From Macrostomum lignano (lineage: Eukaryota), in NCBI GenBank assembly GCA_002269645.1, contig NIVC01000016.1:558001-622000 (forward strand): DNA of 64,000 bases, given 5' to 3'. Positions 1 through 64,000 of this stretch are shown one piece after another; position 1 is the stretch's first letter; each line of letters starts with the position of its first letter. Position numbers and translations under genes: made by a program. The notes beneath the pieces are model-generated. The model was not told the DNA's origin and did no database searches. It saw only the letters and a list, made by a program, of their open reading frames with translations.

Positions 1-474
1 GCCTCTGGTCCCTACCCCCCCCCCGCTATCTCCATCCACTACGGGGCGGAATCCATTAGCAATTGCCGCTATATTTTTTGCGGCCAGAAATTCTCAACAA
101 TATCCACCCCCTCTCTTTTGCAAGAGGGCAAAATGTTGTGACAAAAACAGCCGAGCCAAAACAGACGGAACTGTGGCGAGGGGGGGGGGGGTTCGCCAGA
201 ATCCACCTTGGACCCGAAATAGTTCCCAAATGCCTCGATTTGGAATCCGCTGGTTGGACTTTTATGAAAAAACCGAGTGAGCTCGAGGATTTTCAAAAGG
301 GGAAAAATTGATGAACTGGGCGGGGACCGCGACTTTCTCGCCTGGGGGGATCTTCGATTGGGAAAACTGTTTTGAGATAAATAAACTGACTATCGGACTG
401 GTGAAGAGAGGAAACTGGGTGCGGTCGGTTGGGAGTCTTGATTAGTGCAGCTTTTGTCTGACCTGCCGGTTGCC

Positions 475-890
<416 letters not shown>

Positions 891-1688
891 CTGCATGAAT
901 AAACACATGGCACTCGACACACAAGCCAGCAGTCGCCCATGCATTCAGATATTCCCCACTAAAAGTGCATCTCCAATTTCCCACTCCGCCCCCCTTCCGA
1001 TGGCTCATCGATAGCGCCTCCATCGATGCCGCCTCCTCTCCTCCTGTTATCCCAAGATCGCGAGGCCAAGCTGCCCCTCTGAGTCCTGTGAAATCGCAAA
1101 CCCGTGACCGAGCAGCAACCGGGAGTTGCTACGCGGCTGTCCTGAGAAGGCCCGCTGGCATTCGATGAACAGATAAAACTGATGGCTGATACAGAAAGCT
1201 CAGCCAGCCAGTCAGTTTTAACGTATTCGACCTCTTTGAGTTAAAAGAAATTGCAAAAAGAGGCGTTCATGCCATTGATCGAAAGAACACTCGCGGCTGA
1301 AGACAGGAAAAATTGCTGGCAAAAGTGGACCTGTTGCTTCTGCTGCTAAAAAGCAATGGCAATCATGCAGAAAACATGCTATTCTTGCAGTTGCGACTTT
1401 GCTGAACAGCATTTGGACACCTTAATTTGGGCAATCAGCAGCCCCAGGCCTGCAGGGAAGAGGGGAGCTGGGGGCCCTCCAGGCTGACTGGCAGATGGAG
1501 ACCAGAACGGAGAGGTCAGGGGCGCCAACACCTGCCGCTGATCGCCTTCTGTTACTGGGGGCAATAAATGATGCCTGTCTGACATGGATCGCCAACAGGA
1601 GTCTGAAATCCTGCAGAACATGTGTAGAGGGAGATCAAGGATCAAGGGGCGAGAAGGAAAGGTGTGAGAGATGAGGGGGAGAGAGGAT

Positions 1689-2246
1689 AGAGAGGCAGGG
1701 AGAGAGGCAGGGAGAGAGGCAGGGAGAGAGGCAGGGAGAGAGGCAGGGAGAGAGGCAGGGAGAGAGGCAGGGAGAGAGACAGGGAGAGAGGCAGGGAGAG
1801 AGGCAGGGAGAGAGGCAGGAAGAGAGGCAGGGAGAGAGGCAGGGAGAGAGGCAGGGAGAGAGGCAGGGAGAGAGGCAGGGAGAGAGGCAGAGAGAGAGGC
1901 AGGAAGAAAGGCAGGGAGAGAGGCAGGGAGAGAGGCAGGGAGAGAGGCAGAGAGAGAGGCAGGAAGAAAGGCAGGGAGAGAGGCAGGGAGAGAGGCAGGG
2001 AGAGAGGCAGGGAGAGAGGCAGGGAGAGAGGCAGGGAGAGAGGCAAGGAGAGAGGCAGGGAGAGAGGCAGGGAGAGAGGCAGGGAGAGAGGCAGGGAGAG
2101 AGGCAGGGAGAGAGGCAGGGAGAGAGGCAGGGAGAGAGGCAGGGAGAGAGGCAGGGAGAGAGGCAGGGAGAGAGGCAGGGAGAGAGGCAGGGAGAGAGGC
2201 AGGGAGAGAGGCAGGGAGAGAGGCAGGGAGAGAGGCAGGGAGAGAG
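1689..2246. repeat. 12-bp minisatellite AGAGAGGCAGGG
   Basis: Direct reading; about 46 copies. Confidence 0.97.
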
Positions 2247-2438
2247 GTGGACACTAATAAACAGAAAAGCTTCAAAGCCATGAAAAGCAGCAAGGGGAAG
2301 CAAGGTGTGCAAATTGGATGCAGAAGGACAGAGATGAAGATGCTGAGAAATCGAGTGGGGCCAAGGGCATTAGCCTCATCGCAACCTGTTTTGCAATCTT
2401 CAAAATTCTGACAGCTCTCTGGCTGCTGAGCAGCTCAC

Positions 2439-2477
2439 AATTGCATGTGTTACGCAACCACTCAGAATGAGCCAATG
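2439..2477 (-). CDS. Candidate 39-nt microexon (LAHSEWLRNTCN), possibly a downstream exon of the GFRalpha/GAS1-like gene
   Basis: Acceptor ttgtctctcctgacag|, donor AATT|gtgagc, phase 1-1. It would supply the C-x-C motif of the domain. An intervening exon could not be resolved. Confidence 0.3.
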
Positions 2478-3466
2478 CTGTCAGGAGAGACAATAGCGTC
2501 TTGTTTAGCATATCTAATTCAAGTGGTTTGTTATTGTTGTCATGCCCAGGCAGCGCAGGAATGTGCCGCCCCCCGCTGGGCAGGTCTAATTGCCCTCTAT
2601 TTTCGAGTTACCGTTTAAACCAAGTTTACAGTTTATAGCCTTCTCTCTACAGTTTTTACCAATTCGTTTTTGTTTGTTGATGGCGACGGGAGTACCGTTG
2701 ACAGTCCGAGCTCGAATCCTTGTGGAGTCTGTTGGAGTGCCTGTCAATCACTGCACTTTGTGGCCTCGCCAACTTCAAGTCCTAAGAGCTTCTATGGGAC
2801 GTGAATAAGAGGGTCTCCCAGCCCCAAAAAAGGTTGAAGAGTCTGCAGGGTTCCATTGGGATATACACTGAAGTCGTCAAGTGCGGCCTTGGCAACCGAA
2901 GGCAAAACAGATGGCCGCACCGATTCGGTTTGCTATCCGAGCTAGAAGAGGTGTTGAAGGATTGTCCTCGACTCTCTGGCCTGGACCCGACTGTCTGTCT
3001 CCTCCTGGGCGGCCTCCCAGTTCCCTATTCAGTTCCCGGGGGGTTGTTCGAGCTTCCAACACTCGACCAAGTAAGAGAAGAAGAGACGGATGGACTGCAG
3101 TGACCTGGCCTGGGAGGGCATTAATTAAAAACAGGCTTGCTGGGGTCGGGAAGATTATCTCCGAAGCCGGACCAGCAGTGCAGCGTTGGACTTTTTGAAG
3201 TAAAAAAACCTACTTTCAATCTGACTTTCCTGCGCAGCACTTTTTTGAGTTTCAGCCAACGTGCTGAAAATTGCAATTGGGGGCTCAGGCGCTTTGAGGG
3301 GGCTGATAATTGCTTGGACAGTTATAGGTAGAAAATTGAAAAGCAAAAAAATTCTATTGCGCCTGTGTAAATTCTATGCGAGGAAATTCTTGTTTTCTTT
3401 CTGTTTTAGCTGGGGAAGACTTCATATGAAATTATAAGGTGGATGGACAGAGAGTGTGAAAGGGTA

Positions 3467-4075
3467 GGGGAGAGTCGGGGAGAGTCGGGGAGAGTCGGGG
3501 AGAGTCGGGGAGAGTCGGGGAGAGTCGGGGAGAGTCGGGGAGAGTGGGAGAGTGGGAGAGTGGAGGAGAGTGGGGGAGAGTGGTAGAGTGGGGGAGAGTG
3601 AGAGATGAGTGGTAGAGTGGAGGAGAGTCGGGGAGAGTCGGGGAGAGTCGGGGAGAGTCGGGGAGAGTCGGGGAGAGTCGGGGAGAGTCGGGGAGAGTCG
3701 GGGAGAGTCGGAGAGAGTCGGGGAGAGTCGGGGAGAGTCGGAGAGAGTCGGGGAGAGTCGGGGAGAGTCGGGGAGAGTCGGGGAGAGTCGGGGAGAGTCG
3801 GGGAGAGTCGGGGAGAGTCGGGGAGAGTCGGGGAGAGTCGGGGAGAGTCGGGGAGAGTCGGGGAGAGTCGGGGAGAGTCGGGGAGAGTGGAGGAGAGTGG
3901 AGGAGAGTGAGAGAGTGGGAGAGTGGAGGAGAGTGGGGGAGAGTGAGAGAGTGGAGGAGAGTGGGGGAGAGTGAGAGAGTGGGAGAGTGGAGGAGAGTGG
4001 GGGAGAGTGGGAGAGTGGAGGAGAGTGGGGGAGAGTGAGAGAGTGGGAGAGTGAAGGAGAGTGGGGGAGAGTGAG
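3467..4075. repeat. 10-bp minisatellite GGGAGAGTCG grading into GGGAGAGT variants
   Basis: Direct reading. Confidence 0.95.
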
Positions 4076-6080
4076 GAGAAGGAGATAGAAGCAAAGAGAG
4101 GAAGCAAGAGAGTGATATACAGAGTGAAACAGTGATCAGGATGCCAGCCAGTTATGCAAATGCCAGGAAAGAGCGAGAGCCCAACGCTACACTCCACCAT
4201 AGAGACCGCAGAGTGCGAGGCGGTCCGTAATGCTGGGAGCGGCCCGAAAGCAATTTGATTTACCGCCTCCAGGCAGCGGTTTGCTGTGGCGGCGTCCCCA
4301 AATTCGTCACACAGTTTTGTCCGACTGTCCGGGCGTGAGGGCTTCCAAGCCCCCCCCCCACCCAAGCCTCTCCTCCAAGAAGTGTCAGCGATTTTGAGTG
4401 ATCGAGGCGGCTGATATTTTCCAGTTGAGTTGAGCGCAGCCGCCGCCCCCAGACCCGAATCGAGCTCAGTGTTGCGTGTGACGGGCCGGGAGATTTTGAC
4501 CATAGATTTCGATATGAGAAAGGCGGGGCGGGTAGATAAGAAACAATTCAGTCAGAGCTGGCTTCCCAGTTCTCTCTCTGCTTGTGTGTCAAATTTTGCA
4601 GCTCGACCGAGTTTTAAATGGCACGCTTGACCGGCTCGAGCGATAATAAACAAAAATCGGGAAGCTTCGCTGCTTCCAAGAAAAAGTCTTTCTTCTTTAA
4701 CTGCTTCCTCGGAAGAAAGTGTCCGCTCAGCCGAAAGAGAGATGAAAAGAGAAAGTTTCAGCGACTCGGGGCGGCGCAGGATAACAAGTGGGTTTGGAGA
4801 TCTAGATGAGGCCAGCCTCCTCTCTTCATCTACTCTTCCAAGGACATGCAGACGCGAAAGAGGAAATCGAGTTCAAGAGAGAGACGAAAGGAAGCCGGAA
4901 TTTGCCGACAGCTAGAGAGATCCCGCCCGGACACTGCTTGGTCGGTCGTCTTCTTCTTTTTCTCATTTTGTCCGGGAGATGAGGCGCGGAGAGGCTGGCG
5001 GCACCGCAGGCGGCCGGGCCCGCACCGCTAATTGCTCAAGTGCGGTAATTCAATCACCGGAGCTGTTGGCCAGGGGCTCGGCCTGTGCTCAGCTGGGGCG
5101 GGGGGGGGCTTCCTTCTCCTCATCACCCACGATGTGTTTTTTCCTCACTAAAGTTTATATCCCAGCAACGGATGCGAAACCAGATCCCCCTGTGAGCCGT
5201 GCCGCCGGTCTGTCATTTGTCTCATTAAGCCGAAATCATTAGCTGACCCGGGAACTCCACATGGAGCATGAAAAAAATTAATTGACTTTGGGGTAGTCAG
5301 CTGTCCATAGAATGACCCTGAACTCTCGGCTGCAATCAGAAGGCATGAGCGCACTGCACTGTATTGCTCAGGTAAGGTTGACTCTAGGCCGCTGAACCAA
5401 CAATGACTTGTAAACGGATTGAACTAGCTGAAGATCTGTTCCGGTTCAAGAGATTGATTCAAGCGCTTATTGAAATCACAAGCGCGCACATGTCACAAGC
5501 GCGCGCACATGTCACAAGCACGCACAGTCAGCCGTTTTATATCCTAAATCCTCTATTTTATGTCTAAAAAATATTAATATTCAAACAGCCCCAGTTAGAG
5601 GGACACTTCAGAGGTCAAACGTGTCAGTAGGCGCAGGTCTGTGGGATGCGGAGAGCTGTGCAATTGTGAACAATAGAAAGGGAAGTGAGAATGGGAGGAA
5701 GATGGAGAACGGTGACGCAACGGAGTTAATTTTTATCATAGCGGAGCCACTTCAACAGCGAGCTAGCGGGTGAAAGTCCCAATTTTAGCGCTTTCACTCG
5801 GTGAGGCAGCGGTGCCAGCTCATTGTCTGAACTTGAGAGACATTGACAGCTTGGGGGTCCCCAAACGCCTGAATGACTGCCCCGCCCCCTTGTCAAGCCC
5901 TCTTCACGGGCTCCACATTTGCGAGGCGATATGTCGAGTTCATCTTCTCAACTTAGCTGAGCTGTCAATCAGTTGGCCAGGGTGAGGTGTTGCGCCTTCA
6001 AGACATTTGAAAAGCGACAACAGATGGGCTTTTGGAAACTGTTGGAAGAATTTGCTTAAATTAATTATCCGATGGTGACT

Positions 6081-6852
6081 GAAAATCGCCCCAGCCACCC
6101 CTACTAGAAGAATCGCCCCAACCACCCCTAATAGAAAAATCGCCCCAGCCATCCCTACTAGAAAAATCGCCCCAGCCACCCCTAATAGAAAAATCGCCCA
6201 GCCACCCCTACAAGAAAAATTGCCCCAGCCATCCCTACTAGAAAAATCGCCCCAGCCATCCCTACTAGAAGAATCGCCCCAACCACCCCTAATAGAAAAA
6301 TCGCCCCAGCCATCCCTACTAGAAAAATCGCCCCAGCCACCCCTAATAGAAAAATCGCCCAGCCACCCCTACAAGAAAAATCGCCCCAGCCACCCCTAAT
6401 AGAAAAATCACCCCAGCCACCCCTACAAGAAAAATTGCCCCAGCCATCCCTACTAGAAAAATCGCCCCAGCCACCCCTAATAGAAAAATCACCCCAGCCA
6501 CCCCTACTAGAAAAATTGCCCCAGCCATCCCTACTAGAAAAATCGCCCCAACCACCCCTACTAGAAAAAATCGCCCCAACCACCCCTACTAGAAAAATCG
6601 CCCCAGCCACCCCTACTAGAAAAATCGCCCCAGCCACCCCTAATAGAAAAATCACCCCAGCCACCCCTACTAGAAAAATTGCCCCAGCCATCCCTACTAG
6701 AAAAATCGCCCCAACCACCCCTACTAGAAAAAATCGCCCCAACCACCCCTACTAGAAAAATCGCCCCAGCCACCCCTACTAGAAAAATCGCCCCAACCAT
6801 CCCTACTAGAAAAATCGCCCAGCCACCCCACTAGAAAAATCGACCCAGCCAC
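6081..6852. repeat. 27-bp minisatellite AAAATCGCCCCAGCCACCCCTACTAGA
   Basis: Direct reading; about 28 copies; begins about 20 nt into the intron after the 6873 donor. Confidence 0.95.
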
Positions 6853-6872
6853 CCGCAGAGCAGGCAACTCAC

Positions 6873-7064
6873 AGTCCAGGCAGAGGATCCGCACCAGGCC
6901 CAGCTTGGCTCCGCACTCCGAGCTCTGGTAGCAGGTGTCATTGGCCACGTGACAGAAATTCTCCCTGACGGCAGCTCCCGCCAGCGTCAGCATCGAGTCG
7001 GACAGCGAAGGCAGCTGCAGGCAGAGCCCGAAGGCCAACACCAACAGGCCGCTCGTTGGTGCTG
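6873..7064 (-). CDS. Internal coding exon (192 nt, phase 1-1): signal-peptide-like segment plus first half of a GDNF-receptor/GAS1-type Cys-rich domain
   Basis: Acceptor tttttttctccttttgcag|, donor GACT|gtgagt, GC3-rich codons. Translation APTSGLLVLAFGLCLQLPSLSDSMLTLAGAAVRENFCHVANDTCYQSSECGAKLGLVRILCLD has C-x6-C-x5-C-x10-C, the spacing of GFRalpha D2/D3 domains. Confidence 0.6.
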
Positions 7065-7795
7065 CTGCAAAAGGAGAAAAAAACTGCAAAATCAGTCAGC
7101 CAGGTTCCGATCCCAGTGCCAGTCCCCAGGGGGGGGGGTCTAAGTAGGGCAGGGCAGATAAGGATAGACATAAACTTGGGGCAAAAAGAACAATGTCAAC
7201 TAATCTATTTCTGCTTCCATATATATAAATACATGAAAGTTGCATAGACCAATTTGCTTGGGAATATTGGATTGAATATACATTACACTGGATACTCGCC
7301 CCTGTCCCTGTCCGCCTGTGTCTGCCCGACCGCCCGCGGCTGCTTATGCAACTTCACGGGGGGCCAACAACAAACCAGCCTGTAACAACAGGGATTCGAA
7401 ACCCCCTCCTGCTAAACAGTTGGAAATCCGACTCGGCCACTCTTTGTCGGGGTGGAGGGAGATGGCCGCATCTACCAATAAGCAGATGAAGCCCACGGGG
7501 GAAGCTGGGCCGCTGGTATAGACGATTTTTAGTTGCTACCCAAAGCTGGCGGCGGGCCGAAATCCATTTCTGTGCTTCTCTCAAAGAAAAACATTCTCCA
7601 CGGGGGGGGGGGGGTTGGGCGGCGGCGGGCAGTGAAAGTCGGGTTTCAGTTTTACACGGGCGCGCAGATTTTGTCGCGAAGGTGAACACTGGGGTGATGG
7701 AGTTATGGAATTTTTCAATCAATTTTCACTCGCATGCGCTGATTACTCATATGGGATCGATGGGTGACGGGTGAAGAATATTGTGCGACTTGGAG

Positions 7796-8680
7796 AGCGG
7801 GGATCTGTGAAGCTTGGGGATCTGTGAAGCTTGGGGATCTGTGAAGCTTGGGGATCTGTGAAGCTTGGGGATCTGTGAAGCTTGGGGATCTGTGAAGCTT
7901 GGGGATCTGTGAAGCTTGGGGATCTGTGAAGCTTGGGGATCTGTGAAGCTTGGGGATCTGTGAAGCTTGGGGATCTGTGAAGCTTGGGGATCTGTGAAGC
8001 TTGGGGATCTGTGAAGCTTGGGGATCTGTGAAGCTTGGGGATCTGTGAAGCTTGGGGATCTGTGAAGCTTGGGGATCTGTGAAGCTTGGGGATCTGTGAA
8101 GCTTGGGGATCTGTGAAGCTTGGGGATCTGTGAAGCTTGGGGATCTGTGAAGCTTGGGGATCTGTGAAGCTTGGGGATCTGTGAAGCTTGGGGATCTGTG
8201 AAGCTTGGGGATCTGTGAAGCTTGGGGATCTGTGAAGCTTGGGGATCTGTGAAGCTTGGGGATCTGTGAAGCTTGGGGATCTGTGAAGCTTGGGGATCTG
8301 TGAAGCTTGGGGATCTGTGAAGCTTGGGGATCTGTGAAGCTTGGGGATCTGTGAAGCTTGGGGATCTGTGAAGCTTGGGGATCTGTAAAGCTTGGGGATC
8401 TGTGAAGCTTGGGGATCTGTGAAGCTTGGGGATCTGTGAAGCTTGGGGATCTGTGAAGCTTAGGGATCTGTGAAGCTTGGGGATCTGTGAAGCTTAGAGA
8501 TTTGTGAAGCTTAGAGATTTGTGAAGCTTGGGGATCTGTGAAGCTTAGAGATTTGTGAAGCTTGGGGATCGGTGAAGCTTAGAGATTTGTGAAGCTTGGG
8601 GATCTGTGAAGCTTAGAGATTTGTGAAGCTTGGGGATCGGTGAAGCTTAAAGATTTGTGAAGCTTGGGGATCTGTGAAGT
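7796..8680. repeat. 17-bp minisatellite GATCTGTGAAGCTTGGG
   Basis: About 52 copies, homogeneous core, diverged right end (TTAGAGATTTGTGAAGC). Confidence 0.97.
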
Positions 8681-9339
8681 TATACGTGAACGTGAAGCTG
8701 GGTGAGTGTAATTCTAAGCCTCCCTTAGTTACCAGACAGGAAAAGCGCACAGGTGTTTTACAGTGACTTTCAGAACACCACTTAGCTAGCAGAAGAGAAT
8801 CTTGAGAGAAAGGAAGAGTTACCTAACCGCCAGCTACATCAAGGTAAGCCGTCTGTCCAGCTGGCCCGAGAACACAAAAAGCCATTTATTGCGCTGGCCT
8901 CGCCGCTGCCTTGGCGGGGTGGCTCCGGCAGACGAGATTGAATCAATTTTAACAACACTTTGGGATAGCCTTCCCTCTGCCTCCCTTCCTCCCCTTGTTC
9001 CCAACCGACTTAATAATCCCCCGCTGAGCCGCCCGTTCCCTTGACGACTGCAGGGTCCATCCAGTGCAACTCCCACCGGCTGGGCAGTTGCTCCAAGCAT
9101 GTTGCGGGCTGAGGCTTGCTTGAAATTCTTTTTAACGTCATCGCAGACGGCGGCGGCGGTGGTTGGGCAAACGTTTTTTCTTTAAAAAATTGAGGGAATT
9201 TCTCCATTAGCCTGTCAGGGGAGCAGATCGTTATCGGGCCGGGTCACTTTTCCCTCTCTCCGCTCCGTCCCTGTGTGCGCATTTTGCTTCTTTTCCTAAG
9301 CTGAACTTCCTTCTCTGCTCTGATCCTGGCTGCTTCAAC

Positions 9340-9855
9340 TTGCCTTCTCTCTCCTCTCTCCTTCTCTACCCTCTCCGCTTCTCTCCCCTCTCCCCTTCTC
9401 TCCCCTCTCCCCTTCTCTCCCCTCTCCCCTTCTCTCCCTCTCCCCTTCTCTCCCCTCTCCGCTTCTCTCTCCTCTCTCCTTCTCTCCCCTCTCCCCTTCT
9501 CTCCCCTCTCCGCTTCTCTCCCCTCTCCTCTTCTCTCCCTCTCCCCTTCTCTCCCCTCTCCGCTTCTCTCCCTCTCCCCTTCTCTCCCCTCTCTCCTTCT
9601 CTTTCCTCTCTCCTTCTCTACCCTCTCCGCTTCTCTCCCCTCTCCCCTTCACTCCCCTCTCCCCTTCTCTCCTCTCTCCGCTTCTCTCCCCGCTCCCCTT
9701 CTCTCCCCCCTCCCCTTCTCTCCCTCTGCCCTTCTCTCCCCGCTCCCCTTCTCTCCCTCTCCCCTTCTCTCCCTTCTCTCTCCTCTTCTCTCTTCTCTCC
9801 CCTCTCTCTCCCCTTCTCCCCCTCTCTCCCCCTCTCCCTTCTCTCCCTCTCTCCA
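9340..9855. repeat. CT-rich low-complexity array
   Basis: Direct reading. Confidence 0.9.
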
Positions 9856-11252
9856 TTCGTTCCTCACAATTGGCTATTTCAATTTTTGGAAGCAGAACCT
9901 CATCATCCGTACCGCAGTGGAAATTTATGCTCTTCATTTCAAGCGTCGCTTGCGATATTCAGAGCGGCCTCATCCGGCAGACCAAGCGGTTCTGCGGCTG
10001 TCCGTCATTCAGTCAGACAGGCAGGCAGACCGAGGGATGAGCGGCTGCAACTCAAAAGGCGTGTCGCATTTTGACAGCCTCCAGTCATATCTCTCCCTGT
10101 TTTCATGCCCCTCATCATCCAACTAAGTCCCCGGAGACTGGACTAGATGGGACAGCCCCCTACCCCCTTCCAGCAGCCCGCCTCACTAATTCTCGCCCTA
10201 ACCAAGCATTAATGATGAAATCGCAAAAGTCGTTCCAGCTCCGCCGTGCGATTGCGTCACAAGCCAGGCTGATATTATAGTAATCATTGCGGCCATGGGA
10301 CCGAGCCTTGGCCCAGCCAATTATCCGTGTGTTGCATCACTTTTGGCCCGGGCCTGTGGACTCTCTCTCTCTCCCAGCTAAATAATCCTTAAAGTCTGTG
10401 GAAATCTCACACCAATGATAGCCAGTATGCTGCATCAGGGAGATAGAAACTTTGCCTTGGTCGTGAGAGACTAACAAATTGGGTAAATAAGATACCCTAC
10501 AGCACCAGCGATACCAGGGTTCCTGGGTAGGGTATCGTGTTACTGCAACTTTCTGTTGGTTAGTGTGATTTCGCAGGGAGAAGAGGGACACACAAGCTTG
10601 TGCAAACATTAAGAACAACTCTGCACTGAACAAACAGAGCTGACAATTACCATATCTATGTATTATATAGGCTCTAATATCTATTGTAATAGTCAGGCAT
10701 TTATTGAATCGAGCTCGTACTTCAGACACACACAGAGAGAAGCACAGACCCACTTGTGCGGCTTTTAGCTGTCCGAATATTGGGCTAGAAAGCGTGGGTG
10801 GCCCCTTTTCGCTAATTTTTTTATTTCTGACTTAAATTGTACTTGCTAGACTGCTGATGACGGAAGAGGCTTTTTGGTAGTAAATTTATAATAGAGATAT
10901 TAATCGCATTATCTAATCCATCTCAGTCAATCATTATTTTAGTCTGATCTGTCAAAGGCGTGATTGTGCATCAATTGGAAATCCTCATTCATAGGCTAAA
11001 TAAGCTACTCAAAATTGTGAGAACTGCGGGGATCTAATAATGAGCACTGCTCAATGCTGCAGGTGACAGTCTGAGCCTGTAATTAGCTCTTGCGGTTCTG
11101 CTGTGTCCTCATCAGCGGCGAACTCGGAATCTTGTAGGTCGTATTGCTGGGATAAACACCTCAACTTCATCTGGTTATTAGTTGCCTTATTATAGTCATT
11201 CTACACCGTAATGAGCCTTCGATAGTAAGATCGACTAAGCCGCACCCCTTGT

Positions 11253-11640
11253 ACCCTGTCTAGAGGTGGGATTCCCACTATCCCATACCCTATTTAGAGG
11301 TGGGATATTGCCGCTATCCCATACCCTGTTTAGAGGTAGGATTCCTACCATCCCATACACTGTCTATAGGTGGGATTCCCACTATCCCATACACTATCTA
11401 TAAATGGGATTCCCACTATCCCATACCCTGTCTGTAGGTGGAATCCCACTATCCCATACCATGTCTGTAGGTGGGATATTGCCGCTATCCCATACACTGT
11501 CTATAGGTGGGGTTCCCACTATCCCATACCCTGTCTGTAGGTGGGATATTGCCGCTATCCCATACACTGTCTATAGGTGGGGTTCCCACTATCCCATACC
11601 CTGTCTATAGGTGGGATTCCCACTATCCCATACCCTGTCC
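11253..11640. repeat. About 30-bp minisatellite with palindromic GTGGGATTCCCAC core
   Basis: Units such as GTGGGATTCCCACTATCCCATACCCTGTCTATAG alternate with GTGGGATATTGCCGCTATCCCATAC variants. Confidence 0.9.
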
Positions 11641-12637
11641 ACCAAGCCCATCTTTAGAACAGATGCCACAATTCAAAGAAGTTTCCCTTGCCTAATAAAC
11701 CTTCTTTGTCATTATACACGTAAAAAAGTTGAAACATAATCCACACGCTTAAGAAGGAAGAATCAATCAATCTTTTTTCACGTGTAACAATCGCAAATGG
11801 ACTCAGCTCGCCGCCGACTCCAGATCATCTCCTCCTATCTCAGTCTGTAGCCGCTCGCCCGAAACTAATCAATGCTTTTTAACCGAGGATTGAGTCTACT
11901 ATGTATTTAGTTAGTCGAGTATAGATGCAAAGTTCCTAGAGACTCATCGATGGGTGAACTAAGTAAGGGGGAGGGGCTTAGAAGCAAGCTCAAAACTCTG
12001 AGTCGGTCAAACCCGGAGCATTCAAGTATCGAAGTAATTACTTAACGGGGGAAAGAGGAGCGAGCCGCGACAGACACGGCCCAGCGGAGAGATATTTAAG
12101 CTCTTATCTCTCTGGCTAACCCTTTCCTATTTTTTCCCATCCAAAGCACTGCCCCCCGAGGGGGGAGCGGCCAGCTAGTCAGAATACATGTTTGGCAAAG
12201 AAGGCGAGAGAATGCCAAGCCTAGCTGTTCGCTAGCACAGACAGACAGACAGACAGCACTTAGCTTAATGCGAAAAAATGGATACACAATCAGCTTTGGC
12301 GTATAAGAATGAATAAACTAACTGCAGTATGGGGGGCAGACAAACTGTTTTCAATGTTTCTGCTTCTCCTCCTCGACAGATGTTTCGGAAGATCCTCAAA
12401 TCAGCTATTCGAGGGGGGCAAAGTTATAAGTTGAATTGGCCGACTGGGCTGGCTTGATTCAATTTTTAGATTCATCTTGCTAGCCGGGCCAATTCATCAA
12501 CAAGGCTGAGATTATGGGCCCGGAGGTTAATCAGCGAGTGGGATTAGAGAAGCCACGGTGGCCGCGAACCAGAAGCTGGAGTGGCAACCCTTGCTTCGAT
12601 CCTGAGCTTAAACTTAACACTCAAATAGATTCCCAGC

Positions 12638-12977
12638 AGCTTGTGAAGTTTTGAGTTTGTGAAGTTTCGAGTTTGTGAAGTTTCGAGAGTGTGAAGCTTC
12701 TAGCTTGTGAAGTTTCCAGCTTGTGAAGTTTCCAACTTGTGAAGTTTCCAGCTTGTGAAGTTTCCAGCTTGTGATGTTTCCAGCTTGTGAAGCTTCCAGC
12801 TTGGTAAAATTCGAGCTTGTGAAGCTTCGAGCTTGTAAAGTTTCGAGCTTGTGAAGTTGTGAGCTTGCGAAGTTTCGAGCTTGTGAAGCTTCGAGCTTGT
12901 GAAGTTGTGAGTTTGTGAAGCTTCGAGCTTGCGAAGTTTCGAGCTGTGAAGTTTCGAGCTTGTGAAGCTTCGAGCAT
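12638..12977. repeat. 16-bp minisatellite GCTTGTGAAG(T/C)TTC(G/C)A
   Basis: Direct reading; about 21 copies. Confidence 0.93.
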
Positions 12978-14114
12978 GAAAACGAAGTGTTGGGGCAGCA
13001 GCTAGCACTCCAGGATCTCCATGGACGAGCAGAATGCGGCTTAGGCAGCCATCAAACATGAGCGCTCCCACAGCCCTGATCTCATTAGCCCCAATCAGCC
13101 GTCTCTCTGCGCGAAGATCAACAAATTAAAGAAATATAATTATCTTCTGCCTGCCCACAGCTGAAAGACCCGGAGAGTCTAAAAGCAGGAAACCCGTTCT
13201 TCCGTCTGTTTGGCCTCCTCGTCTGTCAGTTTTTAGGCTTAAATTGCCGACAACTATGCAGAAAATCAATAAAGCTATTTATAACCGGCCTGGCTATAAT
13301 AGCGCTATGCCAATACAATGGCACTCGGTAACCACTGAGGATGATAGAGCTGTGTGTGCACAATGTGTTTGTATGCGCAAACACTAAAACTGTGCATGCA
13401 GTGAGCTGTCAGAATTGACAGGGCGCTGACCCCTCAAACTGGTTGCCAAGGTTTAATGCAGGAAGCACAACTATTGGCAGACGTGACCAGGAATGTAAAT
13501 GTCTTATTTAGACATGTCAACCGCGTTTTTTTCTTCTCTTCTGCCTCTCTTTTAAGTCGGTTGCATCATCATCAACATCAGCTCGGCCAGCCTCCAGCGG
13601 TCTCGGGGGGGGGGATAGTTGAGATAGGATAAGCTTTTGCCACAGGACTGCTGGGACACGGGTTCAAGGGAAGAGTTCAGTCTCTGTGCAGGGAGGAGAC
13701 GCTGAAACATTAGCTGCTCAAATCGATGCCGTGACATCGATTAGCTGCGCGGGGAAGGCCCGGGGACCTGGATGATGCTGCGAAGGTGCTGGGTGAAAAA
13801 AACTAAGCCAAAGAAAGAGAAGAGTGAGAACAGAGTGCTTCCTTGGGGGGGGGGCTGCCTCCCGTTGCCAGCGGCTTTGAATGAGCGATAGGTGCATCCG
13901 GGAGGGCTGTGAGCCCGCGACAGGGAAATGTCTGACAGGTTAAAGCATGGGGATTTCTATTCATGCCTTTTTATCCCGATTGGAGTAACATGGCTCCCAT
14001 CGCAAGAGCTGCTGCTGGTTTGTTAGTAAGTTTCTGAGATGGAAACTTCACGAAAAGTTGGGATTAATAGCTGTGTAAAAAGCGAGATAGGATAAAGATT
14101 GAATGCGTGTAGAC

Positions 14115-14765
14115 AGACAGGGAGACAGGGAGAGAGGAGAGGTGGAGAGACAGGGAGAGAAGAGAAGGGAGGAGAGAGAAGGGAGAGGAGAAAAGGGAAG
14201 GGAGAGAAGGGAATTAAGGGAGAGAAGGGAGAGGAGAAAAGGGAGGGGAAAGAAGGGAGAGGAGAAAAGGGAGGGGAGAGAAGGGAGAGGAGAGAAGGGA
14301 GGGGAGAGAAGGGAGAGAAGGGAGGGGAGAGAAGGGAGGGGAGAGAAGGGAGAGAAGGGTGAGAAGGGAGGGGAGAGAAAAGAGAGGGCAGAAAAGGGAA
14401 GGGAGAGAAGGGATAGGAGAGAAGGGAGGGGAGAGAAGGGAGAGAAGGGAGAGGAGAGAAGGGAGAGAAGGGAGAGGAGAGAAGGGAGAGAAGGGAGAGG
14501 AGAGAAGGGAATTAAGGGAGAGAAGGGAGAGGAGAAAAGGGAGGGGAAAGAAGGGAGAGGAGAAAAGGGAGGGGAGAGAAGGGAGAGGAGAGAAGGGAGG
14601 GGAGAGAAGGGAGAGAAGGGAGGGGAGAGAAGGGAGGGGAGAGAAGGGAGAGAAGGGTGAGAAGGGAGGGGAGAGAAAAGAGAGGGCAGAAAAGGGAAGG
14701 GAGAGAAGGGATAGGAGAGAAGGGAGGGGAGAGAAGGGAGAGAAGGGAGGGGAGAGAAGGGAGAG
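14115..14765. repeat. Polypurine AG array with an internal duplication of about 298 bp
   Basis: Marker GAATTAAGGG at 14211 and 14509, with matching downstream sequence. Confidence 0.9.
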
Positions 14766-15395
14766 CAGCCAGCGTGAATCTGGCTGAGCAGCCGAGGCTC
14801 AGCTGAAAGTCCTCTTTGGGCTTAAGCAGTCCAATTGAGCAGAGAGGGCAGGTCGCTCAGCCGCTGCCCGAGCCGAGCTCATTCACTCACTTTACTCTCT
14901 CACAGCTCCCCTAGGGGAGAAGCAGTGGGCAGCAGAGAAATCCACCGCGGATATTGAGCAGGATTTTCGGGAGCACGGGATTCCAGTTGGGGGATTTGGG
15001 TTGGGTTGGGCGAGCCTTATGGGATGGAAGGCACTGAAAGATGAGGTGCAGCAGATTCTGAGCTTGGCGCTCGACTAACTCCATCGCAAGTTCGGAGCAG
15101 CAGCAGCAGTTCTGGCTCAGCTTCCTCTCAGGAAAAAAGGGCTCAAAGTGTGAGCACGCAGGGCTCGCTCTCTTCGGAATCACTCTGCCGTGAAGGCTGC
15201 GGATTTTCGCACGCGAGAGGAGATTTTTTCGCATCGAAAAGTTTTTGGGCCATTTTTTGGGAGAAAGATTTTGGAGCTCTCATCTTGAATGACCTTGCTG
15301 GCATTATGGGAATGGGCGTTTCGGAGCAATAGAGATTTCAATCTAGTGACAGTGCTAGTATGGCAGTGCCACGGGTAGATGGAGGGGAGTGATAG

Positions 15396-16024
15396 GAGTG
15401 ACAGAGTAGCGGAGTGACAGAGTAGCGGAGTGACAGAGTAGCGGAGTGACAGAGTAGCGGAGTGACAGAGTAGCGGAGTGACAGAGTAGCGGAGTGACAG
15501 AGTAGCGGAGTGACAGAGTAGCGGAGTGACAGAGTAGCGGAGTGACAGAGTAGCGGAGTGACAGAGTAGCGGAGTGACAGAGTAGCGGAGTGACAGAGTA
15601 GCGGAGTGACAGAGTAGCGGAGTGACAGAGTAGCGGAGTGACAGAGTAGCGGAGTGACAGAGTAGCGGAGTGACAGAGTAGCGGAGTGACAGAGTAGCGG
15701 AGTGACAGAGTAGCGGAGTGACAGAGTAGCGGAGTGACAGAGTAGCGGAGTGACAGAGTAGCGGAGTGACAGAGTAGCGGAGTGACAGAGTAGCGGAGTG
15801 ACAGAGTAGCGGAGTGACAGAGTAGCGGAGTGACAGAGTAGCGGAGTGACAGAGTAGCGGAGTGACAGAGTAGCGGAGTGACAGAGTAGCGGAGTGACAG
15901 AGTAGCGGAGTGACAGAGTAGCGGAGTGACAGAGTAGCGGAGTGACAGAGTAGCGGAGTGACAGAGTAGCGGAGTGACAGAGTAGCGGAGTGACAGAGTA
16001 GCGGAGTGACAGAGTAGAGTGACT
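15396..16024. repeat. 16-bp minisatellite GAGTAGCGGAGTGACA, nearly perfect
   Basis: About 39 copies. Confidence 0.97.
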
Positions 16025-17074
16025 GAATAGTACAATGGAGAGTGAAAGTGAAAGACTTCTGCAGTGACAGATCGAAAGAGTACTAACCAGGCCGCCTGTC
16101 ACGGAGCCTCCGCACCCCTTCGATCCCTAGCCCCCAGCCCCACCCCTCACCTGTCCCATTCTATTTACCGCCAGCCACTGGGCCATATTTTCAGGAAGCA
16201 GCCGACTTCCCGTCGACAGCAGCTCCCCGCCGTTCCCTCCTCCCATTCCTCATCTTGACAAGGCCCGGCCTTTCACTGAAGAGCATCGACTCTAAAGAGT
16301 CCGCCATGCGGGCACGATGAGGAGTGGGAGAGGGTGGGAGGGGAGACTGAGACTGAGTTGCTGGCACTCCTGACAGGTGCGCGATGATGGCAGGAGAGAG
16401 CGAAATGAAAGAGGAGAGAAGAGAAAAGTTGCAAGGATTTTGCAGCTTTGCGTTGAGCAGGCGGCTGGTGTGTAAAAAAGTGTCGGAATGAGGCGGCTGA
16501 GCTGACTCAGACCGAAACTGTTTTTGGATCTTTCAGCGGTCTGGCGCAGCAAGCGTTTCTACTAAAAGAAGAGAATGAGCAGAGAGAGAGGCAGAGAGGA
16601 GGGGAAGTTGAAGGGCGACGCGGTGTCTGCGAAGTCCTCAGAGGGAGAGAGCGCGGCTGTCTGGAGGCGACAGTTGGCAACAAGCCGAGGCAGGTGTGGC
16701 AAGGCCGGGGCTGTTAATTAAGACAAGAGGCGATGCAGAGAGAGGCAGAAACGGGGTCTTTTGAATCGCGATGCCTGTGGTTCTCTCACTCTTGCCTTTT
16801 GTATTGAATGCCTGTAGAATGCATTACATGTATTGGCTGGCAGCTCGCTAACTCAGCGCTTTCTGCGTGTCCCAACAGTGGGATAATGTTCTGAGAAAGT
16901 TGGACGGCCGGTAAACTTGCGTGACCACCGAGCGAGCCTCCGGTGAGGGGGGGGGGCGGTTGGTGGCGAGGGCAGGCGGGGGTCGGCATCCGCCTTTGGT
17001 GCTTGCCGCGTGGAGAATAAAAAACTGAAAATTATTCTGTAAGAACACCTCAGCATTTCAGTTGATTATAGGTA

Positions 17075-17832
17075 GGGTGGGGGAGTGAGAGTGGGAGGAG
17101 AGAGTTGATGGAGAGAGAAGTGGAAAGAGGGAGAGTAGGCAATAATAAATATTGGGGAGAGGGGGGTTGAGGGTTGAGAGAGAGCTGAGCTGAGACGGAG
17201 GAGAGGGGGTGAGAGGGGGTTGAGAGAGGGCTGAGACGGGGGAGAAGGGGGGAGAAGGGGTGAGAGGGGGTGAGAGAGGGTGAGAGGAGATGAGAGAGGG
17301 TGAGAGGGGGTGAGAGGGCGTGAGAGGTTGAGAGGGGGTGAGAGAGGGTGAGAGGGTGAGAGGGGTGAGAGAGGGTGAGAGGGTGAGACGGGGTGAGAGA
17401 GAATGAGAGAGGGTGAGAGATGAGTGAGAGGAGTGAGAGGGGGTGAGAGGGGGTGAGAGGGGGTGAGAGAGGGTGAGAGAGGGTGAGAGAGGGTGAGAGA
17501 GGGTGAGAGGGGGTGAGAGGGGGTGATAGAGGGTGAGAGAGAGGGTGAGAGAGAGAGAGGGGTGAGAGGGGGTGAGAGGGGGTGATAGAGGGTGAGAGAG
17601 GGTGAGAGGGGGTGAGAGGGGGTGAGAGGGGGTGATAGAGGGTGAGAGAGGGTGAGAGGGGGTGAGAGGGGGTGATAGAGGGTGAGAGAGGGTGAGAGAG
17701 GGTGAGAGAGGGTGAGAGGGGGTGAGAGGGGGTGATAGAGGGTGAGAGAGGGTGAGAGGGGGTGAGAGGGGGTGATAGAGGGTGAGAGAGGGTGAGAGGG
17801 GGTGAGAGGGGGTGAGAGGGGGTGATAGAGGT
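17075..17832. repeat. 10-bp minisatellite GAGAGGGGGT / GAGAGAGGGT / GATAGAGGGT
   Basis: Direct reading. Confidence 0.93.
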
Positions 17833-18430
17833 TCAAAGGAGAATCGCAGGAGAGCTCTACTGCATGCCGGTTTGCTCAAGGGAAAAAGATCGGCACAGGC
17901 CCCAGAATAAGATTCCACTTGCTGACAAAGGTTCCTCGCTGTAGCCAAACTTTTTTCTCGCCGACATTGTTCCAATCCGATGTGCACGTGTGCTCACTTT
18001 TGTGCTCATCTTCTACGCCTGCCTTTGCTCAGATAGGGACACGGAAGAATCGTTAATGAGCTGCCAGGGGGCGCCCCAACTCTCCTCCATCACCTCTGCT
18101 CATACGCAGTTTTTTTGCATCGCCCCGGCTTCACAGGCCCGCAATCGATGGACTGACTGATTAGGGATGGGGAAGGGGGCGGGCGGCGGCGTCTTCACGC
18201 GATTGGAATCAACACAGCAACTTGCTGAGTCATTGGCCGCACTGCACTGCTGCTATGCATTTTAGATATTCAGACTTGCGTGTGACAAATTGGGCTTGCA
18301 CTGTCAGAATTCAATGCATTTGTTTTGGCCTGTGTGATTTTATAACAAATATTTCTTTAGAATTTTCACTGTTCAAAACTATTTTGTAAATGTGAGGAAC
18401 TATTAAATAGCCGACTATTTCAATGCTATC

Positions 18431-18856
18431 CTAGATCTGCTTTAACGCCCTCTAGATCTACTTTCGCGCCCTCTAGATCTACTTTCGCGCCCTCTAGATC
18501 TACTTTCGCGCCCTCTAGATCTACTTTCGCGCCCTCTAGATCTACTTTCTCGCACTCTAGATCTACTTCCTCGCACTCTAGATCTACTTTCTCACACTCT
18601 AGATCTACTTTCTCACACTCTAGATCTACTTCCTCGCACTCTAGATCTACTTCCTTGCACTCTAGATCGAATTTGACGCACTTTAGATCTACTTCCTCGC
18701 ACTCTAGATCTACTTTCACGCACTCTAGATCTACTTTCTCACACTCTAGATCTACTTTCTCACACTCTAGATCTACTTTCACGCACTCTAGATCTACTTT
18801 CTCACACTCTAGATCTACTTTTTCGCACTCTAGATCGAATTTAGTGCACTCTATAT
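18431..18856. repeat. 21-bp minisatellite CTCTAGATCTACTTT(N)6
   Basis: About 20 copies with an overlapping TCTAGA/AGATCT palindromic core. Confidence 0.93.
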
Positions 18857-19594
18857 CTAATTTTCCCCAGAAATTCACCAGATCTATTTAGCATCTCTGG
18901 GAAAACTCAAAGCAAAAAAAACGATTCAAAAAAGGAATGTCATCACAGACTCTCGCACAGCATCTGGGACTGGTCTTTGTATAAGAAAATTGTACCTAGC
19001 AGCATACAGATGAGTGCCCTGCACTGTTTGCTGTGGACCAGGCAGGAGAGGAGAGCAGATGAGAGGACCCGGGAGGTGCCCAGTGTCGAGTCCTCGACCC
19101 CCAAGACTTAACAGCAGTCGGGTCTGCTGTGTGTTCGCCTTGACAGCAGCGCACGGTTACGTCAAAATCCCTTTCGACCCCCCGATGGACCTCTCTTGTC
19201 TGGCCCAGAAATATCCACACACACCCTCCCCATCTCTTCAAGGTTTTTTCTCTCCATCAAGTCACAGAAGGCTCTGTTTTTTGCTGTAGTAGCCATGAGA
19301 GTATGAATAGCGGTCTGGGCTGTGACTGCTGTTGGGGGGGGGGGGCTCAAGGGTATTTGCTGTGCCGCGGAGGGCCGCAGGGGTGTAGCCACATTTATTA
19401 GCCAAGCGAGATTGAATTGGTAAACTGGGGCCGCCCCGCCGTTGGCCATTGCTGCTTCTGTATTTCCTGCCTGTGCCAACTCTCTGCTCAAGAGTTGCTT
19501 TCGTTGACTTTGAGCAAATACGAGTGTACAAATTGCTTGTATGGAGAGAAAGTAGAAAGTGTTCCAGCTGCTGCTGCCTCACTCTCTGCTTTTA

Positions 19595-20545
19595 TCTCCT
19601 ATCTATCTCCTATCTCCTATCTCCTATCTATCTCCTATCTATCTCCTATCTATCTCCTATCTCCTATCTATCTCCTATCTCCTATCTATCTCCTATCTCC
19701 TATCTATCTCCTATCTATCTCCTATCTATCTCCTATCTCCTATCTATCTCCTATCTATCTCCTATCTCCTATCTATCTCCTATCTCCTATCTATCTCCTT
19801 AGCGCGCTCTAGATCTACTTTCTCACACTCTAGATCGAATTTGGCGCAATCTAGATCTACTTTCGCGCCCTCTAGATCTGTTTTCTCGCACTCTAGATCT
19901 ACTTTAGCTGTCTCTAGATCTAGTTTAGCGCCTTCTATATGATCGACTTCATCTATCTCCTATCTATCGCCTATCTCCTATCTCCTATCACCTATCTATC
20001 TCCTATCTCCTATCTCCTATCTATCTCTTATCTCCTATCCATCTTCTATGTATCTCCCATCTATCTAACATCTATCTCCAATATATCTCCTATCTATTTC
20101 AAATCTATCACCTATCTATCTCCTATCTATCACCTATCTATCTCCTATCTATAACCTATCTATCTCCTATCTATCACCTATCTATCTCCTATCTATCACC
20201 TATCTATCTCCTATCTATCACCTATCTATCACCTATCTATCACCTATCTATCACCTATCTATCTCCTATCTATCACCTATCTATCTCCTATCTATCACCT
20301 ATCTATCTCCTATCTATCACCTATCTATCACCTATCTATCACCTATCTATCACCTATCTATCTCCTATCTATCACCTATCTATCACCTATCTATCACCTA
20401 TCTATCTCCTATCTATCTCCTATCTATCACCTATCTATCTCCTATCTATCTCCTATCTATCTCCTATCTATCACCTATCTATCACCTATCTATCACCTAT
20501 CTATCTCCTATCTATCACCTATCTATCACCTATCTATCTCCTATC
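19595..20545. repeat. TATC / TATCTCC / TATCACC simple repeat containing about 6 copies of the 21-bp unit at 19805-19935
   Basis: Direct reading. Confidence 0.9.
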
Positions 20546-21547
20546 TCCCATTCATCCATTATCTACCTGTCTCTTGTCTATCTTTTAAGTCTATCCACAT
20601 TCCCCTCAAAGCCTTAAAATGCTGCATTAACTGCCTAAAGTCCATATGCCTTCGCAATTCTGATGTTCAACTTCTAAAATTTTGAACAATATTTTAGTAG
20701 GATTTCCTTACCAGAGAAGCTGACAAACTTCATCGCGATGTTGTCAAGTTGACTGTGGATTGGACTTCGATGATGCTTAGGAAGTTTTGAATGCTTTTTA
20801 CTGTTATGTTTATATTTTTTTAAATTGCAGATAGCTTTCTTCAGACAGCCATTCGAGCAGGAAGGTGAAGTCTCTGATTAGCAAGGATGCTTTCAGTGAA
20901 ATATTTTCCCTTAGTGGTTCTTCTCCGCTAAACTGTCTCTCGGGATAAGCAAACTTGAAAGCTTGGAGGGGTCGGTGGTCCCTTCTAAAACGGATGACCA
21001 AGCCAATCCTGGGCTTCGGCAATTAGCTCACACTGCAGCCAGCCAATGAGAGGCCGAGGCGAGACCAAGTGGACAGAAAAACGACCACAGACAGGGGAAT
21101 TCCGCTCTGGTTGGCTTTGGGGGAATCTCCAATCTATTTTTAGACTCGCTATAGAATATCATTGAGGCATTATAGCAAAGTAGACTGACTGACTCCCGGT
21201 TGCATCATCACAAGCGTGCAATAACTCGATGCTATACAAATCGCTGCAAACACGATATAAACACGGCTGGGCCTTCACTGTGTTTGACGCGACAGAATTT
21301 TAACTTCACTGTCTGTAGCTCACAAGCCCGTATCATGTATCACTTCCTGCCTATTCCAGGCATAGAAAAATGCCACTGCCCTGTCACAGCGCCCACAAGC
21401 ACAGGGCGAAATAAGTCTCTGCGACCGCGTCCGCCAATTTTCCCGTCAATTTTTTAGGGAGTTGAAAGGCGAAATTGCGTTGGTACGAGACTGGGCAAAC
21501 ATTGTGAAATCGGGATGGTTTCAAGAAGATGGTCCGTTTGCTCTGGC

Positions 21548-22728
<1,181 letters not shown>

Positions 22729-23357
22729 ACACACCATGACACTAAGATGCATAATAGGACACAAACCAAGACACTATGACAGGCACTAAAACAGACACTA
22801 AGACACATGTACAGACACTAATACAGGTATAAACTAACACTGAGACACCAAGACAGCAGAAAAAGTCTATACGTTCAAAGTTGTAAATCACGCAGCGTTT
22901 AATATTCGGTAAGAAAAATATGCGCATAAAAGTTTTGCATCCTTATTCCCAGCTTCACCAGCTGACTGACAGAACCGGGCCTGAGATGCAGCTCGTTTTA
23001 AGACCCGGTGACTCAGAGGCATCCCCTTCCCCCCCCCCCGAAGTCGGTTGCCCACTTGCTCACGCGCGAGTCAGTTTGCGAGCCATTAAACCGCTATGGC
23101 TTGGCTATAAACTATTGAAATGGGCTGCCACTTGAGCCTGGCTCCATTGGAAACCTTGCTGTTGGAGGTCTCTAGATTGGGAAACTGTTTGCAGACAAAT
23201 ATATGCAGATTGGGGAGTGGCAATTTCATATCTGAGGAATCTGTGCACTGGCTGAATTGAGCTCAAATATCCGGCCTGCCAAGCTTATCAGTGCAACTGT
23301 GCTCAGCTGCTCCCTGTAGCATAGTGCCACTTGTGCGCTGCTGGGTATATAGATTGT

Positions 23358-23975
<618 letters not shown>

Positions 23976-25095
23976 GTGCAGCATGCAGAGTCCAATATCT
24001 CGGCAGCAGAGGTGCAATCTGTCCTCAGGAGTTCCCTCAAACAGTCCTTTTTTACAGCCCCTGCTGTCCCGAGACGCTCCGGGCAGAGCTGGGGGGGGGG
24101 ACATCGCACGGGAGTCCCAGCCGTCTGCATATTTGCACAGCGCCAGCCCGGCAGATTGCCATCGAATCCTGTGGTCGCTGCGGGAGTGCAGCTGAGACTG
24201 ATAGCGCAGTTTGCAGGCCAACTGATGGCGCGCCCTTGATTTTTTCGCGTGGAGAAATTTAAGCTTTTTGCGGCTTTGAAAGGTGCGGCGTCACGAAGTT
24301 GATGCAGCGTCAGCCATGCCTGGGGGGCTCTTGATGCCAATAAACAAAAACTTCGATATCCGTAAACTCAAAGTTTAATATAATCATAACCATAAATATC
24401 AATACCCAAAAACGCAATATTTAATGGTCATACGAACTAAAGTCAATGATTAATACCCATAAACCAAAACTTTTACACCAATAAATATGAAATTCGGCAC
24501 CCATAAACACAAACATTGTTAACATTCGCACAAAATATAATATCAATGAACACATATTAAGGCAATCATAAATACACACTTTACCCCCCACAATGCATCA
24601 GTTTTAACCCCAATTAGCAAGAATGGGTCCAGAAGATTTCCCCTGTAAACCATTTAATCCCGCGCACTGATTCGGCACCACCGGCAGCAGCAGCCAGGGC
24701 AGACAGATAATCCCTCTCGCTAATCCCCGCCCAACTCGGCCACTTAGTTCCTGCACTGCTGCCACTGACGCGATTTTGGAATGAAAAATTGAGAAGAATT
24801 AAGAAGAAGCATCTTGAGCTCAGCAGCCAAGAGGCTTCCTGCCGAGGGATTTTCTGCAGAGGGACGCTGCGGTTGCCCACCTCGACAGGGGCTCAGGGCC
24901 ACGCCATCATTGCCCAGACTCTCTGCCTCTCTTCAGTTCAAGACGTCTCACTGTTACATCACTTGCCCGGCCATCGCACACCCTCCGCCCACTTCACAGC
25001 CCGCTTCCTGACTGCCGGGCCTGAGCTGACCGCTGCTTCTGGGAAAGACATGGGGGGCTGCTGAGGGAGGGGCAGTGAGAGTGACTGCTGGCTGC

Positions 25096-25440
<345 letters not shown>

Positions 25441-26009
25441 CAACAAAAAACAACTCCTCTATTTTACCCCCCACAGTTTGGAGGCCCAACACACCAACTA
25501 CCACAAGTGAAACGACACGGGTTACCCATTGTGCCACATTCTAATTGTGTAGGCCGGCACAGTGGGGCCCCGGACACCAGCAAGCCCTCCAAGTGCCGGC
25601 GGAGCTGTTTGCTTCGGCCAAGGTCTCTATTCTCAGTAGCTGAGGCCGAGCACCCCCGAGGCGCTAATTTAGTCTAGCAGTTGTTGTCATGGCGGGGCGC
25701 CTCGAAGCCAGAAGGCCGCTCCCCATTGTCCCGTGCCGTGAGAACGCCGAACGGGGCGTCCGCCGTCTTGCTTTTGTTTGACAAAGCGGCGAACAAAGTC
25801 TTGCTTGCCAAAGAGTTTTTTCTTTTTCAAAAGAGTCGCATATGGCGGGCTGTGGTAGACAGTTGAGCTCTGCAAGCCAAGCATGTAATTTCATTAATTT
25901 CATAGTTGGGCCATAAGGAACCGGGCCATTAGGCCATTTAGTGGGCCAACGATTTAAATTTGACTGCAGATGTATTGTGGCTTGCGGGTGGATGGTCGCA
26001 ACTGCAAAT

Positions 26010-27260
26010 AGGAGAGAGGATTAATAGAAGGGCAGAGAAGAGGGGAGAGGAAGGTGGGAGGAGGGGGAGTGGAGGGGAAGAGGAGGGGGAGAGCAACGTG
26101 AGAGGAGGGGGAGAGCAACGTGGGAGGAGGGAAGAGGAGGGGAAGAGGAGGGGGAGAGCAACGTGGGAGGAGGGGAGAGGAGGGGAAGAGGAGGGGGAGA
26201 GCAACGTGGGAGGAGGGGAGAGGAGGGGAAGAGGAAGGTGAGAGGAGGGGGAGAGTAGGAGGAGAGGAGTGGGAGAGTAGGAGGAGAGGAGGGGGAGAGG
26301 AAGGTGAGAGGAGGGGGAGAGGAGGGGAAGAGGAGGGGGAGAGGAGAAGGAGAGGAGGGGGAGAGGAGAAGGAGAGGAGGGGGAGAGGAGGGGGAGAGGA
26401 GGGGAGAAGAGGGGGAGAGGAAGGTGAGAGGAGGGGGAGAGGAGGGGAAGAGGAGGGGGGAGGAAGGTGAGAGGAGGGGGAGAGGAGGAGGAGAGGAAGG
26501 TGAGAGGAGGGGAGAGGAGGGGAGAGTAGGAGGAGAGGAGGGGGTGAGGAAGGTGAGAGGAGGGGAGAGGAGGGGGAGAGGAAGGTGAGAGGAGGGGGAG
26601 AGGAGGGGAAGAGGAGGGGGAGAGGAAGGTGAGAGGAGGGGGAGAGGAGAAGGAGAGGAGGGGAAGAGGAGGGGGAGAGGAAGGTGAGAGGAGGGGGAGA
26701 GGAGGGGGAGAGGAGGGGAAGAGGAGGGGGAGAGGAAGGTGAGAGGAGGGGGAGAGGAGAAGGAGAGGAGGGGAAGAGGAGGGGGAGAGGAAGGTGAGAG
26801 GAGGGGGAGAGGAGGGGAAGAGGAGGGGGGAGGAAGGTGAGAGGAGGGGGAGAGGAGGAGGAGAGGAAGGTGAGAGGAGGGGAGAGGAGGGGAGAGTAGG
26901 AGGAGAGGAGGGGGTGAGGAAGGTGAGAGGAGGGGAGAGGAGGGGGAGAGGAAGGTGAGAGGAGGGGGAGAGGAGGGGGAGAGGAGAAGGAGAGGAGGGG
27001 GAGAGGAAGGTGAGAGGAGGGGGAGAGGAGGGGGAGAGGAAGGTGAGAGGAGGGGAGAGGAGGGGGAGAGTAGGAGGAGAGGAGGGTGAGGAAGGTGAGA
27101 GGAGGGGAGAGGAGGGGGAGAGGAAGGTGAGAGGAGGGGAGAGGAGGGGGAGAGTAGGAGGAGAGGAGGGTGAGGAAGGTGAGAGGAGGGGGAGAGGAGG
27201 AGGAGAGGAGGGGGAGAGGAAGGTGAGAGAGAGGGTGAGAGGAAGTGGAAGAAAAGGGAG
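26010..27260. repeat. GA-rich polypurine array (GAGGAGGGGGA / GAGGAAGGTGA units)
   Basis: Direct reading. Confidence 0.93.
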
Positions 27261-27826
27261 ATAAGAGGAACTGGGTGAGAGACGAGGATGAGAGGGGAGT
27301 GAAAACAATAGAGATCTTAAGGATTAAAAATCTGGTCCCAAAAAAGAGGAGAATGTCGAGTGAGCGGACAAATTGGAGCAATACTCAAAGTTGTGCGCAA
27401 TCTGAATTAGTTAGTACAAAGAAGGTCAAACCAATAAAAAAAGCGACTGCGTCAAGCAGCATCGAAAGCAGTAAGACCCCAATCAGAATTATTGTTGTAG
27501 GTATGAAAAAGCGTTGTAGGATAAGAATGCAGAACAGATGGGATATTTGGACAACAGGATCCCAGCTGCAGGACAAGCTGGTTTTTGAAAGAAAAAAGTT
27601 CTGAAATGACTGGCACTGCTGCCGTGAATTCCAACGACCCTTCGACCCGACCTTTTTGCAACAAAGAAGCCACGGGATCCCTTCATTTTGTCACAGTGCT
27701 GAGCCAAGGACGCCTAAAACCAGAACCTGGATTGCGAAACTTCAAAATAGAAAATAAATCTTCACAGGATGGCTGTGGGCAACCTGAGTACAGTAACAAC
27801 CAACGGTGACACTGGCACTGTACAGT

Positions 27827-28372
27827 GACACTGAGACAGACACTAAGACAGACACTGAGACAGACACTGAGACAGACACTGAGACAGACACTAAGACAGA
27901 CACAGAGACAGACACTAAGACAGACACTAAGACAGACACTAAGACAGACACTGAGACAGACACTAAGACAGACACTGAGACAGACACTGAGACAGACACT
28001 GAAACAGACACTGAGACAGACACTGAGACAGACACTGGGACAGACACTGAGACAGACACTAAGACAGACACTGAGACAGACACTGAGACAGACACTGAAA
28101 CAGACACTGAGACAGACACTGAGACAGACACTGGGACAGACACTGAGACAGACACTAAGACAGACACTGAGACAGACACTGAGACAGACACTGAGACAGA
28201 CACTGAGACAGACAATAAGACAGACAATAAGACAGACACTGAGACAGACACTAAGACAGACAATAAGACAGACACTGAGACAGACAATAAGACAGACAGA
28301 CACTAAGACAGACTCTAGGACAGACACTAAGACAGACACTAAGACAGACACTGAGACAGATACTAACACAGA
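27827..28372. repeat. 12-bp minisatellite GACAGACACT(G/A)A
   Basis: Direct reading. Confidence 0.95.
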
Positions 28373-29539
28373 CAATTCCATTTCAATGCAAATGAATTCC
28401 TACATTACTTACATACACAGCTATTGCAGACAAATTTAGGAAATTTTCCCAGGAACTTGGCCTCTAGAAAAATTACATGATCTTTGAGCTTCACGTCCTG
28501 TTATACTACAATGCGATCCTTGCATCTTAATTCTCCATGTCTTCCTCGCCAAGTTGACCTCTGCAAAGGCAATCTGTCAGGCGGCTGACATTCCTGGCGT
28601 TCTTGTTGTTTCCCACACCCAGTCAGTGGCAGATTTTAAAGAGAATTTTTTGCTTTGCAACATCGCCTCCACTGGTAAGTCCTCCGTGAGAGACCTTAAT
28701 AGACGCGACCGGCAGGACTAATTAGAGTATTGGTGGGACCTTAGCTGTGACTCATCTCTGAGAGATTTCGCATGGGACAAAACACTTGTCCAATACAGCA
28801 GCCGCTCCAAGCCGCGCGGTTGATGATTTCTCATCTGAGCTGACTGGCTGCTGCTAAATGCAATATTTCTAGACAAGAGGTCCTCAGCTCTCCACTGCTC
28901 AATGAAGTCACAAAGCCTAATATATCGAGCTTGTAGTTAGGTGTGCTTGGAGCAGAGCGTGGCTTTGAGAGTTCGCACCCAGACCGAAACTAGCAAATCC
29001 CAATTACCGCACCAGTCAGTGGCCAGGGATTTTTATCCCCTCCCCCTATCGAGCTCTCGTGCGCTTCCGTCGAACACACAGAGCAGCTTGGAAAAGATTG
29101 CCAATTCCCAAGGCGGGCAACCCTCGATTTACTCCCCATCGCCCCCCCATCCTCCCTGATCCCAACCACACTTGCGGCCGAGAAGTCGTGTGAGAGCGAG
29201 AGAGAGAGAGCGAGAGTGACTCCCAGAGCTGCGTATTTGGCGGCCGTGACTGCGGATTCGAAGGGATTTGGCTTCGGCTCAAAGGCTGGACTGAGTGACG
29301 TAATCCTTGGTTGGTAGCAGGCCTTTTTTGTCTCGGATTTGGGCGAAGCAGATCAGGCAGCGGCAGCAGCAATAAGCCTTCCTTTGCACTGCTTTTATTA
29401 CATTCCATTTCTGATTATCGCTTGCTCAATCCTCCCGCCCTCTCGCTTCCCCTGACTCGAGTCAACTCTTATAGTGTGTAAATTATTCCCAATATATTAT
29501 TATGAGACTGTTTACTCCCTGACGCACTCATCTTGTCAC

Positions 29540-29870
29540 CCCTCCCTCTCATCCCACCATCTCACCCCTTCCTCTCATCCCTCTCATCCCACCATCCCTT
29601 CCTCTCATCCCTCTCATCCCACCATCTCACCCCTCCCTCTCATCCCTCTCATCCCTACCTCTCATCCCACTATCTCATCCCTTCCTCTCATCTCTCTCAT
29701 CCCACTATCCCTTCCTCTCACCCCTCTCATCCCACCATCTCATCCCTTCCTCTCATCCCTCTCATCCCATTATTTCATCCCTTCCTCTCATACCTCTCAT
29801 CCCACCATCTCATCCCTTCCTCTCATTCCCCGTCTAACCGATCCCTCTCACTTCTCCCTTCATCCCTCTC
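29540..29870. repeat. CT-rich degenerate array (CTCATCCC units)
   Basis: Direct reading. Confidence 0.85.
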
Positions 29871-30648
29871 TCTCAGACCCAAGCCTCGCCCACTGCCTCT
29901 CAACTTCTGTTTACACACCGAACTCACTGTGCTCACCTGAGTGCCCGCAGTCGCAGGATTCGCTGCCGTCTCCCCTGGCGCCCCCTCAGCTCTTGAATAA
30001 TTTTCCCATCAGGACTCAGCAGCAACAGGGGGTCATTTGAGAGGCTGAGGTCTTCAGCCTTCCCTCTGCCCTTTCATTTGGCTCGTGCCAGGGCAGCCTC
30101 CGCCTGCACTAATAAAGGGTCTCAGGGCATCTGTGCTTTTCCTGTGTCATGCCTTCAGCTTCCTCTCAGAGATGCTAATCCTGATGAAGTTTCTAGGGGC
30201 AATTCTAACTCTATAGAGATACGTGAAAACGATTTGACAATTAGAAAGGCAAAAAAATCTTTAACAGCCGAGCTGTCAATCAATCACTTTGGAGAGCTTA
30301 ATCACGGCCACGGATCGGTTCGGGAGGAAATATTTAATAACGAGTTGAGCCCTCCATGATAGGTGCTCCCCTGTGCTCAAGTGGACCTGTGGAGAGCAGA
30401 GGGGGCGGGCGAGTTTCCCCAATCTCCGCTGTGTTGACCTTCTCCAGAGCTGGGGTAGCCTGGAATTCGTTCACGTGACTGGTATTATTGCTCAATCAAT
30501 ACTTGAGCTCACTCGAGACAGACAGATCAGTCTGCTCACAGGAATATGGCTGAGAGTCCAGGCTAGTTTAAATAGGGACTGAAGTAAGCATATTGCTGGC
30601 CTGGACTTCGAGAGAGATTCAGTTATATAGATGGGTAGGCAGAGACAT

Positions 30649-30984
<336 letters not shown>

Positions 30985-31296
30985 TAGGAAATCTGGCGGC
31001 AGGGGATTAAAGTGTCTCTAATATTGCCCCGATCATAAATCGAATGTGTGTGCAGTGGCACCCACTGCAGTCGGGGCGTTGACAGCGGATCCCTTATTGA
31101 AGCGGTCAGCCAAGCGGAATGGTCTGTCAAGTTTCCGCAGAGATCCATGACGTCATCAAATTGCCAATAGAATCCGATGATCTCTTGAGCTGCTATATGA
31201 GTATAGCCAGTCGCGTTACTTCAAGCAGAATGGTAAATACTGACAGAGGGTGATGAACAGGGCTGTCTGGCCTAAAGACTGCTGACGCTTCTCCAA

Positions 31297-32510
31297 ATTG
31301 CTCAAAGCTTCTTCAAATTGCTCAAAGCTTCTTCAAATTGCTCAAAGCTTCTTCAAATTGCTCAAAGCTTCTTCAAATTGCTCAAAGCTTTTTCAGATTG
31401 CTCAAAGCTTCTTCAGATTGCTCAAAGCTTCTTCAAATTGCTCAAAGCTTCTTCTAATTGCTCAAAGCTTCTTCAAATTGCTCAAAGCTTCTTCCAATTG
31501 CTCAAAGCTTCTTCAGATTGCTCAAAGCTTCTTCCAATTGCTCAAAGCTTCTTCAGATTGCTCAAAGCTTCTTCTAATTGCTCAAAGCTTCTTCAGATTG
31601 CTCAAAGCTTCTTCAGATTGCTCATAGCTTCTTCAGATTGCTCAAAGCTTCTTCAGATTGCTCAAAGCTTCTTCAGATTGCTCAAAGCTTCTTCAGATTG
31701 CTCAAAGCTTCTTCCAATTGCTCAAAGCTTCTTCCAATTGCTCAAAGCTTCTTCCAATTGCTCAAAGCTTCTTCAAATTGCTCAAAGCTTCTTCAGATTG
31801 CTCAAAGCTTCTTCAGATTGCTCAAAGCTTCTTCCAATTGCTCAAAGCTTCTTCAGATTGCTCAAAGCTTCTTCAGATTGCTCAAAGCTTCTTCAGATTG
31901 CTCAAAGCTTCTTCAGATTGCTCAAAGCTTCTTCAGATTGCTCAAAGCTTCTTCCAATTGCTCAAAGCTTCTTCCAATTGCTCAAAGCTTCTTCCAATTG
32001 CTCAAAGCTTCTTCAAATTGCTCAAAGCTTCTTCAGATTGCTCAAAGCTTCTTCAGATTGCTCAAAGCTTCTTCCAATTGCTCAAAGCTTCTTCAGATTG
32101 CTCAAAGCTTCTTCAGATTGCTCAAAGCTTCTTCAGATTGCTCAAAGCTTCTTCAGATTGCTCAAAGCTTCTTCAGATTGCTCAAAGCTTCTTCAGATTG
32201 CTCAAAGCTTCTTCTAATTGCTCAAAGCTTCTTCAGATTGCTCAAAGCTTCTTCCAATTGCTCAAAGCTTCTTCCAATTGCTCAAAGCTTCTTCAGATTG
32301 CTCAAAGCTTCTTCAGATTGCTCAAAGCTTCTTCTAATTGCTCAAAGCTTCTTCAGATTGCTCAAAGCTTCTTCAGATTGCTCATAGCTTCTTCAGATTG
32401 CTCAAAGCTGCTTCAGGTGCCTCAAAGCTGCTTCAGGTGCCTCAAAGCTGCTTCAGGTGCCTCAAAGCTGCTTCAGGTGCCTCAAAGCTGCTTCAGGTGC
32501 CTCAAAGCTT
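31297..32510. repeat. 20-bp minisatellite TTGCTCAAAGCTTCTTC(AG/CA/AA/TA)A with a 240-bp higher-order repeat
   Basis: About 60 copies; 31681-31920 equals 31921-32160; a terminal variant CTCAAAGCTGCTTCAGGTGC occurs about 5 times. Confidence 0.97.
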
Positions 32511-33212
32511 CAGATGACTGCCAGAAAGCATAATATTATGTTTTAAAGAAACTGAGACCCTGATTCGGTCTGAGCACACAGACTGCAGCCAAATGATCTT
32601 TGAGAGTCACTCTCCGACCTGCTGCTCAAACATCGCTGGTTTTGGTTCAGTCCCAAGAACGCTTTTAGGCTTTAGTTAACCTGCCCTACCTCTGTTTCAC
32701 TGACTTAAAAAATGAGCCCACCCCCAGATCAAACAGATCAAAAAACGGGAAATTGTTCCCTACTACAGCGATCAGACAAGGATAAATATATTCCCACAAC
32801 ATCAAGGTTCGTACCTGGCTCTCCCCCAGTGACTCAGTGTCATGTCAATTCGTTCCTGTCCGAAACAGCTTTATATCAGGGTCAGGTCTCGGGGGAAAGG
32901 TTGATTGGGGAACTCGTGTTTACCCAGGATTTTCCAGCGTAGAAGGAAGGCTTGAGGTGGGGATTCAAATCCCAGGACTTTCGCTTTGTGCTGAGTGAGC
33001 GTTATTTTTCAGCAGGGGGGACAAAAAGTGAACTTAAAAATGTTTTGAATTTCTTGTCGGGGAAAAAATCCCACAAGAGCGGAATAGATTTATGGCGTCT
33101 GGGAACTGGGACCCGCTCCGGCAACTGCATTATTATAAAGAATTTGCAACAATGCTAGAGTAGTCATGATGGGTAAGTGCTGGAATACTAGTATACTAGC
33201 ACGCTTCATTCA

Positions 33213-33912
33213 AACTTATTCTCTGCGCGCTTATTCTCTGCGCGCTTATTCTCTGCGCGCTTATTCTATGCACGCTTATTCTCTGCGCGCTTAATTTCTG
33301 TGCGCTTATTTTCTGCGCGCTTAATTCCTGCGCGCTTATTCTCTGCGCGCTTAATTTCTGTGCGCTTATTCTCTGCGCGCTTATTCTCTGCGCGATTATT
33401 CTCTGCGCGCTTATTCTCTGCGCGCTTATTCTCTGCGCGATTATTCTCTGCGCGCTTATTCTCTGCGCGCTTATTCTCTGTGTGCTTATTCTCTGCACGC
33501 TTATTCTCTGCACGCTTATTATATGCGCGCTTATTCTCTGTGCGCTTATTCTCTGCGCGCTTATTCTCTGCGCGATTATTCTCTGCGCGCTTATTCTCTG
33601 CGCGCTTATTCTCTGCGCGATTATTCTCTGCGCGCTTATTCTCTGCGCGCTTATTCTCTGTGTGCTTATTCTCTGTGTGCTTATTCTCTGCGCGATTATT
33701 CTCTGTGCGCTTATTCTCTGCGCGCTTATTCTCTGCGCGATTATTCTCTGTGCGCTTATTCTCTGCGCGCTTATTCTCTGCGCGATTATTCTCTGCGCGC
33801 TAATTTTTTACGCGCTTATTCTCTGCGCGCTTGTTCTCTGCGCGCTTATTCTCTGCGCGCTTATTTTTTACGCTCTTGTTTATTTTCACGCTTATTCCTT
33901 GACGCGCTTATT
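33213..33912. repeat. 15-bp minisatellite GCGCGCTTATTCTCT
   Basis: About 46 copies. Confidence 0.95.
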
Positions 33913-34585
33913 TCCGTAGCGCCTCGAATCTAGAATAATCTGTACTCCAGTCTACCAGGGTATAATATATCGCAGTTCTGATAACCCAAGCCTAAACCCC
34001 ACAATGCTTATCTCAAACGCATTCCAAAGCGGATCAATCAATCGATATAATTGTCTTCAAGCGGGCACATTTGAGCAGGCAAACAAAAGCGAGGACTCCT
34101 GTCTCAGTTTTCAGAACGTGACACAATAAATGAGTTCGGGGATTAAGACAGTTCTGGTCAAGTGTTGATCCGGCAGGCAGCAAATCCCCTGAACTGCTGT
34201 TGTTGGGACCTTCTGTTATCATTATAGCCAATCAGCTGACAAAACTCCGAGCTCAGGTCCTTTGTGCTTTCGGAATTTCCAGACCAACACCCTGCAGTCT
34301 GTCCGCCACACCTGGATGCGATCGGGGTGACTAATTCCGCCAACAATTTCTTCTTCTTCTGCAAATTTAAAAAAGCAACAGACCGAAAGCTGAAAGAAAA
34401 ACAGAAAGTGAAAAAAAGGAGACTAAAATTTTGCTTTCGGAAACTTGTGGGAGGTGCGGGCTCCAGTTCCAGCTTCAGCATTGTAAAATCAGAGAAAGCA
34501 GAAACAGCACCAACATATTATAAGCTTCTTTAGCGCGCTGCTTCCACTGCCTTGAACATGATTGCCGATTGGCAAACTATCTATA

Positions 34586-35195
34586 CTGACACTTCCCCTA
34601 CTGACACTTCCCCGTCCTGACACTTCTCAGCCCCTGCAATTCCCAGTCATGACACTTCTCAGCCCCTGGCACTTCCCAGTCATGACACTTCTCAGCCCCT
34701 GACACTTCCCAGTCCTGACACTTCTCAGCCCCTGACACTTCCTAGTCCAGTCCTGACACTTCTCAGCCCCTGGCACTTCCCAGTCCTGACACTTCTCAGC
34801 CCCTGGCACTTCCCAGTCCTGACACTTCTCAGCCCCTGGCACTTCCCAGTCCTGACACTTCTCAGCCCCTGACACTTCCTAGTCCAGTCCTGACACTTCT
34901 CAGCCCCTGGCACTTCCCAGTCCTGACACTTCTCAGCCCCTGGCACTTCCCAGTCCTGACACTTCCCAGTCCTGACACTTCTCAGCCCCTGACACTTCCT
35001 AGTCCAGTCCTGACACTTCTCAGCCCCTGGCACTTCCCAGTCCTGACACTTCCCAGTCCTGACACTTCTCAGCCCCTGACACTTCCTAGTCCAGTCCTGA
35101 CACTTCTCAGCCCCTGGCACTTCCCAGTCCTGACACTTCCCAGTCCTGACACTTCCCAGTCCTGACACTTCCCAGTCCTGACACTTCGGAGCCCC
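34586..35195. repeat. 16/17-bp composite minisatellite CCTGACACTTCCCAGT / CCTGACACTTCTCAGCC
   Basis: Direct reading. Confidence 0.93.
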
Positions 35196-36159
35196 TGAAA
35201 CCTCCCTGCGCTACTGCTCACTACTGCTCCACACGCATCCGCTGACCATCAGCTGGATGAAGCAGCCAAAAGAATGGCAATAAATTTCTGTCTAACCTGT
35301 CACTTTCATCCCCACTCATCATCATTAACAGGCCGCACTCTGCAGCTCCCCCTCTCCTAATCCTATCTGTCAGTTCTCTCAAACAAAGGGCCAAGCCATC
35401 CCAGTCGCGTGGACAAGAGGTCGCTGCCCTCTCGGCGTTAATCCAGTTGAGTTTCCAGCAGCCACGCAGCCTCATCAGTCTCTGCTGTTCGGCATTCTCA
35501 TCGCCCTGTCACAGACTCAAGTCAGATTTTGGCGAGATAAATAATTCAGAAACAATAGACTGGAGCGATCACGGCACTCAAAAATACCCTGTCTTCCCAA
35601 ATCCCCAAAACACAGTGAGGATGAGTACAATGGAATAGTCACAAAATCTCCCCATGATGGGATTCTACTTCGTATACTCAAATTATTGTCCCCTCGGGTT
35701 AGTCCTCACCTACCACGACAACTTCCACACCCCGCGGCAAACTGCGATTGCACTCACTACTGAATCGATGAAGGAAAATGCCCATGGCAACGAAAATAAG
35801 AGATGAAGAGTTTTGCCGATTAATTGACTGATTGATTAGCAGTGTATTTGGCGGCGGAAGTTGGCTAATATGAGAATGTGTCAGCCTGAGGTGCGCAATT
35901 TGCAGTTTTGTTAATCGATTTGCCGACCATTCTTTGATGGCCGGGATGCTGTATTTCTATAGTACTCATCCAGCCATGCTGACAAGTTGGCGCTGGCGCC
36001 ATCAGAGATGGGGCTGAAATGATTTTTGGTTTGACATAAAATCTCATTCCTGCTCAGTGCTCATTCATTCCTCTCTTTACTTCTCTTAGCCTGTCTCATC
36101 TCTCTCTCTCTCCTGTCTCTCTCCTATCTGCTCATGAATCTCCCTCTTACCTCTCACCT

Positions 36160-36800
36160 CTCCTTCTGACCTCTCTCCCCCTCTCCCTCTGACCTCTCTC
36201 CCCCTCTCCCTCTGACCTCTCTCCCCCTCTCCCTCTGACCTCTCTCCCCCTCTCCCTCTGACCTCTCTCCCCCTCTCCCTCTGACCTCTCTCCCCCTCTC
36301 CCTCTGACCTCTCTCCCCCTCTCCCTCTGACCTCTCTCCCCCTCTCCCTCTGACCTCTCTCCCCCACTCCCTCTGACCTCTCTCCCCCTCTCCCTCTGAC
36401 CTCTCTCCCCCTCTCCCTCTGACCTCTCTCCCCCTCTCCCTCTGACCTCTCTCCCCCTCTCCCTCTGACCTCTCTCCCCCACTCCCTCTGACCTCTCTCC
36501 CCCTCTCCCTCTGACCTCTCTCCCCCTCTCCCTCTGACCTCTCTGCCCCTCTCCATCTGACCTCTCTCCCCCTTCTCCCTCTGACCTCTCTCGCCCTCTC
36601 CATCTGACCTCTCTCCCCCTCTCCCTCTGACCTCTCTCCCTCTGACCTCTCTCGCCCTCTCCCTCTGACCTCTCTGCCCCTCTCCATCTGACCTCTCTCC
36701 CCCTTCTCCCTCTGACCTCTCTCCCCCTCTCCCTCTGACCTCTCTCCCCCTCTCCCTCTGACCTCTCTTCCCTCTCCCTCACCTCTCTCCCCCTAACCTT
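36160..36800. repeat. 23-bp minisatellite CTCTGACCTCTCTCCCCCTCTCC just 3' of the kinase gene
   Basis: Direct reading. Confidence 0.93.
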
Positions 36801-36876
36801 CCTCTCCCCATCCTCTCTCATCTTCAATGGAATCGAATCTCTTCTTACATCAAAGCGCGCAATCCCAGCTTTGCAC

Positions 36877-39826
36877 TCAATTTTCCAGATCCGGTTCGCA
36901 GCTGCTGTAAAATCTGTCGAGTTCCTGCAGCACTCTGGTGGAAGTCGGTCGCTGAGCCGAGTTCAGGGCCAGGCACGGTCTGAACACCCTGTCGCACAGG
37001 TCTAGATAGCACCTGTCGCTGATAAGCAGCCCTGCCTGCGGCGACGGCGGCTGCTGCACTGACGAGTCGCCCAGCAGGCTCAGTCGCAGCTCGGGCTCAC
37101 CGCCGCCAGAGGCGCGCCGGCCGGTGAACAGCTCCAGCAGGGTGACGCCAAGGGCGTACACGTCCACCTTGCAGGACAGGAGCTCGCCAGGTGCGCCTGG
37201 CCTGTCCGGTTCTCCCGGCACGAAGTAGCCATTGGTGAAGTAGCGGATTCTGGGCTGCGAGGACTGCGGCCTGTCTTCCATCCGCGTGAGGCCCGAGCCT
37301 GCGGTGGCCGTCTGATGGGGCAGGAATGGAGACTGTGATGAGGCTGCTTATAGGGACAATTTGGAATCATTCATCCCTCCTTGTTGGCGTTAAACTACAG
37401 TGGTCCTTGGCGTTATACTGCAGTGGTCCTTGGTGTTATACTACAGTGGTCCTTGGCGCGGGAGGAGGAAGGGAAGGAGAGTCTGAGACTGAGAACGGAG
37501 AGCAGCCCCTACTCAGAGGACGGAGCAGCCTCAACTCAGTTGCCTGAGCAGCCGCGATCTCCCCAGACACACCTGCAGGCTGTCCCCGATCTCCCCAACA
37601 CCTGCAGGCTGTCCCCGATCTCCCCAGACACACCTGCAGGCTGTCCCCGATCTCCCCAGACGCACCTGCAGGCTGTCCCCGATCTCCTCAGACGCACCTG
37701 CAGGCTGTCCCCGATCTCCCCAGACACACCTGCAGGCTGTCCCCGATCTCCCCAACACCTGCAGGCTGTCCCCGATCTCCCCAGACACACCTGCAGGCTG
37801 TCCCCGATCTCCCCAGACACACCTGCAGGCTGCCCCCGATCTCCCCAGACACACCTGCAGGCTGTCCCCGATCTCCCCAGACACACCTGCAGGCTGTCCA
37901 GGTCACCCAGCTTGCAGTGCCAGTCAGCAGTGAGCAGCACGTTGGTGCTCTTCACATCCTGGTGCGCCAGGCTGAAGCTGCGCCAGTCGCCAGCCGCTGC
38001 GGCTTCGACCTCCTGCCGGCTGTGCAGGAAGTCCAGGGCGCTGGCCAGCTCGTGCGCCATCCGGATTCGAACTCCGGCCAGCTGGAACTCGCAGGCGGGC
38101 GGTGCCCGGCCGGCGGCGAAGTCGTCAATCAGCTGCCGCAGGTTGCCGGCCTCGCACAGCTCGTAGACCAGCAGGAGGTCGCCGCCCGCCGCCTCGCCGC
38201 GGTGAGCGAAGCCGAGCAGCGACAGCAGCCGGGGATGGCGGAGGCCCGCCTGGCGCCGCAGCGCCTCCAGCGGGATGCCCGCAGAGTCGGGCAGCAGCTT
38301 CTTGACGGCGACCGGCCGCCCTGCCAGGTTCACCCGGTACACGCGGCCGAAGCTGCCGGCTCCGAGCTCCTCGCCGACCTGGCGGACCGCGGCATCCAGC
38401 TCGGCGAAGCTGAACTCCTGCAGCCCGGCCTCACCGTCCTCGGCCTCGGCCGCGGCCAGCAGCGTCTGCAGGCGGCCCCGCAGCACCGCGGCGGTGCACC
38501 TCTCGGCGAAGTTGTGCAGCAGGCAGGGCGCCACGGCTTCTCTGCAGACGCGGGCGTGCAGACCTGCGGACAGCCGCAGCCCCGGCTGAGGCGGCGGAGC
38601 CCGACCGTCGGCCAGGGCCCAGCAGAGCCAGGACTCCTCCGGAGTGTCGCTGCTGGCGGGCTGGCCGCGCAGGCCGGTGAGCAGCTCCAAGATGGTGACC
38701 CCGGTGCTGAAGACGTCCCACTTGCAGGTGACTCGGTCTTCGGGCGGCCGGTAGCCCAGCGTGTGCACTCTGGCCACCTGCTGGGCCCGCTGCTCACCCC
38801 AGACGGTCTGGCCGAGCCCTGCGGTGGTCAGGTCGAGGAAGTCCAGGTCGGCGAGGCGGCAGCGCCAGTCGCCGTCAACCAGGATGTTGCTGGGTTTCAC
38901 ATCCTTGTGCACGAAGCTGAAGCTGAGGAGGCCGGCCCGCTCGTCTCGCGCCATCGACTTCTCCTCGGTGGCGTGCAGGAACTCCACGGCCGAGGCGATG
39001 TCGGTTGCCATGCGGAGCCGCGTGCCGCCCAGGTGAAACCCGCTGGCCACCGCCTCCGCCGACGACCACCAGCTGTGGGGCTCGGCGAACCGGTCGAGCA
39101 GCTGGCGGAGGTCGCCGTTGCTGTGGAAGTCGAACACGGAGTACATGCGGTCGTCGGCGGGCGAGTAGCCGAAGCCGACCAGCCGAGCGATGCTCGGGTG
39201 CCGCAGGCCGCTGAGGGCGCCGATCGACCTGCGGATGGCCTGGCGCGCCTCCTCGCTGATGCCCGGTCGGTAGACCTTCACCGCGTGCTGCCGGCCTTCG
39301 ACCAGCGCTGCCGTCCGGAAGACCTCGGCGAAGCCGCCCGAGCCGATCAGGGAGCCGCAGGCCACGGCGCGCCGGAGCTGCTCCGCCGGGAACTCCAGCG
39401 GCGAGTCGTCTGGTGGAAGCGGAGGCGGAGGCGGAGGCGGGGGCGGGGGCGGGGCAGAGGGGACGGAGGGGGCGGCTCCGCAGTCGTGGGCGGAGGCTGC
39501 CAGGCCTGGTTCAGCAGGTTGGACCGCACGAAGGCCTCGGCTTCGCGAAGTCCTCGACGGCTCAGGACCTCCAGCAGCTCTTCAAGGCTGCAGCTGCGCT
39601 CCCACAGCAGCAGGGCGGCCGCGGCTTCTCCGCCAGGACTCTGGCAGACCAGCAGGGCCTGGTCGGCTGACAGAGGCCGGCCCTCAGAGTCCAGGTAGTC
39701 TTCAACCAGAGCTCGCCAAGATTCGCCTTGCTGCAGCTTGCGGCCCAGGATGGCCCAGGTGGATGGGTAGCGAGCTCGCACCTGGTGCAGTCTGGTGCGC
39801 AGGTTCAGCGGCTGGCGGAGCGGCAT
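36877..39826 (-). CDS. Death domain + tandem (2x) Pelle/IRAK-family kinase protein, about 791 aa; exons 39826-37887 and 37311-36877; 1-nt frameshift at G4 39451-39454
   Basis: ATG at 39826 (MPLRQPLNL). The N-terminal helical domain has a death-fold pattern (WRALVEDY...SPGGEAAAALLLW...SLEELLEVLSRRGLREAEAFV), followed by a poly-Pro linker. Kinase 1: GSGGFA, HAVK, HKDVKPSNILV, ADLD, YRPPE, DVFSTG. Kinase 2: GAGSFG, VAVKK, HQDVKSTNVLL, GDLD, DVYALG. Each is preceded by an RLK/Pelle-type EF(S/P)xxELxxA-like motif. Adding one base to the G4 run (its neighbours are G5) joins the DD frame to the kinase frame. Splice CTGCAG|GT (37887/37886) to CAG|ACG (37312/37311) is phase 0 and gives DLDSLQ-TATAGSG, colinear with kinase 1 DLDFLDLTTAGLG. 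TGA at 36877-36879. Confidence 0.85.
37312..37886 (-). other. 575-nt GT-AG intron in the activation segment of kinase domain 2
   Basis: Donor CAG|GTGTGT; acceptor tccattcctgccccatcag|ACG. Splicing restores colinearity with kinase domain 1. Confidence 0.8.
37555..37899 (-). repeat. 32-bp minisatellite (11 copies) made of the exon/intron donor junction GGGGACAGCCTGCAG|GTGTGTCTGGGGAGATC
   Basis: CTGCAG at 37887, 37855, 37823, 37791, 37759, 37730, 37698, 37666, 37634, 37602 and 37573. Confidence 0.95.
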
Positions 39827-40540
39827 GACGGCCTCTGCGATGCTTGCAGTTAGCTGAGAATTCACTGCTGAGATGAAGGCTGATATGAACTGCCTGCGCC
39901 TTCCGTCTTAGTGCTGCGCCCTGTGCGTATTGTACAGCTGGGGTAGAGTGTGCAGTGGGGTGCAGCTGGCGGTGTGCATTGACTGCCCGCCCTGCACTGC
40001 GCACAGGCTGTGCATCTGCTAAGTTTATTAGCAAGCAGGGGTGGCTGGGTTGCTTCCTGTGAGTGCTTGGGCACTGCTTGAAGGAATGTCCATTCACACC
40101 GCCGTCGAAAAAGCCATAAAGTAAAGGTCACACTTTGGATGTGCAAAGCCATCTGTATCAAAAGCGACGGGTCTATGAAATTTGCTTGCGAGAAGTTTTC
40201 TTGCCGAACTTTGCTTGCCGAGATTTGCCAGCCACAGTTTTCTTGCGGAACCTTAAAGAACCTATTATTGAGCTCTTGTATTTCTAATTTTTATTTTCTA
40301 AGATTCGTGGAAGTCGCCTATAGTGTTATGATTTTGTATGAGGATATGGCGGATTTGAAAAGCCCTAATGCAGAAATAGAAAAATTTAGTTTTTTACTAT
40401 GAACATATTTTCAACAAAAATTGGACACAATTTCGAACAATGCACATATCGAATGATTTAGGCAGCGAAATGTACAGAATATATTTTTTTGCAAATTAAC
40501 GTAACATTGTACATCAATTTACATCATTTCAATATACTAA

Positions 40541-40657
40541 GGGCCCGTTCTATAAAGCCATCGTAAGATAAGATCGTTCTTAGCTCACATCTCCGTAGTG
40601 TAAAAGTTCCGACGTACGATCGAACTTACGCTACGACAGCTTTATAAGTACGACCCC
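40541..40657. mobile_element. PIF/Harbinger (Tourist-like) MITE, 117 bp, nested in a larger TIR element
   Basis: Imperfect TIRs GGGCCCGTTC-TATAAAGC / GGGGTCGTACTTATAAAGC; TAA TSD on both sides (40538-40540, 40658-40660). Confidence 0.8.
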
Positions 40658-40867
40658 TAAACTCTTAGAATGAAACTCTATAAGCCTAGTTTGAAAGCTC
40701 AGTGTCAAGTCAGTTTACGTCGACGCTGATAAGAATCCACTTAACTTGCAAAGCATCTGTAGTAAGTAATAATTGACGGACCAACTTCACAAGCAATCAA
40801 AACAAGCAAGCAGACAAGAAAATATTCTAATTGTGATTGCGAATTTCTAGGAAGCAGACATCAAAAT

Positions 40868-41490
40868 TCCGCAAGCAAAGTTCGGCAAGCAAAGCTCGGC
40901 AAGCAAAGTTCGGCAAGCAAAATTCGGCAAGCAAAGTTCGGCAAGCAAAGTTCCGCAAGCAAAGTTCGGCAAGCAAAGTTCGGCAAGCAAAATTCCGCAA
41001 GCAAAGTTCGGCAAGCAAAGTTCGGCAAGCAAAGCTCGGCAAGCAAAGTTCGGCAAGCAAAGTTCGGCAAGCAAAGTTCGGCAAGCAAAATTCGGCAAGC
41101 AAAGTTCGGCAAGCAAAGTTCGGCAGGCAAAATTCGGCAAGCAAAGTTCGGCAAGCAAAGTTCGGCAAGCAAAGTTCGGCAAGCAAAGTTCGGCAGGCAA
41201 AATTCGGCAAGCAAAGTTCGGCAAGCAAAGTTCGGCAGGCAAAATTCGGCAAGCAAAGTTCGGCAAGCAAAGTTCGGCAGGCAAAATTCGGCAAGCAAAG
41301 TTCGGCAAGCAAAGTTCGGCAGGCAAAATTCGGCAAGCAAAGTTCGGCAAGCAAAATTCCTGCAAGCAAAATTCGGCAAGCAAAGTTCGGCAAGCAAAGT
41401 TCGGCAAGCAAAATTCCTGCAAGCAAACTTTGGCAAGCAAACTTCCCGCAAGCAAACTTCCCGCAAGCAAACGTCCCGCAAGCAAACGTC
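40868..41490. repeat. 14-bp minisatellite GCAAGCAAAGTTCG
   Basis: About 44 copies; forms the right arm of the TIR element 40167-41500. Confidence 0.95.
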
Positions 41491-44210
41491 GTACTCCCGT
41501 AAAAATTCCCTGGAATTGGACCCCGGGGAACTTTCTGTCTGGCGCGTTTGAGACTCTAGAAGCTACCCGACTCCCAGAAAAGAAAAAATACGTCAAAATC
41601 GTGTGATCAATTAAATTTTCTATAGGGATATTTATACGCCTTGTAGAAGATTGCTAAGTTGGGTAAAATCAGTCAGTCGAAAAAGTTGAATGAAGATGTT
41701 ATACTGTAGTCCGTCCCTCCTCCCTTCCCCCGATCCCCAAGGTGCATTTTATCCAGTCTGGCCGGGTGTGACTAGGTCAGGTTGGAGGCGTGATACGCAG
41801 AGATAACTTCCTTTTTATTTGTCATAAGCAGTAAGTTTGAGCCAGTCATTTTCTGAAGCCTTATTTGAAGCAGCGACAATGCAGTGGGTACATGTTTGCA
41901 TTGTGTATTTCGCGACGGGTCACGGGAAGACGTGTCAGGTGCCGCCGTCTCCTCCGCTCCTCAAACAACTTCAAGGCACAACTTATAGAGAACCCAGAGT
42001 TTGTGTTGTGATACAAAACATTACTTGCGCCGCATTAGAGAGCCTTGGAGACTACAACGGGACAGCGATTGCGTCACAAGGAAGTCTGCAGCGGCGAAGT
42101 TTAGCTCCCTAAGGGAGGTGGCGGTCGGCGGTCCTGCGGTCGATCCGCGTTGACAAAATGTGCGATCCAATTTTTACTTTCCGCTCCAGCCTCTCCACCT
42201 CTCTTAAGCCTCTTCCGCTCCGGACTGCAAAACTAATTTAATCATCGACATCAGAACCGGCGTCTGTTGCTATGCTGACTTGCTGATGCTCTCAGAACCT
42301 CAGATCTTAATGTAGTGTCCCACAGATCCTAATTTTAAAACATTCTTCAGATCTTTCAATTTCAATCGCAACCTTCACTTTTAAAACGGTACTCTTGATC
42401 GGATCCAGAAACAAACGTAGCACCAACAATTTTATTCAATGTTCCCTATATGTACGCGCTCGTACATGTACATGTACATATGCAAATTAACGCAGCAGAT
42501 TTGTAAGGACTCATACTATAGATTTTCTACCGAAGTATTACAAGTACGCTCGAATAAATACCCCCCAAAAATTCATAAGTTTAAGTTTTTTCTAGACGGC
42601 GTTCAAAATTTTGATAAAAATACGTAATTGACATGCCCAGTCTACCATATGCATGCACGATAAAAGCGAGTCCAAATGTATTTGTCAGATCGAGTCAAAG
42701 TCTGACATTTGAATTCTGAGTCAAATTTGAGTCCAGATCAGCCTGACTCGACTTGGTTGAAAGGTATAGATAGAGTTGCAGTTTTAAACGAAGAAATCAA
42801 CATCCTGCCGAAAAAGTTTTTCATTATGGGATTGAATTAAGCTTAAATTAAGTTGTCTTGATAATTGACTCGATCTAGATCTAGCCCTTCGTTGCGTTCT
42901 GCCTCCCTTTGATTTACCCTCTGACAAGGCCAGACTTTACGGAACCCCGGTAAGGGGTTTAAAAACGTATTTACATCACTTTATCTTTTGATAGTAATTT
43001 TGACGCCGGCCTAATTTAATTGTCTTACACGTATATCTACGTTCCTTCTGGCAAAAGGCTTTCTAATGCGAGCGATTTCGCCAAAAAATTATGGGTTTTC
43101 TGAAAAAAAATCATGCCTAAATGATCTTTGCTTGGCATTATTGATGCTCTAAAATGATTGGTAAGCACAGCACATAAAATTATGCCTAAAATATTGTCAG
43201 ATAGGCAAATCTAGAAAAACGTTTAGCTATATAAACAAAGCACATTGTGAGGCATATTTGTTTTTGCCCTTTTAGTAATAGTATGCTTTTAAAATTTAAA
43301 CTTAATATCATAAAAGTTATTGCTTTCTGATTTTTCAACAAAAAAGAGAATTTTTTTTAAAGCAACTTTATTTTTTTTATTTCTTTAAATTGCTCATTCA
43401 CACGAACAATATACCACGCTCGCCGTTGAACATCAACAGTGTAATAATATTTTAAAAAATTATTTGCCGCTTTTAATTGTTTAATTGTTAGTAAATTTTA
43501 ACTGTAAGCAGTTTTGTATACTAGCCTAAATTTCTTTAGTTTTATTCTAATTTTAACTATCATTTCATGTTGATTTATTTTTTAAAAGTTAAGGTTTTAG
43601 TCTAAACCTCTCGTCTTCAATAAAAGTTAATCTCAACTTGAGGTTCGAGTTTTACATTTACATTTTAGATTTCCTGAACTGTTGCCAAAAGGAAACTAAC
43701 TTTTCAAAATCTATTGAAACTTTTTATGTTGTTATGTAGCTTAGCCTTACTGCTAAAGCTATGTTTGCACAGTTTCCTAATCAGTACCTATTGTTTTTGT
43801 CTATGGGAGTGTTTTTGTACATCAGCAGTTTTAGTGACAGCTTTTTTGTGACATCCAAGTCATTTTAATGATAAGAAAAAAGGGTAATCCTTCTAATATC
43901 CCCTATCCATGAATTCCAAAAAGGCATAATTTTTTTCAACAAAAATAATTTTTGTAGTAAGTTTAAGGAAAAATATTTTGCTATATAATAAAATTAGCCA
44001 CAACAACAAAATATGCGGCCTATAGTTTGAAAAGCAACATGTACACCAATATTTCCTGGTGTACAATAAAGGTCTTACCATTTTTCAGCATATACCATAG
44101 TCAGGAAGGTGGAACAGTGTGCACCGGAATAATTTTTTTGGGACAATCTATGCACTATCTATATGCTGTTTGTACGCCATCTGTGCGCCGTCTGTGTGCT
44201 ATGTCTATGC

Positions 44211-44806
44211 TAGAGCTCAAACGGGATCCCGATCCCGATCTCGAATTCTCGGGATCCCAAAGATTTTTCGGGAATTCGGGATTGGGATCCCGAAGGCTTA
44301 GAGAACTCGGGATTCAGGAGCACAATAGATTGATAATGATGATGATGCTTTCAACAATCAAGAGCAGTAATCAATACTAAGCTAATATTTGTAACAGCAA
44401 CTATAAATATGTTGAAAGTCTGATCTTGAATTCACCAAATAAAGCAGCAGATTTTTACTTAGTAACAGATTTGTAAAGAGTTGTACTCGTAAATAACAAA
44501 CTAACAAGTATGAGGCTTTTCACGAAGCGATTCGAGTTTGAGGCTTTTCACGAAGCGATTCGAGTTTGAGGCTTTTCACAAAGCAATTCTAGAACCAGAA
44601 TTTTACAAGAAAAAAGCAGTATAACTAATGCAATTCAATATTACATTAACGCAGAACAGTCGCCTTTTGTGCGATTTTTAGCCAAGTAAGTAATATATTC
44701 CCAGATCCCGGATTCCCGAATACTAATGTCCCGAATCCCGATCCCAAAATTATTTTCAATCCCAATCCCGCCTAATCCCGAAAATTCTGCTCCCGTTCAA
44801 GCTCTA
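44211..44806. mobile_element. hAT-type non-autonomous element (MITE), 596 bp
   Basis: TIRs TAGAGCTCAAACGGGA / TAGAGCTTGAACGGGA; perfect 8-bp TSD GTCTATGC (44203-44210, 44807-44814); subterminal CCCGA/TCGGG motifs. Confidence 0.9.
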
Positions 44807-45379
44807 GTCTATGCCCTTATTTTACATATTTTATGTAGTTTACATAATTTATATAAAATATGTTTACAAATTTACAAAATTCTTAGAATTCATGTAGACT
44901 CAATATGCTATGCCAGTTTTATGCTAATAAAGATTCTATTCTGATTCCTTATACACCAAGTTATGTCAAGTATATGTCAAGGATATGTCACAATTATATG
45001 CCACATGCACTAGGGACCTCAGTGTGCACCATGATCGTGCACCAAGGACCCCTTATATGCACCGGAATTTTCCATGGCAAAGGCCACCTTCCTGACTATA
45101 GAGCATACATCAGGATATATCTTGGCATACAAACCTAGCATACAAGCAAGGTCTTGTCATTTTTTTCTGGCATTAAACCTGGTATACACTAATACACAAC
45201 CCAAACTATGGTACGTGGCCCTGTAGGCAAAGGTCATAATTGGAGCAGAGTGCATCAGATGGCGCAGTGCAAAGCCTCAGAGTAAACAAAATCTATTCTG
45301 TTGGCAATGTTGGGTACCCAAGCATTGCACAATAGGCAGCCTATGCCTTGATAGGTTTGGGCCTGACCCCACCTAAAGA

Positions 45380-45995
45380 ATGAGAAGAACCCTGAAGAAT
45401 GAGAAGCTAGATATCTTGAACAAGTTAGGGGCACTAGCCCTTGGCCCAGATCACATGGCCTGCCAGTTGAAGTTGCCACTGGCATAGGATAGTAGATAAG
45501 GAATTGTATAGGGCCTTGGTCCCAATGCTCTTGTCAGCTTGAAAGGCCACATGGAGTAGCCTTAAGTATGCTGATTCCAGTTGCCACTCTAGCATAGCCA
45601 TTAGCGTCCACATCTCAGCATTGTATAGCAAGATGGTTTTAATCACCCCTTGCCACAGCCAAGCCCTCTGGAAGTCAGGCAGCACTTCAGACTAGAGGAC
45701 AGCTTGGATCAAACAAAAGGCTGCCCAGGCAAGTCCTCTATGTTGCTAAAGGTCCTTTTCTATGTGGGGCACTAGGCCATTAAGATAGGTGAACTGCTGG
45801 CAGCATGCAAGCTTGGTCATCTGCCTATTTGCGCCACAGCATGTCAGGTCTGCTAGGATGTTAGCCAGCATAGTCAGCACCTCAGTTCTCAGCATGTTGA
45901 CAATCAGACCAACGCTTGATGCCACCTCAACCAGCCTGTCAATCTGGCACTAGGCGCCTTCAATGGACAAGGACAAGAGGGCAAGTAAAATTAGC
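45380..45995 (-). mobile_element. 5'-truncated non-LTR retrotransposon (LINE; RTE/L2-type RT C-terminal half), degenerate
   Basis: Translation gives LALLSLSIEGA*CQIDRLVEVASSVGLIVNMLRTE, then CQQFTYL, then KTILLYNAEMWTLMAMLEWQLESAYLRLL and LQLAGHV. These match post-YADD RT motifs (AQ..L..VE..A..VGL..N..KT; F.YLG; LLYG.ETWTLT; L..AGH). Confidence 0.75.
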
Positions 45996-47112
45996 TTTTT
46001 TTCAAAATAAATTTGTTTAAATGTAATACCATTTCGTTTTAATTTTCATATTGTAATCACTATATTTTTACTATATTTTTAATTGATAATAAGCCAATTG
46101 TGTCTGATTGATTGGGCTTAGTGACTTGAATATACTTTACTAAGCCTACTTTAAACAAATTTATTTTAAAATCAGCCTTTTTACTTTAGCATGAAAGCTT
46201 GTGAGCTATATATATTAGAAAAATCATTTTTAGTTGAAAAAATGCATTTTTAGAATTTATTGGGGGGTTTAAAGGTTTGTTTTGTAAAGGGTTGTTTCAT
46301 TTAGTTTTGTTTATTTATTATTGACAAAGTTGATAATCTTTCATTTATTTAAAATTTTTTAAACTTTTTGAATCATTCTTTGTTTTTCTTGATAGGCATT
46401 TCATAAGGAGGACCCTTTATGCTTGTGTCTGGATATTCTGTGACAAATTTTAAATGATCTGCATATAAACAAAGTAATGTGACAATATAATTTTTTAAAA
46501 TATACTCTATTAATCTTTTATCAGAATTTTTAAATATATATAATGCATAACTTAACAAAATAAACTGTTACTCTTTTTTTAAATAAAATGACCTGCTCAT
46601 TGAATTGGTTTCATTTTATACCAAACTTTCTATTTTTACCAAAAGTGAAGTGTGTTCATCTTAGAAGCAACTTGTTACCAAAATGACTATTTGTCATTGA
46701 AATGTTTGTCACTGAAATGATTTATCATTGAAATTACCTGCACCCTTAGTAGCATTCCATTGTTAAATTGTTTGTGTATTTTTACTATTAGGTCATAATA
46801 GGCCTACCCTACTGATTAGAGGTTTTATATAGGCATTTATTTTATAGATAATATTTACTTAATTTGCCTAGAAGTTAAATTTTAAATGTGTCAATAAGTT
46901 AAATAGTAAAGAACACAAAATAAACCATGTCTTATTGATTTGGACACAAAAAATTATTGTCCTAATCTTATTCCTTTGGTTGTATACCTATACTTGTAGT
47001 TATATATTAGCATTTAGCACTTAAAATGCAAAAACTAGTTGTCACAAGTTATATTTGTGACATATTGACTATATTGACTATTGACTATTGATATACATTG
47101 ACTATATATATA

Positions 47113-47821
47113 TAGTGATAGATTGAAATTATCTTTCAAATCAAAATTTTCGCTTCCTTAAAATCGAAATCAAAATCGAAATTTTTGAGCTTAACAAATT
47201 TTTACTTTTTCGCTAATCATGCAAAAAGGTTAACACCTTGCCTCTGCATGTATGAGCTTACATGTTTTATAAAAAGTATCTTTGATATGTTTAAACCAGA
47301 ATACTTAAGATTTAACTTACTTTAAAAATACAAAATAGAAAATGCTGGTGTATTATGTATTATACACTCGTACATAGAAATATAGTGAAGTTGTATTATA
47401 CTTCACTGCTGTTTAAGCTAAAGATCTAGATATGAGTAGCCTATATCCATATCATTAAGGCTTTAAGTCTTTAGCCAATTAAAATCCACGCCAATGAGTT
47501 CAGCCAGTGGGCTTGTGGAGGTTGAGGTGGGTGCAGCACAAGGCCTGGAACAGTGTGTGCCCCGCACAATCTTTCTTATAGAAAGGTGATTCTCATCTCC
47601 CCACTGAGTCTTTGAACTGCACTTCTTTTCACTTCCTATAGATTTTCTTTCTCGTGTAGCATGATCATCAATGTCTAAATTGTTAAAATATAACCAAAAT
47701 TTTAAAATGATTTTCAATGAATGGTGTCGAAATTTGAAATTAAAATCAAAATTATTTCAATTCAAAATTAGTTTCGAAATTCGGAATATCAAAATTGAAA
47801 TCAAATTTCAATCCATCACTA
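47113..47821. mobile_element. hAT-type non-autonomous element, 709 bp
   Basis: 18-bp TIR TAGTGAT(A/G)GATTGAAATT with one mismatch; flanked on both sides by TATATATA (8-bp TSD, though low complexity); subterminal GAAAT/AAAATC repeats. Confidence 0.75.
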
Positions 47822-49764
47822 TATATATAGTCATTTGTTGAACATTTCAAAATTCTAAAAAGTTGCAAGGATAGGCCTTAAAGACAAAATTTTTCCTTCT
47901 TTCTTTAAAATTAGGCATTAGAATGATTGCATCAATTTTTATGTATACATATGCTTCTATATAGTATACACTAGGCCCTATATTTTATAGTGCAATTTTT
48001 GTGCATTTTGTGCATTTAATACCAGTTAATAGGACTTAAAATACTCTATGATATAACAAGATATATTTAAGACCCATAAATGCCATACATTTTACCTGGT
48101 TGTATGACTTCTTTTTGACCAAATATGTGATTTATCTATAATATCCTAAAGCAAAAATTAACATACTTTTGTATAAATGGCAAGAGTAACTATGAATATG
48201 TCTTATCATCTATTTAGTATTACTACCATTTTTGGGTTGGCATTTTTGCAATATACATTTGCTAGACATCTTGCCACCTAGCTGAATTAACTAGGTGTTA
48301 GGCATATATATTAAGACAACAGATATGAAATCGATATAGAATATTATATATTTAATCTAGATGCAATAAATTAGAGAATTGATTTAGGTTGCAATTTGAC
48401 CTCTTTTCTATATAATAATTTGCCTAATTTTGATACAGTTCTGTATTTTAATATATATACTCTTAATAAATTGTTATCTTTGTCTGAATATAAGCATAGC
48501 TTAACATTATGACCACACAATTGATTGGTTTTAAAAGTAAAGAGAAGTTAGTAGCAAATAGCATGTTTCTTTAATTATTATAATTATATATACTATGCAC
48601 TTGTTAAACTATTAAGACAATTTTTCAGTAAAGATTGCAATGTTATCAAACCATATTAAATGGTTGCTAACTGGTAGTAAGATTCTATTTAAATTTCTCA
48701 TAGAGGGGGATAGAGTCAACAATGAGTATGAAGGGAATAAGTCAAAGAGAAAGATATAGATTTCAGATTGATAATGAGACCCATTGGGACTAGTAAGAAA
48801 GAGAGGATTAAGAAGAAATTAAAATTTAGGGAAATGAGCTAAGAGCTACTTTAAGATTAGGGCAAGATTGATAGATGGTAGATAGTGATTAGGACAATAT
48901 AACTTTTTAGCATTTTAAGTACAACTTTGGGTATAGCACTTGTACCCAAAAACCTATCATGCAAAACAGGCCATAGGTCATCTGATATTAGCATTTTTTG
49001 TCTAGAGCTTTCTTAGTAACTACCAAATCTATGATCCATACTAGAGCAACTAAGAGAAGGATAAAGAAGGTAAAATGATATATTTATAATAGTTTATAAA
49101 TTAATTCAACCATATTTCATAAATTTTGTTTATAACATATTGAATCTATTAGATATGCTACAAATAAATTAAATTATAATATACTTTTTGCATAAGTTGT
49201 AGTTCAAAAAGGCAAACAAATATACTTTTGCAGACAAGTAAACTTTTTCGAATTGTACTAATAGTTTAAAAGTAAATTTTAAAGACATTTTAGTCAGTGT
49301 TGATATTAATTAATATCCACATTAATTAGATAACATAAAAGTATTGAACTTTTGCATGGCTTTTGCACTTGGTAATATACCAAGAACCAAGTGCCCTTAT
49401 CCAAATACTTAGCTACTATTTAGCCAGTACTAGATAAATCAATTTTTTCCAAATCAAAAATAAGATATTTATCTTTATAGGAAAAAAAACTGCAGTCAAG
49501 ATGCAATAGTTTTTAACAGGTTATGGATAAAGTTTAAAAATGGTTTTCAAGCATGATATCCCTAATTGGCCTAAATAGCAAAATTTGGTTAACATTAAAA
49601 AAGGCAATATATTAGAAATTGTTCGATAATATAAGAAATGAAATGCCACTTAATTAAAAACTTAAAAAGGAAAAACAATGAGAAACAGATGATCTGTGAC
49701 TAGTTTCAATTGTCTACTATCATTGTCATGCAAAGTAAATGTATTTTGAAGTAGGTTGTTTGCA

Positions 49765-51121
49765 CTTTGAGTGTCCCAAATTTATTTAGACTTCTTACAA
49801 AATTTAACTATATCAACTACAGCAACAAAACAAACCATCAGTCAGTGACATAATCTCCTTGGCATTGAATAACAGCATTGCAGTGATCCCAAATTTGATG
49901 CAACTCCTGCTGCAGGCTCTCAATCTTTAGACCCCTTGCCCACTGCAACGTTGCCTCTTGCACTTCAACATGGTTCCCAAACTGGTGATGCTCGAAGTCT
50001 CGTTTCAGCCAAGAAAGCAAAAACGGTCACAAAGATTAAAATCTGGACCATACAGTGCCTAGTGCAGCAGTTGGATGCCTTGTTTCTCCATGAATGTTGA
50101 GTTACTGCAGCTATGTAAGGCTGGGCATTGTCCCACTGCCAGATCACCTGATCAAGATGAATTGGTTGACTTCTTAAAGATTGCCAGAGATTCCTGGTTT
50201 GCTGAACAAAGTTGACAATGAACTTTGCATCCACTGACTGTCCTGGTTTGGTTGTTTCAAATGAAAACCTTTTGCTGGGAGTGAAGGCTGCAACAAGCAA
50301 AGTCTTCTTGTTTGTCATGCATCTTCTTACCACCTGGGGCCTAGGCTCCCCTTTGACAGCCAGCATCTATTGCTTATTTTGCAGGGCAAGCCTTCAAAGA
50401 AGATCTAGGACTCATCTTGGGTGACCAACTTGTCTATGATGTTTTTGATTCCTTCACTCTGAAACACACTGTGGATGTTTCTGGCACATGCCACCCTAGC
50501 CTGTTTGTTGGCCTTGGTGAGGTAATGGGACACCCATACTGATGTGATACAATGCAGCTCCAGGTCTTCTCTTAAAATTCGATGCACTGTTGACTTATCA
50601 ACCTCCAGCCAGTCAGCAAGGGTCCATACTGACACTTTTGGATCATCTTCAATCAGAACACGCATATTGCTGATCAGCTCTGGTGTTCAAGTTGATCAAG
50701 GTCTCCCAGCACCGCTGGCACTCGGGCAGTCGCCTGGTCCTTTAGTGGGGCTGGTCTTGGCATCAGCAGTGGCTTCCTTGAAATAATTAAATACAGTTGC
50801 ATGGCATGGAGCCCCATTGCCATACATAAAAGACAACTCTTCAAAGCACTGTTGAGTACTGATTCCAAGCTGCTGCTATGTCCATGCATAAAATCTAAAG
50901 TTTTCTTTGCTTGGCTCCATTCATTTTTGCACTGGTGTTGCAGTAGGCAAAACTGAGCTATAAAAATCTATTAGGGATGCACAAGAGAAGGTGCAGTGAT
51001 ACTTAAATTTCTTGTGCGTCTTCGGTACTATCTATGGTAGCATGTGGTGTGCTGACAGCTGTAGCTATAGTTCACTCTTCAAATAGCAGCAATAATCTAA
51101 ATAAATTTGGGACATCTAAAG
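49765..51121 (-). mobile_element. Full-length degenerate mariner (Tc1/mariner) DNA transposon, about 1357 bp
   Basis: Perfect 19-bp inverted repeat TGTCCCAAATTTATTTAGA at 49772-49790 and 51096-51114; TA at the right flank and CA at the left. Broken transposase from ATG 50920: MEPSKENFRFY, HTH APCHATVFNYFKE, GRP, WVSHYLT (WVPHEL motif), LVTQDES, WDNAQPY, YGPDFNLCD. Confidence 0.9.
49838..50920 (-). pseudogene. Mariner transposase pseudogene with in-frame stops and frameshifts
   Basis: Motifs as above. TGA stops at 50696-50698 and 50687-50689 sit where Arg is expected (GRP*ST*TPELI). Confidence 0.85.
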
Positions 51122-52245
51122 TATATAAATGAGCAAAGTTAGGAAAATAGGTTGTATATGCTAAACAAAAATTATTGATTATGAAATGAAAGGTGAGGAG
51201 CAAGGGTAAGGGACAAAGATAGTTGAGTTACAAAATTCAGTCTTAGCAGTTTTACTGAATCAGAAAACAATTAGCTTGCGGATATGAGCATTGCAAAACT
51301 GTACCCAAGAAATTTCTTACACAATTTCAAATTTTGCACCTTTTGATACAAGCAAAATGTCATACACTAAGAGCCATCAAAAAGCTGAATATGTCTTTAT
51401 GAATGGCATTTAAATCAAAGCCAATAAGTGAATAAATTATTAAATCAATATTTGTTGCTTTTTCACCGCTTCAATAGAAGCAGTTTTTTAATGTTGCATG
51501 CATGCATCTAGGCTACACAAAAGCCATATACCACTCTGCAAACTTCAAAATTGTGTTGGAAATTTATTGGGTATAGTTTTGTAATGCTCATAGGTTTTGG
51601 CAGGCACATGGTATTGCTGTAACATTTTATGCTTTAATAAAACAAGTGTGAAAGAGAATGTAGGTCGAATTTTAACTTATTTAAACAATCCTGCTGTCTA
51701 TAGCAAACATAGTCTAGAAACTTTTGCAACACTCCTTTGTATATATACATGGTATAACAACATGACTAATTAGCACTCAGATAAATTCTCAACTGTATAA
51801 ATGCTAAGCAAAATTTAAATAAATATAAAAACCAAATATACTTAAGCCTATAACTCAAGTCAAAATAATCTTAGCAATAAAACAAATCTTAGAACTACAA
51901 TAGACTACAGTATTGTGGTGGCCAGACTGTATGCGACTGGCAGCACCAGTGCAGCTGCATTGAAACCCCCCCCCTCCCAACCTGTCTAGCTGAAGTGGGA
52001 TGGGTGCGCACCAAGCTGGCCGGCTTGCTAAGCTGGGGGATGGGTTAGTATAGCCTATCACGCCACACCACCTGTTCACACCTCCCTAGGCCCCTCAATC
52101 TCACACTATTTGTATAAATATAAATATGTGCGCAAAGTAGTGCAAAATCTTTGCTGCCATTCCATCTATTGAACTAATTAAGGCCTTCTGCCTCAGTATA
52201 ATATAATAAAAATGCATTTGTAATTGATTACAGGTTACTAGTATT

Positions 52246-53919
52246 GGGTAATTCCACGAGATGACGGTCATTGGGTTGGAGCAAATAATAATCAGTAATC
52301 ATACAAAAGACAAACTAAATTGAGACTTTGTGAGTTCTATATTTATGGGCGTGACCTCTAGATTGAGATGAGATACATTTTAAAGTCATTTTTTACTGTG
52401 TTGATTTAGCAGAGAGAAACTTTCAATGACGGTCATTTTTGGTGAAAGTTTATGTATCCAACTTTATAACTTAAGTTTAAGATTCCTGTGAATCAGGCAA
52501 GTTTTTGTCTCAATTGATCATTAATTGTAGTAAACAATAGCTAGATGAATGGTTACAAACAATTATTACATTTTAGTAGATAACTTTAACTGTGTTGCAC
52601 ATTTTTTCTTAAATGACGGTCGTTGACTGACGGTCGTTTGTTTCAAAATGACCTGGAAAAAAGTTATTAGGATTTCTATTTTAGATAAATCTTGGTTAAA
52701 AGATTGTTTATAATCCATAGTTGTTCATATAAAAACTATAACTTGCTTGTCTAACCATAAAATTTATTATACCTGTTTCACATTTCAGATCAAACGTACT
52801 TATGCACCTTCAACAAAAACATCACTTCATGATTGCACAACTCAACATATGATCATAAAGATGGACAGTCCTAATCTATTCAAGAATTCAAAGAATAGAA
52901 TATAACAATTAACAAAACCAAAGGCAAATACAGATTATTTGTTAGGCAATAAGCAGTAGCACCAATGGATAGTAAAAACTTGAGTCTAGTTAGACTACTT
53001 ATGCTGAAGATTGGGGCATGTGTTAAGGTGCATTGCAAACTAAAGTGGAGAGTTCTAGGTGCATGGTTAGTAATTGGAACAACCTTTTTAATAGTGCAGG
53101 TTGAAAATGATTTTAAGGTATCAAACAAGTAATTGACAGTATACATTTTTAATAAAAGACTTGAATTCCACTATATTTTTCTTTACAATCAAAACTGTAA
53201 AAACTTTGAAAGAGAAATTGAATAAGTAATTCACATTAAAAAAAGACATGACTTTAGAATATCAGTAAATTCAGTTTTTTGTATAAAATTTAGGAATAAA
53301 TGATAGCAATTCAGGTTTTATAAAGATCAACAAATTTCAGAATACCAGAAAATGATGGTCGTTAGGTAACTTTGCAGGGTTTTTTTAGCATGTTACACTT
53401 ATCATAAACTAACAAAAATGACTATAAACTTAAATATAGGCTCAGAAAATATTTTAGCAAAAAATTATCAACTTATAAACCTCTTGAAAATTAGTACAAC
53501 AACTTTTTGTAAAAAAAAATGATGGTCATTTTTAACACTTAAAAAAGGGAAGTCAAACTTTTTGAAATAAAAAATTATGATAGATAGAACTATATTAGAT
53601 CATAAAACTTTATAATTTCAGTCTTTAGATATAAGAAAGAAAGATTTTTATTATCTATGCACTTGATGCATTATGTTTATTAACTTTTTTTCTTATTGAA
53701 AACTAGATTAAACTTTTTATAATGTCCCGCGGGACATTTAAAATCTTGCAAGGGTACTATGATCAAAACAAAATATATATACCTAGAGGTAGATAAATGT
53801 GTATGAAACTACATAAAAATGAAACTATACATAATTATATGCAAAATGAAATATTCACATTTGCAAATAATTTTTTAAAAAATTTATATACCTTTGATGA
53901 CCCTATCATGGAATAACCC
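52246..53919. mobile_element. TIR element with 4-bp TSD (possibly Sola-like), 1674 bp, no intact ORF
   Basis: TIR GGGT(A/T)ATTCCA(C/T)GA; TATT on both flanks (52242-52245, 53920-53923); internal repeated motif TGA(C/T)GGTC(A/G)TT at 52262, 52427, 52614, 52628, 53353 and 53520. Confidence 0.6.
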
Positions 53920-54574
53920 TATTAGTTTTAAAATTATATTTGTAATCCAATATTAGTTTTGGTAATATTTTTTTTAACTTTGCATGCTAAAATGAGGGTA
54001 CAATTTTGTACTTTTATATCTTATTATTTAAAATAGATTAGTTTACAAAGAAAATACTAATCAATAATTTTTACATGTATAATAATATAAAGAGCTAAAA
54101 ATATGATATGCAAGTACTGTATTAAAAAAACTACATGCTACATGTATATAGAATGTAGTTAACCACCATGTGTTTTTCACTAAATCACAAAACTATTTTT
54201 AGGAAAACCTACAAGCCAATTGTCTGCCCTGCAATTATACAATTTTTTATTTACCTTCTTTATTAGCTGATAAATTTTTTCGAAATTTTGGGCACAAAAA
54301 TTAGTAGGCAATAATTGCTCAAAATGCCACCTGGAAAGATCAATTAAGTGTTTTGGATTTTTCTGGAAAATGTCGCTAAGTTCTTTCATAATCTTTTTAT
54401 CATTAAAAGCCGATTCTTCAAGGCAATTTCCTGAATGGATGCAGATTGGCCAATTTTATGATAATTTTTCTGTGGCTTTTAAACTCGTTCGGCCGGAAAA
54501 TTTCTGTATAAAAAGTCCTCAGAATTAAGCTTCGATGAAACTAATCAATAATTTATGCGCCAGGCTGGCGAGTC

Positions 54575-57141
54575 ATGTCTGACGCAGACCTAGCGCAGCA
54601 GCAGCAGACTGCTGTTGCAGAAGAACAACAGCAACAACAAGAACAAGTTGCTGCTATTTCGAACGAACAGGTTCAACAGGAGGCTGCTTGCGGCAGCTTC
54701 CAGGAGCAGCAACCGGAGGACGCCGAGGTTGCGAATGCCGAGCACGCTGTTGCGGTGGACGAGGCGAAAGCAGCAGACAGCCAGCTGGAGCCAGGCGCCG
54801 GTAATGCAGCAGACGAGTTTGGGGCTGACGCTCGACCAATGCAGGGCCTGGACTCGATTCTGGCCAACACGGACGCCATCGATGTTGATCAGTACCAGCC
54901 CCAGCCCACCCAGGGCTGGCAGCACCAGCATCCGCTGTCAGCCGCTGCATCGGCTACTTCGCCAACTGCCAGGCAGCCGGCAAAGTACATCTGCCGGGAG
55001 TGCGGCCGCGGCTACGCTAACAAGTCCTCGTTGAGAACGCACGCCAGAGGTGCACACGCCGATCTGCTGGGCCAAGGAGGCGGCGGCGCGGCAGGATCAG
55101 CCAGGCTGTTCAACTGTCCCCACTGCGACTTTGCCAGCCCGTTTCGGGGCAACCTGGACCGGCACGTGCTGTCGCAGCACACGGCCGGCAGGGAGCGAAG
55201 CTTCGGCTGCCAGCAGTGCGGCCAGATGTTCTACACGGCTAGCCAGATGCGTGAGCACTGCCGCTCTGTGCACTCGGACAGCAGCCACCGATGCGAGCAG
55301 TGCGGCAAGCAGTTCAACACTAAACTTCGGCTCCGTCAGCACATGGACACGCACAATCCCACTAAGCCGCACGTGTGCGACATGCCCGGCTGCGAGCGGG
55401 CCTTTCGCACGGCCAAATACTTGAAGAATCACAAAGACGAATTTCACAAGCTGCAGCCGCACCAATACAACTGTCCGATAGCCAATTGCGGCGCCGTATT
55501 CTATAAGAAGACGCACATGAAGCGGCACATGGAGGTGCACGGCGGGGCCAAGAGTTTCCGCTGTCTATGGCCGGACTGCGAGCGGGCCTTCAGGACTCAC
55601 GGGGCCCTGCAGATTCACAGGTACAAGCACACTGGGGAGAAGCCGCTAGGCTGCGGCCTGTGCGAGTACAGGTGCCGGCAGAAGATCTGCCTGTTCAATC
55701 ACCACAGGCGAGCTCATCCGGACACCGCTCTGCCTGCTCAGCTGGCTAATCTGGCGCAGAGACGCCGCCGGCCGCGGCTGGCCCAGCCGAATGCCGCCAA
55801 CGACGCTGTTGGTGGTGCCGCCATTGGAGACTCTGCGGCAGCAGCGGCGGCTGCCGCATCATCCGAGGACGACGACGATGATGAAGACGTAGAAGAAGAC
55901 GGCGACGACGAGGAGAACAATGGAGGCCAGGCGCAGCAGCAGCCTGGTGGGCATCGGCAGCGGCCGCTTGACGCTTCGCTAGCCGCTTCGTCGGCTGGTG
56001 GAGCCGCCGCTGAGCACGACGCCGACTGTCTGTACGGATTCAGCGACTTTGAGAACAGCGACGGCAATATTGGAGGCGGCGTTGGCAGCGTCGGCGCCTT
56101 CCTCCCGCAGGCCGACTGCTCCTCTGGCGGCGGCGGTCCCGGCGGCTCGGCTGGTCCGAAGCTCGACTCCCAGATTGACGGTATCATTAGCAATCTTGAG
56201 CAGGACTCGAATCTTATCGACTTTCTTGAGGAGCGCGTCCAGCATCCTCATCAGCAGCCCATGAGCCAGGCGCCGCATCATCAGCCGGCGCAGAAGCTGG
56301 GTTATTCGATCAACGATTTGGTTTTCCCCGGCAACAGCAGTCAGCGGGCGGCGCCGGCGCACCTGGGCGGGTTTGGCATTCGCTCGCCGACAATCTGCCG
56401 ATCGGCGGCGCGCCCAGCGCCGACTCCTCGGCGAGTCCCAACGGCAACGCGCCCAGCGGCCACAGCACCGGCAGCAACAGCAACGGCCACCACGGCTGCC
56501 CAGCCGGCAGCAGCAAAGACTTCCTCGACGAGGTGTTGGAAGACATTCAGAGCATTCAGGAGAAGGAGCGGGGCGGCGCCGCCGCTGCCGCTACTGCCGG
56601 GTCCTTCAGCTTCGACCGACCGTCGCCTTTTATTGGCGCCAGGCCGGCGCCGCCGTTGGCCGACGCGTCCGCTTGGAGCGACTCGTCCGGCTATTCGAGC
56701 GGCCACGACACCGCCCTGCCGCCCAAGGAGCCCACGCCAGCCGCCGCCGCCGCTGCAGCTGCCGCCGCCGCCGCTGCCGCAGCCGCCGCAGCCGCTTCAA
56801 GGCCGCTGGGTCCTATCCCGCCTGGCCTGTTTCCGCCCTACTATCCTGCCGCAGGGCCTTACCCTGGCAGCCTGTTTCAGCAGCCTCACCAGCTGCCTTA
56901 TCACCAGCAGCCGGCTGGTCAGCCATATCGCCAGCTGCATATGGGCGATCATCTGCGCTCTCTGAGCGCGCTGGGCAACAAGTACCTGCCGGACACACCG
57001 CAGCAGCCTTACTCTGCTGGCCAGCAGCAGCAGCCGCCGCCGCCACAAGCGCAGCAACCGTGGGATGTGCCCTACAGTGGAGGCCCGCCTGCTGGCCCCT
57101 ACGACTACTTGAGAAGTCATCTCAGCAGCGATGGTGAGTGA
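54575..57141 (+). CDS. C2H2 zinc-finger protein with 8 fingers (ZFP91/ZNF692/ZNF276/ZNF653-like), about 855 aa after repairing a 1-nt frameshift near 56320-56380
   Basis: Eight CxxC or CxxxxC...HxxxH fingers between about 54990 and 55720. The last fingers HTGEKPLGCGLCEYRCRQKICLFNHH resemble the HTGEKPLQCEICGFTCRQKASLNWH signature of the ZFP91 family (recalled, not searched). Acidic patch and a Gln/Ala/Pro-rich tail. After about 56330 the coding-like frame switches to the one giving ...SSKDFLDEVLEDIQSIQEKER...YDYLRSHLSSDGE. G|GTGAGT at 57133/57134 may instead splice to cag|AT at 57708, adding DGSYTL* (57708-57727). Confidence 0.85.
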
Positions 57142-57170
57142 GCTGATTGGTTTGCATAAACCCGAGCAGC

Positions 57171-57660
57171 CCTGTAAACCCCAATGCAGAATCGCCATGT
57201 AAACCCCAATGCAGAATCGAAACCCCAATGCAGAATCGCCCTGTAACCCCAATGCAGAATCCCCTGTAAACCCCAATGCAGAATCGCCCTGTAAACCCCA
57301 ATGCAGAATCGCCCTGTAAACCCCAATGCAGAATCCCCCTGTAAACCCCAATGCAGAATCGCCCTGTAAACCCCAATGCAGAATCCCCTGTGAACCCCAA
57401 TGCAGAATCCCCTGTAAACCCCAATGCAGAATCCCCCTGTGAACCCCAATGCAGAATCCCCCTGTGAACCCCAATGCAGAATCCCCCTGTAAACCCCAAT
57501 GCAGAATCCCCCTGTGAACCCCAATGCAGAATCCCCCTGTAAACCCCAATGCAGAATCCCCCTGTGAACCCCAATGCAGAATCCCCTGTAAACCCAATGC
57601 AGAATCCCCCTGTGAACCCCAATGCAGAATCCCCTGTGAACCCCAATGCAGAGTCGCCCA
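57171..57660. repeat. 24/25-bp minisatellite AAACCCCAATGCAGAATCCCCCTGT
   Basis: Direct reading; starts about 35 nt after the zinc-finger gene's putative donor. Confidence 0.95.
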
Positions 57661-58839
57661 GCACCGCTATGCTTACTAGCTGTGGCAGAATCTGCCTCTT
57701 GAAGCAGATGGCTCCTATACCCTGTAGGCTGGCCGGCCACGCCGCCTTTACCCACGTGCCTCAGCCTTCCCTGCACTGCATCTCTTGCTCTGGCTCGTTC
57801 TATTCTCAGCCTGTGATGTTTTCCCTATTCGGCTGCGCTGCCCGACCTTGAAAAGCCAGCCTCTCCTCCGCCTCATCCTCACTCCGCCCACGCGCTCTCA
57901 GTTGCGCAGACTTTGGAGGGAAGCCACCCTCGGACTGGGCTGTCCTCATTTCCCCTTCTCTCACCCCCTTCTTGGCTGTCCAGTCCACGGTCTGTAGCTG
58001 ATACCCTGGACAGAGCGGCGTCCCTTCCACTTCCCCTACCCCAGTGTTCAAGCCAAAGAGGAATCGAATTCAATTTTTTTTGTTCATTTTCGAGAGAAAC
58101 AAAAATATTGCTGTCTTTTATTATTATGGGATTTTTATTGTAGTATAATTGTGGCAGTAAAATTATATATATTATATACATTAATTGTTAATTCGGTCAG
58201 TGCATATGCATGCATAGATATTTAGTGTAGGTGTGAGAGTGGGTGCCTGTGCCTGACCCTGGCCTGGCCTGGCACAGATTAGTGAGGAGCTGAGCGTGCT
58301 ACGAGTGAGTGAGTGAGTGAGAGGGAGAGAGACAGAGAGAGGAGGCAAGAGTGCCGCTTCAGGGTTCGCGCACTCGCCCTCTCACCGCCACCGCCCCCTC
58401 TGTCCCTCCGTCACACCCTCCGCGAGTGCCGAGCGTGTCCCCGCTGTAATAGACTGAGGCTTTAAACCCCAGACCGGCGCGCAGCGTACGCAGGGGCATT
58501 GGTGGGGCGGGGTGTTGGAATTCGCAGTGTAAAAAGCTCCGAGGGGCTTAAGGTAAAGGGAGGAAGGCGGAGCCGCTCCCCCCGGCAGAGACGGAACAGC
58601 TTTAGCGCGTACACTTTCCCACCCCCTCTCAGCTGCTGAACACACTGTAGCCATAGGGAGAGGGGTAGGATGGAAGCACCGAAGTCCCGTTCCGTTCTGT
58701 TCCCCCAGTTTCTGGCGCGGCCGGACTTCAAAATTGCGCCCCTCAAGCCTCCCACCGATCCCATCAGTTCCCCTTCCTCCCCTTCTATCCCGTTTCTTTG
58801 CCGGCCGTGTGCGTTGACTCATTTTTGTGCCGCGGCCGC

Positions 58840-58975
<136 letters not shown>

Positions 58976-59979
58976 GCTTGGTAGAATGGACAACCAAGCC
59001 TTACCAGCAGCAGCAGCTTAGAGGAGCCCGAGGGTGTCGCCTCTTCCCTATCCCCCCCTGTCTATCGATATACCGTAAGACCAGTTTTTCCAAGGTCTTC
59101 TTTTCTCTTTCAGCGTTCTCTTAGACTCGGAGGACTCTCGGTCGAGTCTGAGACAAGAGACAATGAATTTTACAGCCCGGCCTGCGCCTCTTGCTGTGAC
59201 CTTAAAAAGAATCGCCGCCCTCGTGTGACTTGGGAAAGTGGGGGGGGGGATGCCTCCTGCCTGCGTTTCGAGCGCGCAGGCACTCCTGAGGCCTTTCTCT
59301 TTCCCTGCCTTTCATTCTCTTGCGCAAACTTTGTCACCTTGGGGACCCGAGACAGTCGGTGCGCTTTTTGTGCGCATTGTACCCTCCTCTCTGCCCCTCC
59401 GTACTCTCTATCTACCTACCGCTTTTGTGACTCCAGTCTTCTCTCAGGCCCGCTAGCTAGAAATGCTTGTTGTATAAAGCAGGGGTCAGAAATTCTTTTA
59501 CCTCAGCGGCGAGATAAAAAATTTTGCTCCTGGCTTGATGAGAGAGAAAAGGTGAGGGAATAAATGACAGTGAAGAAGGCAGAGATGTGAGAGAAGAGGG
59601 AAGAAAAGATGTGAGACTGTAGTAGGCGAGAAAGGAGATGAGATTAGAGATGAAATAAAAAATGAAAAAATAGAAGAGATAAGATAAGGAGAGGAGAGAA
59701 GCGAAGCGAGAAGAGGGGAGAGAGTAGAGAAGTGGGGAGAGAGGAGAGGCGAGAGAACGGAAAGATGAGATAAGAAATGATATGAAGAATGAAGAGATAG
59801 AAGAGATAAGAGATGGGGAGAAAGGAGAGAAGAGAGCTGAGAATAGACAAATATTGATCGGTCCGGGTTGCTATTTTTAATTTTCAAAGGATAGAGAGGC
59901 TTCGCAGGACTGAGTTTGCCAGATAATAATATCAGATAGTTCAGTATTATATCAGATAATAATTCAGTATTAAGTAATA

Positions 59980-60018
59980 TACGGCATAATAATATAATAA
60001 GTATATTATTATGCCGTA
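59980..60018. other. Perfect 17-bp inverted repeat with a 5-nt spacer
   Basis: TACGGCATAATAATATA-ataag-TATATTATTATGCCGTA. Confidence 0.9.
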
Positions 60019-60335
60019 CTAAACATAGTTCGCCGCAAATTCTAGGTGCGCGTGAAAAATCGATATTTTATGCGGAACCAAACACCCCCTCCCCATTTTT
60101 TGGATTAAAATTAAATTAATATCCAAACTACACTACTGCTGGGACTCCATTCAGTAGGCATAGTTGGCGCATAGAGGCTAAAAAATTAATAATTGACTAT
60201 CGGAGCGGCAGTTCCTCCGATAATCTGTTTTGTTCGCAAGAGAAGCAACCCAATCCTTCTTTACGAGGCCGAGTCTGATTAAGAATGATTTTCGATGCTC
60301 ATTTCCGGTCCAAAATTCCTGTTGCTAACCCACAG

Positions 60336-60594
60336 CGTCCAAGCCGCCGGACCCGCCTTACCGACCATTTGCCGATTATGCGTCGGCGCCGTACCAGCAG
60401 CTGGAGCAGCACCAGCAGCTGCCTTATCAGCAGCATCAGCCTCCTCAGCAGCTTCATCATTCGCAGCAGCAGTCGCCGATGCCGTACAGTTTCTATCAGC
60501 CAGGCTATGGCGCATATCAGCAGCACCAGCCTGCCTACCCCATGCCGCCGCCGCCGCCGCCGCCACCGCCGCCGACTTCGCAGCTGAATCACAG
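60336..60594 (+). CDS. Coding exon of a Pro/Gln/Tyr-rich, transcription-factor-like protein
   Basis: Acceptor gctaacccacag|, donor CACAG|gtatcc. The frame absent from the ORF track reads SKPPDPPYRPFADYASAPYQQLEQHQQLPYQQHQPPQQLHHSQQQSPMPYSFYQPGYGAYQQHQPAYPMPPPPPPPPPPTSQLNH, with GC3-rich codons like the other genes. Confidence 0.6.
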
Positions 60595-61281
60595 GTATCC
60601 ATTCTGAGCTGCCTGCTGCCTGCAGAATTTCTTGTACACAACAGCAGCATTAGCAGTTGAGCTAACCTGTCTACCTGTTAATTGATTGACACAAGCACAC
60701 ACCTGTCCATTCCAATGCACTGCTCTCGCGGCTACCCCATTCTGTATAAAAAAACTTCTAAACAAATCAGTTTGTAGTTTTTTTTTTCTTTGTAGCTCTA
60801 ATCCCCCCGCCTAGTAATTCCTTGACTATGGATGCAATGCCTATTAATACTATGTCACAGTCTGTGATCTTGACAGATTAATCCCCTAATCCCGCTTATT
60901 AAACAGTTCAAGTCTGCCTTCTACAATCAGTCGCTTTACTGTTTTTCCTTGTCTAATCATGTCGTATTAATTAATCGATATTTTCTATTTCTCTTATCAA
61001 AATAATAACTATATTGAAACAGAATCTCAGGGGGCCAGTGTACAGGATCGCGGCAATTTCTTATTGATCCTAGCAAATTTATTATCTTGCTCTGTACAAG
61101 CGCATGCCCTACTGTTGCTACTCTGTCTAGTAAAGTGAGTAGTATTCGAGGCAATTTTTTTCCTGTGAATTTTTTGTTTTGTTTAAATAGGTCTGATAAG
61201 ATTTTACGCATTGTAGGGCGCTTAATTAGTATCCAGCCATGTTCTGTAATGCCTTCCATTATCCTCTTATAATATTGCCAT

Positions 61282-62390
61282 CTGATCCCATATGAGAGTC
61301 TCCCTCTGACCCCATCTGGGAGTCGCCCTCTGACCCCATCTGAGAGTCGCCCTCTGATCCCATCTGAGAGTCGCCCTCTGACCCCATCTGAGAGTCGCCC
61401 TCTGACCCCATCTGGGAGTCGCCCTCTGACCCCATCTGAGAGTCGCCCTCTGACCCCATATGGGAGTCGCCCTCTGACCCCATCTGAGAGTCGCCCTCTG
61501 ACCCCATCTGAGAGTCGCCCTCTGACCCCATCTGAGAGTCGCCCTCTGACCCCATAAGAGAATCGCCCTTTGACCCCATATGAGAGTCGCCCTCTGACCC
61601 CATATGAGAGTCGCCCTCTGACCCCATCTGAGAGTCGCCCTCTGACCCCATATGAGAGTCTCCCTCTGACCCCATCTGAGAGTCGCCCTCTGACCCCATA
61701 TGAGAGTCTCCCTCTGACCCCATATGAGAGTCGCCCTCTGACTCCATAAGAGAATCGCCCTCTGACCCCATCTGAGAGTCGCCCTCTGATCCCATAAGAG
61801 AATCGCCCTCTGACCCCATCTGAGAGTCGCCCTCTGACCCCATAAGAGAATCGCCCTCTGATCCCATCTGAGAGTCTCCCTCTGACCCCATATGAGAGTC
61901 GCCCTCTGACCCCATAAGAGAATCGCCCTCTGACCCCATATGAGAGTCTCCCTCTGACCCCATCTGAGAGTCGCCCTCTGACCCCATCTGAGAGTCGCCC
62001 TCTGACTGAGAGTCGCCCTCTGATCCCATCTGAGAGTCGCCCTCTGACCCCATGAGAGAATCGCCCTCTGACCCCATCTGAGAGTCGCCCTCTGACCTCA
62101 TCTGAGGGTCGCCCTCTGACCCCATGAGAGAATCGCCCTCTGACCCCATCTGAGAGTCGCCTTCTGACCCCATCTGAGAGTCGCCCTCTGACCCCATGAG
62201 AGAATCGCCCTCTGACCCCATATGAGAGTCTCCCTCTGACCTCATATGAGAGTCTCCCTCTGACCCCATGAGAGAATCGCCCTCTGACCCCATGAGAGTC
62301 GCCCTCTGACCCCATCTGAGGGTCGCCCTCTGACCCCATGAGAGTAGCCCTCTGACCCCATCTGAGAGTCGCCCTCTGACCCCATGAGAG
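61282..62390. repeat. 24-bp minisatellite CCCTCTGACCCCATCTGAGAGTCG
   Basis: About 46 copies; intronic under the 60594-62920 splice model. Confidence 0.95.
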
Positions 62391-62919
62391 TCAGCCCTTA
62401 ATCCCTAGAAAGTGGCCTCTGACCCCCATTGAGTTTGGTCAATCACCGGCATTATAATTTCACAAAAAGTGTACCTACTCATTTTAGTACTACATATTGC
62501 CTTTTGCGAATAAATTTGTCAGAAAAAATGTTTCGACTTTTTACCAACGCTCTGCTCAGCTACTGAATTTGCATAGCAACTAACTTCAGAGTTTTGACAG
62601 TAGGTCTATTCTAGGTCTGCTTGCAGCGCCTAGTTGTCCTGCAGAAGACAATTTGTCTGCGTTGTGGCTTTTATGATTTTTTATAAATTCTTCCAAAATG
62701 TTTAAATAATAACACCAACTGACAATGCTCATAGCTGCACAGGACTGGGAGTGAAAGACTGGCACATGGCTGACTTTTTTATCTTTTTTTTACTACTGCT
62801 GCTGATACTACTGTTAATAAGTATAATATACTACTGCTATGCATTGCTCATTTTAGTGTATTTATAATCTTGTGTGCATGTGCTCCATCCGAAGCCCGGC
62901 ACTCACCAGTTTTCTATAG

Positions 62920-62965
62920 ATATCCCGCCTCATCTGTGGCCCAGCATCCCCAGCTTCACCTATGC
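62920..62965 (+). CDS. Candidate next exon (46 nt) of the Pro/Gln/Tyr-rich gene
   Basis: Acceptor cagttttctatag|, donor TATGC|gtgagt. Phase-compatible with 60594 and gives R-YPASSVAQHPQLHLC; an alternative frame reads DIPPHLWPSIPSFTY. Confidence 0.4.
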
Positions 62966-63300
62966 GTGAGTGCTTGTACTCCCTTTGTCATTTCATATTT
63001 CATATTGCAAATAAACACACGCATAGCCTATGCAGAACTTGACAGTTGCGTCCCTGACAGTTCTGATTGAGACAGACCTTTCCTTGCTCATGATGATCAC
63101 TTTTTCAATCTGTTAACCGTCTGTCCGCCATCCAGATCGAGATTGTAGTGATCGTTTGTGCACTTTAACAGACACGGGCACTTCGATAACAAAATTACCT
63201 CTGCTATTGGTTTTATCGACTATTTATTTTTTATTTATTGTCCTTTGCGTTTTAAGTCCACGTCTGGATATTCAATAAATCGTCCTTTCGGGCCAGGATA

Positions 63301-64000
63301 GAAAGTGTCAGGATCGGAATCGTCAGAATTGGGAATTGTCAGGATTGGAAATGTCAGGATTGGAATTGTCAGGATTGGAATTGTCAGAATAGGAATTGTC
63401 AGGATTGGAATTGTCAGAATAGGAATTGTCAGGATTGGAATTGTCAGGATTGGAAATGTCAGGATTGGAATTGTCAGAATAGGAATTGTCAGGATTGGAA
63501 TTGTCAGGATTGGAAATGTCAGGATTGGAATTGTCAGGATTGGAAGTGTCAGGATTGGAATTGTCAGGATTGGAAGTGTCAGGATTGGAATTGTCAGAAT
63601 AGGAATTGTCAGGATTGGAATTGTCAGGATTGGAAATGTCAGGATCGGAATCGTCAGGATTGGAAATGTCAGAATTGGAACTGGCAGATTTGGGAATTGT
63701 CAGGATTGGAATTGTCAGGATTTGAATTGTCAGGATTTGAATTGTCAAGATTGGAATTTTCAGAATAGGAATTGTCAGGATTTGAATTGTCAGGATTGGA
63801 ATTGTCAGGATTGGAATTGTCAGAATAGGAATTGTCAGGATTGGAAATGTCAGGATTGGAAATGTCAGGATTGGAAGTGTCAGGATTGGAAATGTCAGGA
63901 TTGGAAGTGTCAGGATTGGAAATGTCAGGATTGGAAGTGTCAGGATTGGAAATGTCAGGATTGGAAATGTCAGGATTGGAATTGTCAGGATTGGAATTGT
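63301..64000. repeat. 15-bp minisatellite GGAA(T/A)TGTCAGGATT, runs off the window end
   Basis: Direct reading. Confidence 0.95.

Follow-up and report, generated by a model that had tools for sequence, protein, structure and literature searches.

A transcribed tandem-kinase gene of the RLK/Pelle-IRAK branch in the flatworm Macrostomum lignano, with an N-terminal helical region in an offset reading frame

The gene Mlig022961.g1 of Macrostomum lignano is located on the minus strand of contig NIVC01000016.1 (Table 1; all positions are those of the window, that is, the whole 64,000-nucleotide stretch of this contig that was analysed). The region opens with an ATG at 39826 (39826-39824) and closes with a TGA stop at 36877-36879, precisely as in the initial annotation of this DNA, which was made from the sequence alone and proposed a death domain (DD) fused to two kinase domains. 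The GenBank model of the gene, PAA94098.1, a 564-aa "hypothetical protein" encoded on this 922-kb M. lignano contig, is 100% identical to the query and is truncated, so that it begins within the first kinase domain (K1). The annotation in GenBank derives from RNA-seq-guided transcripts processed with TransDecoder (PMC5730564), which indicates that the locus gives rise to transcripts with the predicted splicing. In particular, the single intron that had been proposed within the second kinase domain (K2) is recovered, with the join DLDSLQ/TATAGSG appearing in exactly this form in PAA94098.1 and also in the UniProt models. This intron harbors a 32-bp tandem repeat (11 copies, 37555-37899), which begins 13 nt inside the exon, so that the donor site is repeated; between the two genomic copies of the locus discussed below, the intron is far more diverged than the exons. 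A prokaryote-style promoter and terminator scan of this eukaryotic DNA was uninformative. Mlig022961.g1 is a genuine, transcribed, lineage-restricted M. lignano gene.

Table 1. Features of the Mlig022961.g1 locus, in the direction of transcription (window coordinates).
Feature	Coordinates	Strand	Residues	Description and evidence
N-terminal helical domain	39512..39826	-	1-105	ORF, codon-like GC, AlphaFold
Pro-rich low-complexity linker	39411..39511	-		(CCCCCG)/(CCTCCG) hexamer repeat; three-frame translation
Kinase domain 1 (K1)	38439..39410	-	139-462	Pfam, CERK1 alignment, AlphaFold, Foldseek
K1 G-loop	39327-39344	-		GSGGFA
K1 Lys	39270-39287	-		AVK
K1 alphaC-position Ser	39213-39233	-
K1 HKD	38886-38912	-
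K1 DLD	38838-38852	-
K1 PPE	38739-38756	-
Kinase domain 2 (K2), first part	37887..38438	-	463-646	Pfam, CERK1 alignment, GenBank join; exon end at donor CAG/GT
K2 HQD	37941-37967	-
K2 DLD	37893-37907	-
Intron	37312..37886	-		GT..AG, phase 0, within K2 activation segment; sequence and PAA94098.1/UniProt join
Last exon, K2 C-lobe	36877..37311	-	647-790	GYFVPGE, DVYALG, AQRPTS; ORF, translation, GenBank protein, CERK1 alignment

The main body of the encoded protein consists of two tandem TKL-group kinases of the RLK/Pelle-IRAK branch, both of which are encoded in one ORF that includes a single RNA-supported intron. A Pfam search with the joined model finds the two full kinase folds that had been proposed (Pkinase, E-value 5e-37; PK_Tyr_Ser-Thr, 3e-32), and the AlphaFold models of the kinase cores have pLDDT values of 85-95. 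The two domains are 35% identical to each other (E-value 5e-48) and share the unusual strings FxLxGxRxRMA, SFSxxHxD and DWxCxLxDLD noticed in the initial annotation, along with two lineage-specific insertions each, which precede alphaE and the catalytic loop, respectively, in the alignment with the plant kinase CERK1. The mutual score of K1 and K2 is 131-143 bits; when 1.84 billion representative sequences were searched exhaustively, no other domain in the leading matches scored above 59 bits (K1) or 80 bits (K2). Scores per domain were used because the ranking in this search is inflated by plant gene models that contain 3-15 kinase stretches. K1 and K2 arose through duplication within the same gene, in agreement with the original proposal.

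The assignment of both domains to the RLK/Pelle-IRAK branch likewise stands, on the strength of sequence searches and of the structural similarity detected with AlphaFold and Foldseek. In the PDB, the best sequence matches of both domains are plant RLKs and RLCKs (CERK1, FLS2, SYMRK, BRI1 and PBL2, E-values 1e-15 to 1e-12, with CERK1 at 1e-15), which account for all of the top 16-18 matches, whereas IRAK4 appears with an E-value of about 1e-9, at or near the top of the human kinases but not clearly ahead of B-Raf and DDR1 by sequence. The short extensions that precede the G-loops, EFPAEQL in K1 and EFSFAEL in K2, align with EFSYEEL of CERK1. The exhaustive search is led by plant RLKs and a TKL/IRAK protein from Capsaspora owczarzaki. 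At the level of structure, nearly all best single-domain Foldseek matches of the AlphaFold model are to human IRAK4, with TM scores of 0.78-0.83.

Comparison with IRAK4 and Pelle reveals further common features, namely a helical extension ahead of each kinase that contains a motif of the type F-S-F-x-E-L, a Tyr in K2 at the presumed gatekeeper position, and a helical module of about 100 aa followed by a Pro-rich linker at the place where IRAKs have their death domain. The flatworm protein differs in that it has two kinase domains instead of one, in the low sequence identity of about 22-24%, in the non-RD HKD/HQD and DLD motifs, and in that a death domain is not demonstrable in it. The identity to the plant RLKs is higher, about 30-37%, but the protein is encoded in an animal, has no ectodomain and no transmembrane segment, and contains the two lineage-specific insertions per domain. 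The plant tandem kinases RPG1 and WTK1/Yr15 resemble it in combining two RLK/Pelle-type kinases in one cytoplasmic chain, with one domain showing a weakened catalytic signature (here, the replacement of the alphaC Glu by Ser in K1); however, there is no orthology, the flatworm domains are each other's closest relatives, and the flatworm protein retains the catalytic Lys, Asp, Asn and Asp residues in both domains and has an extra N-terminal helical domain. The Capsaspora protein KJE90737.1, one of the five best matches in the exhaustive search (E-value 3e-32), comes from another holozoan and contains several IRAK-type kinase stretches in tandem, but at 1270 aa it has leucine-rich repeats at its N-terminus and a total of three kinase stretches, shows only about 32% identity, and has no N-terminal domain resembling the flatworm one. 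The top Foldseek match overall is to the JAK family, with its pseudokinase-kinase tandem, as a result of the serial alignment of both folds; the TM score is just 0.27 and the rmsd is above 20 A, and JAKs belong to a different kinase group, the tyrosine kinases, and have FERM-SH2 modules at the N-terminus.

The peculiarities of the catalytic motifs that had been noted are all apparent in the alignment with CERK1. HKD of K1 and HQD of K2 fall on the HRD motif, so both domains are of the non-RD type, as is the plant receptor kinase FLS2, and in both, DLD replaces DFG. K1 has Ser at the position of the alphaC Glu, and in K2 this Glu is out of register by one residue. The altered APE motif of K2, PGE, falls on PPE of CERK1 and retains the Glu. 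The Tyr of K2 (LVYEL) aligns with the Tyr of LVYEF in CERK1, at the gatekeeper position that we take to correspond to Tyr262 of IRAK4, and K1 has Phe in this position. Both domains retain the catalytic residues Lys, Asp and Asn, as well as the Asp of DxD that binds metal; in the numbering of the model, the Lys is K183 in K1 and K508 in K2. Judging from these motifs, K2, with its G-loop (GAGSFG), VAVK Lys, Glu beside the alphaC position, Tyr gatekeeper, and catalytic Asp and Asn, would be the more likely catalytic unit, and K1, with its Phe gatekeeper and with Ser replacing the alphaC Glu, would more likely be a regulatory or scaffold partner, by analogy with other tandem kinase/pseudokinase pairs. 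Given that both domains are non-RD and have DLD in place of DFG, we propose that activation could be independent of the usual activation-loop phosphate clamp.

The identification of the N-terminal region as a death-fold domain, as originally suggested, could not be confirmed. This region is a helical domain of about 105 aa whose frame shows a codon-like GC pattern (0.75/0.49/0.77) and for which AlphaFold, in two runs including one with the full-length protein, predicts 7 short helices with pLDDT of about 50-60, the region as a whole reaching about 50-56 in either run and gaining nothing from the full-length model; its assignment to the death fold is unproven. Searches with this domain yielded no match in Pfam at E<=1, no match in the PDB with phmmer at E<=10, and no homologue in a word-indexed database of 5.8 billion proteins; in the exhaustive search of the 1.84 billion representatives, no match extends to query residues below 88. 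A local phmmer --max search against the fetched proteins and a BLASTP comparison with the verified death domains of human IRAK4 and MyD88 detected nothing. An hhalign comparison with an IRAK4 DD profile, itself a small vertebrate alignment for which the homologue search gave close vertebrate sequences only, produced P=0.13, within the range of shuffled sequences, compared to P=5e-4 for the MyD88 DD control, and the best Foldseek match of the single-sequence AlphaFold model has an E-value of 2.8, with a TM score of about 0.3 to the Pelle DD.

These consistently negative results speak for a reading in which the N-terminal region is a lineage-specific helical segment and not a death fold; the protein would then count as a tandem TKL kinase and not as a DD-kinase of the IRAK/Pelle type. 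Such a reading, which is compatible with any of the gene models considered below, appears to fall somewhat short of even odds. Several observations weigh against it. Death domains are notoriously divergent, and the power of these searches is low: the human IRAK4 DD itself retrieves only the death domains of IRAK3 and IRAK2, with E-values of about 1e-3, and most IRAK4 DD fragments have no Pfam Death match. Furthermore, the size, position and helix count of the N-terminal domain fit a death domain; the non-significant hhalign match to the IRAK4 DD is colinear over 86 columns and pairs ESWRAL with EGWKKL and LLLWE-RSCSLEELLEVL with LLFDWGTTNCTVGDLVDLL; and the 18 weak Foldseek matches include 2 death domains. 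This module, which may be a very divergent death fold, might recruit or oligomerise the protein.

The claim that the helical domain and the two kinases form a single chain could not be confirmed. The kinases are joined across the RNA-supported intron, but a shift of one base separates the frame of the N-terminal ORF from that of the kinases, at a junction already flagged in the initial annotation. The poly-Pro linker between them is indeed encoded, according to the three-frame translation, and has AlphaFold pLDDT below 50 (residues 102-137). The offset maps near 39450-39454, in both genomic copies; its site is a run of four C residues (C4, 39451-39454), whereas the neighboring (CCCCCG)n units have C5. 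GC content varies periodically with codon position in either frame, and the phase flips at 39466-39406, within the linker. A search for a frame-repairing intron among all GT/GC..AG pairs of 3n+2 length between the helical domain and the G-loop returned no GT-AG candidate and only poor GC-AG ones, and such a repair was rejected. None of the existing gene models joins the N-terminal ORF to the kinases, and the protein collections contain neither a protein with the N-terminal ORF nor a junction-spanning product. Nevertheless, K1 requires upstream coding sequence for its N-lobe because there is no in-frame ATG upstream of the internal MYSVF.

A second, syntenic copy of the locus matches the first with 96-99% identity across more than 20 kb. 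It has the same one-base offset, an in-frame 6-bp insertion in the linker and a further 1-nt deletion inside K1, at the equivalent of position 38771, that is compatible with decay, and is represented in GenBank by a protein of only 202 aa; in the flanks, the two copies often differ by single-base indels. Among the 14 coding substitutions that separate the copies, 10 are synonymous (binomial P=7e-4 against the 26.5% expected), among them both of those in the N-terminal frame (2/2) and another 2 in the poly-Pro frame. This selection test rests on n=14 substitutions, and the coding divergence of 0.6% is no lower than that of the cleanest flanks. The Mlig_3_7 assembly was built from PacBio reads with Canu and a single round of Pilon polishing, and REAPR scored only 64% of its bases as error-free. 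The excess of synonymous substitutions, together with the light polishing of this PacBio assembly, favors, but does not prove, the explanation that Canu and Pilon left a homopolymer error uncorrected at the offset. On these data, the full product would most likely be a cytoplasmic protein of about 790 aa that consists of the helical domain of about 105 aa, a disordered poly-Pro linker, K1 and K2. The overall best explanation, to which we assign a probability of about one half, is that Mlig022961.g1 is a transcribed gene with two duplicated RLK/Pelle-IRAK kinases that encodes this fused product of about 790 aa, the offset in the linker being an assembly error.

The presence of the identical offset in two independently assembled copies implies that it may be real and predate the duplication. 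The locus would then be decaying or recently disabled, with the fused protein existing only in the ancestor: the N-terminal ORF would end as a protein of about 160 aa with a Pro/Arg-rich tail, and the kinases would be translated only from the internal Met (MYSVF), without the N-lobe of K1. The absence of a canonical intron that would repair the frame, the choice of this internal Met by TransDecoder on the annotated transcript, and the additional 1-nt deletion in K1 and the short 202-aa protein of the second copy are all in line with such a scenario. Conversely, the 10 synonymous versus 4 non-synonymous substitutions accumulated since the split of the copies fall in exactly the proposed frames, the motifs of the K1 N-lobe are intact, and the homopolymer with the offset belongs to a stretch of about 90% GC, a composition that both PacBio consensus and Illumina polishing handle badly. 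We consider a real frameshift unlikely, though still a serious competitor.

Alternatively, one transcription unit could give rise to two products, a helical protein translated from the ATG at 39826 and a tandem-kinase mRNA that is trans-spliced at a spliced-leader acceptor in the linker, with the 3'-terminal AUG of the leader serving as the start codon. The spliced leader of M. lignano ends in ...TTGCATG, about 30% of the genes are trans-spliced and about 15% belong to operons (PMC8629364), and there are AGs in the kinase frame just upstream of K1, e.g., CTGGAG/TTC at about 39393. The overlap of the two ORFs is unlike normal operon spacing, the candidate acceptors are not preceded by a pyrimidine tract, and the annotated CDS starts elsewhere, all of which makes this arrangement improbable. 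A plant or algal origin of the gene, by contamination or recent horizontal transfer, considered because the top database and best sequence matches are plant RLKs and the GC content of the CDS is 0.70 (70%) compared to 0.48 in the window, is very improbable and was rejected, given the location of the gene within a 922-kb M. lignano contig among species-typical minisatellites, the syntenic second copy with 96-99% identity over more than 20 kb, the identity to plant kinases of just 30-37%, the similarly GC-rich neighboring zinc-finger gene (0.64) and the identification of animal IRAK4 as the best single-domain structural neighbor.

With regard to function, an IRAK/Pelle protein is a single kinase that acts downstream of Toll/IL-1 receptors and of the TIR/DD adaptors MyD88 and Tube, whereas the gene described here encodes two kinases and comes from a species in which a survey counted 0 TLRs (PMC8609888). 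Parasitic flatworms have been reported to lack IRAKs as well (PMC4484250). Because no TLRs have been found in M. lignano, the pathway cannot be canonical Toll signalling, and an immune or Myddosome-type role, which could be suggested by analogy, is speculative. Equally a matter of speculation is the idea, put forward in the initial annotation, of a kinase-pseudokinase sensor convergent with the plant tandem kinases, a class in which one domain is a clear pseudokinase and the protein serves in pathogen recognition with NLR helpers. Should the fused protein be real and the N-terminal region a cryptic death fold, the result would be an IRAK-derived DD-kinase-kinase in which the degenerate K1 might act as a sensor or decoy for an active K2; we regard this combination as a long shot. 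Nothing relevant to an animal DD-kinase-kinase or to a tandem IRAK came up in the literature searches.

Mlig022961.g1 is a variant, not previously described, within a known kinase family. If the frameshift is real or the death fold is absent, it would be simply a divergent, lineage-specific tandem kinase gene. The locus also exemplifies that a domain architecture can be masked in the Mlig_3_7 assembly when a GC-rich homopolymer contains a single-base indel. The fused protein, should it exist, would be the first of the RLK/Pelle-IRAK type with two tandem kinases to be described from an animal, and its presence in an early-branching flatworm in which TLRs have not been found would bear on the evolution of IRAKs after the loss of the upstream pathway and provide a test of the repeated origin of tandem kinase/pseudokinase designs. 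If, in addition, the DD-kinase-kinase architecture is true, the protein would be an animal counterpart of the plant tandem-kinase immune receptors that works without Toll receptors, in a phylum for which the loss of TLRs, and of IRAKs in its parasitic members, is assumed.

The joined model of the M. lignano gene Mlig022961.g1 (~790 aa) contains two kinase stretches, here K1 and K2, that are readily identified in Pfam (Pkinase, E 5e-37), while its N-terminal domain has no Pfam match at E<=1, so that of the previously proposed combination of a Death domain with two kinases, only the kinases are recovered in this database. A PDB sequence search started with either domain identifies plant receptor-like kinases as the top matches, namely CERK1 (1e-15 and 2e-14), followed by FLS2, SYMRK, BRI1 and FERONIA; human IRAK4 appears at ~1e-9, level with B-Raf, DDR1 and bacterial PknB. 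In the full-length AlphaFold model (45-sequence alignment), the kinase cores have pLDDT values of 85-95. A Foldseek search with this model places JAK first, with both kinase folds aligned in series but a TM of only 0.27; below JAK, IRAK4 fills nearly all of the top places (TM 0.78-0.83), accompanied by a few plant RLKs. The kinase part of the initial annotation is confirmed and its assignment to the RLK/Pelle-IRAK class is correct.

Alignments with CERK1 also bear out the motif deviations noted there: HRD is replaced by HKD in K1 and HQD in K2, DFG by DLD in both domains, the alphaC Glu by Ser in K1, and APE by PGE in K2. In the same alignments, K1 has PPE at the APE position, a Glu of K2 lies one residue out of register with the alphaC Glu, K1 carries Phe and K2 carries Tyr as the gatekeeper, and the EFxxxxL extension of the kinases corresponds to EFSYEEL of CERK1. 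The catalytic Lys, Asp and Asn and the first Asp of DLD are retained in both domains, and neither is callable as a pseudokinase by sequence alone.

K1 shows 35% identity to K2 (E 5e-48), and their mutual score is 131-143 bits, compared to 59 bits for the next domain in the case of K1 and 80 bits in the case of K2 among the top matches fetched. The top single-domain relative of K2 in that set is P0073, which, like P0144 (both are database proteins from outside the window), stands out among the matches examined for domain composition by an unusual architecture, SH3-kinase-RING and ankyrin-kinase-RING, respectively. Furthermore, K1 and K2 share two insertions that are absent from CERK1, before alphaE and before the catalytic loop, and the strings on which the earlier proposal of an internal duplication was based occur in both. 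Given these shared features, the internal duplication is lineage-specific, and the gene encodes a tandemly duplicated kinase of the RLK/Pelle-IRAK type. In an exhaustive search of 1.84 billion representatives, none of the 20 matches named among the 150 listed is an animal or flatworm relative; at the head of the list are multi-kinase models from plants, together with a "TKL/IRAK" protein of Capsaspora that combines LRRs with three kinase stretches.

Features of the kinase locus and a neighbouring ORF (window coordinates)
Feature	Position	Strand	Content or evidence
Kinase gene	39826 (ATG) to 36877-36879 (TGA)	minus	ORFs and translation
N-terminal ORF	ATG at 39826	minus	~105 residues of helical protein, then Pro-rich stretch
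Kinase-frame exon, one base off the N-terminal ORF	to CAG-GT donor 37887/37886	minus	poly-Pro, complete K1, N-lobe and catalytic loop of K2
Intron	37886-37312	minus	GT-AG, 575 bp, phase 0
Last exon	ends at TGA 36877-36879	minus	rest of K2
C2H2 zinc-finger protein	54575-56965	plus	intronless 796-aa ORF; Pfam zf-C2H2 E 3e-18; GC 0.64; Gln-rich N-terminus

The GenBank protein PAA94098.1 is 100% identical to the joined model in a protein search, and the predicted intron is joined exactly as in the GenBank and UniProt proteins. Because the GenBank annotation is built on RNA-seq-guided transcripts (StringTie/TACO) followed by TransDecoder (PMC5730564), the locus is transcribed and spliced as predicted. 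PAA94098.1 starts at an internal Met (MYSVF, window 39173 downward) in the middle of K1, the first ATG available in the kinase frame, so that the public model is truncated and lacks the N-lobe of K1, the linker and the N-terminal domain; N-terminal truncation is also seen in the UniProt models that derive from ML2, an older assembly. The genome contains another copy of the gene, Mlig022961g2 (contig NIVC01003316.1, locus L001), whose surroundings match the window in synteny for >20 kb, with an identity of 96-99%; this second copy fits the partial genome duplication known in the sequenced DV1 line (PMC5730564). The GC content of the kinase gene (0.70; GC3 0.86) reaches the upper end of the range at this locus and is not foreign, the probable neighbouring zinc-finger gene having a GC content of 0.64. 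Contamination and horizontal transfer are ruled out by synteny and repeat context.

The N-terminal and kinase frames are one base apart, and the switch occurs within a hexamer repeat of the Pro-rich linker, CTG-CCCCG-CCCCCG-CCCCCG-CCTCCG, in which the first unit is C4 (39451-39454) and its neighbours are C5. One added C would yield ...SPLPPPPPPPPP... and a single ORF of ~791 codons; a fused single-chain protein is plausible, with a probability of about 0.5, and unproven. The N-lobe of K1 lacks its own start codon, and in both frames the GC content varies periodically with codon position, with a flip within 39466-39406. Among the coding substitutions between the two copies, 10 of 14 are synonymous (binomial P=7e-4 vs 26.5% expected), and all 10 fall on third codon positions if the frames are as proposed; two of them are the only changes seen in the helical-domain frame, and another two lie in the poly-Pro frame. 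An assembly error is compatible with a PacBio/Canu assembly polished in a single Pilon round (PMC5730564), in which REAPR finds only 64% of the bases error-free, and with the common single-base indels between copies in the flanks. Together, these observations favour an artefact, or at the least recent constraint on the coding of both frames; a real disabling frameshift appears unlikely. Two points speak against an artefact: there is no GT-AG intron of suitable length between the helical domain and the G-loop of K1, and the offset recurs in the second copy, which departs here only by 6 bp inserted in frame. K1 of the second copy further lacks 1 nt (L001 ~9290, equivalent to window 38771; non-homopolymer, GGCCAGAG to GGCCGAG), which explains the 202-aa GenBank protein of this copy; the deletion may be a further error of the assembly or a sign that one homeologue is decaying. 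Synthesis of two products is improbable. In principle, translation of a kinase-only protein could begin at a trans-splice acceptor within the linker, given that AUG forms the end of the spliced leader of M. lignano (PMC8629364). Slippage by -1 on the C5 run, by the ribosome or during transcription, is conceivable at most.

The death domain proposed for the N-terminus could not be confirmed. Apart from Pfam, a PDB sequence search yields no match at E<=10; a word-indexed homologue search yields none either and does not recover the ORF itself, which has therefore been annotated by nobody; and none of the matches in the exhaustive search extends below query residue 88. The single-sequence AlphaFold model consists of seven short helices (pLDDT 56) that are recovered in the full-length model (pLDDT 33-62). 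A Foldseek search with the former gives 18 weak matches (best E 2.8), among them the death domains of Pelle (E 6.6, TM ~0.3) and p75NTR (E 9). In profile-profile comparisons with death domains, for which the human sequences were first checked against PDB chains 8dks_A (IRAK4) and 6i3n_M (MyD88), the domain scores 13.4 with an IRAK4 profile (P=0.13) and 14.5 with MyD88. Neither value exceeds what 100 shuffles give (mean 11.1, sd 2.5, max 20.3), compared to 25.5 (P=5e-4) for the positive control, MyD88 against the IRAK4 profile. The power of such tests is low: the IRAK4 death domain itself retrieves only those of IRAK3 and IRAK2 (E ~1e-3), and most IRAK4 death-domain fragments have no Pfam Death match on record. 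The non-significant alignment with the IRAK4 profile is colinear and pairs typical death-domain motifs by eye. A death fold is possible at roughly even odds and undemonstrated.

The exon/intron boundary is spanned by an 11-copy 32-bp tandem repeat (37555-37899) that starts 13 nt within the K2 exon, so that the donor site ...GACAGCCTGCAG-GTGTGT recurs in each copy; the units may serve as alternative donors, in most cases with a shift of frame, and read-through leaves the frame open for 609 codons. In the second copy, the number of these units is reduced by deletions of 12, 29 and 29 bp, and a 23-bp repeat in the intron is expanded by 253 bp. The stop codon is followed, at a distance of 83 bp, by a 22-copy 23-bp repeat (36139-36794; TCTCCCTCTGACCTCTCTCCCCC on the plus strand), which lies within or just past the likely 3' UTR; AATAAA is not seen in the ~80 intervening bases. 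Minisatellites make up ~28% of the window (1-64000) and are densest in 1-41500, with ~29 unrelated arrays (units of 4-34 bp, 0.3-1.2 kb long, every 1-2 kb) separated by spacers without mutual similarity. Many long ORFs are translated minisatellites, e.g., 60957-62339 and 36086-36827 on the minus strand. The 593-codon ORF antisense to the kinase gene (37917-39698, plus strand) has no protein-like features and is a by-product of a 70% GC coding sequence with few stop codons.

A limited survey of the literature and protein databases identified no described animal protein in which a death domain is followed by two kinases. Given that no TLRs were found in a survey of M. lignano (PMC8609888) and that IRAKs are reported to be lacking in parasitic flatworms (PMC4484250), a canonical Myddosome role is unlikely. 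An immune interpretation is speculative. The gene resembles IRAK/Pelle, which combine an adaptor domain with a kinase, but has an N-terminal module and two kinases. By analogy with these and with tandem kinase/pseudokinase proteins, the N-terminal module would drive oligomerisation, K2 would be the likelier enzyme and K1 would act as a regulatory partner.
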